DNA of 64,000 bases. It comes from Candidatus Heimdallarchaeota archaeon (GTDB lineage Archaea > Asgardarchaeota > Heimdallarchaeia > JABLTI01). Every line of letters starts with the position of its first letter. The stretch's first letter is position 1. This document shows, in pieces, positions 1 to 64,000 of this stretch. Location of the stretch: contig DXJV01000084.1 in NCBI GenBank assembly GCA_019056785.1, positions 1,489-65,488 of the forward strand. Reading direction: 5' to 3'. The position numbers and the translations under genes were made by a program. The notes under the pieces are model-generated. The model was not told the origin of the DNA. It ran no database searches and saw only the letters and a list, made by a program, of their open reading frames with translations.

Positions 1-1
1 G

Positions 2-1375
2 GTTTTCTATGTGTGGTTTGATGCACCAATTGGTTATATCTCCATTTCTATGGAATGGGCAAAACAACAAGGCAACCCAGACCTTTGGAAGAAGTTTTGG
101 AAGGATCCAGAGACATATGTTGTCAATTTCATTGGTAAAGATAACGTTCCTTTCCATGCAATTACTTTCCCGGCAACGTTAGCGGGTGCAGATGATGGAT
201 TCAACCTTGCCAATTATATTAAAGCCTTTCAGTGGCTAAATTATGAAAAGCAAAAGTTTTCCTCGAGTCAAAAAATTGGCATCTTTACCGATACTGCTCT
301 TCAGCTCTATCCTGCTGATTATTGGCGCTATTATATTATGAAAATTGCACCAGAACGGCATGACACGGATTTTCTCTGGACAGAATTTCGCGACAGCATT
401 AACACAGACCTTGCTGATGTTCTTGGTAATTTTGTGCATCGAACATTGACATTTACTAACCGCTATTTTAGTAGTGATGTTCCTCCTGCTAAGAACTTAG
501 ATAAAGAAGATAAAGCGATTCTGGCAAAAATGGAAGAAACTGGGAAGAAAGCAAGTAAAGAATTACAAAAACTGGAATTTCAACGAACACTCTTACTTCT
601 TCTAGACTTTGCTAGAGAATGTAATCGCTATTTTCAACTGAAGAAACCTTGGGAAGACTGGAAGAACAAAAAACACGAACGTGCAGCAACGACATTAAAC
701 ACTTGCTTGCAATGCTGTCGAGGATTAGCAGTACTTTTTGCCCCATTTATTCCGTTCTCCGCGGAGAAAATTTTTACCTATTTAAATCTTAGCGAGAAGC
801 TCGGAAAACAATCCTGGGAAGCTCTTGATAAAAGAATTCCCGAAGGGCATAAAATTTGCAAGAATCCGGAACCAATCTTTCGAAAAATCGAACTTGAGGA
901 AATTGTGGAATTAGCTCTGGAATGGGGTGGGGATTCTGTAAAAGAGGTCTTGAAACAAAACCCTCACTTACAAGACAAACTTGCAAAAAAGAAAGAGCAA
1001 ACTAAAAAAGAAAAAACGACTATCAAAAAGAGTGAAGGAATCATGACAACTGAACAAATCTCATTTAAAGACTTTCAGAAATTAGACTTGAGAGTTGGCA
1101 CTATTGTTGAAGTAGAAGCCATAAAAGGTGCTAACAAGCTACTCAAATTGATTGTAGATATTGGAACAGAGAAACGCCAAATTGTCGCCGGAATTGCCAA
1201 ACGGTACGAAAAAGACGAATTACTTGGGAAGCAAATCGTTATTGTGTGCAACCTGGAACCGGCAACAATTCGGGGGGTACAATCAAATGGCATGTTGCTT
1301 GCTGCCGATGCAGCCCCTGAAATTTCCATTCTTGTTCCCTTGAGAAAAGTACCAAACGGCTCTAAAGTTCGTTAA
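2..1375 (+). CDS. metG: methionyl-tRNA synthetase, C-terminal part (5' end lies outside the window)
   Basis: The frame is open from the window edge (codons from nt 2 read VFYVWFDAPIGY, a class I MetRS motif). It ends in an EMAP/Trbp111-type tRNA-binding OB domain (FQKLDLRVGTIVEVEAIKGANKLLKLIVDIG...NGMLLAA). Confidence 0.9.
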   Translation, partial: VFYVWFDAPIGYISISMEWAKQQGNPDLWKKFWKDPETYVVNFIGKDNVPFHAITFPATLAGADDGFNLANYIKAFQWLNYEKQKFSSSQKIGIFTDTALQLYPADYWRYYIMKIAPERHDTDFLWTEFRDSINTDLADVLGNFVHRTLTFTNRYFSSDVPPAKNLDKEDKAILAKMEETGKKASKELQKLEFQRTLLLLLDFARECNRYFQLKKPWEDWKNKKHERAATTLNTCLQCCRGLAVLFAPFIPFSAEKIFTYLNLSEKLGKQSWEALDKRIPEGHKICKNPEPIFRKIELEEIVELALEWGGDSVKEVLKQNPHLQDKLAKKKEQTKKEKTTIKKSEGIMTTEQISFKDFQKLDLRVGTIVEVEAIKGANKLLKLIVDIGTEKRQIVAGIAKRYEKDELLGKQIVIVCNLEPATIRGVQSNGMLLAADAAPEISILVPLRKVPNGSKVR

Positions 1376-1448
1376 GGTACCTCTCGAGACCCTTTTCCTT
1401 TTTTTTATTTGCAACTCTTGTAATTAAGGAAAGAAAAGAGAAGATGGA

Positions 1449-1709
1449 TTATTTTTGTACTGAAAGAAGAAGTAAAGCTGCGATGATTCCTCGTCGTGGG
1501 GTATCAATTTTAAAGGGGTCTTTTTCTAAAACATCACATAACGCTTTCCAACGCACCACTGTTTCGAGAGTGGGAGGGTATTTGCTTAAACAAAAGATCG
1601 CTGCAACAACTCCCTTATCTCTTTCCTCCCGGAAAGATTTCTGTGATAATAAGTCAAAGAACGTTTTCCATTTAATAGCAGCATCCAATTCAGGGATTCT
1701 CTTCGTCAT
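1449..1709 (-). CDS. small hypothetical protein built from two ~40-aa copies of one module
   Basis: Internal duplication: AAIKWKTFFDLLSQKSF..GVVAAIFCLSK versus TVVRWKALCDVLEKDPF..GIIAALLLLSV. The overlapping + ORF 1444..1725 is S/R-rich and looks like an antisense shadow. No family recognised. Confidence 0.4.
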   Translation of the reverse strand: MTKRIPELDAAIKWKTFFDLLSQKSFREERDKGVVAAIFCLSKYPPTLETVVRWKALCDVLEKDPFKIDTPRRGIIAALLLLSVQK

Positions 1710-1948
1710 TTTTCATCAACAGTAGATTTTTATTTTAATAGCTAATTTACATTTTTTTGCTATTCAAAAAGTCTTTCGGAATTGTTAAAGGAATTATGAT
1801 AAAAGAAATTTTCGCAAAAAAAAGTATTTTTGAACATTATGGATAGAGTTTTTTAGAACAAAGAGTAAAGAAATGTTGTTTATGAAAAGCGAGTACAAAT
1901 AATAACAATTATTAACTGTGAAACAAAAAGGAATTCGAGGAATGACAA

Positions 1949-2407
1949 ATGGAACTCAGCGAAGACGATTTTTGGGCGCGACTGGCTATAGAAGCAAGCG
2001 AAATGAAAAAAGAAGAACCAAATTTCCAACCTGTTAATGGTGACACTAGATTATGGAGAGGGTTTATCATAGGGACAGGGCTTTATTCCGGAGGGGTATT
2101 TCAATTTGAAATCCAAATTCCCAGGTCATTTCCATTTAAACCGCCAAAAGTCAGAGTGCTCACACCTATTTGGCATCCCAATATCTTTAAAGATAGGATT
2201 TGTGTAGGGATCTTGGGGAAAGATTGGACGCCAGCAAGTAATCTGGTCGATGTTGTAGAGTCACTTCGCTTTTTACTTTCAAATCCAAATCCAGATGACC
2301 CATTAAATACCACTGCTGCCAAGGAATTTAAAAATAACAACAAGGAATTTGAGAAGAAAGCAAAATTATATGTCGATAAATATGCTACTTGGGATGCGCT
2401 AGCTTAA
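1949..2407 (+). CDS. ubiquitin-conjugating enzyme E2 (UBC fold), eukaryote-like
   Basis: Full UBC core: FPFKPPKVRVLTPIWHPNIFKDRICVGIL, with the HPN triad at aa 76-78 and the catalytic Cys at aa 85 (tgt at 2201..2203). It is followed by KDWTPA and LLSNPNPDDPLN. Confidence 0.9.
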   Translation: MELSEDDFWARLAIEASEMKKEEPNFQPVNGDTRLWRGFIIGTGLYSGGVFQFEIQIPRSFPFKPPKVRVLTPIWHPNIFKDRICVGILGKDWTPASNLVDVVESLRFLLSNPNPDDPLNTTAAKEFKNNNKEFEKKAKLYVDKYATWDALA

Positions 2408-2675
2408 GCGATACTAAATTCAACTGCTTTTTTCTTCGTTACTCTTTTGCCTCTTTCTAATGCTATTTATAAACTTTCGACAATAAATACATGGAAAAAC
2501 CACTATTGTTGACAAGAGTAAGAGTCAGCTAGTATCTCCTATCCGTAAAAGAGAAGAATAATCGCTTTTAGGGGTACAAACCGCAACAAACAAAGTGGTT
2601 TTTCCCAATCTCGTTTTCTTTTTTCACAGAAAATTTTTGAATTATAAAGAGAAGCAATTCTTTGGTGATAAAAAA

Positions 2676-3872
2676 ATGATACAAGATATAGAGACCCCTT
2701 CTGAAGAGTTCTTTAACATCCATGGCCGGTTACTATATGCCCCTGGACCTACTATGGTTCCACCAAGAGTACTCCAAGCTATGAGCAAACAAATAATTAA
2801 CCCGGATTTAGACCCAGATTTTCCAAACTGGCTACTGGAAACAAGCCGACTGGTAGGAAAGATCATCAAGACTAAAAATGAGGTACTGATTTTACCAGGT
2901 GAAGGGATGCTTGCCTTAGATGCGGCATTAAACAGTGTTATCAAACCTAATGATGAGGTCCTTGTTCTTGCTTCGGGAATTTTTGGCCATGGCTTTGCAG
3001 ATATGGTTAAAAATTGCCGCGGAAAACCCATTGTTGTTGCAACAGATGGTTATGATGAAGTCCTCTCAGTAGAGAAGGTAAAGGAAGCTCTTGACAATCA
3101 CCCAAATATCACAGCAATTACTCTTGTTCATTGTGAAACGCCGAGTGGCACTCTAAACCCATTAAAAGAAATTTGTAAAGTATGCCAAAAAAGTGATGCG
3201 ATAACAATTGTTGATGCAGTAAGTAGCAATGGGGGAACAGACATTCTCACAGACGAGTTTGGCATTGATATTAATCTCGGGGCAAGTCAAAAAGTATTTT
3301 CTGCACCACCAGGTATTGCCTTCATGAGCTTAAGTGAAAGAGCAATTGAGGTCATTAATGAGCGAGAATCGATTCCAACATTCTATTCAGATCTTTCCGT
3401 CTGGACAAAAAGTTGGATCAAAAACCGAAGCTTGCCATTTACCCATTCAATTTCAGACCTTTATGCTTTTCGAGAAAGTGTGGAAATCATCTTAGAAGAA
3501 GGGCTTGAAAATGGCTTCCGACGCCACAAGAGAATTTCAAAGGCAATCATAGCTGCCGGTCAAGCAATGGGGCTTGAACTTTATCCAAAGAAAAATGACT
3601 ATGTCTCTCCGACTGTTACAGCATTTAAAGTACCAACAGGCATAGACTTTGAAAAATTAATGCTCCTCATGTGGAAAAAATATGGCGTTTTAATTGCAGG
3701 AGCATGGGGGCCTGTCTTAGGCGGGAGAGTCCTTCGACTCGGAAACATGGGATTCGGTGCGAATCCACAGTTTGCCCTCATCGCTCTGGCTGCTTTAGAA
3801 AAAAGCTTGAAAGATTTTGGATTCCAAATTAAACTCGGAGCAGCAAATGAAGCTTTTTGGGAAAATTATTGA
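2676..3872 (+). CDS. class V PLP-dependent aminotransferase (serine-pyruvate / alanine-glyoxylate aminotransferase-like)
   Basis: Motifs LILPGEGMLALDAA and HCETPSGT, plus the PLP-lysine context GASQKVFSAPPG. ATG 2676 is preferred over the upstream GTG at 2595. Confidence 0.8.
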   Translation: MIQDIETPSEEFFNIHGRLLYAPGPTMVPPRVLQAMSKQIINPDLDPDFPNWLLETSRLVGKIIKTKNEVLILPGEGMLALDAALNSVIKPNDEVLVLASGIFGHGFADMVKNCRGKPIVVATDGYDEVLSVEKVKEALDNHPNITAITLVHCETPSGTLNPLKEICKVCQKSDAITIVDAVSSNGGTDILTDEFGIDINLGASQKVFSAPPGIAFMSLSERAIEVINERESIPTFYSDLSVWTKSWIKNRSLPFTHSISDLYAFRESVEIILEEGLENGFRRHKRISKAIIAAGQAMGLELYPKKNDYVSPTVTAFKVPTGIDFEKLMLLMWKKYGVLIAGAWGPVLGGRVLRLGNMGFGANPQFALIALAALEKSLKDFGFQIKLGAANEAFWENY

Positions 3873-3962
3873 TTTTCCCTTTTTTTCTTTTTTATAAAAG
3901 AAGAAAAGATTAGAAAAATTTAAGTTAAAGTTCGAATCTTTACTGTAAGAAGGTGTAATATA

Positions 3963-4517
3963 ATGACAAATTTATGGACTGAAATCAAGACAGGTCCAAA
4001 CCCGCCGGAGTTAGTTTATGCAGTTATTGAAACACCCCAAGGGTCAAAGAACAAATTTGAATTTGATAAAGAGATTATGACAATTTATTTGGACAGAGTA
4101 CTATATAGCTCTGTTGTTTTCCCAATTTCATATGGGTTCATTCCACGAACTCTTGGAGACGACCATGATCCTTTAGATATTATGGTACTTATCACAGAAC
4201 CAACATTTCCAGGATGTGTTGTACGGGCACGACCAATTGGTGTCCTTCGAATGAAAGATGAGAAGGGGTTCGATGATAAAATAATTGCAGCTGCAAACGA
4301 TGACCCTCGTTTGGATGAAGCTAAAGATTTAAGTTGGCTACCAAAACATCAATTAATCGAAATTGAAGAGTTTTTCAGAGATTATAAGAAGTTAGAGAAG
4401 GGCAAAAAAACTGAAGTCAAAGGGTGGGAAGATAGGAATTCTGCCTTGAAAATTATTAATCATGCAATAGACTTTTTCAAAGAAAAATATTTTCAAATTA
4501 TAACGAAAACCTTCTAA
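3963..4517 (+). CDS. ppa: inorganic pyrophosphatase, family I
   Basis: IETPQGSKNKFEFDKE, YGFIPRTLGDDHDPLDIMVL and DDKIIA are typical soluble PPase motifs. Confidence 0.9.
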   Translation: MTNLWTEIKTGPNPPELVYAVIETPQGSKNKFEFDKEIMTIYLDRVLYSSVVFPISYGFIPRTLGDDHDPLDIMVLITEPTFPGCVVRARPIGVLRMKDEKGFDDKIIAAANDDPRLDEAKDLSWLPKHQLIEIEEFFRDYKKLEKGKKTEVKGWEDRNSALKIINHAIDFFKEKYFQIITKTF

Positions 4518-4596
4518 GAAAAAAGAGAATGAATATAATAAAAGCTTCAATAAATTTAAGTATTTATTGAAAGCCTTTTGAACAGCGGTGTTTAAA

Positions 4597-5313
4597 ATGA
4601 AAGTGGAATTGTTGAACCACCCGAATGAGAAACTTGCAGAGATTGCTATCCGAATTTGTCGAGGCAAACGAAATGTTGCATTGAATACACCAGTTGACCA
4701 AGCAATCATTAGACGTGTTGTCGATTCGGGTCATGAATCTGTTGCCGAACATGTCAATTTCACTTTCAGAATAACAGGTATTAGCCGTGTCACTTCTCAC
4801 CAACTTGTAAGGCACAGGATTGCCTCTTACTCTCAAGAAAGCCAACGCTATTCAGACCCCTTAGAAAATGGCGAAGAAGATTGGGCGGTGATCCCGGATT
4901 CCATTTTAGAAAATCCAGAAGCCAGAAAAATTACCGCCGATTTCTTAAAAGAAACAATTACCCTCCGAAAGAAATTAGACAAATTGGGAATAAAGCTAGA
5001 AGATTCACGTTATTTTCTTCCAAATGCAACCAAAACAGCGATAATAGTTACAATGAATGCCCGAACACTTTGGAATTTCTTCAACTTTAGGATTTGTAGT
5101 AAAGCTCAATGGGAAATCCGTCGAATGGCAAAGATGATGTATTATCTTGTGAATGATGTTGCCCCAGCATTATTTAATTGGTGGACCCCTCGATGTGAGC
5201 GAGACTGCCCGGAGAAATGTGGAAACCCTGTTTCTCTCGAGTTGGAGGAGGGAACAATCATTACCGGGAAAACAATTGAATATTTACCCAAAGCGAAGAA
5301 AGACAAAGATTAG
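4597..5313 (+). CDS. thyX: flavin-dependent thymidylate synthase ThyX
   Basis: The ThyX signature RHRxxSxxxxSxR is present as VRHRIASYSQESQRYS. The ORF opens at GTG 4588; the ATG at 4597 gives MKVELL. Confidence 0.9.
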   Translation: MKVELLNHPNEKLAEIAIRICRGKRNVALNTPVDQAIIRRVVDSGHESVAEHVNFTFRITGISRVTSHQLVRHRIASYSQESQRYSDPLENGEEDWAVIPDSILENPEARKITADFLKETITLRKKLDKLGIKLEDSRYFLPNATKTAIIVTMNARTLWNFFNFRICSKAQWEIRRMAKMMYYLVNDVAPALFNWWTPRCERDCPEKCGNPVSLELEEGTIITGKTIEYLPKAKKDKD

Positions 5314-6992
5314 CTACTAAAATCCTCTGCATTATAAAGCCATTCTCCATTTAACCAGCGATTGATGGGGAGTGTTAACTTGTGTTTTTGAAAGATCGGT
5401 TTTCCAAGAACGAGTTGAAATGATAACTTTGAGGGATAGAAAGTAGTGAGAAAATCAGCCATTTCAAGGCAGGTGGAAGGGGTAAGGAAGGTTCTGGCAA
5501 GAATTCCTTCGAACGCACCTTTAAAAGTTGCAAGATAAACATTTGGGAGATAAGAAAAGAGACTTACGAGCCGTTGGTCAAAAGTACGATAGTCGCTTTT
5601 TTTCAAGGGTTTTTCTTTCTCAAAATAAACTGTCAATTCACTTGAACTATACGGAAGAAAAGACAGTACATTTTCAAAGAGAATTTTTTCTTCGAATAAA
5701 CGTTTAATGCGCTTAACTAGTTCATTCATGTCTTTATTTACAGCTTTTCGAATAGCACGATAGGTATCAACACCTTGTAAAAATTGATTGATAATTTGTA
5801 GATCTAAAAAGTCTACTTCTTTCAATTTGGAATGGAACACAGCCGAAGGAATAACAATTCTATCAGGAGGAAGTGCATCATAACTTCCATTAGAAGGTTC
5901 ATTTTGATAAAGACCACTCTCTATAATAAAAGTATTAAAGTCGGGTATTTGCCGTCTCTCTTTTGGGTTAAAGTATTTGAATGTATAAATCCGTTTTGAA
6001 TTCTTAATTTCAAAAAGATAATAATCATAAACAATTCTCTGGTTGATAAGTTCCTCACAATAGGCTTTTAAATACTTGAAAAATAACTTGCTTTTTGGCG
6101 CAGCATATAATTGGGTGATAATACTATTTGTAAGACGATTTAGCTTTTGTGAGGTAAGGAAAGGGTTTGATGGGGGTTTAAGATGCTCATGAGCTTTTTT
6201 CGAAGGAAAAAGTAAGGTGATATATTGCGTTAATCCAAGTGCAGACAAATTAACAAAATAGTTATGATGAAGAATCCCCATTGCAACCAATTGCTTGATT
6301 GTTTTTGAGACAGTAGCTAAATGTTTTGTCAAGTATTGAGCAATAATCTTAGGTTTAATTGTTTGCCGGAGAAGAGCTTTTTGCATGATTTCTATGGCGT
6401 TTGAGGTAATTTTCACAGAATTATAATAAATTTCAGTTAAAATAATCTGCATTTCATGGGGATTTATTTCTCGCTTCTTTCTCTTCCGTCTTGATTTATG
6501 GCTTTCTAATTGTTCTTTTGAATAAACGAAATATTGAACTTTATTAAATGCTTGGAAAAGCCCATCAATCCCAGCAGCAGCAATGATTCGTTTGAGTAAT
6601 CGATAAAGCTCCTTATAAGCAATAAAAGATTTCCTTATAAACTGAATCCATTTAGCAGTTGCTTGTGAAGACATTTTTATTGAAAGGGGAAACACATCTG
6701 CCAATAATTTCACCCACCAAGCATCTCTGCTCTGACGCGGGGTAAATAAAAGAAAACTTTCTCGCCAAAAAATCCCTTCTCGAAGCTCATCATCTTTCAA
6801 AAGGTTTAGGTTAATAAAAAGAGTCTCTCCTGAAAATTTACTCCAATCTTTTTCAGTTTTTGGTGGGACCTTAAGGCCGGGCTCAACTCTTTTTGGAAAA
6901 TATAGTGGTTCATATAAAAATGATTTAAGATAATTAACTTTTTGAAGGAGTTCATTTTCCAACAAGGTCAAAGATTGTATTGATTCTGCCAT
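5310..6992 (-). CDS. large hypothetical protein (560 aa) with two Lrp/TrmB-like winged-helix segments
   Basis: A long clean ORF. HTH-like stretches are IKPKIIAQYLTKHLATVSKTIKQLVAMGILHHNYFVNLSALGL and FLDLQIINQFLQGVDTYRAIRKAVNKDMNELVKRIKRLFEEKIL. There is also a KSRRKRKKRE basic patch. No family recognised. Confidence 0.5.
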   Translation of the reverse strand: MAESIQSLTLLENELLQKVNYLKSFLYEPLYFPKRVEPGLKVPPKTEKDWSKFSGETLFINLNLLKDDELREGIFWRESFLLFTPRQSRDAWWVKLLADVFPLSIKMSSQATAKWIQFIRKSFIAYKELYRLLKRIIAAAGIDGLFQAFNKVQYFVYSKEQLESHKSRRKRKKREINPHEMQIILTEIYYNSVKITSNAIEIMQKALLRQTIKPKIIAQYLTKHLATVSKTIKQLVAMGILHHNYFVNLSALGLTQYITLLFPSKKAHEHLKPPSNPFLTSQKLNRLTNSIITQLYAAPKSKLFFKYLKAYCEELINQRIVYDYYLFEIKNSKRIYTFKYFNPKERRQIPDFNTFIIESGLYQNEPSNGSYDALPPDRIVIPSAVFHSKLKEVDFLDLQIINQFLQGVDTYRAIRKAVNKDMNELVKRIKRLFEEKILFENVLSFLPYSSSELTVYFEKEKPLKKSDYRTFDQRLVSLFSYLPNVYLATFKGAFEGILARTFLTPSTCLEMADFLTTFYPSKLSFQLVLGKPIFQKHKLTLPINRWLNGEWLYNAEDFSS

Positions 6993-7297
6993 TTTTCTTC
7001 ACATGAAGGCGTTTTCCGAAAAAAAACGGAATAACAAAATTTATTAAAATCTTCAAAAAAACTACCGAAAAGTTATTTTAAAACTTTCTCTAAAAAATGG
7101 GCAGGAAATTTCAAGGAACGAAAATGCCTAAAAATGAAAAAGAAGAAAGCAAAAAACGTTTTTTTGGTAACTGATAAGCAATGAAAAGGAATTTATTTAA
7201 AAAAAAGTAAAAATAATTTAATTTTTCCCATAACGCTTATCTAATCAACCGTCGAATCTCTTGGGAAAATGGACTCTTAAGAAATTACGGGGACTAC

Positions 7298-7327
7298 CTT
7301 GACTGATCCGTTTTTGGATCAGTCAAG
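7298..7327. repeat. perfect 12-bp inverted repeat with a 6-nt spacer (CTTGACTGATCC gttttt GGATCAGTCAAG)
   Basis: Read directly from the sequence. It sits in a 447-bp AT-rich divergent intergenic region and is followed on the + strand by ctaattttct. Confidence 0.8.
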
Positions 7328-7439
7328 CTAATTTTCTAAAAAAGTTTACAAAATCAAATTTTTACCTTAGCAATACTTTAATTTATATATAAAAAGCTTT
7401 TATTCGTGGGACCAATTACCATTACATAGTGATTTAACA

Positions 7440-7604
7440 ATGCCCTGTATATTGTGTAATAAAGAAATTGGCAATGCAGAAGAGACCTTAGAGGTCTACA
7501 CAACAGACAATCAAAAACTCACAGTTCATAAAGAATGCTACGAGGAATATGTTAAGAGCATGTCAATGTGCGGAAGTTGCAGTGGTTGTTCTGGTTGTGG
7601 CTAA
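7440..7604 (+). CDS. 54-aa Cys-rich micro-protein (below the ORF-track cutoff)
   Basis: ATG..TAA translates to MPCILCNKEIGNAEETLEVYTTDNQKLTVHKECYEEYVKSMSMCGSCSGCSGCG. It has CxxC and HxxC pairs plus a C-terminal CGSCSGCSGCG run, and is followed by a hairpin and T-tract. Confidence 0.5.
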   Translation: MPCILCNKEIGNAEETLEVYTTDNQKLTVHKECYEEYVKSMSMCGSCSGCSGCG

Positions 7605-7619
7605 GACTCCTTTTTACAG

Positions 7620-7670
7620 CTCAAACACTGCATCATGTTTGAGTTTTAATAACCTTTTTATTTTTACTTT
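7620..7670 (+). terminator. 8-bp hairpin (CTCAAACA ctgcatca TGTTTGAG) followed by T-rich tracts
   Basis: The stem is perfect. Downstream sequence is ttttaataacctttttattttt, consistent with archaeal oligo-T termination after the micro-ORF. Confidence 0.4.
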
Positions 7671-7797
7671 CAACTTTTCTTTTTAAAGTTCGGGAATAAA
7701 ATAGTCAGATGGTAAAAGTAATAAAGTGATATCACTTTGTAAAGACCGTGCACATCACATAGAAACACCAGAGGTAAGCAAAATAGAGGAATGAAAA

Positions 7798-8181
7798 TTG
7801 AGTCAATCCATTGATGCCCTTTTTGAAAAAGAATGTAGCGTTTTACATGCATTGAATCCCGGCGTCGAATCTGTTATTGTTATCGAACCTTCAGGTCTCC
7901 TTGTTTTGAAATGGACTTCCACAGAGGTAGATTCAGAGTTTACAAGTTCCTATGTCCGGGAATTCTTTTCCTTAGTTAAAATGACCACTAATCACTATCA
8001 AATTGGTGACCCTGTTGGTGTTATGTTAGAAGGCACTCAAGGCTTTTTCTTAGTCTTTAAAACAAAGTCCAACAATTCCATCGTCATCCTAATTAAGGAA
8101 GAAACAACTCGTTCCACGCTTCGTTATCGTTTGATGAAAGATTTCGCTGGGAGAGTTGAAAACATCCTCGAAAGCTTTTAA
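7798..8181 (+). CDS. Roadblock/LC7 (MglB-like) domain protein
   Basis: 127 aa with the Roadblock pattern: GVESVIVIEPSGLLVLKW, DSEFTSSYVREFFSL, and IGDPVGVMLEGTQGFFLVFKT..SIVILIKEE. Only a TTG start is available in frame. Confidence 0.55.
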   Translation: MSQSIDALFEKECSVLHALNPGVESVIVIEPSGLLVLKWTSTEVDSEFTSSYVREFFSLVKMTTNHYQIGDPVGVMLEGTQGFFLVFKTKSNNSIVILIKEETTRSTLRYRLMKDFAGRVENILESF

Positions 8182-8272
8182 TCAATTCTTTTCATTCTTT
8201 CTTAAGTGGATGAAAATAGTTATTTATTAAACAAAGGGTATTATGCCCTATCTGCACCCAAAGGTTAGAGCC

Positions 8273-9382
8273 ATGAATATCAAGTCCCGGAAATATCAAC
8301 AAGGAGCCGTTACACTCGTCCCTGAGACTATCGATGACCTTTACATTTTATATAATATTATCTTACCAAATGATCAAGTTAAAGCCAGGACCACCCGCAG
8401 AGTGAGGCAAAACGAGCAAGAAGAAAATCGGGCCAGTAAAGGCGAACGAATGACGATGGTTCTGACAGTACAGGTTGAAGAAGTAAGCTTTCATGAATTT
8501 GCGACGCGATTACGAATAAAGGGGAAAATCATTGCTGGTCCTGAGGACCTCATCTCTTTTGGGACATATCACACCTTAAATGTTGAAATAGGAACGCTTT
8601 TAACCATTTATAAAGAGAGCTGGAATAAGGTAGATATTGAACGTATCGAAGAAGCAGCAAAGAAAACATCCAGTGCAAAAGTAATCATTGTTGCAATAGA
8701 TGATAATGAAGCCACAATTGCTGGTATAAGTACATTCTCAAGTACTATTATAGCACACTTTCGCGAACGGATCCCTAAAAAAGCTTCTTCCACCAAAGAT
8801 AAAATTCGCCATGAATTAATCCAAAAATTTTTTGCGAAAGTCACTTTTGGGATTGAAGAAGCTTTAGCCACCAAATTCCCAGACGTTGCAGCAATCATTA
8901 TCGCTGGGCCAGGATTTACCAAAGACCATTTCATTCGTTACCTTCAAGAAAGAAAGCGAGAGCTTAAATTTCCCGTTGAAAAGATTTTGGTTGAAACTGC
9001 TAGTTGTGGAGGGCCCAGTGCAATCAGCGAAATCATCAGTAAAAACATTTTAGGAAAAATAATCGAAGAGGAGCAAGCCAGTTCTGAGGCTATTTATATT
9101 GAGGAGGTTCTCAGTCGATTAGGACGCAATACTCAGACAGTTGCTTATGGAGATAATGCTATTGCTAGAGCTATAGAATTTGGCGCAGTTGAAACATTGC
9201 TAATAGTAGACAATCAATTACGGTTAAGGGATCGGGCAAAGAGAAAGGAGCTTGATGAGCTCTTATTAAAAGTTCGAAAAAACGGTGGGAAAATAGTTAT
9301 TATGAGTGAACAACACGAGTCAGGAAAACAAGTGGAAAAATTCGGCGGAAAAATCGCTCTCCTCAGATTTCCCATACAATAA
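8273..9382 (+). CDS. pelA: pelota (Dom34-like mRNA surveillance / ribosome rescue factor)
   Basis: N-terminus MNIKSRKYQQGAVTLVPETIDDLYILYNII..DQVKARTTRRV, a central aRF1-like domain, and a C-terminal ETLLIVD..GGKIVIMS. The ORF opens at ATG 8243; ATG 8273 fits the family N-terminus. Confidence 0.85.
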   Translation: MNIKSRKYQQGAVTLVPETIDDLYILYNIILPNDQVKARTTRRVRQNEQEENRASKGERMTMVLTVQVEEVSFHEFATRLRIKGKIIAGPEDLISFGTYHTLNVEIGTLLTIYKESWNKVDIERIEEAAKKTSSAKVIIVAIDDNEATIAGISTFSSTIIAHFRERIPKKASSTKDKIRHELIQKFFAKVTFGIEEALATKFPDVAAIIIAGPGFTKDHFIRYLQERKRELKFPVEKILVETASCGGPSAISEIISKNILGKIIEEEQASSEAIYIEEVLSRLGRNTQTVAYGDNAIARAIEFGAVETLLIVDNQLRLRDRAKRKELDELLLKVRKNGGKIVIMSEQHESGKQVEKFGGKIALLRFPIQ

Positions 9383-9394
9383 AAAGATCGGCTC

Positions 9395-10729
9395 TTAAGC
9401 AGGAACGCCAAAGAAAAGATTATGACGATTTCTCGTAATTCGAATCTTAATTTTCTTACCAATAGAGGGAGGAGAAACTTGTCTAACGTGAATTAGCCTT
9501 CTTCTTGCTGTAGCAAGCACTTCATTCTGCAATCGACCAGGTAAGACAATCTTTGCCTTGATGATCTCGTTTCGCTTCATTGGAATAGGTAAAAGTTTTG
9601 TTTTATACATTCCAAATATTTTCGGCGTTAAAACCAGGTCCTGGACACGGTATCTACTCTCCAACTCTCGAAGCTGTTTATAAAACAACTTAAAGTCTTT
9701 TTGTTTGACGCCTTTTACATGCCTCCCTTCAGAATAAATTTCATAATTTTGAATGCCAAATAAAGGATAAGAACTGTTTTTTCGTTTTTTCTTTGAAAAG
9801 AATTTTATGAGAAGCTCTATGTCTGAATCATTTATTTCCGGAATCCAAATGGGCGCCAATAATAAGGAGATGTTAGAATCAAGGATATATTCGGCTAACT
9901 CGAGCATTTTTTCTAAATTGTAATCACCGCGCCCGGCAAGTCGCTTGGCCAATTTTGAATCAAAGGCATTAATTGAAAGGTTAATTCGTGATAATTTAAC
10001 CGCACTTAATTCGTCGATGATTTGTTCATTTAAAAACCAACCATCAGTTTGTAACGAAACAACTGCTGTGTTATTGTTTTCCCATAACCTTTGAACTAAT
10101 TCGACAAGGTAAGGGTAGGACATAGGCTCACCCTGACCATCTATGTGGGCTTCTGCTCCATTCAGCTTTTTCTCAGAGAGAATATAATTATATGTTGATA
10201 TAAGATAATCAGGATCAACAATAAAATCACGTACCTTACTTTTAGAAGCAGGCCCCTCATCCACCGAACAAAAAGGACAATTTAAAGGGCAGCCAGTTAT
10301 TGGGCGAACTTGTAAAAGATTTGTCCCCCGATCAATTACACCAAAATACAAGGAACCGACTAGAGGAAAACCGAAAAAATCTGCCGGTATGAAAATTAGG
10401 GGTTTTTTCGTAGCACTATTTTTTAAATTATTAGGTAACTCAAGGGAAATAATTTCCCGGAGAGTACTTTCGAGAGCTTCTTTGTCAAGAGCACTTTTTG
10501 GTCCTATCATAAGTAAAATTTGACCGTTTTTGTTTTTACTGAAGTGCATCTGTTGGATAGAAGTAAAGTCCTGTTGTAATTCTAAAAGAAGGCTTTCTAT
10601 GGGGATCTCACCTCTCATTACTCCTTTTGTTAATATTAATGCTTCATCAGATAATGATAGAGAGAAAGGGAGCAATTCCGAAAGATTAAGTATTAATAAT
10701 TGCTCGCGTTTTGAGAAAGGCACGGTCAA
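9395..10729 (-). CDS. radical SAM protein (archaeal COG2100-like) with a C-terminal TRAM-like segment
   Basis: CxxxCxxC cluster motif GCPLNCPFCSVDEG with a TIM-barrel-like core. The C-terminus IIKAKIVLPGRLQNEVLATA..GKKIKIRITRNRHNLFFG has no cysteines, so there is no SPASM domain. Confidence 0.7.
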   Translation of the reverse strand: MTVPFSKREQLLILNLSELLPFSLSLSDEALILTKGVMRGEIPIESLLLELQQDFTSIQQMHFSKNKNGQILLMIGPKSALDKEALESTLREIISLELPNNLKNSATKKPLIFIPADFFGFPLVGSLYFGVIDRGTNLLQVRPITGCPLNCPFCSVDEGPASKSKVRDFIVDPDYLISTYNYILSEKKLNGAEAHIDGQGEPMSYPYLVELVQRLWENNNTAVVSLQTDGWFLNEQIIDELSAVKLSRINLSINAFDSKLAKRLAGRGDYNLEKMLELAEYILDSNISLLLAPIWIPEINDSDIELLIKFFSKKKRKNSSYPLFGIQNYEIYSEGRHVKGVKQKDFKLFYKQLRELESRYRVQDLVLTPKIFGMYKTKLLPIPMKRNEIIKAKIVLPGRLQNEVLATARRRLIHVRQVSPPSIGKKIKIRITRNRHNLFFGVPA

Positions 10730-10809
10730 TTCAAACCTGGCGAAGGTTATTATAAATAAAGAAATCAGGCAAGAGATTAAATAAAATTATTATGAAATGG
10801 ATTTTAGGA

Positions 10810-11295
10810 TTAAATACGAGGTCTTGACTTTAACCAGAAGAAAGTGACATACTCGAGGATTTTAAAGAAATCTTCTTTTTGACTTACAGAAACAAGACTG
10901 ATGTCATGCTCTTGGGGGTCATAGGTGACAATAATATCCATCGGTTCGCCTTTATAATCAATGTTAATTAATACTTGAATTTCTTCGATTGTTATTGCTT
11001 TTGAGATTTGAAAGATACGTCTAATTGCATTTAGCACACGCATGAAAGAGTCTCCGGACTCCATTTGCTCTAAAACAATGGTATTATTCACAAAAAGCCC
11101 ATCTTGAATTGCAGAAGTAAAAGTATTTTTTAACTCTTCATCGAAGGGTTCAGGAATTGGCGCAAGAATAATCTGGATAAATTGAACCGTGCCAATACTA
11201 TTTAATCGCTGAATACCTTCGGTTATTTTGTAGATTAACCGTTCAGTTTCAGCATCAATTTCCTCTTCTGCAGAGGCTTTTTCTACATCTGACAT
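10810..11295 (-). CDS. hypothetical protein (161 aa, acidic N-terminus)
   Basis: Clean ORF with protein-like composition. No motif recognised. Confidence 0.45.
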   Translation of the reverse strand: MSDVEKASAEEEIDAETERLIYKITEGIQRLNSIGTVQFIQIILAPIPEPFDEELKNTFTSAIQDGLFVNNTIVLEQMESGDSFMRVLNAIRRIFQISKAITIEEIQVLINIDYKGEPMDIIVTYDPQEHDISLVSVSQKEDFFKILEYVTFFWLKSRPRI

Positions 11296-11667
11296 TTATT
11301 TTCCTCCACTACAGATAAGAATTATAATTCCTAACAAGGAGTGAGCAAGCACTTTGCAAAGTTTCCTCAGAGATTCTTATCCAATTCTTTGGTTATATTA
11401 CTAATATGTTAAAGGGTTATATCAAGCTATCCTTAACAGTCATCTATAATCACAATAATACTTTTTATTTAATAAGCATTTTCTTGTGGAAATGATGTGT
11501 TTTTTCACCTCGAAAGTGTTTTTTAAGTGATAAAAAAAGGGGAAGGAGAACTTTTTTAATAACAAGTTTCAATAAAGCAAGAGGAATTATAAAAAATAAT
11601 AAAAAACTATTAGGTATAATTTTGTAAATTGTAAGAAAAGAAGCTAAAACTTTTCAGAGGAATTATT

Positions 11668-12729
11668 ATGACAAAAAAATACAAAATCGCTTTTATGCCA
11701 GGTGATGGCATTGGTAATGATGTTCTTGAAGCGGCCAGAATGGTGATCGAAGAAGGAACCGATTTCCAAGCAGAATTCATTCATGGTGACATTGGATGGG
11801 TGTTTTGGGAAAAAGAAGGAGATGCCTTGCCTGCACGAACAGTTGAAATGATGAAAGAAACAGATGCAGCATTATTCGGGGCAATCACATCAAAACCAAA
11901 TGTTAAAGGATATCGTTCACCAATCGTTCGCTTACGACAGATATTTAATCTTTATAGCAACATGCGCCCGTGTAAGGCATATGAAGGAAACCCCCTCAAT
12001 TACCGGGATGACATCGATTTGGTTGTTTTCCGAGAAAATACCGAAGGGCTCTATTCAGGTGTGGAATTCTATGATCTAAAAGAATTACAAAATATTGGTG
12101 TTTTTAAGAAATATGACATCAATAAGACAACCGTTTCTTGCCGTATTTTCACAGAAGAAGGGTGCAGAAGAATTATTAGGAGGGGATTTGAGTATGCACA
12201 AAAGAAAGGTTATCCCACAGTAACATTAGTTCACAAAGCAAATGTTATTCGAGCAACAGATGGAATGTTTCTAAGAATAGCCGAAGAGGTTGCTAAAGAC
12301 TTCCCGAAAATCGAAGTTTGGAAACAAAACATCGATGCTATGTGTATGCAACTTGTAAAGAATCCCCAGAAATTCGGAGTCATTGTAACCACAAATATGT
12401 TTGGTGATATTGTCTCAGACCTTACAGCCCAATTAGTTGGTGGCTTGGGCTTTGCCGCATCCGCCTCGACTTCGGATTCTTACGGTTTATTTGAACCTAC
12501 ACATGGAAGCGCACCAAAATACGCCGGACAGTATAAAGTGAATCCTATTGCAGCCATTCTCTCTGTAAAACTAATGTTTGAGTGGCTCGGAGAGAATAAG
12601 CTCGCAGAAGCAGTGGAAAATGCAGTTAAAAGGAATATTAAAGAGGGGAAGGTAAAAACATACGACCTTGGAGGAACCTCCTCAACTCTTGATGTTGCCA
12701 AAGACATCGTCCGAATCTTAAATGAATAA
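11668..12729 (+). CDS. isocitrate/isopropylmalate dehydrogenase family enzyme (3-isopropylmalate or homoisocitrate dehydrogenase-like)
   Basis: IAFMPGDGIGNDV, LFGAITSKP, VVFRENTEGLYSG, NMFGDIVSDL and FEPTHGSAPKYAG are beta-decarboxylating dehydrogenase motifs. Confidence 0.85.
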   Translation: MTKKYKIAFMPGDGIGNDVLEAARMVIEEGTDFQAEFIHGDIGWVFWEKEGDALPARTVEMMKETDAALFGAITSKPNVKGYRSPIVRLRQIFNLYSNMRPCKAYEGNPLNYRDDIDLVVFRENTEGLYSGVEFYDLKELQNIGVFKKYDINKTTVSCRIFTEEGCRRIIRRGFEYAQKKGYPTVTLVHKANVIRATDGMFLRIAEEVAKDFPKIEVWKQNIDAMCMQLVKNPQKFGVIVTTNMFGDIVSDLTAQLVGGLGFAASASTSDSYGLFEPTHGSAPKYAGQYKVNPIAAILSVKLMFEWLGENKLAEAVENAVKRNIKEGKVKTYDLGGTSSTLDVAKDIVRILNE

Positions 12730-12922
12730 AAGCTTGGCTTTTTTCATTTCTCCTTTTTTTGTAACAAAAAAGAAGCATAATTAAAAGAAAAAGATTAGGG
12801 GAAAAAGCAAAAGAAGAGTTGCAAAGCTTTTTAAATAGGCAAAAATCTTTCTTCTCGTGGTCAAAAGAAAATTTTTATACTAATGCCAAAAGCAATGATA
12901 AAAAAATGTGTGATGATAAAGT

Positions 12923-13213
12923 ATGCCAAAATCAAAAGGTTATAGACATAGCACAAGAAAACTCTTCAAGAAATCTCCAAGACAGAAAGGATTACAGCCA
13001 TTAGGTAGACTCTTAGTGAAGTACAAAGTCGGAGATCAAGTAGTCATCAAAATTGACCCTGCAGTTCAAAAAGGTATGCCTTACAGACGATATCACGGTA
13101 AATTTGGCGTTATCTCGGAAATTCGTGGCAGAGCCTATGTTGTTTCCATCAAAATGGGCAATGCAACAAAACAAATTATCGCTCGACCAGAACATGTTTA
13201 TCTGGCCAAATAA
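12923..13213 (+). CDS. rpl21e: ribosomal protein eL21 (L21e)
   Basis: MPKSKGYRHSTRKLFKK...YHGKFGVI. It sits in the conserved position upstream of rpoF. Confidence 0.9.
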   Translation: MPKSKGYRHSTRKLFKKSPRQKGLQPLGRLLVKYKVGDQVVIKIDPAVQKGMPYRRYHGKFGVISEIRGRAYVVSIKMGNATKQIIARPEHVYLAK

Positions 13214-13265
13214 CATAAATAGGTTAAATCAGTATTAGTTATTTACTTGCTCAAGGTGCTTAGTG

Positions 13266-13595
13266 ATGCCCAAAGAAATTATTTCAAAAAAACCTGTCTC
13301 GCTTCCGGAAGTTGTGACTATTTTCAATAAACGGAAGAAGACCGGCGAATTAGATTATCTACAAAAAGTGGCTTTAGATCATGCGCAAAAGTCTTCGAAA
13401 TTAACCGGAAAACAAGCCCGAACGCTCATTATAAAACTTATGAAAGAATTTGAACTTAGTGAACAGATTGCTATTTACATTGTGAACTTTATGCCAGAAA
13501 CAATTGACGAACTACGAGTATTTCTACAGGATGCTTCTAGAGTCTATTCTACCGATGAACTTCAAAAAATCCTCGGTTTATTAAAGAGCAAGTGA
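13266..13595 (+). CDS. rpoF: RNA polymerase subunit Rpo4 (RpoF)
   Basis: About 110 aa and helical, with VSLPEVVTIFNKRKK..LDYLQKVALDHAQK..FMPETIDELRVFL. Classical L21e-RpoF-DUF655 synteny. Confidence 0.8.
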   Translation: MPKEIISKKPVSLPEVVTIFNKRKKTGELDYLQKVALDHAQKSSKLTGKQARTLIIKLMKEFELSEQIAIYIVNFMPETIDELRVFLQDASRVYSTDELQKILGLLKSK

Positions 13596-13771
13596 AAAAC
13601 TATCAAGCATTACAACACGGCATTTGAACAATGGCCGGAAAAGATGCATTCTTATAGCGAAATAGTTTTTAAGGGAATATTTTAAATTAGATAATCCTTT
13701 AAAGTTAAACGACTCATAAATAATAGAAAGAAAAAGAAATCAAAAATGGCAATCTCAACAGTGAAGTAACA

Positions 13772-14440
13772 ATGTCTCAGAGAATTCCTCATGACAAAGG
13801 ACGCCCTTACGGCAAAAAGACTAATACCACACTGCGAAAACATAATAGCAACAAACAAAACAACAGGCCTAGTGGAGACAAGCAGAGGAAATATGAAGAA
13901 TACGCCTGGACCTTAGCATATCTTCCTGAAGGAAGCCCAACAGACCCAAACCCGTTTGGACAACGAGAACCAGTTATTCAAGCCGTGGGGGAAATTTGGT
14001 TCACGTTATTAGAACTTACACCGAAAAGAGGTATGGAAGTAGACCCCCTAGTAAGAATTGGTATTGGGAAAGACAATAGAACCATTGTTAATAGAATTAA
14101 AAGGAGAATCAGCTTTAATGACCTCTCACCAACCTCTGAAGCTGTTTTAGAAGATTGCATAAATGAAATCGTAAAAAATCAGGAATTCAGATTTGTTAAT
14201 TGGTTTAACAAGGCATCCTTAGTGACTTCGAGAATGCATGCATTTAAATTATTGCCTGGAATTGGGACAACGCACTTAGAAAACTTATTAGCTGAAAGAA
14301 ACAAAATTAATTTCACCTCATTCGAGGACATTGCAACACGAACCAAAGTTTCTGATCCTAAAAAATTAATTGTAGCCCGGATCCTTCGGGAACTTAGTAA
14401 TCCTGATGAAAAGTATCGCCTTTTCACACGCAAGCCTTAA
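13772..14440 (+). CDS. DUF655 / COG1491 nucleic-acid-binding protein (OB fold plus HhH)
   Basis: EEYAWTLAYLPEG, REPVIQAVGEIWFTLLELTPKRG, RIKRRISFNDLSP, and FKLLPGIGTTHLENLLAER..FTSFEDI. Conserved position after rpoF. Confidence 0.8.
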   Translation: MSQRIPHDKGRPYGKKTNTTLRKHNSNKQNNRPSGDKQRKYEEYAWTLAYLPEGSPTDPNPFGQREPVIQAVGEIWFTLLELTPKRGMEVDPLVRIGIGKDNRTIVNRIKRRISFNDLSPTSEAVLEDCINEIVKNQEFRFVNWFNKASLVTSRMHAFKLLPGIGTTHLENLLAERNKINFTSFEDIATRTKVSDPKKLIVARILRELSNPDEKYRLFTRKP

Positions 14441-14445
14441 TGGTC

Positions 14446-15135
14446 TTACAAAGTCTTTTTTTCTTCCTCAAATTGATCCAATATGACATTTATAATATTG
14501 ATTGCTTGTGGGAAATCTAAATTTTGAGTAAGCGAAATTGTTGTTATACGTTGCTTCTCTCCCAGTACAGGGGCTAGTAGTTTTTCTAAAGATAACTGCC
14601 CCAAGCTAAAAACAAAGAAAAGCATTTCGCATGCATTCGCGTGGCGTTTTAAAAGTTCCTCCAAACCATTAAAGAAGTTAGAGGAAGGAAGGTCAAAAGG
14701 AAAAGAGGTGCCTTCTTTATGAAAAATAAAACAATGAAAACTTTTTACCTGGGCAATGAAATTATCCAAGGGTTTTTGTTGAAATCGAGCAAGCAATCCA
14801 CGGTGAGGTTGAAACCATTCCTGATCAGCAAACAGTTCACTTTCGATTTTCTTTTTGACGGCGTCTTCTGCTTTCAATAAAATGGAACCTGAACTTCTCA
14901 GCTCTGGGCCAAGATAGCGGATAGTATTGCTTTGTATTGTAAAGATATGACTTTCAGGTTTCTCGATGAATATTTGAATTGTTAATTCTTCCCGCAAGGA
15001 ATGGGAAAGAAAGATGGCATTTGTAATCATTCTTGCCAGAGTGCCAATTACTGGTCGTTTGGATGAGTTAGAGATGTTCAAATCGCTCTTTGTAAAATGC
15101 AATTCAGGCAATAAGAAAAGAAAAACACGTTCCAT
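14446..15135 (-). CDS. SPOUT-type tRNA methyltransferase, TrmY (DUF358)-like
   Basis: ARMITNAIFLSHSLREEL and LGPELRSSGSILLKA resemble the TrmY motifs (AFFLSHxIRxD, LxPDERSxA) as I remember them. Confidence 0.5.
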   Translation of the reverse strand: MERVFLFLLPELHFTKSDLNISNSSKRPVIGTLARMITNAIFLSHSLREELTIQIFIEKPESHIFTIQSNTIRYLGPELRSSGSILLKAEDAVKKKIESELFADQEWFQPHRGLLARFQQKPLDNFIAQVKSFHCFIFHKEGTSFPFDLPSSNFFNGLEELLKRHANACEMLFFVFSLGQLSLEKLLAPVLGEKQRITTISLTQNLDFPQAINIINVILDQFEEEKKTL

Positions 15136-15179
15136 AAAGCAGACCTCGATAGGAACAATTTAGAAGAGGGAGCAGTTAG

Positions 15180-16586
15180 TTATCTTTTCTTACCTCGAGT
15201 GATTTTTTTAGGTGCTTTGCCATCTTGTTGCATCACCGCCGACAGATCAGGCATTGCAGGCATTTTTCCACCACGGCGACCGAATCCTTTCTTCATTCCT
15301 TTCATCATTTTCTTCATTTGATTGAATTGTCTTAATAATTGTTTTATTTCTCGGGCGTCCGTACCGGATCCTCTGGCAATCCGCTGGATTCGTGTACTTT
15401 TAATAATTTGTGGATTATCAAGCTCTTCGGCAGTCATGGATTCCATAATACACATAAATTTCTTCATATTTTCTTCAGAGGTATCTTCAAACCCTTCCGG
15501 CAAACCAGTTGAAAAGCCAGGTATGAAAGATAGGAGTTTGGATAGAGAACCCATTTTTCCCAAACTTTCCATTTGCTGGTACATATCTCGCAAAGTAAAC
15601 TTGCCACTTAGAAAAGCTTTGGCTGTTTCTTCATCCGGCTGGATTTGAGCTGCTTTTACACTCTCAATTAATGCTTCTAAATCACCCATGTTTAACAGTC
15701 GGCTTACAAAGCCGGTAGGATCGAATTTTTCAAGGTCGTTTACCTTCTCTCCCACACCAATGAATTTTATGGGCGCTTTTGTTGCAGCACAAGCACTTAA
15801 TGCACCACCACCTTTTGCAGAGCCATCTAATTTAGTAACAATAATACTGCCAATTTCTGTTGCTTCAGCAAATGCGAGGGCTTGTTCATATGCCTGCTGC
15901 CCAAGTGTGCCATCCAAAACAAGGATTATTTCATCGGGCTTAATTTGCTTAGCTATTTTAGCCATTTCTCGCAACATGCTTTTTTCTTCTTTATGGCGGC
16001 CGGCAGTATCAACAAGAATCACTTCATGCGTTTTTTGGAAATGACGGATACCATCACGAGCAAGTTTAACGGCATTTTTCTCATTGGGATCGCCATAAAC
16101 AGGAACATGAATAGAATCACCAAGCTGCTTCAATTGTTCGTAAGCACCAGGCCGATCTGAATCTGCACACACCAGAGCAGGTTTCATGCCACGCTTGTTT
16201 AGCCAATGACCTAGTTTCGCAACGATGGTTGTTTTACCTGAACCTTGAATACCAACAAATAAGAGCACATTCACTTTCCCGGGAGTGATATTTAATTTTT
16301 GACTTTTCCCACCCAGAATTTTTACCAATTCATCATGCACAATTTTGATGATGTGTTTTTGTCGGGGAATGCCTGGAGGCAGCTCCTCTTTTAAAGCACG
16401 TTTTTCGACATAGTTAGTTAACTCTATGGCAATCTCCAGTTTAACGTCAGCTTCCAAGAGTGCTTTCAAGAGATCGTTTTTCAATTGACGAACTAAGGAG
16501 GCATCAAATGTTCCTGCACCAACTAGTTTTTTCAGCGCTTTGGTAATGGATGAGCCCAATTTGCTTAGAACCACTTTTTGCACCAA
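15180..16586 (-). CDS. srp54: signal recognition particle protein SRP54
   Basis: N domain; G domain with GIQGSGKTT, DTAGRH and TKLDG; Met-rich M domain (MKKMMKGMKK). TTG start, with GTG alternatives a few codons in. Confidence 0.95.
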   Translation of the reverse strand: MVQKVVLSKLGSSITKALKKLVGAGTFDASLVRQLKNDLLKALLEADVKLEIAIELTNYVEKRALKEELPPGIPRQKHIIKIVHDELVKILGGKSQKLNITPGKVNVLLFVGIQGSGKTTIVAKLGHWLNKRGMKPALVCADSDRPGAYEQLKQLGDSIHVPVYGDPNEKNAVKLARDGIRHFQKTHEVILVDTAGRHKEEKSMLREMAKIAKQIKPDEIILVLDGTLGQQAYEQALAFAEATEIGSIIVTKLDGSAKGGGALSACAATKAPIKFIGVGEKVNDLEKFDPTGFVSRLLNMGDLEALIESVKAAQIQPDEETAKAFLSGKFTLRDMYQQMESLGKMGSLSKLLSFIPGFSTGLPEGFEDTSEENMKKFMCIMESMTAEELDNPQIIKSTRIQRIARGSGTDAREIKQLLRQFNQMKKMMKGMKKGFGRRGGKMPAMPDLSAVMQQDGKAPKKITRGKKR

Positions 16587-16855
16587 CGATTTTCAGATAA
16601 TTTCTTTACGAATACATTTTGTTAGGGATATGACTATTTAATCCTATCCTTATTATTGGTCTTCCTTTTCTTAACTAAAAACATTATTATAAACAAGAAT
16701 TGCCAGGTAAAAGACTATTAGCTATTCTATAAAAAGTGGTTATCTTGTAAAAAGCTTTATAATTAGACTTCAAAAATTATTTTAATGAAAAAAAGAAGAT
16801 AAGAGAAGTTTTTAAAAGCAATAAGAACTTTTGCGGATTTGGTTGTGATATTAAC

Positions 16856-17524
16856 TTGTATTACGTTGCTGAAGTTCGAGATACAATTCGGGTGGAACCA
16901 AATAGATTTGGTGAAAACTTGGAAGAAGTTGTACTTGAAATTTGTAGAGAAACATTCGAAGGAACAATTAATAAAGATCTTGGTTTCACTGTTGTCGTTA
17001 TAGATATCCAAGACATTGGCCCCGGAAGACTCATCCCAGGTGATGGTGCAGCATTTTATGATGTCATTTTCACCACCCTAAGTTACTTACCCGAAGACCG
17101 TGAATTCGTCATCGGCGATGTTGTTGAAGTTACCGATTTTGGTGTCTTCCTCCGTCTAGGTTGTGTAGATGCCCTTTGTCATGTAAGCCAGGTGTCAGAT
17201 GATTTCTTCTCCTATAATTCAAAACAAGGAGCCCTTATTGGTAGAGATAGCCAAAGAAGGATTAGCGTGGGAGATAGAGTACGGGCACGTATTATTTTGG
17301 TAACTATTGGAAAATCGCAGATTCGTGTCGGAGTGACAATGAGACAAGCGGGCTTAGGAGTAGAATCATGGATCGAAGAATGGAAGAAACAAAGTAAGAA
17401 AGGAGCAACAGCCACAACAACAGAAAAGAAGAAAACAGCTACAAAAAAGGCAACAACAAAGAAAACTACAACCGAGAAAAAAGATACTGCGAAAAAGAGT
17501 ACTGAAAAAAAGAAGAGTAAATAA
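16856..17524 (+). CDS. rpoE: RNA polymerase subunit Rpo7 (RpoE') with an appended ~48-aa Lys/Thr-rich tail
   Basis: MYYVAEVRDTIRVEPNRFG and an S1 domain GDVVEVTDFGVFLRLG..DALCHVSQV. The C-terminus is KKQSKKGATATTTEKKKTATKKATTKKTTTEKKDTAKKSTEKKKSK. TTG start. Confidence 0.9.
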   Translation: MYYVAEVRDTIRVEPNRFGENLEEVVLEICRETFEGTINKDLGFTVVVIDIQDIGPGRLIPGDGAAFYDVIFTTLSYLPEDREFVIGDVVEVTDFGVFLRLGCVDALCHVSQVSDDFFSYNSKQGALIGRDSQRRISVGDRVRARIILVTIGKSQIRVGVTMRQAGLGVESWIEEWKKQSKKGATATTTEKKKTATKKATTKKTTTEKKDTAKKSTEKKKSK

Positions 17525-17537
17525 AAAGGTGTAACGA

Positions 17538-17729
17538 ATGGCTAAAGCGTGTAAGACTTGTCACCGGATCATTGATGATAGCGAAGGGAATCAATGCCCT
17601 AATTGTAAAACCCATAATTTTTCTAAAGATTATTCTGGCGAAGTATATATTATAAATCCGGAGAAGTCTGAAATCGCTAAGAAACTTAATATTAAAAAAC
17701 CAGGGCTCTATGCATTGAGAGTAAGATAA
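17538..17729 (+). CDS. spt4: transcription elongation factor Spt4 (RpoE'')
   Basis: Zinc ribbon CKTCHRI..CPNC followed by GEVYIINPEKSEIAKKL. Sits directly after rpoE. Confidence 0.9.
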   Translation: MAKACKTCHRIIDDSEGNQCPNCKTHNFSKDYSGEVYIINPEKSEIAKKLNIKKPGLYALRVR

Positions 17730-17771
17730 ACACGCAGGGAAAAATTCAAGAGAATATGGTTGCTTTTTTTT

Positions 17772-18329
17772 ATGAAAAACAACAAGAGAACCTATATACT
17801 CCCAGAAGAACTGCGAGAAGAACTCAAAAAGCCCCTTGGAACTTTGCTTGTTGACATGCCAACAAAAGCATTAATTGAGATTGTGGCGGAAAGCCAACCC
17901 CCTTGTGTTGTAATGGTTGGAGATTTTTGTTTTCATGAGGCAATAAAGCAAAAGTTCATCCCGACAATTGCAATTATTGACGGATTAAACTTACGGAAGC
18001 CTTACCAAGAATTCTCAATCGCAAACGCAACAATAATAAAGGCAAAAAATCCACCAGCAACTATAACAGAAGATGCTTGGCAAGCTATTAAAAAAGCTTT
18101 TAAAAGGCAACAAAAGAAAAAAAGCAGAAAAACGGAAAAAGAACTAACAGTTCTTGTGATAGATGGTGAAGAAGACTTATTAGTCCTGCCAGCAGTCATC
18201 GAAGCACCATTGAATGCGATAATTACTTACGGCCAACCTTATGAAGGTTTGGTATTAATAAAAGTAACAACAAACGTTAAATTAAAATGCAAAAAGCTTA
18301 TCGAACGAATGAAGGTTGAAAAGCAATGA
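17772..18329 (+). CDS. DUF359 / COG1909 protein (GTP-dependent dephospho-CoA kinase family)
   Basis: VMVGDFC and VIDGEEDLLVLPAV motifs. Conserved rpoE-spt4-DUF359-rps24e synteny, with a 4-nt ATGA overlap onto rps24e. Confidence 0.7.
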   Translation: MKNNKRTYILPEELREELKKPLGTLLVDMPTKALIEIVAESQPPCVVMVGDFCFHEAIKQKFIPTIAIIDGLNLRKPYQEFSIANATIIKAKNPPATITEDAWQAIKKAFKRQQKKKSRKTEKELTVLVIDGEEDLLVLPAVIEAPLNAIITYGQPYEGLVLIKVTTNVKLKCKKLIERMKVEKQ

Positions 18330-18619
18330 ACATTAAAATTGTTGAAAAAAAGACTAATAAATTACTAGATCGGACAGAAGTACGTTTCATTGTAATAGCT
18401 GATGCTGAAACGCCAAAACGGCTTGATGTGAAAAGCAAACTAGCTGCTATGATCAATCATGACGAAAACCTGGTTGTTATAAAAGGATTATTTCAAAGCA
18501 CCGGCTCAAAAACAAGCAAAGGCATTGCTCATGTATATAAATCAAAAGAGACCATGGAACGACTCGAGCCAGAGCACTTGCTAAAAAGAAACATGCCGAA
18601 AGCAGAAGAGAAACAATAA
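18326..18619 (+). CDS. rps24e: ribosomal protein eS24 (S24e)
   Basis: MNIKIVEKKTNKLLDRTEVRF...IAHVYKSKE..LEPEHLLKRN. Confidence 0.9.
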   Translation: MNIKIVEKKTNKLLDRTEVRFIVIADAETPKRLDVKSKLAAMINHDENLVVIKGLFQSTGSKTSKGIAHVYKSKETMERLEPEHLLKRNMPKAEEKQ

Positions 18620-18649
18620 GAAACAGAGTAAAAAAGAGGTAAGAATAAA

Positions 18650-18826
18650 ATGCCAAAAGAAAGAAATCAAGAAGTTTGGAAATACTACAAAGTCGATAAA
18701 TCAGGGATAAAACGATTACGCAAAGAATGCCCAAGATGCAAAGGATCATTTTTAGCCGAACATAAAGATCGACGACATTGTGGCAATTGCGGGTATACAG
18801 AATTCAAAACAAAAGATCAAAAATAA
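18650..18826 (+). CDS. rps27ae: ribosomal protein eS31 (S27ae), 58 aa, no ubiquitin moiety (below the ORF-track cutoff)
   Basis: Translates to [58 protein letters not shown], with a CxxC..CxxC ribbon. Sits after rps24e. Confidence 0.85.
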
Positions 18827-18962
18827 GTGCAAAAAAGACTTTTTCGAGAGCAATTTTACACTTTGAGGGGTAGATAGTCTATTTACTTTTACCTCCTAGT
18901 TTTGAAAGGAGTTAATATTAATTACTATTAACGGCAACAATAGTTGAAACGTGGTCGATGAA

Positions 18963-19604
18963 ATGGTCAATCTCACAGCCGATTTTCGTGGAGCAGAATC
19001 GAAGTTATTTAAAAAAGTGTGGTTTAACTTACCGGCAGTATTCAAGGTCCGAATTCCGAAAGCCTACCGGATCAAAGAATTAGATGATTATTTTAGAAAG
19101 CAAAGAACCATCCACGAAGCACGGCTTCTTATTAAAGCAAAGGCAGCAGGTGTTCGTGTTCCCATTATTTATGAGATCGATCTGCAAAATGCCACCTTAA
19201 TTTTAGAGTTTATAAATGGAGAGATTCTTAAAACAGCTTTACCTAAAATGGCAATGAAAGAAAGAAAACGTACTTGCCACCAACTTGGTGAAGACATAGG
19301 GCGCTTGCATGCTAAGGGGATTATTCATGGAGACCTTACCACCTCAAATATCATTAAAATTGATACCAAAAAACAAATCGGCTTTATTGATTTTGGATTG
19401 GGCTTTTTTTCAGACAAAGAGGAAGATTTCGGTGTTGATTTTTATCTTTTTAAGAAGGCAATGGAAAACACACATGCAGAGTTTTTCGCGGAGGCATGGC
19501 CAGAAATTGTGGATGGCTATAAAAAAACAGCACCATTTGGGAAAACAATTGAGAAAAAAATGAAAGAAATTGCCTCACGAGGGAGATACTCAGAGCGTAT
19601 TTGA
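18963..19604 (+). CDS. bud32: Bud32/PRPK atypical kinase (KEOPS subunit)
   Basis: GAESKLF, EARLLIKAKAAGVRVP, IIHGDLTTSNII and IDFGL. The ORF opens at GTG 18951. Confidence 0.85.
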   Translation: MVNLTADFRGAESKLFKKVWFNLPAVFKVRIPKAYRIKELDDYFRKQRTIHEARLLIKAKAAGVRVPIIYEIDLQNATLILEFINGEILKTALPKMAMKERKRTCHQLGEDIGRLHAKGIIHGDLTTSNIIKIDTKKQIGFIDFGLGFFSDKEEDFGVDFYLFKKAMENTHAEFFAEAWPEIVDGYKKTAPFGKTIEKKMKEIASRGRYSERI

Positions 19605-19621
19605 ACATCCACTGACCAAAT

Positions 19622-20293
19622 TTATAAGAGAAGGCGACGATGCCAACAAACCACCATTGCCCAAGCCAGATAAGGGTCTATTGTAGAAGAAGAGATGTTT
19701 AAAATGAAACCGCCTTTTCTTGTTATTGAGAAAAGTATCTCTTCAACGTTTGAGGGATTTACAACTGTTAGAGTCCTTAATAATTGTAAGGATTTTGAAG
19801 AGTCGGTTGATTTTTGAGTGCCAAGAAGAGCACCTTCATAATCTTGTATTTCCCAAGAATTATTGGCAACTGTAAACCGGATTTCTCCCCGCAAGTTGCG
19901 TCCGAGATCATAAACTTGCCATAGCGCATCTGCACTTTTAAGGGCATTCTCTTTTCGGCTGTCAACAGAGCCGATAATTCGATTTATATCATTAAGGAAA
20001 ACAAATCGAATAGGAAAGGCCTTTTTGCCCAGATATTTTGACAGGTCACGTTTTTCGATGGAAGCGATCCGAGAACCAAGCTTATTATAGACAATATAAT
20101 TGAATTTTTGGGCAGTGAATTTATAATCCGATAATTTCAGGACAGGGACTAGTTTGCGCTCTGCTGTTTTTGTCTCGGTTTGAAATCGTGAACACGATGA
20201 ACAAAAATAATCGTCATATATCTTAATATACTCTGCTTTTTCTTGGCAGAATTTGCAGCTAATTTTTCTTTTCTTAGAACCAAAAGTAGGCAA
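19622..20293 (-). CDS. N-terminal zinc ribbon fused to a tubby/LOR (DUF567, scramblase-like) barrel
   Basis: CKFCQEK..CSSCSRF at the N-terminus. Then YIVYNKLGSRIASIEKR, WQVYDLGRNLRGEI, and C-terminal FILNISSSTIDPYLAWAMVVCWH, which resembles the LOR C-terminal helix motif. TTG start. Confidence 0.45.
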   Translation of the reverse strand: MPTFGSKKRKISCKFCQEKAEYIKIYDDYFCSSCSRFQTETKTAERKLVPVLKLSDYKFTAQKFNYIVYNKLGSRIASIEKRDLSKYLGKKAFPIRFVFLNDINRIIGSVDSRKENALKSADALWQVYDLGRNLRGEIRFTVANNSWEIQDYEGALLGTQKSTDSSKSLQLLRTLTVVNPSNVEEILFSITRKGGFILNISSSTIDPYLAWAMVVCWHRRLLL

Positions 20294-20489
20294 CCAGTCT
20301 ACACCTCATCTTTTTTCTTATTTTATATAACCAGTTAAGGATATTTGATAATGTTCTTCCTATGAAGCAAACTTAAACGGTACAACAACCTTAAAAAAAC
20401 TAACCTTTTAACAAAACGAGTTTTTTCTTTGAAGAGATGAAAGGAAAAAAAGAAAATAAAGAAACAGCGTGATCCAACTCTGTCAGATC

Positions 20490-21213
20490 CTAATTTCGCT
20501 TCTTCTTTCTAATAGAGATAGTGATTAATGCAGTAGTTTCGGTTCCAAGAGCGAAATACAACCAATTTGTGAAACCGAAAAGAGAAGTTGGAATTATCTG
20601 GCTCATCGGAGGAAGTGCTAAGACAATTGAAAGTTGATAATTTCCATCACCACTTTGTTTGGCTACTGTGATATACCAATATCCTGAAACATCAACCACA
20701 AAAGCAATAGATTTTGGGAAGCCACTTACGGTGTTATTTTCTACCTCAATAAGGAGGGGCTAGCCAAGGAGAGAGTAAATTCAACGCCAGTATCTCTAAC
20801 TAAATTTACAGCAAGTATGGTTGCTTTTTCAACCAATAGCTTCTGCAGTCTCACTATTAGGGACCTCAAATCATAAGTTGTGTTCCAAGAAGTAAATCAA
20901 ACAATATTAAATTATGAGTCAAGTTCAAACAAAGAATTCTTAACAATGGAGGTACTTTGAGAAGCAGGGACGTTATTACCTTGAATAAAGATGAGAGAGT
21001 ATTCCCGGAAGAAACTTTAGTTAGAAAAGTTATTCAATCTAAATAACCATTTAGATAAGTCCAACTTGAAGCGGTATCACTATAAGCTTTGGTTGAGAGG
21101 AGGGGATACGACTCATTCTGCGTTAAAACTTGTGCACCAATAAAAATTGGACCAAGAATCAAAGCTAAAATGTAGGAAATAAAACCATTCGCTTCAAAAA
21201 ATTTACACCTCAA
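20490..21213 (-). pseudogene. frame-disrupted remnant of a secreted, C-terminally anchored surface protein
   Basis: TTG at 21213 opens MRCKFFEANGFISYILALILGPIFIGAQVLTQNES.. (signal-peptide-like) and stops at TGA 21036..21034. The 3' frame, open from 20760, reads LIEVENNTVSGFPKSIAFVVDVSGYWYITVAKQSGDGNYQLSIVLA, followed by a TM segment and RKKKRN. The middle is split over other frames, and the track has no ORF of 60 aa or more between 20700 and 21455. Confidence 0.45.
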
Positions 21214-21455
21214 ATATAAAATCGTTTAGATCTTTAAATTACAACACTAATAGAATTAATTTTAATTTTGAACTTGAATTGTTTGGGGAAAGTACTTCTT
21301 ATTAGAAAGAGCTCGAATAAAACAATGAAAAGGGGCATAATCCCAAGAACAAGAATTTTTAAGAGAGAAGAATAATCCTTATAAAAACAACTTTTTTAAA
21401 GCCTAAGGAAACTCAACTTTAGTTACTTGATACGTTTAAAACAGAGGAAAGCCCT

Positions 21456-21800
21456 ATGAGTCAAGAAGACTATGACGAAGAGTTCGATGAAGAAGAAGAA
21501 TGGGAATACTTTGAAGTTGAGGAAAAAGAGGCCTTCAAAGACAGGGTATCCATTTGGGACATTATTAAACTAGTACTTTTATTTGGGTTCTTTGCTCTCT
21601 TCTTTGTCTACTTTAGATTTTGGGATGTATTTGCTGGCTGGTTAGCTTTTGGCAATGAAAATCCAGAAATAGGCTATTCAAGATTAATATATTTAACATT
21701 AGTATTATTCCCTGTTGCAGCATCCTTTTTCTTGGTAGAGCTTGTGAAAGTTTCAAAAACATTGTTTATTCCAAAGAAAGAAACGGCTGACAAAGAATAA
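21456..21800 (+). CDS. small membrane protein with a very acidic N-terminus
   Basis: MSQEDYDEEFDEEEEWEYFEVEEKE followed by hydrophobic segments (LVLLFGFFALFFVYF, LIYLTLVLFPVAASFFLV). Confidence 0.55.
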   Translation: MSQEDYDEEFDEEEEWEYFEVEEKEAFKDRVSIWDIIKLVLLFGFFALFFVYFRFWDVFAGWLAFGNENPEIGYSRLIYLTLVLFPVAASFFLVELVKVSKTLFIPKKETADKE

Positions 21801-21837
21801 AAAGAGAAGAAAAGTGGAACTGGAAGTTTGGAGAGAG

Positions 21838-22395
21838 TCATTTAACCTTTTTTTCCTTAGTTCTAATCTTCGAAATGGCTTCTTCCACCAACCAAGACCA
21901 ATAAGCTGCGAGGGCTTTTTCGCCCCAGTTGAAACCATTGTTGCGCAACAAATTACGAATGTAGATACCAACCCCGCCTTTTTGTTTTATACCCCACAAG
22001 TTTCCTTCAGATTCCATTAATCCTTCTACTTTTTTAATAAAGGGTTCTTCTAAGTTTTCCATTAAGAATTTGACAGCTTGCTCCCAAGTTTTTTTGTTGA
22101 TCTTTTTACCATCGTCACGAGGAAGCCGGGTTTTAATCTTGGTTTTAATAACATCATTTGCTAATTCCGTGCCAATCTGTGTCAATGTAGCATACAAATT
22201 TTGGCGCATAATAGGATTATCTTCACGGGTGAGTAATTCTGCCAAAGGTTCCACAAAGCGGTCATCTCCCTTCTCACCGAGAAAGCTAAATAATTCTTCA
22301 CGTTCTTTAGGGTCTTTTTGACTCAAGATTTGTTCAATCATTTTATTATATTCGAAATCACTCATGGCTAGTCCCTCAGAAGGTTTTCTCGACAA
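21838..22395 (-). CDS. hypothetical protein with an N-terminal HEAT-like repeat
   Basis: DDRFVEPLAELLTREDNPIMRQNLYATLTQIG is HEAT/PBS-lyase-like. The C-terminal GGVGIYIRNLLRNNGFNWGEKALAAYWSWLVEEAI is unassigned. Confidence 0.5.
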   Translation of the reverse strand: MSRKPSEGLAMSDFEYNKMIEQILSQKDPKEREELFSFLGEKGDDRFVEPLAELLTREDNPIMRQNLYATLTQIGTELANDVIKTKIKTRLPRDDGKKINKKTWEQAVKFLMENLEEPFIKKVEGLMESEGNLWGIKQKGGVGIYIRNLLRNNGFNWGEKALAAYWSWLVEEAISKIRTKEKKVK

Positions 22396-22474
22396 AATTA
22401 ATGAGGTAATATATTGTTACTCATTTGAAGTATATAAAACATTTTCAAAAAAAAGAGTAGTTGAGAGTAACAAT

Positions 22475-23161
22475 TCATTGTTTCTTTGAAAGATTTTTAA
22501 CGCCTTTTAAAACAGCACCCAGAAATTTGGTCCCTGTAAGAATTGCATCTTTAAAGTCGGCATTTTCTAAAATTGCACCAGACAAGTCAGCGTTTTCCAA
22601 GTTAGCCTTGATAAGGCGGGCTTCCTTTAATAAAGCGTTTTTCAAAATTGCGCCGGAGAGGTTAGTTTGCCGGAGAGAGCTAAATTGCATATTACAATAA
22701 GTGAAGTCACAATTAGACAAATCGCTGTAATCAAGGTTAGCAAGTGACAATTTTGAGCCCGTGAATTTTGCTCCGTGGCCTTTTACTTCATAGAAACTAC
22801 TGTTACTTAAATCACATTTTGTGAAATTTGCTCGTTCAATGATTGCATCATCTAGAACAACATCAGGCAAAAGAGCTTCTTGAAAATCGGCGTCAGAGAG
22901 ATTTGCTTTGGCGAGATTTGCCTCCTCGAGTTTAGCTTTCTTTAAAGATGCTTTAATAAGTGATGCGCCTTCTAATTTTGCTGCGTCTAAACAAGCACCA
23001 TCTAAAATTGCGCCGTCTAATTTTGCATTAGTTAAATCGGCATCGAAAAAGTCAACATTGGTTAGGTCAGCCTTGGATAGATCTACACCTTCTAAATTTG
23101 ATGAACAATATGCATGCAAGTCTTCTGCCAGCTTTGCTAAGATTTCGTCTCTTGTTGGCAT
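22475..23161 (-). CDS. pentapeptide-repeat protein
   Basis: Continuous A(D/N)LxX repeats: ADLTNVDFFDADLTNAKLDGAILDGACLDAAKLEGASLIKASL... Confidence 0.9.
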   Translation of the reverse strand: MPTRDEILAKLAEDLHAYCSSNLEGVDLSKADLTNVDFFDADLTNAKLDGAILDGACLDAAKLEGASLIKASLKKAKLEEANLAKANLSDADFQEALLPDVVLDDAIIERANFTKCDLSNSSFYEVKGHGAKFTGSKLSLANLDYSDLSNCDFTYCNMQFSSLRQTNLSGAILKNALLKEARLIKANLENADLSGAILENADFKDAILTGTKFLGAVLKGVKNLSKKQ

Positions 23162-23322
23162 TCTAATCTCCTAACGAATTTGCACGTTAAAAAAAATAAT
23201 CCTCTATAAGAATGTTATTTGTTGTTTGAGTTTATTGTTTTAAAAAGAAAATTTCAGAGAAACAATATAGTAGTAACACATGGAAATAGCTGAAAAAACA
23301 AGATTAGTATGAGTGTGAAGAA

Positions 23323-24096
23323 ATGATTCAGAAAGAACACAAACAGCAAAGAACCGTCGAGTTGACTGAAGAAGAGGTCAGGAGACTAATTAAACTAAAA
23401 TTGGAAAAGAAAATTGCTCAGTTACCTTACGGCTTTTGGAGGTGTAAGAACGGCAAAGAACATGCAAAAATTGCCATTAAATATTTAATAGAAGAACATT
23501 TAAAAATCGCCGTCGTAGACATCCCAAAAAAAATCAGTGGAAAAACATTTCACGAAACAGGTCTCTTTCGAATTTTAGTTGAATTTTATGATTCTTCCTA
23601 CTTCAAAGCAATTGATAATGTCTACCCTGGCCGGTTTAAACCATGGGAATTCGCCAAGGGAATGACTGGGATATGGGATGGCGAAGCAGGGAAGAAACGA
23701 GCGTTAGAAGCTATTACCTACATTATCAAAGATATGAATTTATCACAAGAGGAGATTCCAAAACGGGTTACTTATCAGGCCTTTATTGACTATGGATTAG
23801 GAGGAATGCTTCAAACATTGTTCAACAGCTCACCCTACTTGGCAATAAATGCTTTATTTCCCGGCAAATACAAACCTTGGGAGTTTAGCGTGAAAAAGTT
23901 CTGGCGAACAGCTTCACTGGAAACGGCTCGAGAAGCAACGAAATGGCTTGTAAAAGAAAAACTTGGTTTAGATAAAAGTCAGCTAAAGCAAGTCATGCGA
24001 AAGCATTTTCTGCAATACAACCTGGGCTTAATGTTGAAACATTTTTATAATAACTCTTACAAATTGGCTTTAGAGGACTTTCGCAATCGTTTTTAA
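23323..24096 (+). CDS. hypothetical protein made of three tandem ~75-aa repeats ending in (Y/F)PG(R/K)(F/Y)KPWEF
   Basis: Repeat ends are NVYPGRFKPWEF (aa ~99-110) and ALFPGKYKPWEF (aa ~177-188). The third copy ends YKLALEDFRNRF. All copies share a W..A..A..YLI..L and GL..ML..FYNSS core. Confidence 0.6.
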   Translation: MIQKEHKQQRTVELTEEEVRRLIKLKLEKKIAQLPYGFWRCKNGKEHAKIAIKYLIEEHLKIAVVDIPKKISGKTFHETGLFRILVEFYDSSYFKAIDNVYPGRFKPWEFAKGMTGIWDGEAGKKRALEAITYIIKDMNLSQEEIPKRVTYQAFIDYGLGGMLQTLFNSSPYLAINALFPGKYKPWEFSVKKFWRTASLETAREATKWLVKEKLGLDKSQLKQVMRKHFLQYNLGLMLKHFYNNSYKLALEDFRNRF

Positions 24097-24171
24097 TGAT
24101 GATACAAAAGTTTTCATATAGAACCCTCAGAATAAATAATAGTAATATTAAAGTCGAATGGAGAATAAAAT

Positions 24172-24588
24172 GTGAAGGAAAGATTACTTGACATCCTAGC
24201 ATGCCCCTATGACCAACACTGGCCCTTAGAGCTTTTTACTTTTGAAAAACGAGAATTGAAAAATAGCAAGGTCCCGAAAAAAAATGAGAAAACAGGTGTA
24301 GTCTGTTCGTTTTATTGTGCACGGAAAAAAACAATGTTGGGAGAAGAAAAATCTTCTCAAGCTGGAGAAGAGCAACCTAACTATGAAATAGATTGTCAAG
24401 AGTGTTTCTCCGAGGAAATAACTGCTGGAATACTCAAGTGCCCAAAATGTGAACAATATTACCCCATAATAAGTGAAATTGCGGTTATGGTGGCTCCAGA
24501 GCTACGAAAGGCAGAGGTTGAAAAGGAATTTACGGAAAAATGGGCTGAAAAAATAAAGAAAGCTCTTGAAGCACAAAAAGATGGGTAA
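24172..24588 (+). CDS. Trm112-like (DUF343) zinc-finger protein with a ~70-aa Cys-containing insertion
   Basis: LLDILACPYDQHWPLEL ... GILKCPKCEQYYPIISEIAVMV brackets an insert carrying CSFYC and CQEC. GTG start. Confidence 0.5.
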   Translation: MKERLLDILACPYDQHWPLELFTFEKRELKNSKVPKKNEKTGVVCSFYCARKKTMLGEEKSSQAGEEQPNYEIDCQECFSEEITAGILKCPKCEQYYPIISEIAVMVAPELRKAEVEKEFTEKWAEKIKKALEAQKDG

Positions 24589-24704
24589 AAAGAGAAGGGT
24601 TTTTAAGAAAATGCCACCAACAAAACATTATAATTATAAATCTTCTAGTTAAATGTATGATGGAACAATGGTATTAAGCGAATACAATGCGGGTGTAGGC
24701 AAAG

Positions 24705-24956
24705 GTGAACAGCGACTTATCCCAGAGAGATCCATTGGTAATCTTTCGATGCAAAAATAAACAATGTAAACACATCTTCACTCCATCAACAATCTTAATA
24801 GTTGAAGAGCAGAAATTGTTCTTCGAATGCCCCCTCTGTGGCTCGCGCTACGAAGCAAACTACATTCAAATCGCAGATAAACTCGACCACGAAATAATCA
24901 TGCTTCGTGAATGGCCACGACTAATCCATTTAGGAACGAGGATCGCAAGTTCCTAA
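24705..24956 (+). CDS. small zinc-ribbon protein (83 aa)
   Basis: FRCKNKQCKH ... ECPLCGSRY. GTG start, and the stop lies 10 nt before the GTPase ORF. Confidence 0.5.
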   Translation: MNSDLSQRDPLVIFRCKNKQCKHIFTPSTILIVEEQKLFFECPLCGSRYEANYIQIADKLDHEIIMLREWPRLIHLGTRIASS

Positions 24957-24966
24957 CAAGGCTAAT

Positions 24967-25524
24967 ATGAGGTCAAAAAATATGGCAGAAAAGAAAAGAA
25001 CGGAATCGTCGTTTATTTTCAAAGTATTATTAATAGGTGAAGCAGCCGTTGGAAAGACAAGTCTGACACTAAAATTTGTCCACGGAAAATTCAAGTCCGA
25101 TTATCTCCTTACTGTTGGAATGGAGCCATATAGTAAATATTTGAAAATTGGGAAAGACGTTGCGACATTATCCATATGGGACATTGCCGGGCAACAACGA
25201 TTCGATGTATTTCGTACCATGTTTTTCAAAGGAGCAAAGGCAGCGCTTCTTGTGTTTGACTTGACAAGGCCTCAAACATTAAACAAACTTGACGATTGGC
25301 ATGAAGACTTGATTAAGAATGCAGGCAAAGATGTTCTGAAAATTCTCGTGGGTAATAAAAACGACCTAGTTGATCTTAGAAGTGTCCCAAAAAAAGATGC
25401 AGTAGCTTTTGCAAAGAAAATCAATGCAATGGCCTATATCGAGACAAGTGCAAAAACAGGTGAGAATGTGAATGAATCATTCCACCAAATAACTACAAAG
25501 CTGATTGAGCGAGCGAAAAAATGA
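24967..25524 (+). CDS. Rab/Ras-like small GTPase
   Basis: G1 GEAAVGKTS, G3 WDIAGQQRF, G4 GNKNDL, G5 ETSAKTGENV. There is no C-terminal prenylation Cys. Alternative ATG at 24982. Confidence 0.9.
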   Translation: MRSKNMAEKKRTESSFIFKVLLIGEAAVGKTSLTLKFVHGKFKSDYLLTVGMEPYSKYLKIGKDVATLSIWDIAGQQRFDVFRTMFFKGAKAALLVFDLTRPQTLNKLDDWHEDLIKNAGKDVLKILVGNKNDLVDLRSVPKKDAVAFAKKINAMAYIETSAKTGENVNESFHQITTKLIERAKK

Positions 25525-25623
25525 ATTGAAATTCATTTCTCCTTGTTCTAAGCTTCCTAGATGGGCAGGAGCCCTTAATTTCGCAACTCTAAACTTTTAA
25601 GGAGAGAAGGATAGTGGTAACGC

Positions 25624-26334
25624 ATGACAGAGGTGAATGACAAACCACTCAACATCCTTGCTGTTTTTGCCCATCCAGATGATGAAGCTGGAGTAATTGG
25701 CACCTTAGCAAATCACGTTCAATGTGGTGACAATGTGCACGTCATTTTCTTAACGCAGGGTGAAAACTCCTCAGCTTTGTGCTGTTCACCAGAAGAGATA
25801 AAGGAAATACGTGCAGGCCATGTAAGAAAAATAGAGAAAATCCTCGGTGCAAAATATCGTCTCCTAAATTTCCCAGACTCGGCGGTACATCCCTCCGTTG
25901 AGAGTGCCAAGATTTTATCCGCCCATTTTAAAGAGTTAAAGCCCGATATAGTTATCACGTGGTCACAATCAGATCAACTCGGCACCGGGCATCCTGACCA
26001 TCGGTCTACTTTTACTATCACACTGGATGCACTTTCTTATTGCCGCTATAGGAATCCAGGCGATAAATATGAGCCACATCGCAAATTAGTAGCATTATTT
26101 ACAAACTATTTCCCAAATAGTAGAAGGACGGAAAGCCCTTATTTCGTTGATGTTACGAAACAATTTGATATAATAATGGATGTCCTTGATATTTATGCTG
26201 AAGCGTACGGGGAATGGCGGGTGAAAGAATACATCACCTCTCAGCTAATAATGTATGGGAGAATGGCTGGGGTCAAATATGCAGAAGCATTCAACAAAAT
26301 CATCTGGAGAACCGCATTGCCTTACCTCTTTTGA
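25624..26334 (+). CDS. PIG-L/LmbE family N-acetylglucosaminyl deacetylase
   Basis: LAVFAHPDDEAG and GHPDHRST zinc-site motifs. Confidence 0.8.
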   Translation: MTEVNDKPLNILAVFAHPDDEAGVIGTLANHVQCGDNVHVIFLTQGENSSALCCSPEEIKEIRAGHVRKIEKILGAKYRLLNFPDSAVHPSVESAKILSAHFKELKPDIVITWSQSDQLGTGHPDHRSTFTITLDALSYCRYRNPGDKYEPHRKLVALFTNYFPNSRRTESPYFVDVTKQFDIIMDVLDIYAEAYGEWRVKEYITSQLIMYGRMAGVKYAEAFNKIIWRTALPYLF

Positions 26335-26525
26335 TTCTAAGCTCACCTACTTTGTCCTACAATCGACTTTCCATAACGGTGAAAGTGGCAAAAACTTTTG
26401 TTCTGTGGGGATAAACGACATGAATTATTGAACCTATCGTAATTACATCACAAGATTTAATATTAACAAATAAGACAATAAAGCTAATTTTGAGTTAAAA
26501 ATGGATTTTCAAAGGAGCCAAGAAA

Positions 26526-28742
26526 ATGACTAAAATATTAGCGGAATTTTCGTACAAAAGGCAGGAAGTCAGGAAAGGTTATACGGACAAATACTTGCAC
26601 ATTAACCTTTCGATTTATTCTATTGAGGAAAAACCAATTCCCGAGAAAGTTAAAGATGTGTTTATTGGCGGCAAAGGCTATGATTTGTGGCTCATGTGGG
26701 AATATTTGCCAAGAGACAGAATTGTCAAATGGGATGAACCAGAGAATCCCCTCTGTATTTCGTCCGGCCCTCTTGGGGGGGTAATGGGCTATCCGGGCGC
26801 TGGAAAATCAATTGTAACAGCTATTTCACCTTTAACTGATATCATAATAGATTCTAATGTTGGAGGATTTTTTGGCCCGTGGATGAAATTTGCAGGATTT
26901 GATGCTCTACGCATCGTTGGAAAAGCAAAAGAACCTGTGGTAATTGTAATTGATGGCCTTAAAGAGAAAGTCTGGATTGAATTGGCAGAAGAATTACCAA
27001 CTGAAACCCACCTATTAGCTGACATGCTTAATGAGAAATACATGAATGTAGATAAAGAAACAGGGAAAAATGACCGCCTATATGTTTCTGTTGTTTCGTC
27101 TGGACCCGCTGCAGATCACACTTACTTTGGTTGCTTAAACTTTTCATGGTGGGACAATCGACGAAAAGTGAATCATGTTAAACAAGCAGGCAGAGGTGGC
27201 ACAGGAACAGTTTTTAGAAACAAGAATCTCGTTGCACTTGTGGCGCACTCACCACCTATAAAACTCGAATCAGTTGGCCCCGATGACAGAGACACTTTAC
27301 GTAAGGTAGGCCGAGAACACTCGAGTGAAATCCTTAAATTAGACTCACAACAGAATCGCATGCGAGTAATAGGTACGGCACATTTGCCATCTATTATGAG
27401 TGAATTTGATTTATTGCCAACATACAACTTCAAGTATGGGAGAGATGACAATGGAAAAGATAAAACCTTGTGGGGTGATCACTATGAAAAGATCTTCACC
27501 AACACAGGGAAAGGTTGGGATGGTTGTTGGCGTGGATGTGCAATTAATTGCGCGCATTGTGTAGAAGGATACGAATTGAAAACAGGCCCATTCAAAGGAC
27601 AAAAAGTACTGGTAGATGGACCAGAATACGAAACAATTGCCGGCTGTGGAAGCAATATTGGTATTTTTGACCCACTTCAAGTCGTCGAAATCAATTTCTA
27701 TTGTGACACATACGGAATTGACACTATTAGTTTCGGCACAGCAACAGCTTTTATCATGGAATGTTATATGGCTGGTATTCTCAATAAAGAACGAACTGAT
27801 GGCTTGGAACTCAAATGGGGCAACTTTGAAGCTGTGACAGAATTACTGCATCGAATGGCGCGAGGAGAAGGACAATTCCCACTCATTTTCGCTAAAGGCA
27901 TTAAGAAAATGCAAGAATATTTCAGAGCAAATTACAATCTGACAAAAGAACAAGAGCGATTCATTCAAGACATAGGCATGGCACATAAAGGGCTCGAGTA
28001 TAGTGAATATGTCACTAAAGAATCTTTGGCGCAACAAGGAGGATATGGATTAACTCTTAAAGGCCCACAACATGACGAAGCATGGCTAATATTTCTTGAC
28101 ATGGTCCATAATTACATGCCTACCTTTGAAAATAAAGCAGATGCACTAACATGGTTCCCCTATTGGCGGACCTGGTTTTCCTTGAATGGGCTATGCAAGT
28201 TGCCTTGGAATGATGTAGTCCCAGCGGACAACAAAGAAACAGATGAACCTCACAAAGTTCCAAAACATATTCAATTCTATGCTGATTTCTTTGAAAGTGT
28301 GACAGGTCGACACATGGGCGATTCGCCTAAGGAACGTGAAGCCAATCTCATTCTTATGAGCGAACGGGTCTATCAATTCCAGCGAGTATTTAATGTACGT
28401 CTCGGGCATGGACGACGAGAAGATGACAGCAATCCTCCCTATCGATCAGTTGGCCCAGTAACATTGGAAGAGTACAATAGCCGACTTGATAGGTATGACA
28501 AGCAATTAGCAGAAGAACTTGGAAAGACACTCGAAGAAATAAGAAAAATGCCTGTGGGAGAACGACACGCTTTGACGCGAAAGATACGTGAAGAACGTTA
28601 TCGAAAACTTCAAGATACAGTCTACGAAAAGCGAGGTTGGAATCATAAATCCGGTGTTATTAAAATCTCCAAGGCTAAAGAGATTTGGCCGGAATGGTTA
28701 GTAAAAGAGGTTCTTCCATTCATCAAGGATCTGCAAGATTAA
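26526..28742 (+). CDS. aldehyde:ferredoxin oxidoreductase (AOR) family tungsto/molybdopterin enzyme, long form (738 aa)
   Basis: FIGGKGYDLWL, ENPLCISSGPLGG, SPLTD, AGFDALRIVGKA, GRGGTG, and C-terminal YEKRGWN. Confidence 0.85.
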   Translation: MTKILAEFSYKRQEVRKGYTDKYLHINLSIYSIEEKPIPEKVKDVFIGGKGYDLWLMWEYLPRDRIVKWDEPENPLCISSGPLGGVMGYPGAGKSIVTAISPLTDIIIDSNVGGFFGPWMKFAGFDALRIVGKAKEPVVIVIDGLKEKVWIELAEELPTETHLLADMLNEKYMNVDKETGKNDRLYVSVVSSGPAADHTYFGCLNFSWWDNRRKVNHVKQAGRGGTGTVFRNKNLVALVAHSPPIKLESVGPDDRDTLRKVGREHSSEILKLDSQQNRMRVIGTAHLPSIMSEFDLLPTYNFKYGRDDNGKDKTLWGDHYEKIFTNTGKGWDGCWRGCAINCAHCVEGYELKTGPFKGQKVLVDGPEYETIAGCGSNIGIFDPLQVVEINFYCDTYGIDTISFGTATAFIMECYMAGILNKERTDGLELKWGNFEAVTELLHRMARGEGQFPLIFAKGIKKMQEYFRANYNLTKEQERFIQDIGMAHKGLEYSEYVTKESLAQQGGYGLTLKGPQHDEAWLIFLDMVHNYMPTFENKADALTWFPYWRTWFSLNGLCKLPWNDVVPADNKETDEPHKVPKHIQFYADFFESVTGRHMGDSPKEREANLILMSERVYQFQRVFNVRLGHGRREDDSNPPYRSVGPVTLEEYNSRLDRYDKQLAEELGKTLEEIRKMPVGERHALTRKIREERYRKLQDTVYEKRGWNHKSGVIKISKAKEIWPEWLVKEVLPFIKDLQD

Positions 28743-28750
28743 ATTGATTC

Positions 28751-28784
28751 ACACCATTGATTTGGTGTTCTTTTTCTTTTTTTT
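28751..28784 (+). terminator. hairpin ACACCA ttgatt TGGTGT followed by a T-tract, between convergent genes
   Basis: Perfect 6-bp stem at 28751..28768, then tctttttctttttttt. Confidence 0.35.
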
Positions 28785-28848
28785 AAGAAAACATTCTTTT
28801 TTCTTGTTATTAAAGGAAAAAAAATAAAAAAATGTGAGAAAGTTATTT

Positions 28849-29856
28849 TTACAGGCCATAATATTTCGCCAGCATCGTATAATTGAAAGTATCTGGAAAA
28901 ATACGCCGAATCAAAGAGATCAAGAATTTTTGTTCAAAACTTCCTGCTTGATAACTAATCTTAGGGTTCTTTCTTCGTAGAATCTTGGCGATTTTTCGTG
29001 AAACAACTAAAGGAGGAGGTGAAACAATCAAGTTCTGAACAATTACCTTCCAAACTCTCTTAGCGAAAGCGTAGTGTCGTGAGTTCTTTTCTATTGGCGG
29101 ATTGGCGAGCATCTTCTCCAAATCGATTGAGGTCAACGACTCATTAGTTTCTTTTGTGAGTTTATAGGTATTAATGTTAAAAGAAGTATTTATATCGCTG
29201 GGTAATAAAGCAGAAACTTTGATGTTAAACGATTTTAACTCCATATTTAACCCTTCCGAGAGAATTTTCACAGCAGCTTTTGCAGCAGAATAATGAGTTT
29301 GATAGGGGATGGCAACAAATCCACCTAGGGAACTGGTGTTAATGATTTGACCTGACCCACGAGCAAACATAAAGGGAAGAATAGCTCGAATAACACGAAG
29401 CATTCCAAAGAAATTAATGTCAAAAGTTTGTTTCCATTCTTCCATTGATAAGTCTTCAACGCTTCCAAAAAATCCAATGCCGGCATTGTTAATCAAAATA
29501 TCAATACCATGATTATTAATTGCTTTTGCCTTTTCTTCCATCTCACTTATTGCTTCTTTAACAGAGCTGTCGGAAGTAACATCCATCTTAAAATAAGTGA
29601 TTTTTGCAATAAGAGTATCCAGTTGATTCAGCAGTTCTTTCGGAGCCAGAATCTTTCCTGCTTTTACTTTAGTTTTTTCTTTGTTCACAAATTTCCACTG
29701 TGTATGATCTTGCAAGAAGAGTTGCTTTAAAAGGTCCTTATCAAGAGTCTCCTTTCGACTCGTACCAAAAACGGTATAGCCCTTATACGTGAGAAATATA
29801 GCATGAGATAGGCCCAACCCAGAGGAGGCACCTGTAATAACTACCACTTTGTTCAT
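28849..29856 (-). CDS. short-chain dehydrogenase/reductase (SDR) with a C-terminal extension
   Basis: VITGASSGLGLS (TGxxxGxG), NNAG, and the catalytic YSAAKAAV (YxxxK). Confidence 0.85.
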   Translation of the reverse strand: MNKVVVITGASSGLGLSHAIFLTYKGYTVFGTSRKETLDKDLLKQLFLQDHTQWKFVNKEKTKVKAGKILAPKELLNQLDTLIAKITYFKMDVTSDSSVKEAISEMEEKAKAINNHGIDILINNAGIGFFGSVEDLSMEEWKQTFDINFFGMLRVIRAILPFMFARGSGQIINTSSLGGFVAIPYQTHYSAAKAAVKILSEGLNMELKSFNIKVSALLPSDINTSFNINTYKLTKETNESLTSIDLEKMLANPPIEKNSRHYAFAKRVWKVIVQNLIVSPPPLVVSRKIAKILRRKNPKISYQAGSFEQKFLISLIRRIFPDTFNYTMLAKYYGL

Positions 29857-30007
29857 TTAACTATCTCCAAATATTTTAGACTATTTACAAATAACCCTTT
29901 TTATCCTTTTTCCAACTTTTGTTGAAGTGAGTAATTTTTCATTTTGTTCCAACACAAACCAAAAATTATTATCTTTCCAAAGAGAAGATGTGTTTACTTT
30001 GACTGAA

Positions 30008-30682
30008 ATGGTTGTTGATAGACTAAAAATGATTAAGCTTGTTACATTAGATTTCGATGGAACAACAGCAGATACGATGCCAACTCTAGAGGAAATAGCT
30101 GTTAAATTGATAACAAAATATTATCTTTTGTCTCAGGAGGAAGCAAAAACAAAATACCGATTAACAACGGGCCTGCCGTTCCTGCAGCAAATTGAACAGC
30201 TCTTTCCAGGGCACCCGGCAAATAACGAAGTAATACAACAATTCGAAGAAGAAAAAAAGAACAATATTTTCTCTTTGCCACTTTTTGATGATACAAAAGA
30301 GACAATTAAGTCATTAAAAAACATGGGTTTTATCGTTGCAATTTCAAGTTCCACTACACAACCAACAATTGAAGAATATTGTAGGAAGAAAGGGCTTTTC
30401 GTAGATCAAATATTGGGTTTTCGGGAAGGTTTTGAAAAGGGGAAAGATCATTTTGATTTTTTAATGAAGAAATTTCATCTTACCACAAAGGAAATTCTTT
30501 ATGTCGGTGATTCCTTGAAAGATTGTGAACGTGCCCAAGCTGCGAATATTTTATTCATTGGAAAAATCGGTTTGTTTACAAAGGAAGATTTCGATAGAAT
30601 TTCCCAATCTAAATTAGTGATTACCAAACTTAGCGAGTTAACGGAACTCCTAAAAACCTTTAGAGAGAAAGAGAACAAGTGA
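30008..30682 (+). CDS. HAD-superfamily hydrolase (phosphatase)
   Basis: Motif I VTLDFDGTTADT, motif II ISSST, and motif III/IV K..YVGDSLKD. The ORF opens at GTG 29927; ATG 30008 or 30029 is more plausible. Confidence 0.75.
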   Translation: MVVDRLKMIKLVTLDFDGTTADTMPTLEEIAVKLITKYYLLSQEEAKTKYRLTTGLPFLQQIEQLFPGHPANNEVIQQFEEEKKNNIFSLPLFDDTKETIKSLKNMGFIVAISSSTTQPTIEEYCRKKGLFVDQILGFREGFEKGKDHFDFLMKKFHLTTKEILYVGDSLKDCERAQAANILFIGKIGLFTKEDFDRISQSKLVITKLSELTELLKTFREKENK

Positions 30683-31683
30683 TAGAAAAATTGAAGATAC
30701 GAGCATCAATAGGGACAGCAGCCGTTCTTGGGCTAGAAAAAATCCTCATAACTGTCCCTCCCACAACAGCATATTTTATGTTGTATACTGAGGGTCATTG
30801 TCTCAGCAATTGCAGTTTTTGTCCTCAAGCATATAGCAGCCTGAGCAAAAGCAACAGCCTATCGCGAGTGCTATGGCCAGTTTATGATCTGGAACAAATA
30901 ATCACAGGTCTAAAAAAAACAGCCAGAAAGAGCCTTAAACGAATTTGTATACAAACCATCAATTTTCCAGGTGCGAGAGAACAAATCTTATCTTTGTTAA
31001 CTGAATTTCGAAAAAGTAAAATTTCACTACCAATTAGTATTTGCAGTTTTCCCGTTGACCGGGCTTTTTTGTCACAGATGAAAGAACATGGAGTTACCCG
31101 AATAGGGATCGCCTTTGACTGTGCAACACCAACGATTTTCAATTTAGTTAAGGGGATTAGCCGCGGGCCCACCCTCTCGTGGGCTCTTTTAGAGGAAGCG
31201 CTTGAAGATGCTATCGATATTTTTGGCAATCATTTTGTGAGTACACATCTGATAATTGGTCTGGGAGAAACTGAAAAGGAGGCAGTAGAATTCATTCAGA
31301 AATTCCATGATAAAGGAATAACCATAGGGTTGTTTGCTTTTACACCGGTCCGAGGGACAGCTTTGGAGCATCATCCCAAACCTTCGCTAGTTTCTTATAG
31401 GAGGGTACAACTCGCCAGATTTTTGATAACGAAAAACCTTTCTTCTATTCAAAACATGTCTTTTAATGCTGAAGAAAAGATTCAAACATTTGGCGTCGAA
31501 AAAAAGCAACTTAATGAGGTAATTGCTTCAGGGAAACCTTTTCTGACAAGTGGTTGCCCTCATTGTAACAGACCATTTTATAATGAATCTCCCGGCAAGC
31601 CGCTATACAATTTTCCGAGAAGGCCAACAGAATCTGAACTTGAGGAAATTAGATTAATGCTATACACAGACTTAAAACGATAA
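30679..31683 (+). CDS. radical SAM protein, biotin-synthase-related; candidate archaeal LipS-type lipoyl synthase component
   Basis: CLSNCSFCPQ (CxxxCxxC), GLGETEKE, and the C-terminal Cys pair GCPHCNRPFYNE. The GTG start overlaps the HAD stop by 4 nt. An lplA-like gene lies 600 bp downstream. Confidence 0.45.
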   Translation: MIEKLKIRASIGTAAVLGLEKILITVPPTTAYFMLYTEGHCLSNCSFCPQAYSSLSKSNSLSRVLWPVYDLEQIITGLKKTARKSLKRICIQTINFPGAREQILSLLTEFRKSKISLPISICSFPVDRAFLSQMKEHGVTRIGIAFDCATPTIFNLVKGISRGPTLSWALLEEALEDAIDIFGNHFVSTHLIIGLGETEKEAVEFIQKFHDKGITIGLFAFTPVRGTALEHHPKPSLVSYRRVQLARFLITKNLSSIQNMSFNAEEKIQTFGVEKKQLNEVIASGKPFLTSGCPHCNRPFYNESPGKPLYNFPRRPTESELEEIRLMLYTDLKR

Positions 31684-31807
31684 GCAGATTTTTTAAGAAG
31701 ATGTAAAAATAATAAGTAAAGCAATTATACACTCTCTGTGAGAAATTTTAGAAAGTTGAAAAGAGCTTTGGAGAAATACAGTCTTGTCCGAAGAAGAATC
31801 AAAATTT

Positions 31808-32278
31808 ATGATCTGCCCAAATTGTGGGGCAATTTTAGAAAAAGGAGTTCAATTTTGTGGTTATTGTGGCGTAAATGTTGAAGAGGCAAAAGCAAAAGAG
31901 CAAGAGACTATTAGGGGGCAACAATTTTATCAGACAACACAAGCACAACCACAAACATATGGTAGCAGCTACCGATCCACTTATGGCACAACAACTCTAG
32001 GCGCTGCTGGGGACCTTAGAAAACAAGCAATGGCCGAATCAAAAATAAACCTTGCGTATCTCCTCTCGTGGCTCGCTTTTTGTTTTATGGGGGCAATTGG
32101 ACTTGTCATTGCAATTGTTTCGCTTGTTTTTGTAGGGCAAGCTAAAAAACTCGTGGGAAATGACCCGCGTTTAACGCAAGCATTTGTTTTAGCCATTATT
32201 GCAATAATTGGAAGTTTAATCTCAATTGGAATTATGATCTTCTTATTTACGTCTGGGAATATGTTCCCCTATTTTTAG
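31808..32278 (+). CDS. zinc-ribbon protein with a Q/T/Y-rich linker and a two-TM C-terminal domain (DUF4190/CD225-like)
   Basis: MICPNCGAIL..FCGYCG, then QFYQTTQAQPQTYGSSYRSTYG, then two hydrophobic helices. The ORF opens at TTG 31784. Confidence 0.6.
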   Translation: MICPNCGAILEKGVQFCGYCGVNVEEAKAKEQETIRGQQFYQTTQAQPQTYGSSYRSTYGTTTLGAAGDLRKQAMAESKINLAYLLSWLAFCFMGAIGLVIAIVSLVFVGQAKKLVGNDPRLTQAFVLAIIAIIGSLISIGIMIFLFTSGNMFPYF

Positions 32279-32286
32279 AAACAGAA

Positions 32287-33096
32287 ATGAAAAGAACTAT
32301 AGAAGGCTTGCAAATGGCTCGAGAAGAATGGCGGCTTATTTGGGAAGAAAAAGCAAACAACTGCTATTATAATATGGGCTTGGATAGAGCAATTTTAAAT
32401 GCAGTCTCTAAGAAGAAAGCGCAAAACACCATTCGATTTTATCGTTGGCAACCCTCTGCAGTATCAATTGGTTATTTTCAATCCATGAAAAAGGTTGTTG
32501 ATATTGACAAATGCAAAGAACTGGGAGTTGACTATGTCCGAAGAATTACTGGTGGAGGAGCAGTTTACCATGATTTTGAGGGCGAATTAACTTATTCCGT
32601 TAATTGCCTCGAGGAGAATAAGAAACTACCACAAGAAATAATGAAAATCTATGAGAAAATCTGTGCAGGGATAATTGTTGGGATGCAAAAACTAGGCATC
32701 CAAGCCGAGTTCAAGCCGATTAACGACATTGTCTTAAAAAGCTCGCAAAAGAAGATTTCGGGGAATGCATTAACAAGAAGAGAAGGAGTGGTATTACAAC
32801 ATGGGACTATCCTTCGAAAAGTAAATCTCGAAAAAATGTTCTTCGTGTTAAAAATTCCTGATGAAAAATACAAAACGAAAATGATTTCTTCGGCAAAAGA
32901 ACGTGTCTCGAGCCTCGAGTTGGAACTTGGAACAGCCCCCTCTTTTAGAGAAATTAGGGAAGCGTTAAAAGCAGGTTTTGAAGAAACATTCGAGATAGAT
33001 TTAGTACAAGAGAAAATTACTCCCGAAGAGTTAAAAGAAGCCGAAGAAATAGCAAATAATGTTTTTCAAAATGAGGAATGGCTCTTTAAACGATAG
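32287..33096 (+). CDS. lplA: lipoate-protein ligase A catalytic domain (BPL/LPL family)
   Basis: RRITGGGAVYHDFEGELTYS and the KISGNAL lysine motif. At 269 aa it lacks the accessory C-terminal domain. Confidence 0.8.
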   Translation: MKRTIEGLQMAREEWRLIWEEKANNCYYNMGLDRAILNAVSKKKAQNTIRFYRWQPSAVSIGYFQSMKKVVDIDKCKELGVDYVRRITGGGAVYHDFEGELTYSVNCLEENKKLPQEIMKIYEKICAGIIVGMQKLGIQAEFKPINDIVLKSSQKKISGNALTRREGVVLQHGTILRKVNLEKMFFVLKIPDEKYKTKMISSAKERVSSLELELGTAPSFREIREALKAGFEETFEIDLVQEKITPEELKEAEEIANNVFQNEEWLFKR

Positions 33097-33224
33097 GAAA
33101 AGCAATAAAGAAATGAAAGCTACTTATAAATAAAGAAAGGTTAGTCTTTTTGAGTGCAAATAAGAAAAAATTGTACAAGGCTATTGAAGAACGTAGTGAT
33201 TGAGATATCTGGAGCGAAAAACGG

Positions 33225-33944
33225 TTGAGCCATAAACGAGTTAGAGATCCAAGATTTTACATTGAATACGAATATGATGCAGAAACGAAAGATAAAATCG
33301 AAGATTTATTAACTTTATATTCTACACTTGAAGAGATTCTAACAAAAGCAATTGCATTATTGCATGAACAGCATTTTGGTTCAATCACAAAACGAACTTT
33401 GCCACCGGCCTTTTCACGAACCTTTTCCGCAACCGATGCGATTGCGGACAAGAAATTAGATGAACTTTACCGATTTATCCAAGAAATGAAAGAACAGTTC
33501 CCAAAAGTTGTCCAAGCAAGTAACCAGAAAGAAGTTGACGCTTCAGAGCAAAAGCAGCTAATCCAATTCTCAGAAGAAGCGAATAAGAGGATCATGAAAA
33601 AAATCGACGAGTTAGGAATGCGTTTTAGTAAGATCATCTCAGAGGCAGACCAATCAACAGGAAAGAAAGCAGTCACGGCTGAAATGAGCAAAGAAGAAGT
33701 GTTACAATTAATAAAACGAATTGACAAATTAGAATCAAAACTAACAAAAGCTATTTCTCAGTCTAGAGTAGCAGGACCAATAAGAGGGACTAGCAGAGGA
33801 CCTTTACGAGATCTGGGCGAACCACCAAAAATCGCCGAAATTAAAAAGATTGAAGGACGACCACCAGAGCCGGAGGAACGACCACTTTTAGATGATGTCC
33901 TTGATACGGTAATAGTTTCTGTTGAAAGTAATAAGACTAATTAA
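33225..33944 (+). CDS. hypothetical coiled-coil protein with a Pro/Arg-rich C-terminal region
   Basis: Heptad-like helical stretches (KKLDELYRFIQEMKEQ, LQLIKRIDKLESKLTKA) and PIRGTSRGPLRDLGEPPK..RPPEPEERPLLDDVL. TTG start. Confidence 0.45.
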   Translation: MSHKRVRDPRFYIEYEYDAETKDKIEDLLTLYSTLEEILTKAIALLHEQHFGSITKRTLPPAFSRTFSATDAIADKKLDELYRFIQEMKEQFPKVVQASNQKEVDASEQKQLIQFSEEANKRIMKKIDELGMRFSKIISEADQSTGKKAVTAEMSKEEVLQLIKRIDKLESKLTKAISQSRVAGPIRGTSRGPLRDLGEPPKIAEIKKIEGRPPEPEERPLLDDVLDTVIVSVESNKTN

Positions 33945-34816
33945 AAGAGCGACTCGAGTTCAGGCCAGTAAGAAGCATAGGCTTTATCATTTAACAAACT
34001 CTTTTTCAATGATTCTGCTATTTTGTGATCAACATCATAAAGAATACGACAAATAGCAATGCATGCTTCAATATGATTTTCTTTTTTCAGCTTTCGAAAA
34101 GCATCACGTAAAACATTTCCGGCAGTTTTTTTGTTTAAAATTTTTGACAAAGCCCAGGCAGCATCCTTTGTTTCATCAGGCTTTAGGAGGGCCTTCTTCA
34201 AGAGCGGAGCTGCTGATGCTGCTTGTAAGCAACCCAAGGCATAGGCAGCATTTTTTCGAACCGCTAAATGAGGATCTGTTAGAGCTTCTTGTAGAGGAGC
34301 AATAGCTCTCTTATCATGGATCTCACCTAATGCCCAAGCGGCCATTTCTCGAGTATTGTAGTTTTCGTCACGCAAAAGAGCATCGATGAGTGGTCGAACA
34401 GCTTTCCTTCGCCGGCTTTTTCCGAGGGCGAATGCAGCATTTTGCCGCACGAGATAATGATCGTCTGCTAATGCCTCAATTAAAGGGAGTATATCGAAAT
34501 TGAATTTTGTAAGAAAAGCCAAAGCATAGGCAGCTTCTGCACGAACTTCAGGGCTAGGGTCTTTCCTTAATACTTTCAAAAGTGGGGGAATACTCCTGCG
34601 ATTTTTAATCTCTTTTAAAGCACCGGCAGCAGCACGACGCAAATTTTCATCCTTTGAAGATAAAACATTAATTAAAGGGGTCACAGCCCGGTCGTTTCCC
34701 CATTCACCAAGAATAGTAGCTGCTTGAATGCGGATTTTGGGGTCCTCAGATTGAAGATCACGGATATACTCTGACAAACTTTTTTCAAATTGAGTCATAA
34801 AACCCCACCTGACCAT
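33941..34816 (-). CDS. HEAT-repeat (PBS-lyase type) protein
   Basis: At least six repeats of the form DxxVRxxAAxALGxxxxxxAVxPLIxxL. Confidence 0.85.
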   Translation of the reverse strand: MVRWGFMTQFEKSLSEYIRDLQSEDPKIRIQAATILGEWGNDRAVTPLINVLSSKDENLRRAAAGALKEIKNRRSIPPLLKVLRKDPSPEVRAEAAYALAFLTKFNFDILPLIEALADDHYLVRQNAAFALGKSRRRKAVRPLIDALLRDENYNTREMAAWALGEIHDKRAIAPLQEALTDPHLAVRKNAAYALGCLQAASAAPLLKKALLKPDETKDAAWALSKILNKKTAGNVLRDAFRKLKKENHIEACIAICRILYDVDHKIAESLKKSLLNDKAYASYWPELESLF

Positions 34817-34903
34817 GTTAATAAATTAGTAACTACTTAACTTGAGAAATATAAAGCTATAAGAGTTTTCCTAATATGGAAAACTCATGAACCATCAATC
34901 ATA

Positions 34904-37201
34904 TTAACGCTTTGCTTGAAATCGAATGCGAACTATTAAAATTACACTCAAGAGCATAAAAACAACAAGGATTACAACATAAGCAACCCAGTGTCTTTCA
35001 ATCGGAAAGCTGTTTGGATCTAGAGGATCAGTGTGATTTAATATCTCCTCGCCATCCGAGTAGCCATCTCCATCTGTATCTGGATTTAAAGGATCCGTTC
35101 CCATCTTAATTTCCTGATAATCAGACAGAGTATCATAATCACTATCAGGATTATTGGGGTCAGTGTGATAGTAGATTTCTTCTCCATCTTCAAGTAAATC
35201 ATTATCGGTATCTGCTAACAAAATGCTTGTGAAATAGACTGTTAACTCTTCAATATCATTTAAGTTATCTAAGTCATTATCTAAACCGGAAATGCTTAAG
35301 TCAAAATAACCCTCGTTATAAACAACTGCAAGTGAATAGTTGATTATACAAACAGCTGTTAAAGAACTGTGAGTATCATAGTCGGCAATAAAATGAATAC
35401 TACCATCCGATTTTATTTGGTGAATTTCTATCTCAGACATGTGGATAACAATGAAATAATTTAGATTAAGAACTGTAAGCAGTACAGGAAAAAGGTAATA
35501 GACTGTGTGTATAATACTAGGAGATGCTGGGACACTGAAATCAAAATAATAAATGGTTGTGTCACTTAGTGCAAAGCCGCTTGTTCCGATGGTTTCAATT
35601 TGCTTAATTTCGAATCTCTGTATAGTCGACACAAGTTCGCCAAACTGCCATTCAATGCTATCTGGATTAATATTAATAAGAACAATTCCCATAGTTGGTG
35701 AAGCAACAAAAGCAAATTCTTCGCTAAGAGAGACCGTCGTTACCCTTGGTATCGACTTTGATGTGTTAAGAAGCTCAAAAGGAGCACTTTTATTAGAAAC
35801 ATCAAGGATTTCAAGACTATCATTACCATCTGCAACAAAAGCAAGCTCATCACGGACACAGACATCTAAGGCTTCTCCCCCGTCATAAAATGTTCCTACT
35901 AGTGATGCTTTTGCCAAATTTGAGACATCATAAATCTTAATGCCTTGAGTGGAACAGGCCAGATACAAATAATTTTCAGCTACACAAAAGCTGCTTATGT
36001 TGGCATCAAATATTGAAGCAATCTTTTGAAAAGAGTTGGTTTTTGTATCAAATCCCAATATTACAATCCTTTGGTTAGCCTCTCGTAAGAAAATTAAGCC
36101 ATTCTTATATTGAATTTGCTCGAAATCCTTTGGCCCTATAGAATTAAAGAGAAACGGTGAAAACTTATTTGAATTGTCAATTAACCACAAACCATTTTCA
36201 GCCAAGACATAACTGAAATTATTGAAAACGGTCAAGTCCACTAAGAAATCGTCCAGGACTAAAAAACTCTCACGAGTAAGATTATAACCTTGGATATTAT
36301 AAATTTCATATTCATCTGTGCTATTAATATTATACAAATAGTTCTGCTGGATGAAAATTTCATTAAAATTAATATTAGTTATATTTGCTTCTAAAACGGG
36401 TTTTGTTTTATCACTAACATTAAAGATGAATAAACTACCAAGAGAATCAACAACAAAAGCTGTTTCATTTTCCACTGTAATTTTTGTAAAATAATGCCCA
36501 TTACTATAACAAGTCCCCACCAGCTGAGGATTAGTAGGGGTTGAGATGTTATAGATTTCCAAACCATCTTTGCTACTCGCAAGGAACAGATAATTATCTC
36601 GAATAAAACAACCATAGGAGCCGCTATTATTCGTACGTAAACTTGTGACAAGCACCGGCGAATCTTTTTCACTTATATCATAAACAGACAAGTCATAATA
36701 ACTCCCGGTGGTATAAAGATAGTTATTGTAAACGACAAGGTCTCGAGCTGCAATTATCGCATGATTATCAAATATAGGGACGGGATTGTAAGGATTCGAA
36801 ACATCAATTATCTCAATATATGAAAGCCCATACGCAACGACAACAGTTTGCTCATCAATTACGGCAATTGCATAAACCGTTGAGGGGTCGCCATAAACAC
36901 TTAGGACCTCGAGTCGTGTAGGGTCAGACAAATTAACTATAGCTAAAAGACAATTGCCACCACCAACATATGCAAGAGAACCTGTAACAAGTACTTTATC
37001 AGCTTCACGGAAATTCTCCCGCCATAAAGTTTGATTCAAAAAATAAGGAAATGTTGATACACTTGCAGAACTAGTTGAATCACTTTGTTCCGAGGTAAAA
37101 GTAGGCGCGTCTTTCCAAGTGGCATTCAAAAGAATAACACCAATTATCATGAGAGTAAAGAAACCCACTTTTGCGTAACACTTAGGCTTGAATTGTCCCA
37201 T
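34904..37201 (-). CDS. membrane-anchored surface protein: LVIVD-repeat beta-propeller plus thrombospondin type-3-like Ca-binding repeats
   Basis: N-terminal signal/anchor. Repeats include IEIIDVSNPYNPVPI, LSVYDISEKDSPVLV, LEIYNISTPTNPQLVG, IKIYDVSNLAKASLVG and LEILDVSNKSAP. Then DTDNDLLEDGEE, DPNNPDSDYDTLSD and DPLNPDTDGDGYSDGEE, followed by a C-terminal TM helix and RIRFQAKR. Confidence 0.75.
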   Translation of the reverse strand: MGQFKPKCYAKVGFFTLMIIGVILLNATWKDAPTFTSEQSDSTSSASVSTFPYFLNQTLWRENFREADKVLVTGSLAYVGGGNCLLAIVNLSDPTRLEVLSVYGDPSTVYAIAVIDEQTVVVAYGLSYIEIIDVSNPYNPVPIFDNHAIIAARDLVVYNNYLYTTGSYYDLSVYDISEKDSPVLVTSLRTNNSGSYGCFIRDNYLFLASSKDGLEIYNISTPTNPQLVGTCYSNGHYFTKITVENETAFVVDSLGSLFIFNVSDKTKPVLEANITNINFNEIFIQQNYLYNINSTDEYEIYNIQGYNLTRESFLVLDDFLVDLTVFNNFSYVLAENGLWLIDNSNKFSPFLFNSIGPKDFEQIQYKNGLIFLREANQRIVILGFDTKTNSFQKIASIFDANISSFCVAENYLYLACSTQGIKIYDVSNLAKASLVGTFYDGGEALDVCVRDELAFVADGNDSLEILDVSNKSAPFELLNTSKSIPRVTTVSLSEEFAFVASPTMGIVLININPDSIEWQFGELVSTIQRFEIKQIETIGTSGFALSDTTIYYFDFSVPASPSIIHTVYYLFPVLLTVLNLNYFIVIHMSEIEIHQIKSDGSIHFIADYDTHSSLTAVCIINYSLAVVYNEGYFDLSISGLDNDLDNLNDIEELTVYFTSILLADTDNDLLEDGEEIYYHTDPNNPDSDYDTLSDYQEIKMGTDPLNPDTDGDGYSDGEEILNHTDPLDPNSFPIERHWVAYVVILVVFMLLSVILIVRIRFQAKR

Positions 37202-37341
37202 TATTAACCCATTAAAAAAAAGCTCAATCGCCTTTAAAACATTTCCAAATCAAAAAAAAGAAACTGTAGTTATGGCACTGACGCTTCCCCATTCGCCGAG
37301 AATGACTAATATATAGAAAAAATAGAAAAAAGAAAGCTTAT

Positions 37342-38049
37342 TCAAGCTTTCAATATTTCATCAATATCTTTCTGACTTAGAATCTGAACTTTGCCATCCT
37401 TTGTTTCCACGATGGCCATTTCAACAGTAATGGAATTTTGATCCTCTTCAAGTGAGGATTTCAAGGCGTCAATAGCTAATTTCATCGCGGCTTTCTTCGC
37501 AAGTGATTTCTTGTATCCTTTCTTTAAGACTTCCTTTGCTGCGCCTTCATTAGCACCTATGGCCGTCGCCAAACAGCTGAAAATCGCCCCTCCTGGATCG
37601 ATGAAATAGAGAGAGGTTTCTTTTTCATAGACACTTCCAAACAGAACAGCGATACCAAAAGGTCGCACTCCACCATATTGCGTGAACGATTGTAAATAGT
37701 CGCCAATTTTTTCCGAAAGCACTTCTGGATCAATTACTTCTCCGTAAGTAATCCGTTCGATTTGTGCTTCTATACGTGCTCGTTGTAGAAGTGCCCGCCC
37801 ATCAGCAGAATAGCCCGAAAAGGTAGAAGCAATGTGGTCATCGATTTTGAAGACTTTATCAGCAGATTCTATTAACTCAAAGGAACGTTTTTGCCCTGCT
37901 AAGATAACACATGTTTCAGTTTTAAGACCGACAGCGGTGCTACCCATTTTTACGGCTTCTCGCGCATATTCGACTTGAATGATTCGTCCATCAGGCGAGA
38001 AAATAACAGTCGCTTTATCATATCCAAATTGACTTGGTTGTGAAAACAT
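37342..38049 (-). CDS. psmA: proteasome alpha subunit
   Basis: YDKATVIFSPDGRIIQVEYA. Starts 1 nt after the psmB stop. Confidence 0.95.
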   Translation of the reverse strand: MFSQPSQFGYDKATVIFSPDGRIIQVEYAREAVKMGSTAVGLKTETCVILAGQKRSFELIESADKVFKIDDHIASTFSGYSADGRALLQRARIEAQIERITYGEVIDPEVLSEKIGDYLQSFTQYGGVRPFGIAVLFGSVYEKETSLYFIDPGGAIFSCLATAIGANEGAAKEVLKKGYKKSLAKKAAMKLAIDALKSSLEEDQNSITVEMAIVETKDGKVQILSQKDIDEILKA

Positions 38050-38050
38050 C

Positions 38051-38698
38051 TTATAATGCGCCTCCAGCTTCGATGATTTGTTCTTTTGTTAATTCCCGGA
38101 ACCCTTTCTTGTCGATAACGACTGCACGAATTCCGTCACCTGTTGCAGTATCACGTTTAATTGCAGCTTTCAAAGCTTGCAAGGCTAATCTCAGCCCTTC
38201 TTTTTCGCTCATGTCTTTTTCATACATTGCTTCCAGAACGCCAAAAGCCACCGGGGAGCCAGAGCCAGTTGCAAACCAGTCATCCTCTGACAAGGAACCT
38301 GCCATGTCGAAGGAGAAGATGTGTGGTCCGTTTTGGTCATATCCTCCTACTATTAATTGAACATAATAGGGGAAATATGCACGATACTGGCCATAAAGCA
38401 TGTTCTTTACTAAATTCGCAATCATAGAGATCTTTGGTCGTCGTTTACGGTCAAGCTCAAACAAACGAATTTGAGCTTGCATAATATCAATAATATATTG
38501 AGCGTCTGAAACCAGACCAGCAATTGTTATCGCAGAGAAATCATTTAGTTGGTGAACCTTTTTAGCGTGGTCGGAAGCAACCAAAGTACCCATACTAGCA
38601 CGCATGTCTGCAACTAGAATCGCACAATCTTTGCATTTCACAGCTACAGTTGTGGTGCCTTTTGTTAATTGACTTTCGATATTATTCATTGGTTGCAT
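38051..38698 (-). CDS. psmB: proteasome beta subunit (with propeptide)
   Basis: Propeptide MQPMNNIESQLTKG, then the catalytic TTTVAVKCKD. Confidence 0.95.
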   Translation of the reverse strand: MQPMNNIESQLTKGTTTVAVKCKDCAILVADMRASMGTLVASDHAKKVHQLNDFSAITIAGLVSDAQYIIDIMQAQIRLFELDRKRRPKISMIANLVKNMLYGQYRAYFPYYVQLIVGGYDQNGPHIFSFDMAGSLSEDDWFATGSGSPVAFGVLEAMYEKDMSEKEGLRLALQALKAAIKRDTATGDGIRAVVIDKKGFRELTKEQIIEAGGAL

Positions 38699-38832
38699 TC
38701 TTTCAACCTCGATTCATTTTCTAATACAACAGTTCCCCCTTAATATATAAAATGACTAACTTTCTCTTTCTGAGGTCGTTTCAAGAAGAAGAAAAACAAC
38801 CAGAGGTGAGGAAGTTCTCGAAGAACTGCCAA

Positions 38833-39606
38833 CTAGTTTTCTGAAAGAAAACTTTTTGCTGAATTCAACCACGAAAGTAATTTTTGTTGATATTCAATTT
38901 TAGAGACGGAACTTTTTCTCCATCCCTGGTATTCCGTCGTTGGGGTGACTCCTAACGATTTCAGAAAAGTAGTGATATATTGCGAAAGAGAGTCTAGGGC
39001 TTGCTCATACGGCAATTTTTGTTTGTCATTTTTCTCCGGAATGATCGTCAAGATCAATTCATTTTTGTAGATTTCTAAGGAAGCAATTGAACGGCTGTCC
39101 ACTAGCTGCCAACGAATGATGAAATTTTTCCCCTCAGTATGAGATAAGTAACGAAAAGCGCCAAACCATTTTCCCACTAAAAAGGATGAAAAGTCATCGA
39201 GAGGAATGTTAGAATCGAAAACAACGATTTGCTGTAAAAATTCCGTTGAACTTTGGTGAAGGTCAATAGCATTTTGAACCTTTACTATTTCTGAGAGAAT
39301 CGCCAACCCTTTTTGCGAAAGAGAATAATGATTATTGTTTTTATATAGCAATTCTTTTGTTAACAATCGATTAACGGCTTTAGTTATTTTTTGCTGATGC
39401 TTACCAAGTTGTCGTTTAATCCCTGAAAAAGAAAATAAAGTAAGGCCTTCTGCTAACATCTCAGTAGTTGCTAAGAGGAACAATACTTCCAGCTCATCGC
39501 GTGTTAGGTAGGAGTATTCTTCAGTATATAATAAACTGGGGCGAATGTTGATTTCTACTGCCGGAAAGGCACTTCCATTTCGATAAGCATCAGTATAGAT
39601 GTCCAT
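38833..39606 (-). CDS. hypothetical protein with a MarR/ArsR-like winged helix
   Basis: LTRDELEVLFLLA..FSFSGIKRQLGKHQQKITKAVNRLLTKELLYKNNNHYSLSQKG, then an uncharacterised C-terminal half. Confidence 0.5.
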   Translation of the reverse strand: MDIYTDAYRNGSAFPAVEINIRPSLLYTEEYSYLTRDELEVLFLLATTEMLAEGLTLFSFSGIKRQLGKHQQKITKAVNRLLTKELLYKNNNHYSLSQKGLAILSEIVKVQNAIDLHQSSTEFLQQIVVFDSNIPLDDFSSFLVGKWFGAFRYLSHTEGKNFIIRWQLVDSRSIASLEIYKNELILTIIPEKNDKQKLPYEQALDSLSQYITTFLKSLGVTPTTEYQGWRKSSVSKIEYQQKLLSWLNSAKSFLSEN

Positions 39607-39838
39607 AGACTCGTCCCTTATATATGATAATAAGCGTTTATCAATTATTTAATGACTTGCTTTTAGTTTGTAAATTGTTAAGCACTTTTTCTTTAATATT
39701 ATGGATAAATTTTACGATAAGCTTAATTATTGAGCCAAAGAGAGGTTTTAGCAAGTAAATTTACCTCTGGAAAGCAGGGATAACCAATAGTAAAAATAAT
39801 TGAATGATGAATAATATCATTGATATGGTGATAATTGA

Positions 39839-40786
39839 ATGAACAAACAAAAAGAGGCGGCACTAAAAAAACTTTATACTCAAAAATTAAAAGCCGCGGG
39901 GTATAAGACTGTCCCTGAATTAGTGAAAATTCTTCCACCAACAATTCAGAGCATTACAGGGGCAAGCCTTGCTACAGCTGAAAAAATCTTTGTCGCCGCA
40001 TTAAAAAGTCAGATGCGAAATGTTCAGCTTAAATTCAATGGTGAACCATCGGAAGGAATTTCTGACATACTAACAAATATGGGATTTCGAACCATACAAG
40101 AAATAGCGGATGCCAATCCTGCGATCCTCGCTAAAACATTAAACATAAGCCTTGCAAGTGCAGGGGATATTGTATTATTTGCCATGGAATTATTGGTGCG
40201 AAAGGAGAAAGCGAAAGTTTCAGTGGGGGATGACTTTCTCGAGGAAATTGATAGAGAAATCTCTCATTATTTGGGAAAATTATCTCGCGTAGAAAAAGAG
40301 AGTGAGTTACAATCGATCATCGGTGAAACTGTGGAGAAAATTCAAGAAACAATTAAACTTCCAGCAGAAGAACCAATAATAGACAAAAGCCAAAAAGAAC
40401 GCATTAGAGAAGTTTTAACAGAATTTACGACCGTTTTCCCGGGATGCGTTGGTTTTGCATTATTTAATCGCAAAGGGCTGGGTGTTTTTAGCTTTTACAA
40501 AGATAACGACGCAAAAACAAACCTAGCAAAAATAAATGAAACGTTCAGTGAAACATTTTGGAAAATTAGTTTACTCTTAGAAAACAAGAATGAATATGGC
40601 TGGATTACTGCTTCTCCCCATCTTATTTGGCTTGAGGCCATCCGGGACAAGGTTCAGAAAAGACTGTTGGCATTTGTTGGGCTATTCCTTTTTGAGGAGA
40701 ATGCTGACGGAGTTGGAGCTGCAACTCCCACAATCAAGGGAATAATGAAAGAAATAGAAAGGATAATTTTTTCACCCGAAAGTTAA
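39839..40786 (+). CDS. fusion of two HhH-like motifs with a C-terminal Roadblock/LC7-like domain
   Basis: LKAAGYKTVPELVKILPPTIQSITGASLATAEKI and NMGFRTIQEIADANPAILAKTLNISLASAGDI. The C-terminus reads FPGCVGFALFNRKGLGVFSFYKD..NEYGWITASPHLIWLEAIRD. Confidence 0.45.
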   Translation: MNKQKEAALKKLYTQKLKAAGYKTVPELVKILPPTIQSITGASLATAEKIFVAALKSQMRNVQLKFNGEPSEGISDILTNMGFRTIQEIADANPAILAKTLNISLASAGDIVLFAMELLVRKEKAKVSVGDDFLEEIDREISHYLGKLSRVEKESELQSIIGETVEKIQETIKLPAEEPIIDKSQKERIREVLTEFTTVFPGCVGFALFNRKGLGVFSFYKDNDAKTNLAKINETFSETFWKISLLLENKNEYGWITASPHLIWLEAIRDKVQKRLLAFVGLFLFEENADGVGAATPTIKGIMKEIERIIFSPES

Positions 40787-40803
40787 GGTGACCCCCGCCT
40801 TTT

Positions 40804-41202
40804 TTATTTTGATCCTTTTTTCAAGGTGTCATCTAGATCGGTTTCCTCTCGTCCACGACGTTTCACTTTTATAACCGGTTCCTTGCCTGTTAATTCCCGT
40901 TCTATTCGCATCAAGTCAATTTTAGTTAACTTGCGCTCGATCATATTCTTATACATGAGCATAATAATCGTATCTTTAATTGTTTGAGCAATTGCAGGAT
41001 TGTTTTTTGAAAGCCAATTCATATAGACTATTGCATCTGGTTCTAACACACTATTAACAATACGAGTAGCACGTATTTGTCGCTCTTTTGCTTTCGCTAG
41101 CTCCTCCTCTCGTTTTTTTTGCGCCAGATCTTTCTTGAGAGATTGGGCTAAGAGCTCTCGTCGACGTTTTTCACGCAAACTATCTAATTCTGGATCGCCC
41201 AT
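40804..41202 (-). CDS. PDCD5/TFAR19-family dsDNA-binding protein
   Basis: MGDPELDSLREKRRRELLAQ, then ATRIVNSVLEPDA, then KLTKIDLMRIERELTGKEP. Confidence 0.65.
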   Translation of the reverse strand: MGDPELDSLREKRRRELLAQSLKKDLAQKKREEELAKAKERQIRATRIVNSVLEPDAIVYMNWLSKNNPAIAQTIKDTIIMLMYKNMIERKLTKIDLMRIERELTGKEPVIKVKRRGREETDLDDTLKKGSK

Positions 41203-41266
41203 TTCATACCACCATCAATCTTCATACTTTTGGTAGTTATTCATAAGTATTTGTGTAGTGCCCACT

Positions 41267-42511
41267 TTATTCAATATTGGCATGTCGGCCCTTCATTTCA
41301 GTTTCTGTTATTCCTTTATGAATTGCAAGTTGAGCAATAATGCTTTCAATAACTATCGCAACAGCAAATTCAAATTGCGTTTCGATAAAGGGTTTGTCCT
41401 CTGAGAGACGGTTGTACCAACTTTCAGGGTCAAGTCGCCCCGGGACTTTAATTAAGACATCAATTTTTGAAGCAAACTCGGACTTGACATTCGAAGTAAA
41501 ACCAATAGTAAAAATCCTCTTCTTTTTCGCTTCGGAAACAAAACCATTGGTAAACGGCGTACTACCACTCCCACTTATGGCAACTAAAATATCGTTTCTT
41601 TTACGAAAACGCCAATCATCTTGTAAATGGATGTTAAAACCTAAATGCTGAAACCGCATTGCATGCATCGAAGCTATAATGCCACTTAAACCTGCACCAA
41701 CCCAAAAAACTTTCTTAGTTGATAACGGACTTAAATTCACAAATACCTCGAGAACCTTAATGATGTTTTCCTGGGTTTTTTTGTTTTTTACTATTTCTTG
41801 AACTGCTTTTTCAGCATTACTAATAACAGTATCTAATGTACTTTGGAATGAACGAACCGGCTCCTTTTCTCCACGAAGCATCCCAATTAAACTAATAGAG
41901 ATTAGCAATGCAGATAATTCAAAAAGGGTGCCCATTGGAGAGAGAGAGCTACGCATTTCTTCAGGGATCTGACTTAAGGCCAAAACATATTCTTTGTCTG
42001 TTTCTATAGCAACAGGCTCTTCTATTAATTTCTTTGATTTTGGTACTAACAAACAAATGTCTGCAAGACGTCCTAATCGAGATTTTTCATTCTGGGTGAG
42101 AGCGACAATTGTTGCTCCGCCATCAACACAAACGCCCACATTAGCAATGGTAGTGGATGTTTTGCCTGAACCAGAAAAAGCGACAACCACATCATCTACT
42201 GTTACCGGTAAAGCAAGTGTCCGGCCGATAATGGAAACATGAAAACCAAGATCTTTTAACATCTCAGCAAAAAATTCAACTGCACGCCCACTTCGGCCCA
42301 TTCCGGTTACATGAACAACTTTGTGTTTTTTCTTTGTTTCAAGCATCAAATTATAAAAAGCAATTAATTTATCCGCTTGATTTAACATTACCTTTCTAGT
42401 TCGGTTTGCTTGCGTCAAGAAAATATTACTCGCGCGAATTAGACCAGTTAAATCATGTAAGTTTAAAGCTTGAGTTTGTTGTTTTTTTTCTTGTTTCACC
42501 ATAAAAATCAC
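41267..42511 (-). CDS. tandem SIS-domain protein; both halves resemble 6-phospho-3-hexuloisomerase (PHI)
   Basis: First half VTGMGRSGRAVEFFAEMLKDLGF..VVVAFSGSGKTSTT; second half WVGAGLSGIIASMHAMRFQHLGF..ILVAISGSGSTPFT. Confidence 0.6.
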   Translation of the reverse strand: MIFMVKQEKKQQTQALNLHDLTGLIRASNIFLTQANRTRKVMLNQADKLIAFYNLMLETKKKHKVVHVTGMGRSGRAVEFFAEMLKDLGFHVSIIGRTLALPVTVDDVVVAFSGSGKTSTTIANVGVCVDGGATIVALTQNEKSRLGRLADICLLVPKSKKLIEEPVAIETDKEYVLALSQIPEEMRSSLSPMGTLFELSALLISISLIGMLRGEKEPVRSFQSTLDTVISNAEKAVQEIVKNKKTQENIIKVLEVFVNLSPLSTKKVFWVGAGLSGIIASMHAMRFQHLGFNIHLQDDWRFRKRNDILVAISGSGSTPFTNGFVSEAKKKRIFTIGFTSNVKSEFASKIDVLIKVPGRLDPESWYNRLSEDKPFIETQFEFAVAIVIESIIAQLAIHKGITETEMKGRHANIE

Positions 42512-42538
42512 TTCAGGACTTTTCCCGCAGCTATTTCT

Positions 42539-42619
42539 AAGGGAATTAAACTTTCAGAGGAAAGTGTTAATAGTTCAATGTTGATTCTTTATGTACCCAT
42601 TACCTTCAAGGGAATTAAA
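42539..42619. repeat. 12-nt direct repeat AAGGGAATTAAA (42539..42550 and 42608..42619) in a divergent promoter region
   Basis: Exact copies read from the sequence, between the SIS gene start (42511, -) and the agmatinase start (42743, +). Confidence 0.6.
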
Positions 42620-42742
42620 AGGTATTTCGATTGGAAAAGGATAAAAGGATTTTTAGGTGTAACTGTCATTTTTAAAATCTAAAAGCAAGATTAAAGAAGG
42701 GCGGGCTAGTTTTTAGTTACACTTAATGAATGAGGCTTTTAA

Positions 42743-43648
42743 ATGGACGAACCTTTTCTCGGAACGTTCGCAGTGTCAGAAATTGAAAGCGCTGTAGACG
42801 TAGATGCCATTCTTTTTGGAGTGCCATTCGAAGACAACATTCCTTTTTACCCCACTGGTTGCAGCTCTGCTCCCCAACAAATACGGACAGTTTCAAATTT
42901 ATTTTCTGGCCAAGGGTTAAGGCAAGAAAACATTCACACTAGAAATTTTCTCGATTTCGGTGATATTGATACGAAAGATAAAACATATGAGCAGATTGTT
43001 GAAAGTGTGAAAAACCGTGTCAAACAAATCCTCGATAAAAAAGCCATCCCTCTTATTCTGGGTGGAGACCACTCTATTGCTTTAGGTACGGCACAAGGGT
43101 TTTTAGAAAAACATCCAGATAAAAAGAAAATTGTTTGGATAGATGCCCACCTTGATTTAATGGATAAATATCCACCTGGGCAAAAAAAGACACGCGCAAC
43201 AGTCTTAAGACGCATTTTAGAACTTGAACACATCAGGCCTGAAGATGTCTATTTTATTGGCAGCAGGGGGTACAACCTTGGAATAGAAGAAGTTGAGTTT
43301 TTGAAAAAACATACTATGCACCTACTTCAATCACAAGATTTTGAAAACAAAAAGACTGTTAATGATTTTCTAAAAAAAATGTTAGCAGAAAAGGTTCCCC
43401 TCTATGTTTCATTAGATTTGGATGTTCTTGACCCTAGTTATGCACCTGGTGTAAGTGTCCCTGAACCAGCGGGATTAACACCAAGAGAGTTATCTTTCAT
43501 CCTTCAAAAACTTGCAAATAGCATCAGCTGTTTTGAAATCGTAGAGCTAAATCCCCTCCGAGATTATAATGACTTCACTGCGATGGTCGTTTGTAGGACG
43601 ATCTTTTCCTTAGCCGAGAACCTCGAAAAAAAAGAAAATAAGGTATAG
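42743..43648 (+). CDS. speB: agmatinase / ureohydrolase (arginase family)
   Basis: Mn-site motifs LGGDHSI, IDAHLDL and SLDLDVLDPSYAPG. Confidence 0.85.
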   Translation: MDEPFLGTFAVSEIESAVDVDAILFGVPFEDNIPFYPTGCSSAPQQIRTVSNLFSGQGLRQENIHTRNFLDFGDIDTKDKTYEQIVESVKNRVKQILDKKAIPLILGGDHSIALGTAQGFLEKHPDKKKIVWIDAHLDLMDKYPPGQKKTRATVLRRILELEHIRPEDVYFIGSRGYNLGIEEVEFLKKHTMHLLQSQDFENKKTVNDFLKKMLAEKVPLYVSLDLDVLDPSYAPGVSVPEPAGLTPRELSFILQKLANSISCFEIVELNPLRDYNDFTAMVVCRTIFSLAENLEKKENKV

Positions 43649-43740
43649 AAAAGTCTTAAAATAATTGTTTTAGTAAAATGATAGGAATTTGAATCAATTT
43701 ATTTAAAATACACAAAGAATAATTAAAGTGGGTAAAAAAA

Positions 43741-44781
43741 ATGAAGCCGTTATTACCTGTTGAAACACTTCAGAAACGATTGAAGACATATCTTTTAGAA
43801 ACAGGTAAATTATGGCTATTAATCCCAAAAAATAGCAAACTCCTCCAAATTAAAACGCCAGAACGAATTCAATCAGGCATGTCAAATAAAGTCTACTTTC
43901 TGGATTTGATGTTTGACCTTGATGGAAACGAGATTAGAAAGAGTGTTGTCTTGCGCATTTATCCTGAAAAACACGACCCCTTAAAACCTCAACGTGAATT
44001 TAGAAAGCTTGGAAGATTGCAGGGAGCACCAATCCCTGTACCAAAACCGTATGTTCTCGAAATGAACCCTCAGATTCTCGGCTATCCCTTTTCTATCATT
44101 GAACGGATCCCAGGCGACACTTTGGAAAAGGCAATTAAAAAGTATTCCAAACTCGATTTTGAGAAATTCATTTCGGGTTTTGCACAGTACCTTGTTAATT
44201 TACATAATTTTCGATTCAAAAATTTTGGTGTTGAAACCCCCAAGGGGATTATTAAAGAAGAAATTCCATATGATAAATATATTCTGAATGACATTACAAG
44301 ATCGTTAGAGTTTCTTAGAAAAGCAGGTTATTATGTTGAACCTCTTGGGAAATGGTTTTTCTCGTTCAAAAAGCAATTGAAACTTGATCGTTTTTCGCTC
44401 TTACATGGAGACCCCCAACCACGGAACATCATGGTACAAGGACCAAAGATAACCGGCTTGATAGATTGGGAATATTCACGATTGGGCGACCCCGCTTTAG
44501 ATGCGGGATGGGCACTATTCTTTTTTTCACTTTATCCTGAATTAGACCACCAAAGACATAATTTCTATAATCAATACATTACTAAAGTAAAATTACCAGA
44601 AATTGGCAACCGGATTTTCTTCTATGAAGTGTATACCGCAACCAGAATGATGGCCTTTGCTGTTAGTGCGCGAGACTATTCAACAGAAAAGTTCAAAGAA
44701 AGTGGCGTCTTTCTCAGTAGAATTCAGGAAGCATTTTTCAATTATGAAGAGAAAATTAGGAATATCATTTCAACCCGTTAG
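43741..44781 (+). CDS. aminoglycoside phosphotransferase / choline-kinase-like kinase (APH family)
   Basis: LLHGDPQPRNIMV (HxDxxxxN) and LIDWEYSRLGDPALD. Confidence 0.75.
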   Translation: MKPLLPVETLQKRLKTYLLETGKLWLLIPKNSKLLQIKTPERIQSGMSNKVYFLDLMFDLDGNEIRKSVVLRIYPEKHDPLKPQREFRKLGRLQGAPIPVPKPYVLEMNPQILGYPFSIIERIPGDTLEKAIKKYSKLDFEKFISGFAQYLVNLHNFRFKNFGVETPKGIIKEEIPYDKYILNDITRSLEFLRKAGYYVEPLGKWFFSFKKQLKLDRFSLLHGDPQPRNIMVQGPKITGLIDWEYSRLGDPALDAGWALFFFSLYPELDHQRHNFYNQYITKVKLPEIGNRIFFYEVYTATRMMAFAVSARDYSTEKFKESGVFLSRIQEAFFNYEEKIRNIISTR

Positions 44782-44861
44782 AGCTAGCTGCTAATGATAT
44801 TGAAATAATACAAAAGTATTTTTTGACTTGTAAGACGTTCTTTGCTAGAAGGTAAGCAGGA

Positions 44862-45779
44862 ATGTTACTAAATGAATGGATCCCTTTTAGCATGTCAACA
44901 AATGGTCCCTTTGATTTAAAACGGACAATTGAATCTGGTCAAAGCTCTTTTCCAACGCCACAAAGCGACAAACTCGGAAGGTATTATTTGGTCCTCGATT
45001 TAGAGTCAAAAGGAAAAAAAGTCATCACAAGATTTTATCAAAAAGGAGCGAAATTGCACGGCGAAATGGTTTCTCCTATGGAAGAGCTGACAGAAGCCCA
45101 GATAAAAGAAGCAAAGAAGAAAATCAGACTAACATTGGGCTTGCAGTTCAATTTACGAGAATTTTATGCAACCTTTAAAGATGACCCCATCGCGCCGGCT
45201 TTCCAGTTTTGCACAGGCTTGAAATTAACTCGAGCATATGACTTATTTGAAAGTTTAATTTCCTCTATTTTAACACAAAACAGTTCTGTTTGGAAATGGG
45301 TAGGACAAGTAAGAAAGTTAAAGGAGTTAGCCGGCGAAAAATTCCCTATGGAACATTTTATGGTTTATTCTTTTCCATCACCACAAAACCTCTTTCGATT
45401 GAAATATCGTATTAAAGAAGCAAAATTGGGGTATCGAGAGGAATATGTGCTTAAAGCAATCGAAGAAATTGCCACATATCAAATTAGACTTGATAAATTG
45501 CGCACTTTGTCAACAGATAAAGCCAGGAAGATTCTCCTTAAAATAAAAGGTATTGGTCCAAAAGTTGCAGATATGTTTCTTTTATATGGCTTGGGAAAAA
45601 TCGATGCCCCTCCAATAGACATCTGGATCCAGCGAGGGGTTTCTGCCATTTTCTTCAAAGGAAAAGAAGTTTCTTTGGATGTTTGTCGAACGAAATTGGT
45701 CGAGCACTATGGGAAATGGGCAGGACTGGCACAATTGTATATTTATGATTGGATCAGGCAGAAAAAGTCCATTAGCTAA
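44862..45779 (+). CDS. HhH-GPD DNA glycosylase, OGG1-like 8-oxoguanine glycosylase/lyase
   Basis: SILTQNSS and IKGIGPKVADMFLLYGLGKIDAPPIDIWIQRG parallel the human OGG1 segment GVGTKVADC...VPVDVH as I recall it, including the catalytic Lys and Asp positions. Confidence 0.65.
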   Translation: MLLNEWIPFSMSTNGPFDLKRTIESGQSSFPTPQSDKLGRYYLVLDLESKGKKVITRFYQKGAKLHGEMVSPMEELTEAQIKEAKKKIRLTLGLQFNLREFYATFKDDPIAPAFQFCTGLKLTRAYDLFESLISSILTQNSSVWKWVGQVRKLKELAGEKFPMEHFMVYSFPSPQNLFRLKYRIKEAKLGYREEYVLKAIEEIATYQIRLDKLRTLSTDKARKILLKIKGIGPKVADMFLLYGLGKIDAPPIDIWIQRGVSAIFFKGKEVSLDVCRTKLVEHYGKWAGLAQLYIYDWIRQKKSIS

Positions 45780-46633
45780 TTTGACATTATAGTAATGTCA
45801 CAAAAAGCTTCTTCTTCGATTGTATAAGACCTGACATCTAACCTGTAGAGCATTTTTGTCTCGGCAGTTTCTAGGACAATCTCTGAATAACTGATAGCCA
45901 TGGGGTCTTGTTCTGGTGATAGGAGATTTTCATACATTAGTCCGGATAAACTTACAAGACTTTTAGCTATTTTATAGAGAGTTATCTTCTCCTCTTTGCT
46001 CATCAACAGCTGGTTAAAGGATTCAATAGCTCTCTCACCCAAATCATAAAATAGCTCCTCAATTCGAATCTTACCATTATAAAGTACATTTGTAAACTCA
46101 AATTTCGAACCAAAATCGTTTGAGGCTTGAGTTAACGACCAACTGGCAACTAACGACTGGAATTTCGTGTCAACTTCTTCTAACATCGTAGCTACATCTT
46201 TGATCAGCGAAAAGTTCTGAAGATAGGGAATGTCTGAAATATCCCGGCCACTAGCTTGTAATCGATTGTAAATATTTTCGACAATAGAATCCAGGAAAGC
46301 TTTTTCAAACTCACTCATTTGATTCGTAATCATATGAGAATAAAAGACACTTTGTAAGCTTAAACCGCGATAAGATGAACAATGAATGACATAATCAGGA
46401 ACATTTTCAACCGGTTCTTCGGAAGTTATGGGAGGATGAAAATTTATTCTAACGATAGACAATTTCTCATTGTTAAATTTGATATGCTCTTGATCAAAGA
46501 ACGTAGAAATAGCATATAAACTACTGGTAAGAAGCATAATGGTATCTTCGTTTAAAATACCCCCTACTTCAGGTACTTGAAAGAGGTAAACGCCTTCACT
46601 TGAGAGCCATCTTGTTGCTTGGTAAATCATCAT
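45776..46633 (-). CDS. hypothetical protein, possibly with an N-terminal longin/Roadblock-like domain
   Basis: GVYLFQVPEVGGILNEDTIMLLTSSLYAISTFFDQE resembles longin/SNARE-like regulatory domains. The rest is unassigned. Confidence 0.4.
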   Translation of the reverse strand: MMIYQATRWLSSEGVYLFQVPEVGGILNEDTIMLLTSSLYAISTFFDQEHIKFNNEKLSIVRINFHPPITSEEPVENVPDYVIHCSSYRGLSLQSVFYSHMITNQMSEFEKAFLDSIVENIYNRLQASGRDISDIPYLQNFSLIKDVATMLEEVDTKFQSLVASWSLTQASNDFGSKFEFTNVLYNGKIRIEELFYDLGERAIESFNQLLMSKEEKITLYKIAKSLVSLSGLMYENLLSPEQDPMAISYSEIVLETAETKMLYRLDVRSYTIEEEAFCDITIMSN

Positions 46634-46748
46634 TCTTTGTTCCTTTTTTGAATTCTTCTTTGTGTATTTCCTAGAAGGCTTTTTTTAAATCCTTCTTTAT
46701 TGAAATGAAATACTATTATAAGATTAATTATTACGGAAAATGGAAGAA

Positions 46749-47723
46749 TCAATCATGGCTTTCTGCAGATGCTTCAGCCTTAATAATTTCTGCAAACTTT
46801 TCCTTCCAGCCGTTATTTATTGATAATGTGATTATTGATACAAGCATTATCACAATTCCGATGGATTGTAAAATGATATCTAATATTGAATAACCACTTG
46901 TTGGTGCCCATTCTTGGAAGATAATAATACCAGCTAGAACGGGGATAATAACTTGTATTGCGGCCCAAATTGGTAAAATAATTACTCCTTGTCCTTTTTG
47001 ATAGGAAATGTTCAATAAGATAATCCCAATGACACTTACAAAGAAATAAAGAAGGACAAATGTCCAAGTAAAAAGCCACCTTTCACCAAAAAAAGCTTCA
47101 ATAAATCCCACATCGCGAATCGCCGTTGCCACTGCTTTTGTGAAGAGATTTTGGGTTGCAGTCCATATGGCTGATGAAATTACCAAAAAAACCAAAGAAA
47201 TCGTTTTTTTCGTTTTTTCGCTGACAAGGTAACTAAGAAGGGCAATTGAGAGGAAAACGGAGAAAAAGATAATGCCATTTCGACTTGTAAATAAGGTAAT
47301 TAAAGTAAGATAACTTATTTGCTCCAAAGGTTTTGCAGTAATACCAATAACAACTATTCCGACTATGCCAAAAAAAACACCGACAATATCCAATCGATTA
47401 ATTTTCTCTTTAAGATAAAAATGAATGAAAATAACAAGAACAATGAGACCAAAACCATACAAAGGTTGTAATACTGTAATTGAGGCGAGGGCAAAAGCCC
47501 CGGCGGCGAATAAGGTGCTGGAACTATTAAGAAGAAAACCAAAGATCCATGCTTTATTTGTTATCATGTTTTTTAAGGAAGCCAAAATGCCTGCTTCTTT
47601 TACGATTAAAGGAAGTTCTGTAGCGGCTTTTTTTTGGATGGTCATGCCTATGAAATTAACCGAAGCGGCAATCAATTGCAACACAATTGCCAGGACAAGA
47701 ATCGAGATTGACGCCAAAGCCAT
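46749..47723 (-). CDS. NIPA-like Mg2+ transporter (DUF803, DMT superfamily)
   Basis: About 9 TM helices. VNFIGMTIQKKAA, VLQPLYGFGLIVLVIFIHFYLKEKINRLDIVG and IIFQEWA parallel the NIPA1 segments VLQKKG, YLLKEKLN and ILFREW as I recall them. Confidence 0.7.
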   Translation of the reverse strand: MALASISILVLAIVLQLIAASVNFIGMTIQKKAATELPLIVKEAGILASLKNMITNKAWIFGFLLNSSSTLFAAGAFALASITVLQPLYGFGLIVLVIFIHFYLKEKINRLDIVGVFFGIVGIVVIGITAKPLEQISYLTLITLFTSRNGIIFFSVFLSIALLSYLVSEKTKKTISLVFLVISSAIWTATQNLFTKAVATAIRDVGFIEAFFGERWLFTWTFVLLYFFVSVIGIILLNISYQKGQGVIILPIWAAIQVIIPVLAGIIIFQEWAPTSGYSILDIILQSIGIVIMLVSIITLSINNGWKEKFAEIIKAEASAESHD

Positions 47724-47830
47724 AATGACTCTATTTTAATTTTGAACTCAAAAAGGTTTAGGGAAGTAAGAAAATAGCACTAGAGAAATTCCTATTAACC
47801 TAAAAGAAAACAAGAAGGATAGATGGGAAA

Positions 47831-48397
47831 ATGGTCGAAATTAGGCTCTTATCTAAAACCGATTGGCAAGGGCTTTACGACATTATAAGTGAAGTAGATA
47901 AAGAGCTTGTTGGAATGTTCAGTGAAACTGAGGAATTGGTGGAAGATTGGATTAATTCAATTGAGCTTGGGGTTTGGGAAGTGTATGTAGCCACGCTTCC
48001 TCAACATGAAATTGAAAGAGAATTAAACCGCTTAAAATGGAAGTTACGGTTTTGGCACCGGTATAAAAGAAACCAGAATAATATTGTTGGGTTGGTTACA
48101 TTATATGGTGATTGGGAGGAAGACGAAGAGATACAAAAGGGCGAATTTGATATTGGAATAACTGTGGCAAAACCCTTTCAAAAGAAAGGTATTGGAAAAG
48201 AATTATTACACTTTGTTTGTAATAGAGGAGAAAAACTCGGCTATTTACGTGCTACGCTCTGGACTAGGATTGATAACCTCCCAATGATTAAACTTGCAAA
48301 GAAAGTCGGCTTTAAGGAAGGAAAAACAAGAACAAGATTTGGTTATCAGTGGATCCAATTTACAAAAGAATTGAGAAAAAAAGAGGAAAAAGAATAA
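47831..48397 (+). CDS. GNAT-family N-acetyltransferase
   Basis: Acetyl-CoA motif FQKKGIGKELLHFVCNRGEKLG and LAKKVGFKE. Confidence 0.75.
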   Translation: MVEIRLLSKTDWQGLYDIISEVDKELVGMFSETEELVEDWINSIELGVWEVYVATLPQHEIERELNRLKWKLRFWHRYKRNQNNIVGLVTLYGDWEEDEEIQKGEFDIGITVAKPFQKKGIGKELLHFVCNRGEKLGYLRATLWTRIDNLPMIKLAKKVGFKEGKTRTRFGYQWIQFTKELRKKEEKE

Positions 48398-48412
48398 AAG
48401 CCATTATGGCAG

Positions 48413-49021
48413 TTATTCTGATACCCCAATAATTTCATAAGCTTTTTTGCGATTGCTTTCAACTTTCTGAGAAACTTCTTTGAAAAGATTGTTCCCATGA
48501 GTATCAATAGCAACCGTCAATGGACCAAATTCTTCAACTTCAAATATCCAGAGAGCTTCAGGGGTTCCTAAGTCTAACCATTCAACACCTTTAACTTTCT
48601 TAACGGCTTTTGCTGCAAGAACAGCTGCACCTCCGGTGAAAGCACCATAGACTGCACCAACCTTTTTCATTGCTGCGGTAGTTCGTTCAAACATTCCGCC
48701 TTTACCAATGACCACCCGAACTTTGAATTGTTCAATATATTTATCTTCGAAAATTTCCATTCGTGAAGATGTTGTTGGTCCTGCTGCAACTACATGCCAT
48801 TCGCCCTTTTCATCTTGTTTAACTATGGGGCCACAATGGAACAATGCCAACCCCTCAAAATCCAATGGTAGCTTTTTACCTTCCTTTGCATATTCCAAAG
48901 CTCGAAGGTGGGCTTCGTCTCGTGAGAGATAGACGGTTCCGGAGATATAGATAATATCACCGACTTTCACTTTACGAACATCTTCTTCTGAAATAGGGGT
49001 TTGTAATTTTACTATAGCCAT
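48413..49021 (-). CDS. class I (Fe-S) fumarate hydratase / tartrate dehydratase, beta subunit
   Basis: GTVYLSRDEAHLR, GPTTSSRME and IGKGGM. Confidence 0.85.
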   Translation of the reverse strand: MAIVKLQTPISEEDVRKVKVGDIIYISGTVYLSRDEAHLRALEYAKEGKKLPLDFEGLALFHCGPIVKQDEKGEWHVVAAGPTTSSRMEIFEDKYIEQFKVRVVIGKGGMFERTTAAMKKVGAVYGAFTGGAAVLAAKAVKKVKGVEWLDLGTPEALWIFEVEEFGPLTVAIDTHGNNLFKEVSQKVESNRKKAYEIIGVSE

Positions 49022-49030
49022 TTTCCTTCC

Positions 49031-49918
49031 TTACTCCTTAATATTGTGATGTAAATAAGTAACTTTGCCATCAGGCGCAATCTCTGCTCCTGATTGTCGT
49101 GCAGCCCAGCATTGGACTGCAATTCCCAACGGAAGAGAGGCAGGATGTCTATAAGCATAATCCATATGGACTGCCAAACAAGTGGTATTTCCTCCCAAAC
49201 CCATTGGCCCAATCCCGGTGGTATTTATCGCTTCCTTTAATTTTCTCTCGATTTCAGCAATATTTTTATCAGGATGGGGTTGACCAACAGGGCGCATCAA
49301 CTGCTTTTTAGCTAATTTTATTGCGATGTCTGCCCCACCACCAATTGCAACACCTACAACAGTTGGTGGGCAAGGTTGGCCAGCTGCATGGATCATCCAA
49401 TCGAGGACTTCTTTCATCACTCCTTTGATGCCCACGCCAGGTTTGAGCATTTTCACAGTGCTCATGTTCTCACTTCCTCCACCTTTTGGGAAAGCAACAA
49501 TTTTCAATTTATCCCCAGGCACTACTTCCCAATTGATCCAAGGGATAAACCGGCCCGTGTTGTCGCCGGAGTTGCTCCCAAAGGGGTCGACAGCATTTGG
49601 TCGCATTGGAACTTCTTTGGTGGCACGTCGAGAAGCATTAATAAGTGCGTCTTTGATTTTCCCAAGGTCATCAATCGGGCAATCGGCGCCAACTTCGACA
49701 TAATAAATATGTATCCCGGTATCTTGACACATTGGAATGCAAAACTTTGCGCCGGTTTCGAAGTTCTTAATGATGGCTTCTAATTGACTCTTCGCCACGG
49801 AATTTGACTCGTACTTGTACGCGTCTTTCAACGCCTTAACGGCGCTATCAGGCAAAACAGTTGCTGCATATTTCATTAAATTAAAAGCAACCTTTTCAAC
49901 AATTGGTGCGTATTCCAT
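49031..49918 (-). CDS. class I (Fe-S) fumarate hydratase / tartrate dehydratase, alpha subunit
   Basis: PMCQDTGI and PKGGGSEN motifs. Sits directly upstream of the beta subunit. Confidence 0.85.
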   Translation of the reverse strand: MEYAPIVEKVAFNLMKYAATVLPDSAVKALKDAYKYESNSVAKSQLEAIIKNFETGAKFCIPMCQDTGIHIYYVEVGADCPIDDLGKIKDALINASRRATKEVPMRPNAVDPFGSNSGDNTGRFIPWINWEVVPGDKLKIVAFPKGGGSENMSTVKMLKPGVGIKGVMKEVLDWMIHAAGQPCPPTVVGVAIGGGADIAIKLAKKQLMRPVGQPHPDKNIAEIERKLKEAINTTGIGPMGLGGNTTCLAVHMDYAYRHPASLPLGIAVQCWAARQSGAEIAPDGKVTYLHHNIKE

Positions 49919-50157
49919 TGTTTTATTGTCCCTTCATTAAATAATTACTATTATTTGTAAATGCAGTAAAGTTATCTATTTTAAAAGCTTGTTTTTAAAC
50001 GAAAAAAAAACAGCTAAAAGATTCTCGAGAATTAAATAAATAAAAAAAGTTCAAAAATAGAAAGCAAATATATAAAAAAGGACTGAGAAGTCAAATTTCC
50101 AACTATAAAATATACCATCAATTGAAAATATTACAGCTATTCGGAGAAAGATAAAAA

Positions 50158-50973
50158 ATGCAGAATTCCGCTTACGAGCATGAGCCTTTAAAAGGTATTG
50201 AAAGTAAGGTTATACTGGCAACGGGTTTAGGGGGTGCAGGACGCTCCTATCCAGATTATGAAGCAAAATTCGGGAAAGAAAATTGCATCATTGTTATTTG
50301 GGATAAATCCTGCACAGATTTAGACGCACATATAAATTATTTGAAAAGCAAATTGCCAAAAGAACCATTTGTTGGTATTGGACATAGCTTGGGTGGTTCC
50401 ATTTGGCTGGAAATTTGTAGCCGAGAAAATATACCAAATATGAAGGGATTAGTATTAGTCGGAAGTGCAAGAAAGGTACGAAGTGATAGGGGGATGGAAT
50501 TTCTGATGGGTGGTCATTGGTTCCGTTTATGGTGGATTGCTATTTTGATCACATTGGCCTTTCCAATTATGCTCTTTGTGTGGGGGAGAAAAACTTTTGA
50601 TACTTATCGAGAGATGTGGGGATTTCTCGCAAAAGATGGAGCACAAAAAATTCATGCCCAATATAATAAAACTTTGAAAAAATTAGGAACAGTTACTTCC
50701 GTAAAAAATCCTGATTTGCCTTTAGTGATTGTTCGTTTACGAAAAGATACTTTAATAGACCCAGATGATCTTGAATTTACAAAATCCATGTTTAATAATG
50801 TTCATGAACAAATTATTGAAAGCGAAGCGCTTCATTTAACTGAAAAATTAGACCATGCAACTGTTGAAAAAATTGCTGCAGAAGCGGAGTTCTTAGGATT
50901 AGTGAAGAGAAGAGAAATTGAGAAATTTCAAATTACAAAAAGAAAGGAACAAATTATTGAAGCCACCAAATAA
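50158..50973 (+). CDS. alpha/beta-fold hydrolase with an inserted hydrophobic segment
   Basis: Nucleophile elbow GIGHSLGGS. The inserted segment is WFRLWWIAILITLAFPIMLFVW. Confidence 0.65.
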   Translation: MQNSAYEHEPLKGIESKVILATGLGGAGRSYPDYEAKFGKENCIIVIWDKSCTDLDAHINYLKSKLPKEPFVGIGHSLGGSIWLEICSRENIPNMKGLVLVGSARKVRSDRGMEFLMGGHWFRLWWIAILITLAFPIMLFVWGRKTFDTYREMWGFLAKDGAQKIHAQYNKTLKKLGTVTSVKNPDLPLVIVRLRKDTLIDPDDLEFTKSMFNNVHEQIIESEALHLTEKLDHATVEKIAAEAEFLGLVKRREIEKFQITKRKEQIIEATK

Positions 50974-50994
50974 GTTTTCCTCTTTTTTTTCTCT

Positions 50995-51858
50995 CTATTT
51001 AATGATGTCTAAGGAAAGATCAATGGACTTGAAGGAATGGGTCAATGCTCCAGAGGAAATAATGTCTGCGCCGAGATTTGCATATTCCCTGAGATTTTCT
51101 CGAGTAATACCACCACTTAGTTCTATGAGAACATTTTTTCGGAGTCCCTCTTTTTCTAAGGCTTTTAATGCAGCTATCACTTCTTTTGGTTTCATATTAT
51201 CTAGCATTATTATGTCAGCCCCAGCTTTTGCAGCTTCTATTGCACTTGGTATATCCTCCACTTCGACCTCAATTTTCTTCGAAAAACTCAAATTTTCTTT
51301 GAGAACTTTAATGGCTTCGCTAATAGATTTGAATAACACTCGATGATTATCTTTAATTAGAACCATATCATCTAAACGCAATCGATGGGTATCTCCGCCT
51401 CCACAAGCCACAGCATATTTTTCTAAAAGTCGTAGTCCGGGGGTTGTTTTCCTTGTGGCAGCAATAACGGTATGTGAATCCTCCGGGACCATTTGAACAA
51501 ACGACCAAGTTTTGGTAGCAATTCCAGACATACGGGAAAGGAGGTTTAGAGCCACTCGTTCTCGCAGGAGTATTTTCTTCATTGGTCCATAAATAATGGC
51601 AATATCTTGATTCTTTTTTAATTGCTCACCATCTTTTGCTTTGAGAGTTACATTACACCCCCCGGGCTCAAAAATTTCTGGCAGAAGCACCGCACCCGAA
51701 AGAATGCATGCTTCTCGTGTGAAAATCCTAGCTTCAGCCTGTTTCTCTTCTGGGAACAGAATTTCTGACGTGATGTCACCGTAACCTTCATCTTCAATCA
51801 TAAAATTAAACAACATCTCTCGAACAAGCACTTGTGGCAAGGGCAAAATTTTCCTCAT
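50995..51858 (-). CDS. nadC: nicotinate-nucleotide pyrophosphorylase (quinolinate phosphoribosyltransferase)
   Basis: GDITSE, TRKTTPGLRLLEKYAVACGGGDTHR, LIKDNH and SGGI. Confidence 0.9.
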   Translation of the reverse strand: MRKILPLPQVLVREMLFNFMIEDEGYGDITSEILFPEEKQAEARIFTREACILSGAVLLPEIFEPGGCNVTLKAKDGEQLKKNQDIAIIYGPMKKILLRERVALNLLSRMSGIATKTWSFVQMVPEDSHTVIAATRKTTPGLRLLEKYAVACGGGDTHRLRLDDMVLIKDNHRVLFKSISEAIKVLKENLSFSKKIEVEVEDIPSAIEAAKAGADIIMLDNMKPKEVIAALKALEKEGLRKNVLIELSGGITRENLREYANLGADIISSGALTHSFKSIDLSLDIIK

Positions 51859-52805
51859 GATAACTCCAACATCCTTAGAATGGCCTTTTTTGCATTAATC
51901 TGAACTGCCTCTGGTATAGTAACTTCATATTGCTCATATAATAATGCATCTCTCAAATTCTCTAGTGTTATTCGTTTCATGTTTCGACAAATAGCGGTGT
52001 TTTTTGCCAAATAGAACTGTTTGTCAGAGTATAACTCACTTAGCCGATCAACCAACCCTTTTTCCGTTGCAACAATAATTTCTTTTTCTGTGGCTTCTTC
52101 TGCAAAGCGTAACATTTTCGCTGTTGAACCAACAAAATCTGCATGTTCTTGAATATCCGGATTACATTCAGGATGCGCGATGAGAATTGCTCCCGGGTGT
52201 TCCTTTTTTATCGCGAGGATTGTTTCTAAATCAAAACGTTTGTGAACATAACAATGACCATTTGGAGGGACAAAATGCAATTTAACTTCAGGTAGCTGTT
52301 TTTGAACATAAAAACCTAAATTCCTATCTGGGCCAAAAATGACTTCAGGAACGTCCAATCGCTCAACAATTTTGGCAGCATTACTGCTTGTACATGTAAG
52401 GTCTGCATGTGCTTTTGTTTCAGCAGTAGTATTAACATAAACAACCACAGGAGCATCTGGATATTTTTCTCTGGCAGAATCTATTAGCTCTGGATTACAC
52501 TGATCTGCAAGTGGACAACTGGCTTTTACATTTGGGATCAATACTTTTGTTTCTGGATTTAAAAGTTTAGCAGTTTCAGCCATAAAATAAACGCCAGCAA
52601 AGACAATAAGATCAGCCTTTTTAATCTCCTTTGCTGCTTTTGCCAACCCAAGTGAATCACCGACTCTATCAGCTATGCCTTGAATTGGCATTATTTGATA
52701 ATAATGTGCTAGAAGAACAGCATTCTTTTCTTCTTTTAAAGCCAGAATTTCATCAGATAATGCTTTAATTTCTTCAAGCGTTAGTTTTGGTTTTTTAACA
52801 GTCAT
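51855..52805 (-). CDS. nadA: quinolinate synthase
   Basis: LLAHYYQ, GDSLGLA and GVYFMAETAKLL. 4-nt overlap with nadC. Confidence 0.9.
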   Translation of the reverse strand: MTVKKPKLTLEEIKALSDEILALKEEKNAVLLAHYYQIMPIQGIADRVGDSLGLAKAAKEIKKADLIVFAGVYFMAETAKLLNPETKVLIPNVKASCPLADQCNPELIDSAREKYPDAPVVVYVNTTAETKAHADLTCTSSNAAKIVERLDVPEVIFGPDRNLGFYVQKQLPEVKLHFVPPNGHCYVHKRFDLETILAIKKEHPGAILIAHPECNPDIQEHADFVGSTAKMLRFAEEATEKEIIVATEKGLVDRLSELYSDKQFYLAKNTAICRNMKRITLENLRDALLYEQYEVTIPEAVQINAKKAILRMLELS

Positions 52806-52913
52806 AAGACAGGCGACTTTCCTTCAGCAAGTTTAGTAACCAAAAAGGAGGAATTGAAAATAAAGTCTTTGCTATAACATTTTAATTTTTTTTAAAAAAA
52901 AAGAAAAAAGGTA

Positions 52914-53699
52914 TTAAACCTTCGACATTCTTGCGATGATTTCATCAACTGCAGCAATTAAACCATCAATATTTCGCGACTCGAGTTCTTTTATTTTTGC
53001 ACGATATTCTTTCTCAGTGAATTCACCAACAGAATATCTTGCAAAGTATTCTTCTTTTTGTGAGGAGATCTCTTCTTTTTGATCAATCAAGTTACGGCGA
53101 TATTGTTTTAGCCGAGCTTCTTCATCATCAACTTTTGCTTTTGTCGCTCGTTCTTTTTCTTTGTATTCTTTCTTTAAGCGGTCATAAGTGGATTCTTGGA
53201 TACGTCCTTCTTTGAAGATTTCCTCGAGCTTTTCTTGGCGTTCGCGCATTTCCACTACTTCCTGCACTAGATTTAAGAGCTCAAGAGACGACATTACTTT
53301 TCGTTTCTCATTAATATCTTTCTCGAGATCTGCGATGGAGTTATTTATTCTTTTAAGCTCACTATTATATTCTTTTTCCGAAATGGCTTCCTCAACCCGG
53401 AATCTTATTTCCAGGTTGTCTTTTTCTTTCTTTAATTCCTCAATTTTCTTTTGGAGAGGGATAATTTCAGCCAATTTCAACAACGAATCTTCTTCTTCTT
53501 TTGTTAGTTCTACTTTCACGGGCGCTAGTTCTGGAGCATATTCTTCTACTGCTTCATAATCACGAACCCTTTCAGCATCATGTTTTGTACTAGTCTGGCT
53601 GTCTTTTATTAACTTGAACCCGCAAGACCGACAAAATTTTGCACCTGGCAATGCACGTGCACCACATCTTGGACAATATTTTACCATTTTTGTTACCAT
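52914..53699 (-). CDS. zinc-ribbon plus long coiled-coil protein with three SHOCT-like (E/G)x(I/F)xExxY motifs
   Basis: MVKYCPRCGARALPGAKFCRSCG, then a K/E-rich coiled coil containing EAISEKEYNSELKRI, GRIQESTYDRLKKEY and GEFTEKEYRAKIKEL. The ORF opens at GTG 53738; ATGs at 53699 and 53687. Confidence 0.6.
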   Translation of the reverse strand: MVTKMVKYCPRCGARALPGAKFCRSCGFKLIKDSQTSTKHDAERVRDYEAVEEYAPELAPVKVELTKEEEDSLLKLAEIIPLQKKIEELKKEKDNLEIRFRVEEAISEKEYNSELKRINNSIADLEKDINEKRKVMSSLELLNLVQEVVEMRERQEKLEEIFKEGRIQESTYDRLKKEYKEKERATKAKVDDEEARLKQYRRNLIDQKEEISSQKEEYFARYSVGEFTEKEYRAKIKELESRNIDGLIAAVDEIIARMSKV

Positions 53700-53978
53700 C
53701 CTTTCAATTTTCAGTATATCAATAAGAATAACAAACACTTATTTATTATTATTTTAACGTTCTTTTTTAGAAAGAACAAATAAAAAGTGAATACATAAAG
53801 CAAAAAATTTAGGAAACCAAAAGTTAAAAAATAAAACAATTAATTAATAAATAAGCTTTAAAGCTAAACGAAAGGCTAATACTACCACAACATAATGCTA
53901 ATAAATCAAATGTTAAAACTAAAGCTTACAAAAAGGATAGAGTTGAACAATCCAAACGGTTAAATAGAGAAATGTGGA

Positions 53979-55778
53979 ATGGCTGAAAAGAAGGTAACTG
54001 AAAAGTCATCTGCTTCCTTGAATGGAGAGTCGGATTTAGAAGGCAAGATGATAATAGATTCGACAGGCGCTACGGTGGGGAAGTGTAAGGCTGTTGAAAT
54101 TGACGAAAAGGGGCAAATCGGGCTGGTTTTTGAAGTTGAGATTAATGGCAAAACAGTTGTCCCGGTAAAAACAATTCCCTATAGTGCTATTGGAAAAATC
54201 ACAGACGTTATCGAATTACGAACACCCCTAAATATCAAAATTGCTCATTCCGCTGCGGAATTGAAAGGTGAAACAACAATTAAGGCAGACAAGAAAGAAC
54301 AGTCTAAACCGAAGGAAGAGATAGTCATTAAAAGTGCCACAGAAGAAGTAGAGAAAGAAAAGATAAAAGAACTGGAAATTAAAGACTCGAGTGAAGATCA
54401 CCCATTAGAAGTATCGGTCAATGAAACAGAAACAAAAGTAGAAACGCCACAAGCTGACCCAACAGAACAATTGTCAAAAGCATTAGAAGGGCTCCATGAG
54501 ACAGAGGAAGAAACCGAGGAAACAAAGGAACTAGAAGTAACCACACAACCAAAGGAGGAAGAGAAAGGCGAAAAATTCACCTTACCATTGGTAAACCAGC
54601 TGATGGAAGGATTAGAAGAATCAATTAAAAAATTGGACAAACTTTTCAACTTGCTATCAAATGGCACACCAGAAGAGAAAATCGAGACGATAAAAGCACT
54701 AACAAGTTTAGCAGAACTATCTCCAGAATTGGGGCTAAGCTTATTACCAAAAATGATGCAGCTTAGTGATGAACAGCACCAAGAAGTTCGGTTAGCAGTC
54801 GCACAAGAATTGCAAGTGTTGGCTGAAAAACAGCCACAATTATTTAGTGGTTATTTTCTCGAGATATTTGAAAACATCTATGATGAACCCATCGAAGCTA
54901 TTCGAGAACATCTAATCAAGATTTTATATAATATTGCAATGAAAAAGCCAGAAATTGCATCTGAAGGACTAGAGCAATTTTTTGAAGAAGTAATGGTCGG
55001 AAAAAGAGTCCCAGAAGTCCCAGCAAAAGTCATTCATGACGCCACCTTAAAAGTGGTCTCCGGAAACTTCCAACTGGCACGAATCGCCATTAAGGTCAGG
55101 TTAAAATTCATTGCTAAAGGAGGGAAACTTGCAAGCCGGTGTGCAGAAGAACTCGAAGATTATAACGCCACGCTTATTGGACTTGCAATTATTGAATCGT
55201 TCACTTTTGAAGAAGCTGAAAAACTCGTAAATAGTTCTATATTTAAAAAACTCGGACCGATTTTCGTTGAAGTAATTCAGAAGATGATCAGTGCCTACAA
55301 AGAAGGGTCATTAAAACAGTTAATTGAAGTTGTGGATACAAAAATTGAAATCCCAACAACAGTTATAGAACGCTTCTATGAGATAAAGATCAATAAAGCA
55401 CTGGAAGGGATTAAGAATATCCCAATCGACATTTTATTAAATAATAAAATTATTACATCTGAAGAAGCTGAACAAATAATTTACCGCTTAATAGTGCAGA
55501 AGAAAATCAATGCAGCCATTACCATGAACAATGGAAAAACATTCATCACTTCTTTAGATGAGGTAATAAATGGAACTAAGAAAGAACAGCAAAAAAGTAC
55601 GGCGACAAAAGAGAAGGCAAAAAGCACCAAGAAAACAACGACACGAAAAAGTACAACTAAAAAAACGTCACCTTCAACCAGTAAAACAAAGACCCAAAAA
55701 AGCACAACTGAGAAAAAAACAACAGAAACAAAAAAACAAAAAGAACAAGAAAGTAAAAGAACAAAAACATCTGAATAG
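53979..55778 (+). CDS. PRC-barrel domain protein with an acidic linker, HEAT/PCI-like helical repeats, a winged-helix-like segment and a Lys/Thr-rich basic tail
   Basis: PRC-barrel pattern LEGKMIIDSTGATVGKCKAVEIDEKGQIGLVFEVEINGKTVVPVKTIPYSAIGKITDVIEL. Helical repeats (EEKIETIKALTSLAELSPELGLSLLPKMMQL..EVRLAVAQEL). Winged-helix-like ITSEEAEQIIYRLIVQKKINAAITMNNGKTFITS. The tail runs 55572..55778. Confidence 0.6.
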   Translation: MAEKKVTEKSSASLNGESDLEGKMIIDSTGATVGKCKAVEIDEKGQIGLVFEVEINGKTVVPVKTIPYSAIGKITDVIELRTPLNIKIAHSAAELKGETTIKADKKEQSKPKEEIVIKSATEEVEKEKIKELEIKDSSEDHPLEVSVNETETKVETPQADPTEQLSKALEGLHETEEETEETKELEVTTQPKEEEKGEKFTLPLVNQLMEGLEESIKKLDKLFNLLSNGTPEEKIETIKALTSLAELSPELGLSLLPKMMQLSDEQHQEVRLAVAQELQVLAEKQPQLFSGYFLEIFENIYDEPIEAIREHLIKILYNIAMKKPEIASEGLEQFFEEVMVGKRVPEVPAKVIHDATLKVVSGNFQLARIAIKVRLKFIAKGGKLASRCAEELEDYNATLIGLAIIESFTFEEAEKLVNSSIFKKLGPIFVEVIQKMISAYKEGSLKQLIEVVDTKIEIPTTVIERFYEIKINKALEGIKNIPIDILLNNKIITSEEAEQIIYRLIVQKKINAAITMNNGKTFITSLDEVINGTKKEQQKSTATKEKAKSTKKTTTRKSTTKKTSPSTSKTKTQKSTTEKKTTETKKQKEQESKRTKTSE

Positions 55779-55894
55779 TGCACGACCCTCTAACAAAAAA
55801 CACAAGCATACTTTTAAAAATCATTTCTAGCGAAAAACACTTAAATACAAAAGAAATGTCTTGAAACCCATTCTAAAAATTGGAGAAAACAGAA

Positions 55895-56056
55895 ATGCCC
55901 ATTGCTGACCCTGAGAAACGAGAAATTGCTCGAAGAAAACTACTTGATGTCCAAATTTGTAGAAAATGTTATGCACGAAATGCCTTACGAGCAAAGAAAT
56001 GTAGAAAATGTGGTTCCACGAGATTACGCTTAAAGAATCGTGAAAGTAAAGGATGA
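55895..56056 (+). CDS. rpl40e: ribosomal protein eL40 (L40e), 53 aa, no ubiquitin moiety (below the ORF-track cutoff)
   Basis: Translates to MPIADPEKREIARRKLLDVQICRKCYARNALRAKKCRKCGSTRLRLKNRESKG. Confidence 0.85.
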   Translation: MPIADPEKREIARRKLLDVQICRKCYARNALRAKKCRKCGSTRLRLKNRESKG

Positions 56057-56172
56057 ATTTATTACATAGCATCCAAATTGCTTTTCAATCCTTTTCTCGC
56101 TTTTTATTCTTCTTTTCACGAGAAATTATTTCATAAACAACCTTTAATCAATGAGAGATACTAAAAAGACTT

Positions 56173-56279
56173 TGGTGGGCGGAGCCGGATTCGAACCGGC
56201 GATTTGCGGTTGCTGAATACTTTTCAAGCAAGATCCGCGACGTGAACGCAGCATCATAACCAGGCTAGATCATCCGCCC
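56173..56279 (-). tRNA. tRNA-Val (anticodon CAC) with a 29-nt non-canonical intron in the variable region (predicted 56204..56232) and an encoded CCA
   Basis: Hand-folded: acceptor GGGCGGA/TCCGCCC; D arm ATCT-AGCCTGGTTA-TGAT; anticodon arm CTGCG-TTCACGT-CGCGG; T arm GCCGG-TTCGAAT-CCGGC; A73; CCA. 34 nt lie between the anticodon stem and the T stem where about 5 are expected. Confidence 0.75.
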
Positions 56280-56305
56280 AGCAACAAGAAAATGTTTTTG
56301 TGCAA

Positions 56306-56315
56306 CTTTTAAGAA
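56306..56315 (-). promoter_or_regulatory. TATA-like element (TTCTTAAAAG) about 27-36 nt upstream of tRNA-Val
   Basis: The position relative to the mature 5' end fits archaeal TATA spacing. The background is AT-rich, so specificity is low. Confidence 0.3.
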
Positions 56316-56388
56316 TATTTTCATTAATGTACTAAATGACTGAAAAATGCAACTGGTTTGTTTTCTAGTGACCGCCTTTTAACCAAGG

Positions 56389-58071
56389 TTATGATAATTC
56401 GTCAGATTTATCTTCCTTCTTTACAACAAAATCCGGTTGACTTACTTTTGAGCTCTCAACTGTGCCATCATCAAGGATAGTCCACCCAGCGGATGTTTTG
56501 AGACTTTTGACAGATTCGAGGAATTGTCCTACAAGTTTGGCATATTTTTCTTGTTCTGCTGTTTGATGATAGATAATTGTAATGTCTTCTTTTAGGTTGG
56601 TTCTAGTACTTCGAATGCGTCCCATTGCTTGCTCTCGTGCTTCAATTGAAAGCGTAGTGCCAAAATGAATACAGCGGTCAGCCTCAGGTAAATCTGTCCC
56701 TTTTCTAATAAGGCGCTCGCTGGCTAACAAAACTTTCACTTCCCCACTCTTAAAGCGTTTTAATTGCATGTTCTGAGATTCACCACTCATTCTCCCATGA
56801 ACGAAAATATTTGGAATGCCTTCTCGTTCTAACAGGCGGGAAAGATGTTTGGTCATCTCAACAAACCGTAAAAAGACAATTACTGAGCTGTTCTCCTCAT
56901 TCACAAGCCTTTTCACTATTTGAATCAACCGCAAATCTTTTGGTGAGATTTTGCTTTCTTTGCCTTCTCGTGAAGCCATTTCGACAAGTTCTCGGATTTC
57001 TTGCCATTCAGGAGAATTTAATAGTAGAGAATTTTTAACCTCACGAACGAAATTAGCAAACTTAGCAAAAGTATGCTCAAAAAGGAATTGCCGAGCAACG
57101 ATAAGGTCAAGATATGCGCCAGCATTTATTATAAGGTTTTTGAAAAATGCTTCACTCCCCCTTTCGAAATTCGTGTCTTGATAGGAGCGATTCATCACTT
57201 CGTTGGCAAAAAGGAGAGTTCTATTTGGAGCCAGCTGTTGTCCACCTGAAATTCTTCGATAGCCATTCATCAATACCTTTTCAGTTTGGGAGCGTAGACC
57301 CATTAATAACTCATCCATTTCTTTCCGCATGTCATCAAAGACATAATAGCGTTTCAATTTAATAGCCGGTGCATGATCTTGAAAATCTTCGCCCTTAGGA
57401 TAAATAAATTCCACATTGTCCGACCCCCCGAACATTCGCTCTATGAAAGATAATTTTCCTTTTTGAAGGATAGAGGCAGTTAATCCTAAAAATTTAATCT
57501 CATTCTTAGCAAGTAAACGATCGATCAAAGGAGCAAAACGCTTATCCATGCGAAAGCCACCACCTTTTACTGTTTGAGCTGTGACATCCAAAATCTCATC
57601 TATAACAACAAATACAACTTTATTTAGATCCTCAGGCTGAACACGACGTTGTGACGGTGTACGAGCAAAAAGAGAATTCATTAAAAGAGCAGGGGTGGCA
57701 AAAATAAAGCGAGAAAGTGCAAAATGCTTTTGGATGATCGAAGGTGGCAAACTTGTCCCTTCTGGGAGGAGAAAAGAACTACCATAGGGGGAGAAGTCAG
57801 ATTGACAGACATCATGAAGTTGATGCTTTAATTTCCGGTCCGGCGAAAGGAAGAGAACTTTTCCTTCTTCAGAGAGCAACCCCTTCTTGAAAAGTTCTAC
57901 CACAACCATTAAAGCGACATTTGTTTTCCCCATCCCTGTAGGGAGCAAAAGAACAGATGCGCGTTTATTTTTTTCAAACAAACTTTGCAGGATCTTCTCT
58001 GCAGCATTAATCTGGTATTTTCTGGGGGAAAAAGACAGTTCCTCGATGCATTCCAAAGTCAAGCTAAACAC
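56389..58071 (-). CDS. SF2 helicase, Hef/FANCM/RIG-I-like (helicase domains only, no nuclease domain)
   Basis: Motif I LPTGMGKTN, motif II VVIDEILD, motif III GLTAS, motifs V/VI LIRKGTDLPE and QAMGRIRS. Confidence 0.8.
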   Translation of the reverse strand: MFSLTLECIEELSFSPRKYQINAAEKILQSLFEKNKRASVLLLPTGMGKTNVALMVVVELFKKGLLSEEGKVLFLSPDRKLKHQLHDVCQSDFSPYGSSFLLPEGTSLPPSIIQKHFALSRFIFATPALLMNSLFARTPSQRRVQPEDLNKVVFVVIDEILDVTAQTVKGGGFRMDKRFAPLIDRLLAKNEIKFLGLTASILQKGKLSFIERMFGGSDNVEFIYPKGEDFQDHAPAIKLKRYYVFDDMRKEMDELLMGLRSQTEKVLMNGYRRISGGQQLAPNRTLLFANEVMNRSYQDTNFERGSEAFFKNLIINAGAYLDLIVARQFLFEHTFAKFANFVREVKNSLLLNSPEWQEIRELVEMASREGKESKISPKDLRLIQIVKRLVNEENSSVIVFLRFVEMTKHLSRLLEREGIPNIFVHGRMSGESQNMQLKRFKSGEVKVLLASERLIRKGTDLPEADRCIHFGTTLSIEAREQAMGRIRSTRTNLKEDITIIYHQTAEQEKYAKLVGQFLESVKSLKTSAGWTILDDGTVESSKVSQPDFVVKKEDKSDELS

Positions 58072-58246
58072 ACTCTTTTGCTTTTGTATTTTTTTAAATC
58101 ATAATAGAAGTATAAAAGACTTGAGGTGATAATAATTTAGAAGCAAAAAGGCTTTCAAAAATGAAAAATTATTGACAAGTCTGAAAAATGAACCGCTAGA
58201 ACTGTTTTTTTACTATAGTAATTAGAACAGAACAAGAAAACAAAGG

Positions 58247-58333
58247 TGGTGCCGGGGACGGGATTTGAACCCGCGAGTGCATACACACAACGGATTAGCA
58301 ATCCGTCTCCCTGCCAGGCTAGGACACCCCGGC
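58247..58333 (-). tRNA. tRNA-Ser (anticodon GCU), class II with a long variable arm and an encoded CCA
   Basis: Acceptor GCCGGGG/CCCCGGC; D arm TCCT-AGCCTGGCA-GGGA; anticodon arm ACGGA-TTGCTAA-TCCGT; 15-nt variable arm TGTGTGTATGCACTC; T arm GCGGG-TTCAAAT-CCCGT. Confidence 0.85.
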
Positions 58334-58359
58334 AAATAGCAAGTAAATTACAACTTGAG

Positions 58360-58368
58360 CTTTAATAA
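58360..58368 (-). promoter_or_regulatory. TATA-like element (TTATTAAAG) about 27-35 nt upstream of tRNA-Ser
   Basis: Spacing fits an archaeal promoter, but specificity is low in AT-rich DNA. Confidence 0.3.
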
Positions 58369-58472
58369 CACTTTAAAAAAATTTGTGGTTGAGTTGTGAT
58401 TAGTGAAATTAGCACAAAGAACTCTTCGCTAAAAGAAAACATCTATTTACTAATTGGCTTTAGATAGTAAAT

Positions 58473-59174
58473 ATGAATGACTGGACTAAGCGCATTCCTG
58501 AAAAATATAAAGACCATTTACTGAAGGTACGAGAACAGCAGCTACAAATAGCCAAGAAACTTGAATTGCAAAAAGGGATTTCTTTAGAAGAAGTACAGCT
58601 TGTAGCAGGATTTGATACAGCATTCGATGATGAAAATAACATTGCTTGTAGCGCTGCTGTAACAGTAGATATTGAAACATTAGAAACTGTTGAAAAACAA
58701 TTCACTTATTTTAAACCAAAAATACCATATGTCCCAACGTTTCTTTATGAGCGAGAAGGGCCAGGCTATAAGAAACTCTTTCAACAAATCAAGGAAGAGC
58801 CAGATGTTTTGCTTTTTGATGGGAATGGTATTTTACATCCTTTTGGTTGTGGGTTAGCAAGCCAAATAGGTTATGAGTTAAAAAAGCCAACTATTGGCGT
58901 AGCAAAAAAATTACTGCTAGGTACTTTTGAAGGCCCTTTGAAAGAAGGAGGTTATTCGGAAATTATACATCACGAGCAAGTTCTTGGCGTAGCCTTTCAA
59001 TCGCTTCCATCACCAGCCAAACCAATTTTTATTTCCCAAGGAAACTACATTAACCTTAAAACGGCTGTAAATGTTGTTCGTTTTTTTACGCAAACACAAC
59101 AATTTCAGAAGAAACTTCCTTTACCTTTATTTTTAGCACATTTATTTGCAAAAGAGAAATTAGGCAAAGAATAG
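58473..59174 (+). CDS. nfi: endonuclease V
   Basis: VAGFDTAF, LFDGNGILHPFGCGLASQIG and IGVAKKLL. Confidence 0.85.
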   Translation: MNDWTKRIPEKYKDHLLKVREQQLQIAKKLELQKGISLEEVQLVAGFDTAFDDENNIACSAAVTVDIETLETVEKQFTYFKPKIPYVPTFLYEREGPGYKKLFQQIKEEPDVLLFDGNGILHPFGCGLASQIGYELKKPTIGVAKKLLLGTFEGPLKEGGYSEIIHHEQVLGVAFQSLPSPAKPIFISQGNYINLKTAVNVVRFFTQTQQFQKKLPLPLFLAHLFAKEKLGKE

Positions 59175-59261
59175 AAAAGCGTTGTTTGCTCGAAGCAAGC
59201 TTTTGTCAAGAAAATCTTTCTCCTAGAAAATAGTGGAAATTTCTCAAACCAAAATTTAATA

Positions 59262-62200
59262 TTGGTAATCGAGGAGAATATCTCAGAGTTAGCGAATACT
59301 AAGAGGAGCACGAATGTGGCAAAAAGAGAACCCTTTTTTGCACGCTTAGGGAAATTTGTAGCAAAACAATACAAGAAAATACTCCTTGTTTGGCTGGTAA
59401 TTGTTAGTGGAGCGATCTATCCTGCCATTCGACTAAACGATGTTTTAAATTATAATGAGATGGATTTTCTCCCAAAAGACCTCGAGTTTCACGAAGGAAA
59501 AGCTATCTTTGACGAATATTTCCCTTCAAATGCAACGGGGAATACGATAATCGTTATGCAAGCGATTAGTGGTTTAATCACTTCCGAAGAAAACTTAGAG
59601 TACATCAAAAGTTTAACTGAAAGAATTTACCAAGAATTTAATGAAAGCATTTACACCGTTCAAAGTATTTTAACAGTCTTCGATAAATACAACAACTCAT
59701 ATTGGGAGAAAGTCAACGAAGTATTAAACGCGTATCATAACTTGCTAGCAAAAAACATCTCCGTATTAAATCAAGAAATGTACCGAAAATTTGATGAAAA
59801 AATCAACGCAACAGAACAAATCGCAAATCTTTTCACTAAATATTGGTTCAACTTCTCTCGAACAGTCTACTATGGAAAGTATAATACAACCCTCTTCTCA
59901 ACAGGACCAAATGCTACCATTTATCAAATTATTAATGATTTTACAAACTTTACAGAAGGATTTGCTATTACCCCCAATTATATTGATGAAGTTTTTTCAA
60001 TTGTAAATGAAACACTACCGGGAATTGAAACAGTAAATGACACTCTCGTCCATGAGATTGCTCTTCGAGAAACAAATTCGACCCTATTCAACCTCTTAAA
60101 TTATACAGAAGGGATCACACCAGAGGAATATATGCAAATCCATTACCCACTTTTAGAGTATTATGCTTCAACATGGACGGATGTTTTTACGGAATTACTT
60201 ACTACAAATGGAACAATAATTGTAGATGGAGGAACTATTACAAATAATCTCTATGAGAATAGCAATTACTCGAGTGCCTTCACAAGTCAAGCAAATGTTT
60301 GGAGACGATTAACACTAGTAAACAAGTCGGTTTTTACAAGCCTTAATTTAGACCCCTTTGTCTTGAATGAAACATTAGCTCTCCTCGATTTAACAGCTAT
60401 TTATGAAAAGGCAGCTGAATTTCTAGGGGTGCCCGAGTTAGAAATAGAAGAAGCATTTCAACCATTCATTCCCACAATAATTGAGAGTGTTTTTAACATG
60501 GGCAGAAATCCAACAAATGAAACAGTTCGAGCTGTAACTGATTTTATCGTTGAAATTGTCCTCTCAATTGTAACAGCAATTTTACCGCCACCAATGTCCA
60601 TTGATGATTTACCCTCTTTACTTACACAATGGTTTGTTAGCCCAGACGAACGGGTTACCTTTGTGTTAATTAACTATAATTCATTCAACAAAACAAGTGA
60701 AGAAATTGATGAAGTGATTAATAGAGTAGATGCTGCTATTGGAAAACTGGCCCATGATCTGGCGACAGAATTACAGCTTACACAAACAGCCATTTATCAT
60801 ACGGGCGACGACTTTGTTATGGAAACATGGGTTGAGCAAGCTGAACATGATGCTCGGCGTATTGATATTTTTACCATTGTTTTTGTATTAATTATTTTAA
60901 TTATTATTTTCGCCAGCTTTCTTGCATCGATAATACCATTAATTGCAATTGGTTCTTCTATAGCAATTTCGATGGCGATTTTATGGTTCATCTCTTTTGG
61001 CTTGGAAATTCATTTTTTGGCAAGCCTCTTTCTTACAGTTACTTCTTTGGGAGCAGGTGTAGATTATTGCATCTTCATTTTCTCACGATATGAAGAAGAG
61101 CGAAAGAATGGAAAACAAAAAGAAGAAGCCATAGAAATTGCTATCAAATATGCCGGAGAATCAGTGTTTCATTCAGGTTTAACAGTAATGATTGGTTTTG
61201 GTGCATTGATAATCCCTGATTTTCCTTTATTGCGTATTTTAGGGATAGCGATGTGTATTGGAATTTCCATTTCAATTCTTTCGGCACTTCTTATTGTACC
61301 CTCAATTATCCTGCTTTTTGGGGAATATCTTTGGTGGCCAAAGTTTCTTCAAAAAGCATTAAGACCAAAGAGATGGTTTGAAAAAAAACAACCCAAAAAG
61401 TCGAATGATGAGCAGAATGAGCTACCGGAGGGGGCACCGCGAATAATTAGAAAGAAGAAGCAAGAAACAGCAACAACAACGGCAAAAGAAAAATGGCTCA
61501 TTCGTTTTGGACGCAAAGTAACCAAAAATGGTTTAACAATAACGATTTTTGCAATTATTCTTACAACACCGTTTCTCTATTTTGCTTTTACAATGAATAC
61601 AAGTACAGATATGTTAGGGATGCTTCCTAAAGATTTCGAGGGAACAATAGGGAGAGATATTTTATCAGAAAGGCTGGCAATTGGCGACCCAACACCAGTT
61701 CAAGTGATTTTTCATAACCTCAAAGACAATCCTTTAAACACAAGTGTCCTTGCTGACACAGGTTTCTTGTGTTTCGAAATTACACTCCGGAGTAATCTTG
61801 ATGATAAGACAGCAGGTGTTAGATTAATTAAAACAACCGCTCAACCCTTAGGATTATTAATTCCATATCAAGATCCCTATTATTTGGAATTATATGCTGA
61901 TTTCATAGAGCCTTATGTTAGTAAGAAAAGCAACACATTTTATCTCGAGATTTTTCTTGATAAAAACCCCTATGATGATCTTTCAGAAAGATTTGTCCAA
62001 GAACTACCAGAATTAATTCAGCAAATTATCAATGAGAAACATCTGGATACGTTGCAGGGTGCTGAAATCTATTTTCTCGGGCTTGCGCGGGGATTGTATG
62101 AAATCAAGAAAGTAACGGATGATGCCTTCCCCATTGTGCTACCGATTGTGATTTTTGGTGTTTATATTGTTCTTTTTATTCTTTTTGGTTCTTATTTTAC

Positions 62201-62732
62201 TCCGATTCGTCTAATAATAACTATTAGTTTGAGTATTGGTTTTACGCTTGGGGTAATGGTGCTACTCTTCTCATTTGGTTTTCAAGTTCCGATCTTTTGG
62301 CTGTTACCATTAATGTTATTCTCGATTTTGATGGGCTTAGGTTTGGACTATGACATTTTCCTCGTTACGCGAATCAAAGAATATTATGACAAAGGATTGA
62401 GCAATAGAGAAGCCATAATTCAGGCATTAGACCATACAGCAGTAATTATTACCTCTTGTGGTATCTTAATGGCAACAGCTTATGCAACCTTAATGTTATC
62501 AAAATTATGGCATCTTCGAGAGCTGGGATTTGCTTTTGCATTGGCAATTATTTTAGACACCACAGTTATAAGATTAATTCTAGTGCCGGCCATAATGATG
62601 TTGATGGAAAAACTCAACTGGGTTGGCCCAAAGAGGTTGATGCGCGCACGTCACCACGATGCAGAATTTCTGCAAAAAGTGAAAGAAAAGTCTTCACTAA
62701 AACCTGAGGAGAAAAAAGAGAAGGAAAAATGA
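59262..62732 (+). CDS. MMPL/RND-superfamily membrane protein (two 6-TM bundles, two large sequon-rich extracytoplasmic domains)
   Basis: Duplicated motif GAGVDYCIFIFSRYEEE / GLGLDYDIFLVTRIKE. There are many N-x-S/T sequons in the loop domains. TTG start. Confidence 0.8.
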   Translation: MVIEENISELANTKRSTNVAKREPFFARLGKFVAKQYKKILLVWLVIVSGAIYPAIRLNDVLNYNEMDFLPKDLEFHEGKAIFDEYFPSNATGNTIIVMQAISGLITSEENLEYIKSLTERIYQEFNESIYTVQSILTVFDKYNNSYWEKVNEVLNAYHNLLAKNISVLNQEMYRKFDEKINATEQIANLFTKYWFNFSRTVYYGKYNTTLFSTGPNATIYQIINDFTNFTEGFAITPNYIDEVFSIVNETLPGIETVNDTLVHEIALRETNSTLFNLLNYTEGITPEEYMQIHYPLLEYYASTWTDVFTELLTTNGTIIVDGGTITNNLYENSNYSSAFTSQANVWRRLTLVNKSVFTSLNLDPFVLNETLALLDLTAIYEKAAEFLGVPELEIEEAFQPFIPTIIESVFNMGRNPTNETVRAVTDFIVEIVLSIVTAILPPPMSIDDLPSLLTQWFVSPDERVTFVLINYNSFNKTSEEIDEVINRVDAAIGKLAHDLATELQLTQTAIYHTGDDFVMETWVEQAEHDARRIDIFTIVFVLIILIIIFASFLASIIPLIAIGSSIAISMAILWFISFGLEIHFLASLFLTVTSLGAGVDYCIFIFSRYEEERKNGKQKEEAIEIAIKYAGESVFHSGLTVMIGFGALIIPDFPLLRILGIAMCIGISISILSALLIVPSIILLFGEYLWWPKFLQKALRPKRWFEKKQPKKSNDEQNELPEGAPRIIRKKKQETATTTAKEKWLIRFGRKVTKNGLTITIFAIILTTPFLYFAFTMNTSTDMLGMLPKDFEGTIGRDILSERLAIGDPTPVQVIFHNLKDNPLNTSVLADTGFLCFEITLRSNLDDKTAGVRLIKTTAQPLGLLIPYQDPYYLELYADFIEPYVSKKSNTFYLEIFLDKNPYDDLSERFVQELPELIQQIINEKHLDTLQGAEIYFLGLARGLYEIKKVTDDAFPIVLPIVIFGVYIVLFILFGSYFTPIRLIITISLSIGFTLGVMVLLFSFGFQVPIFWLLPLMLFSILMGLGLDYDIFLVTRIKEYYDKGLSNREAIIQALDHTAVIITSCGILMATAYATLMLSKLWHLRELGFAFALAIILDTTVIRLILVPAIMMLMEKLNWVGPKRLMRARHHDAEFLQKVKEKSSLKPEEKKEKEK

Positions 62733-62747
62733 TTGCCTTTATGTGAA

Positions 62748-63818
62748 TCATTTTTTCGATCCGAGTTGTGACAGAGCGATTTTTTCAAATCCACGAGCAT
62801 TCGCTAACACAGGGTCTTCTGGGACAATAACCTCATCTGGTGATTTAACAATATTCTGCTCAGTCAAAATGGATTTCATGTTCTCTCCAAAGACTTCTGC
62901 CCCTCCGCCGGTGAGAATAACTTTTTCAATCCACGCATCTGGTGGAAGGGTTCCCAAGAGGGTTGACAGCTCATCTACAATTATATTGGAAATGGTTTTC
63001 ACATAATAACTCAATGTCTCTGAAATGTCAAACTGTTCACCAGCAATCATCACGTTTGTTCGGCCCATTTCGATTGACTTTATCAACTCAAATGGCCGCA
63101 TGATCTTACCCGTTTGTTGATTAAGATTGCTAGCAATTCGTTCTGCTAGGGTAGTTATAGATTCCTGTACACTACCGCTTGCAGTTCGCATTAAGCGCCC
63201 TTCATAAACAGTGAGAATATTCGTTGCACCAGCACCTATATCAATCACTACGGCATCAACTGCCCTGTTTTCACCAGAGGTTTTCAAGATTTCGTAATAT
63301 GAACCATAACATACTGGCATAACCAAACATTTGTCGATTTTCAAATGAATTTGTTTTTCTTCGCCGGTAGCGTCATTTGCAACATTGATAGTCATCGCAC
63401 CTTTGAGTCCCGAACTAAGATTGGTCATTTCTTCTTGAGAGCTTGCAACCGGCACTCCTGTTGCAATAACCAAATTTGCATAATCACTTTCAACAAAATT
63501 GGAGAGAGCGGCCTTTATAGCAATAATTGCATCTTTTAGGCTTTTCATTTTACCTTTTTCAGCAAGTGGGCGTTTAATTTCACTCTGTAATCGCGCCAGT
63601 TCTCCCACAAAAAATTTCCGGCCTTCATCCGTATGAAGAACAAGATTGTTGATCCAACTTTTGTCTGTCCCCAATCCTTTCCAGCCGGGATTTGGATCGC
63701 CAATTAAACTTGGGATTTTCACTATTTTTTGACCATTTTTTCCCACGAGCTTGGTAAGACTCGTCCCGAGATCGATACCAATGGCCAATGTATCAGTTTT
63801 TGATGTCTTTTTAGACAA
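62748..63818 (-). CDS. actin-fold ATPase, ParM/Ta0583-like
   Basis: Phosphate-1 LAIGIDLGTSLTK, phosphate-2 AVVIDIGAGATNI, adenosine motif KVILTGGGAEVF, and C-terminal NARGF. TTG start. Confidence 0.75.
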   Translation of the reverse strand: MSKKTSKTDTLAIGIDLGTSLTKLVGKNGQKIVKIPSLIGDPNPGWKGLGTDKSWINNLVLHTDEGRKFFVGELARLQSEIKRPLAEKGKMKSLKDAIIAIKAALSNFVESDYANLVIATGVPVASSQEEMTNLSSGLKGAMTINVANDATGEEKQIHLKIDKCLVMPVCYGSYYEILKTSGENRAVDAVVIDIGAGATNILTVYEGRLMRTASGSVQESITTLAERIASNLNQQTGKIMRPFELIKSIEMGRTNVMIAGEQFDISETLSYYVKTISNIIVDELSTLLGTLPPDAWIEKVILTGGGAEVFGENMKSILTEQNIVKSPDEVIVPEDPVLANARGFEKIALSQLGSKK

Positions 63819-63907
63819 TGCATTTTACCCCTATTATAGTTGTATATTTTAACCTTAAAAACAATTGATTATAATACTTTAACGATTGGGGATTTTCAGT
63901 AAAAAAA

Positions 63908-64000
63908 TTACGACGAGCGACTTTTTGATGGCTTCTTTTTCAATTGCAACTGTTTTTCAGTTTTCACAGAGGTGGTGCTAACAGGACGAATGATTAGCCC
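63908..64000 (-). CDS. 3' end of an unidentified gene running off the window
   Basis: Open frame ..GLIIRPVSTTSVKTEKQLQLKKKPSKSRSS then a stop (TAA, complement of 63908..63910). It lies 89 nt upstream of the ParM-like gene on the same strand. Confidence 0.35.
   Translation of the reverse strand, partial: GLIIRPVSTTSVKTEKQLQLKKKPSKSRSS

Follow-up and report, generated by a model that had tools for sequence, protein, structure and literature searches.

Do two divergently oriented genes, one encoding a zinc-ribbon coiled-coil protein (A) and the other a large PRC-barrel protein (B), specify a joint scaffold of the kind used in archaeal cell division? Both lie in a 64-kb window, by which we mean the whole stretch of DNA that was analysed; it comes from a member of the Heimdallarchaeota, not from a Lokiarchaeon. 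The sequence-only reading had put them forward as a candidate division or cytoskeletal module and had called both proteins uncharacterised, which they are. The earlier coordinates were confirmed, with gene A at 52914..53738 on the minus strand as a mechanical open reading frame (ORF) and gene B at 53979..55778 on the plus strand. All 26 aligned orthologues of A begin with MVKYC or MVKFC, so we moved its start from the GTG at 53738 to the ATG at 53687, which from these alignments is almost certainly the true start; the A–B spacer therefore measures 291 bp (53688-53978). The genes, the spacer with its conserved blocks and the adjoining ribosomal protein gene are as follows:

52914..53687, minus strand: gene A, 257-aa protein with zinc ribbon and CdvA-like coiled coil; 46 relatives, 59–86% identity
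53688..53978, no strand: A–B spacer, 291 bp, AT-rich, GC about 0.27–0.28
53740-53747, no strand: spacer block TATTTATT, near A, conserved in spacer alignments
53894-53903, no strand: spacer block AATGCTAATA, about 80 nt ahead of B, conserved in spacer alignments
53967-53974, no strand: spacer block GAGAA(A/G)TG, directly 5' of the B ATG, conserved in alignments
53979..55778, plus strand: gene B, 599 aa, made up of a PRC barrel, a linker, a HEAT/PCI-like scaffold and a basic tail
55880..56056, plus strand: ribosomal protein L40e gene (NCBIfam L40e, E 1.7e-18)

A and B are genuine conserved genes, chance ORFs being excluded by their relatives. Those of B number 70 (46–78% identity, about 600 aa), with the architecture kept in the family alignment, and the relatives of both proteins come only from assemblies labelled Heimdallarchaeota or Asgard or from unlabelled metagenome assemblies.

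Protein A divides into four regions:

53604..53687, minus strand: residues 1-28, C4 zinc ribbon (Cys5, Cys8, Cys19, Cys22), net charge +7
53514..53603, minus strand: residues 29-58, acidic disordered linker, variable (column identity 0.27)
53295..53513, minus strand: residues 59-131, extra helical hairpin H63-98/H104-131 in the AF2 model, conservation 0.71
52917..53294, minus strand: residues 132-257, CdvA-like three-helix coiled coil (H136-159, H165-219, H225-256) with loop motifs 2 and 3

The description of A as a zinc ribbon followed by a coiled coil is borne out by the AF2 model, in which residues 29-55 have pLDDT < 50, and by a match to Pfam Zn_Ribbon_1 that passes its cut-off (E 2e-7); the ribbon cysteines are invariant across aligned orthologues. 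The three motifs that had been called SHOCT-like, EAISEKEYNSELKRI, GRIQESTYDRLKKEY and GEFTEKEYRAKIKEL, are all present and conserved, and each falls exactly on a helix-turn-helix junction of the model, loop motif 1 (EEAISEKEY) being in the extra hairpin. We read them instead as the hairpin loops of a CdvA-type coiled coil. SHOCT itself (PF09851) was rejected for A: the window copy gave no match at E <= 10, and the best of the matches in 4 of 27 orthologues (E 0.0026) was below the 27-bit cut-off. The loop pattern G-x-I-(S/T)-x-x-E-Y is common to A and to the SHOCT, GvpG and CdvA profiles.

At the level of fold and sub-threshold profiles, the C-terminal domain of A resembles a CdvA-type coiled coil. 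CdvA, and not a SHOCT protein, is the top solved-structure match of A by both sequence profile and fold. Searched against the PDB, the A-family profile found Sulfolobus islandicus CdvA first (9s9g, E 0.023), and the profile alignment placed A 149-238 on CdvA 83-172 without a gap over 90 residues, with the motifs RQxxLEE...I.xS.YD and E(I/L)xExxY in common. Foldseek superposed the A model on CdvA chains at an rmsd of 1.7–2.3 Å over 119–125 columns (18–21% identity, probability 0.92–1.00, E 0.4), and hhalign gave the CdvA-like domain a probability of 69%. PF18822 was the sole recurrent family in the A orthologues besides the zinc ribbon (15/27, best E 2.8e-4, all under the 30-bit cut-off) and the commonest family among the remote relatives of A recovered by exhaustive search (18/31, best E 4.4e-6). 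Taken singly, each of these CdvA matches is weak (profile E 0.023, Foldseek E 0.4, PF18822 sub-cut-off).

Protein B is built of five regions, the second of which, the acidic linker at residues 91-200, is variable apart from one short motif:

54030..54248, plus strand: residues 18-90, PRC barrel (Pfam PRC in 25/30 family members, best E 3.7e-5)
54450..54494, plus strand: residues 158-172, short helix motif QADxTEQLSKxL, inside the acidic linker
54579..55352, plus strand: residues 201-458, HEAT-like alpha-solenoid, pLDDT mostly 86–96
55353..55559, plus strand: residues 459-527, PCI-type winged helix closing the solenoid (Pfam PCI in 30/30, best E 7.9e-6)
55560..55775, plus strand: residues 528-599, disordered Lys/Thr/Ser-rich tail, net charge +15, 29 Ser/Thr

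Every domain that had been proposed for B from its letters was recovered: the PRC barrel, the acidic linker, the HEAT-like repeats, the PCI-type winged helix and the Lys/Thr tail. The barrel follows a conserved N-terminal peptide, KSSASLNGE(S/T)DLEGK, and has six predicted strands (residues 24-80, pLDDT 70–80). By sequence, the closest solved structure is MTH1895 (1pm3, E 0.11), a stand-alone PRC barrel of euryarchaeal origin, and the barrel of CdvA was not detected. Within the linker motif, Q164, L165 and K167 are invariant in the family alignment and column identity reaches 0.69, compared with 0.28 and 0.13 in the flanking linker; a helix at 161-173 is predicted there with low confidence. 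HEAT_2 was found in 25 and HEAT in 22 of 30 family members, and the family profile matches the HEAT repeats of PP2A-A (E 1e-5). In the predicted model the solenoid (202-451) and the winged helix (460-525, topology alpha-beta-alpha-beta-beta) have pLDDT mostly 82–96. The window copy falls below the Pfam cut-offs (PRC E 9e-4; HEAT 0.2; PCI 0.0095, or 16.6 bits against a gathering cut-off of 22), and precomputed PF01399 annotation flags 8 of 70 relatives. The tail varies in length; two relatives have none or keep no more than a few residues of it. This PRC-HEAT-PCI architecture is one not previously described, and we found the combination of PRC barrel, PCI scaffold and basic tail described nowhere.

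Related genomes keep the pair together. Of 15 distinct loci, 14 have A and B side by side in divergent orientation; their starts are 291 bp apart in the window, 448 bp in L021 and 300–309 bp in the remaining 12. The exception (L020) holds the most divergent A orthologue (59% identity) and no B in otherwise unchanged synteny (helicase, L40e, A, nadA, nadC), so A can exist without an adjoining B. The neighbours of the pair are nadA, nadC, L40e and helicase genes, and the block nadC-nadA-A...L40e is syntenic in 15/15 loci. Wherever B is present the L40e gene lies downstream of it, in the window at a distance of 101 bp, and where B is missing L40e becomes the direct divergent neighbour of A; extra genes stand between B and L40e in several loci, which shows that this interval tolerates insertions. 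Because the A–nadA adjacency is kept as well as that of A and B, the latter by itself proves little: the expectation that the pairing would recur held, without being universal, and its weight as evidence is less than had been assumed, nadA/nadC and L40e being equally conserved. No ESCRT-III, Vps4, FtsZ or SepF gene was found among about 34 ORFs scanned in the window, and ESCRT-III and Vps4 were also absent from the related A/B loci examined. Remote relatives of A on contigs of the Hermod, Odin and Heimdall groups have no PRC-barrel neighbour. By an estimate made after the fact, a CdvA-like coiled-coil gene would rarely stand beside a PRC-barrel gene by chance, since archaeal genomes hold only a handful of PRC-barrel genes each (bioRxiv 10.1101/2023.03.28.534520). 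A and B form a real gene pair and a candidate scaffold module.

The closest comparison is with CdvA (arCOG04054), the division scaffold of Sulfolobus and other TACK archaea (PDB 9s9g; PMC12818579). The last ~120 residues of A share with it a three-helix coiled coil with two loop motifs, and a PRC barrel is likewise present, but on B, so that barrel and coiled coil reside on two polypeptides. At the barrel's place A, itself without a barrel, has the zinc ribbon and the extra hairpin, whereas the barrel of B shows no detectable sequence likeness to that of CdvA and is joined to a HEAT/PCI module of 330 residues, absent from CdvA. CdvA ends in a flexible peptide, E3B, that binds the winged helix of CdvB; A lacks such a disordered peptide, its model being helical to the end (H240-256 of 257), and cdvB and cdvC do not adjoin the A/B genes. 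The longitudinal filament contact of CdvA is formed by hydrophobic residues A90, L94, I100, I149, M153 and I156 (PMC12818579), at which the ungapped HMMER alignment places K, I, I, E, A and S of A, for the most part not hydrophobic, so a CdvA-type filament interface is not conserved. The earlier statement that the architecture matches neither CdvA nor CdpB thus stands in that neither protein is a CdvA, and fails in that A and B jointly hold both CdvA domains.

Other known proteins resemble one partner or the other. Proteins with the architecture of A have been described before: arCOG03733 (annotated "zinc ribbon + coiled coil, CdvA-like") combines an N-terminal zinc ribbon, a long coiled coil and a CdvA-like domain and is, like A, uncharacterised, with a proposed role in division (Makarova et al. 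2024, PMC10936438). It comes from another phylum, and its usual neighbour is a ribbon-less paralogue, arCOG03734, in contrast to the PRC/PCI protein beside A. The steadiness-box/Vps23-core helical hairpin, with its conserved loop, has been related in published work to the CdvA domain (bioRxiv 10.1101/2023.07.25.550441; PMC10936438), and some Asgard Znr_PH_CC_SB proteins (cog.011556) combine zinc ribbons with a coiled coil. Unlike these and ESCRT-I, A has no UEV or PH domain and is not encoded with ESCRT genes, and Pfam Vps23_core and Vps28 gave no match in A. The N-terminal domain of B is a PRC barrel, as in CdpB1-3 of the FtsZ/SepF system of Haloferax. CdpB proteins are single-domain and about 80–100 aa long, whereas B has 599 aa with four further regions and tethers its barrel to a HEAT/PCI scaffold.

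We propose, at somewhat less than an even chance, that A and B make up a two-protein CdvA-like scaffold in which the B barrel docks on the A coiled coil and adds a PCI-like platform. PRC barrel and coiled coil are fused in CdvA and in arCOG05740 (an N-terminal PRC barrel followed by a coiled coil whose type is not specified; PMC10936438 supplement), and Rosetta-stone logic thereby links A and B. In the solved filament of CdvA, PRC barrels touch coiled coils of the opposite strand in trans (PMC12818579). By this model, the coiled-coil hairpins of A would let it form dimers or larger polymers, and the B barrel would dock in trans on the A coiled coil, as between opposite CdvA strands, so that the scaffold made by A would carry a PCI-like platform for binding proteins. 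The basic tail of B and the basic zinc ribbon of A might tether the assembly to anionic surfaces such as membrane or nucleic acid. Analogy with CdvA, with the ESCRT-I steadiness-box proteins related to it and with the CdpB PRC barrels suggests that the pair would serve as a scaffold in division or membrane remodelling, and a link of the pair to archaeal division-type scaffolds can reasonably be inferred. Counting against the proposal are the locus that has A but no B, the equally conserved nadA adjacency, the remote A relatives without a PRC-barrel neighbour, the altered filament-contact residues, the missing E3B-like peptide, the B barrel that is nearer in sequence to a stand-alone one, the lack of ESCRT-III, Vps4, FtsZ and SepF genes among the roughly 34 ORFs scanned, and the weakness of each single CdvA match.

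Several other explanations bear on the same observations. A and B could be functionally independent neighbours, which we regard as rather unlikely: A alone would be a zinc-ribbon CdvA/steadiness-box-like stalk, like arCOG03733 or the Asgard ESCRT-I-like proteins, and B a clade-specific adaptor inserted between A and L40e, for example a CdpB-like one working with SepF/FtsZ. Independence is consistent with the unchanged synteny at L020 without B, with the insertions accepted between B and L40e in several loci, with remote A relatives that have no PRC-barrel neighbours and with a B barrel closest in sequence to a stand-alone one, a type whose only characterised members, CdpB1-3, bind SepF (bioRxiv 10.1101/2023.03.28.534520). 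Yet the inserted gene brings the very domain of CdvA that is missing from A, the 300–309-bp spacer length and the spacer motifs are kept in most loci, and conservation is higher in A and in B than in the linkers of each, a hint that the partners are under constraint; these points do not decide the matter.

Improbable, in our judgement, is a link to the ribosome or translation, in which A and B would bind ribosomal particles or RNA and B may be co-transcribed with L40e, the gene always just downstream of B and the divergent partner of A where B is absent. RimM has a PRC barrel and eIF3 has PCI subunits, and B joins a barrel and a PCI-like scaffold to a basic tail. The ribbon of A is 50% identical to that of the neighbouring L40e over 22 aa and weakly matches L40e models, JGI names two A relatives 'L40E', an A paralogue (L019) is divergent to a ribosomal protein L16 gene (Pfam Ribosomal_L16), and PRC-barrel genes often lie near translation and RNA-processing genes (bioRxiv 10.1101/2023.03.28.534520). 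The zinc-ribbon likeness is short and generic (CxxC...CxxC plus basic residues), however; the large conserved part of A is the CdvA-type coiled coil, for which no ribosomal role is known, and nadA and nadC in the neighbourhood are plainly unrelated. Very improbable is that B is an archaeal forerunner of the eukaryotic PCI subunits of the proteasome lid, COP9 signalosome and eIF3, its winged helix assembling with other PCI or MPN proteins and A being incidental. Pfam PCI matches all 30 B-family members scanned, a proteasome alpha-subunit gene lies 16 kb away, and the best 22 Foldseek matches of B in the PDB (E <= 1e-3, ~350 columns) are all 26S proteasome/19S lid or COP9 signalosome chains; these superpose at TM-scores of 0.18–0.41 and rmsd 11–20 Å, so the match is topological only. 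B does share with lid and COP9 subunits (Rpn6, 3txm; CSN1/CSN2, 4d10) an alpha-solenoid and then a terminal winged helix, but its repeats are HEAT-like by sequence, whereas the canonical ones are TPR-like. The C-terminal helix of PCI subunits forms a helical bundle in lid and signalosome assembly; only the disordered basic tail follows the winged helix in B, which leaves no helix for such a bundle. B moreover carries a PRC barrel and a basic tail, has no known MPN partner and no MPN/JAMM gene nearby, and its family is limited to one Heimdall clade in the searches run.

If A and B bind, the two-protein CdvA-like scaffold would represent a new way to build such a structure, from two chains and an adaptor platform, and would offer a clonable pair for studying Asgard division or membrane-remodelling scaffolds. 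If they do not, the result is still useful as annotation, adding A to the zinc-ribbon/CdvA-like proteins and bringing to light in B a PRC-HEAT-PCI architecture not described before. CdvA has so far been regarded as a scaffold specific to TACK archaea and outside the ESCRT system, and archaea have been taken to have no known PCI complexes (PMC6043591); the clade with A and B falls within the archaea most closely related to eukaryotes. A bolder form of the proposal, which we consider a long shot, is a Heimdall-specific system of two genes in which the CdvA domains have come apart and the PRC part has joined a full PCI-type scaffold of solenoid and winged helix, A polymerising while B docks and recruits partners. 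If true, archaea would have their first assembly with a PCI-like subunit at its core, and archaeal Cdv/ESCRT-I-type hairpin scaffolds would be tied to PCI scaffolds thought confined to eukaryotes.

Protein A (minus strand; zinc ribbon and coiled coil) and the divergent protein B (53979-55778, plus strand, 599 aa; PRC barrel, HEAT-like repeats and a PCI-like segment) are real conserved genes, and the open reading frames located by the sequence-only reading were confirmed, that of B without change. The mechanical frame of A begins with a GTG at 53738; its true start was placed at the ATG at 53687, for a length of 257 aa, because MVKYC or MVKFC opens all 26 aligned orthologues, and the corrected spacer measures 291 bp (GC about 0.27-0.28). 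Among 5.8 billion proteins, a word-indexed search recovered 46 relatives of A (59-86% identity, about 257 aa) and 70 of B (46-78% identity, about 600 aa). Every one comes from a metagenome assembly that is unlabelled or labelled Heimdallarchaeota or Asgard, and both window proteins have exact database entries, as hypothetical proteins from a Candidatus Heimdallarchaeota MAG. Scanning genome representatives with B yielded only 8 loci and, relying on exact peptide patterns, sets no limit on phyletic spread. When metagenomes were scanned with the profile of A, most matches were unrelated zinc ribbons; only seven loci were genuine, among which one A-B pair was new.

The zinc ribbon of A is secure (Zn_Ribbon_1, E 2e-7; all four cysteines invariant), and its helical part is very probably a CdvA-type coiled-coil domain, CdvA being the Sulfolobus division scaffold with PRC barrel and coiled coil on one chain. 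This assignment is the best supported, through the combination of lines that are each weak alone. When the A family profile was searched against all PDB sequences, the best match was Sulfolobus islandicus CdvA (9s9g, E 0.023), in an ungapped alignment of A 149-238 with CdvA 83-172 that brings the two loop motifs into register. The AlphaFold2 model of A (pLDDT 79; helices 63-98, 104-131, 136-159, 165-219, 225-236 and 240-256) matched CdvA chains in Foldseek at an rmsd of 1.7-2.3 Å over 119-125 columns (18-21% identity, probability 0.92-1.00), with an E value of only about 0.4 for this all-helical match, and hhalign gave 69% probability against CdvA, of which only a fragment was represented. PF18822 (CdvA-like coiled-coil domain) was the sole recurrent non-ribbon family in A orthologues (15 of 27, best E 2.8e-4). 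The three motifs quoted in the sequence-only reading as SHOCT-like sit exactly on three helix-turn-helix junctions of the AlphaFold2 model. The loop pattern had been fairly described but the family was wrong: SHOCT matches are weak and occur in 4 of 27 orthologues, and PF18822 and the CdvA structure fit better. An NZF-type ubiquitin-binding finger was likewise rejected for the ribbon, the Foldseek match to the HOIL-1L NZF (E 3.6, 39 columns) being too weak; the ribbon also lacks the Trp and the Thr-Phe signature of the NZF consensus.

Searched exhaustively against 1.84 billion representatives, the HMM of the A helical domain returned only 35 proteins at E <= 1e-3. The remote relatives among them, from Loki/Promethearchaeota, Hermod-, Odin- and Heimdall-group assemblies, mostly combine a zinc ribbon (N- or C-terminal) with a coiled coil bearing the A loop motif. 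Their commonest Pfam family is PF18822 (18 of 31, best E 4.4e-6); zinc ribbons, GvpG and SHOCT come next. Negatives from the word-indexed search for short or low-complexity coiled-coil queries call for caution, as it returned no candidate for the 90-residue S. islandicus CdvA stretch taken from the PDB alignment, although CdvA was expected there. A is a further member of a described, uncharacterised kind, exemplified by the CdvA-like zinc ribbon plus coiled coil of arCOG03733 (Makarova et al. 2024, PMC10936438), which A resembles. The CdvA hairpin has been related to the ESCRT-I steadiness box both in that work and by Lu et al. (bioRxiv 10.1101/2023.07.25.550441), who refer to cog.004117, an Asgard orthologous group with the annotation CdvA.

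In the window copy of B, Pfam matches are all sub-threshold (PRC 18-79, E 9e-4; PCI 472-520, E 0.0095; HEAT 220-283, E 0.2). Searched member by member (n=30), the family contains PCI in 30 (best E 7.9e-6), PRC in 25 (best E 3.7e-5), HEAT_2 in 25 and HEAT in 22. An AlphaFold2 model built from the family alignment (mean pLDDT 70) resolves the following parts, shown with two conserved peptides.

Features of protein B (residues of the AlphaFold2 model; window coordinates for the peptides)
54000-54029, plus strand: peptide KSSASLNGE(S/T)DLEGK before the barrel, conserved, in predicted disorder
Residues 24-80: six-strand barrel, pLDDT 70-80
Residues 87-159 and 171-197: disordered stretches
54450-54494, plus strand: peptide QADxTEQLSKxL, central in the acidic linker, conserved, in predicted disorder
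Residues 161-173: short helix
Residues 202-451: solenoid, very confident
Residues 460-525: canonical winged helix (201-527 mostly at pLDDT 82-96)
From residue 528: disordered tail

In Foldseek against the PDB, this model gave 22 matches at E <= 1e-3, all to 26S proteasome/19S lid or COP9 signalosome chains (373-440 residues, about 350 aligned columns); Drosophila Rpn6 (3txm) fell just under the cut, followed by ARM/HEAT proteins such as AP2 beta and importin alpha. Because TM-scores are low (0.18-0.41), the likeness of the predicted fold to these chains is topological, a solenoid with a terminal winged helix, with no rigid superposition. The family profile matched PP2A-A HEAT repeats (E 1e-5) and, through the barrel, the stand-alone PRC protein MTH1895 (E 0.11) among PDB sequences, and did not match CdvA. 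The anatomy proposed for B was right throughout, across family-wide Pfam matches, AlphaFold2 and Foldseek, and each of its domains is already known. Conservation is high in the barrel (0.74), solenoid (0.69), winged helix (0.70), linker motif (15 residues, 0.69) and N-terminal peptide, and low in the linkers (0.13-0.28) and tail (0.32), the latter carrying a net charge of +15; in two relatives it is missing or only a few residues long. The two conserved peptides look like docking motifs; a MIM1-like reading of the linker motif was dropped on its poorly fitting leucine spacing. The 643-aa B orthologue of L021, a locus in GCA_014730365.1 (WJIK01000072.1, 3621-5552, minus strand), has an acidic then basic stretch in place of the Lys/Thr tail, perhaps with a small additional module at the C terminus (GEIKIPYKGRVYTFEKNISLKALK...).

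Divergent pairing, seen earlier in the window, extends to related genomes: pooling B-anchored and A-anchored searches, A and B are divergent neighbours in 14 of the 15 distinct loci whose flanks were long enough for a verdict. In 12 of these the two starts lie 300-309 bp apart; the window (291 bp) and L021 (448 bp) account for the other two. The spacer (53688-53978) is near-constant in length, with a mean column identity of only 68%, and contains three blocks.

Conserved blocks of the A-B spacer
Near A: TATTTATT, conserved
About 80 nt before B: AATGCTAATA, invariant
At the B start: GAGAA(A/G)TG, conserved

Rfam found no structured RNA in the spacer, and a regulon suggested by TAACATAATGCTAATA, the block built around AATGCTAATA, was rejected, as copies elsewhere in the window are no more frequent than chance. 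The one exception to pairing, L020 (JGI 3300035158, contig Ga0374083_0426500, 5555-6807), holds the most divergent A orthologue (59% identity) and no B, so either the ancestor of the other lineages gained B by insertion or the L020 lineage lost it. Gene order there is as in the window (helicase, L40e, A, nadA, nadC), with L40e directly divergent to A across a 281-bp spacer. The sequence upstream of this L40e partly resembles that conserved upstream of B elsewhere (TAATCATTGTAAG versus TAATGCTAATATA, and GAGAAGT before the ATG), on which ground B may have been inserted behind a former L40e promoter.

The surroundings of the pair are ordinary housekeeping DNA, and roughly 34 window ORFs scanned included no ESCRT-III, Vps4, FtsZ or SepF. 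At 56176-56279 (minus strand), Rfam reports a tRNA (45.8 bits, cut-off 29); its 104 nt match all 71 model positions, a span that suggests an intron-containing archaeal tRNA, and ARAGORN reported none there. A 560-aa helicase (56389-58071, minus strand) matches positions 9-451 of the 781-position NCBIfam Hef nuclease model with residues 8-472, apparently lacks the C-terminal nuclease part, and is syntenic with the pair in the window, L020 and L021. Some 7 kb downstream of the pair, past endonuclease V and a 1156-aa MMPL-family transporter, lies a 356-aa archaeal actin-family protein (62748-63818, minus strand; MreB-like_C E 6e-15, ALP_N E 2e-14). A stand-alone 291-aa HEAT-repeat protein (33941-34816, minus strand; HEAT_2 E 2e-52) and a proteasome alpha subunit (37342-38049, minus strand), 16-20 kb upstream, have no evident link to the HEAT/PCI module of B.

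From domain content and conserved juxtaposition, we tentatively propose, at somewhat below an even chance, that A and B form a two-protein CdvA-like scaffold. The CdvA subunit consists of a PRC barrel together with a coiled coil of three helices; its coiled coils stack head to tail via six hydrophobic residues, and its barrel touches coiled coils of the opposite strand (2026 structure paper, PMC12818579). By analogy, A would self-associate via its hairpins and the barrel of B might dock in trans on the A coiled coil, an expectation of the Rosetta-stone type because CdvA carries both domains on one chain; a PRC barrel is joined to a coiled coil, of unspecified type, in arCOG05740 as well (PMC10936438). 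The long acidic linker of B would present the PCI-like region as a protein-binding platform, and its basic tail, together with the basic ribbon of A, might tether the assembly to an anionic surface. Unlike a close copy of CdvA, A has K, I, I, E, A and S at the six filament-contact positions and no E3B-like tail, and the barrel of B is not CdvA-like by sequence.

That A and B are independent neighbours is unlikely, yet the foremost alternative: the nadC-nadA-A...L40e block is syntenic in all 15 loci, and A-B adjacency is therefore no more conserved than A-nadA adjacency. Nor did three longer contigs with remote A relatives (Hermod, Odin and a Heimdall paralogue) contain a PRC-barrel neighbour, small unannotated ORFs included, two further contigs being too short for this check. 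A ribosome- or translation-linked role is improbable. It draws on the persistent L40e neighbour and on the A ribbon (53604-53687, minus strand), which shares 50% identity over 22 residues with that of L40e (55880-56056, plus strand; pairwise E 2e-5), and two A relatives are annotated 'ribosomal protein L40E' by JGI; matches to L40e models are weak (NCBIfam E 2e-4, PDB E 0.09-0.6), and the likeness may reflect either the generic CxxC...CxxC pattern or a local duplication. At L019 (GCA_011366245.1, VIKN01000193.1, 4225-5774), in a Heimdall-group MAG that carries the A-B pair too, a remote A paralogue diverges from a Ribosomal_L16 (Pfam) gene across a 227-bp spacer, the second instance of an A-like gene divergent to one for a ribosomal protein. 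Least probable is that B is a proto-PCI-complex subunit and A incidental.

We found no description of the A-B pairing or of the PRC-HEAT-PCI-tail architecture in the literature, and accessions of the relatives are absent from the searchable supplements of the two most relevant papers. According to Fuchs et al. 2018, PCI complexes are not known in archaea. The original proposal of a division or cytoskeletal pair is supported in part: the anatomy of B and the divergent pairing stand, and CdvA-type replaces SHOCT for A. The pair is no new category, A being of a known kind and the domains of B all known; what is undescribed is the split of CdvA's two domains over a divergent pair that is conserved, the barrel being joined to a PCI-like scaffold. 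This variant occurs in the archaeal group nearest to eukaryotes and is testable by complex prediction and simple biochemistry.
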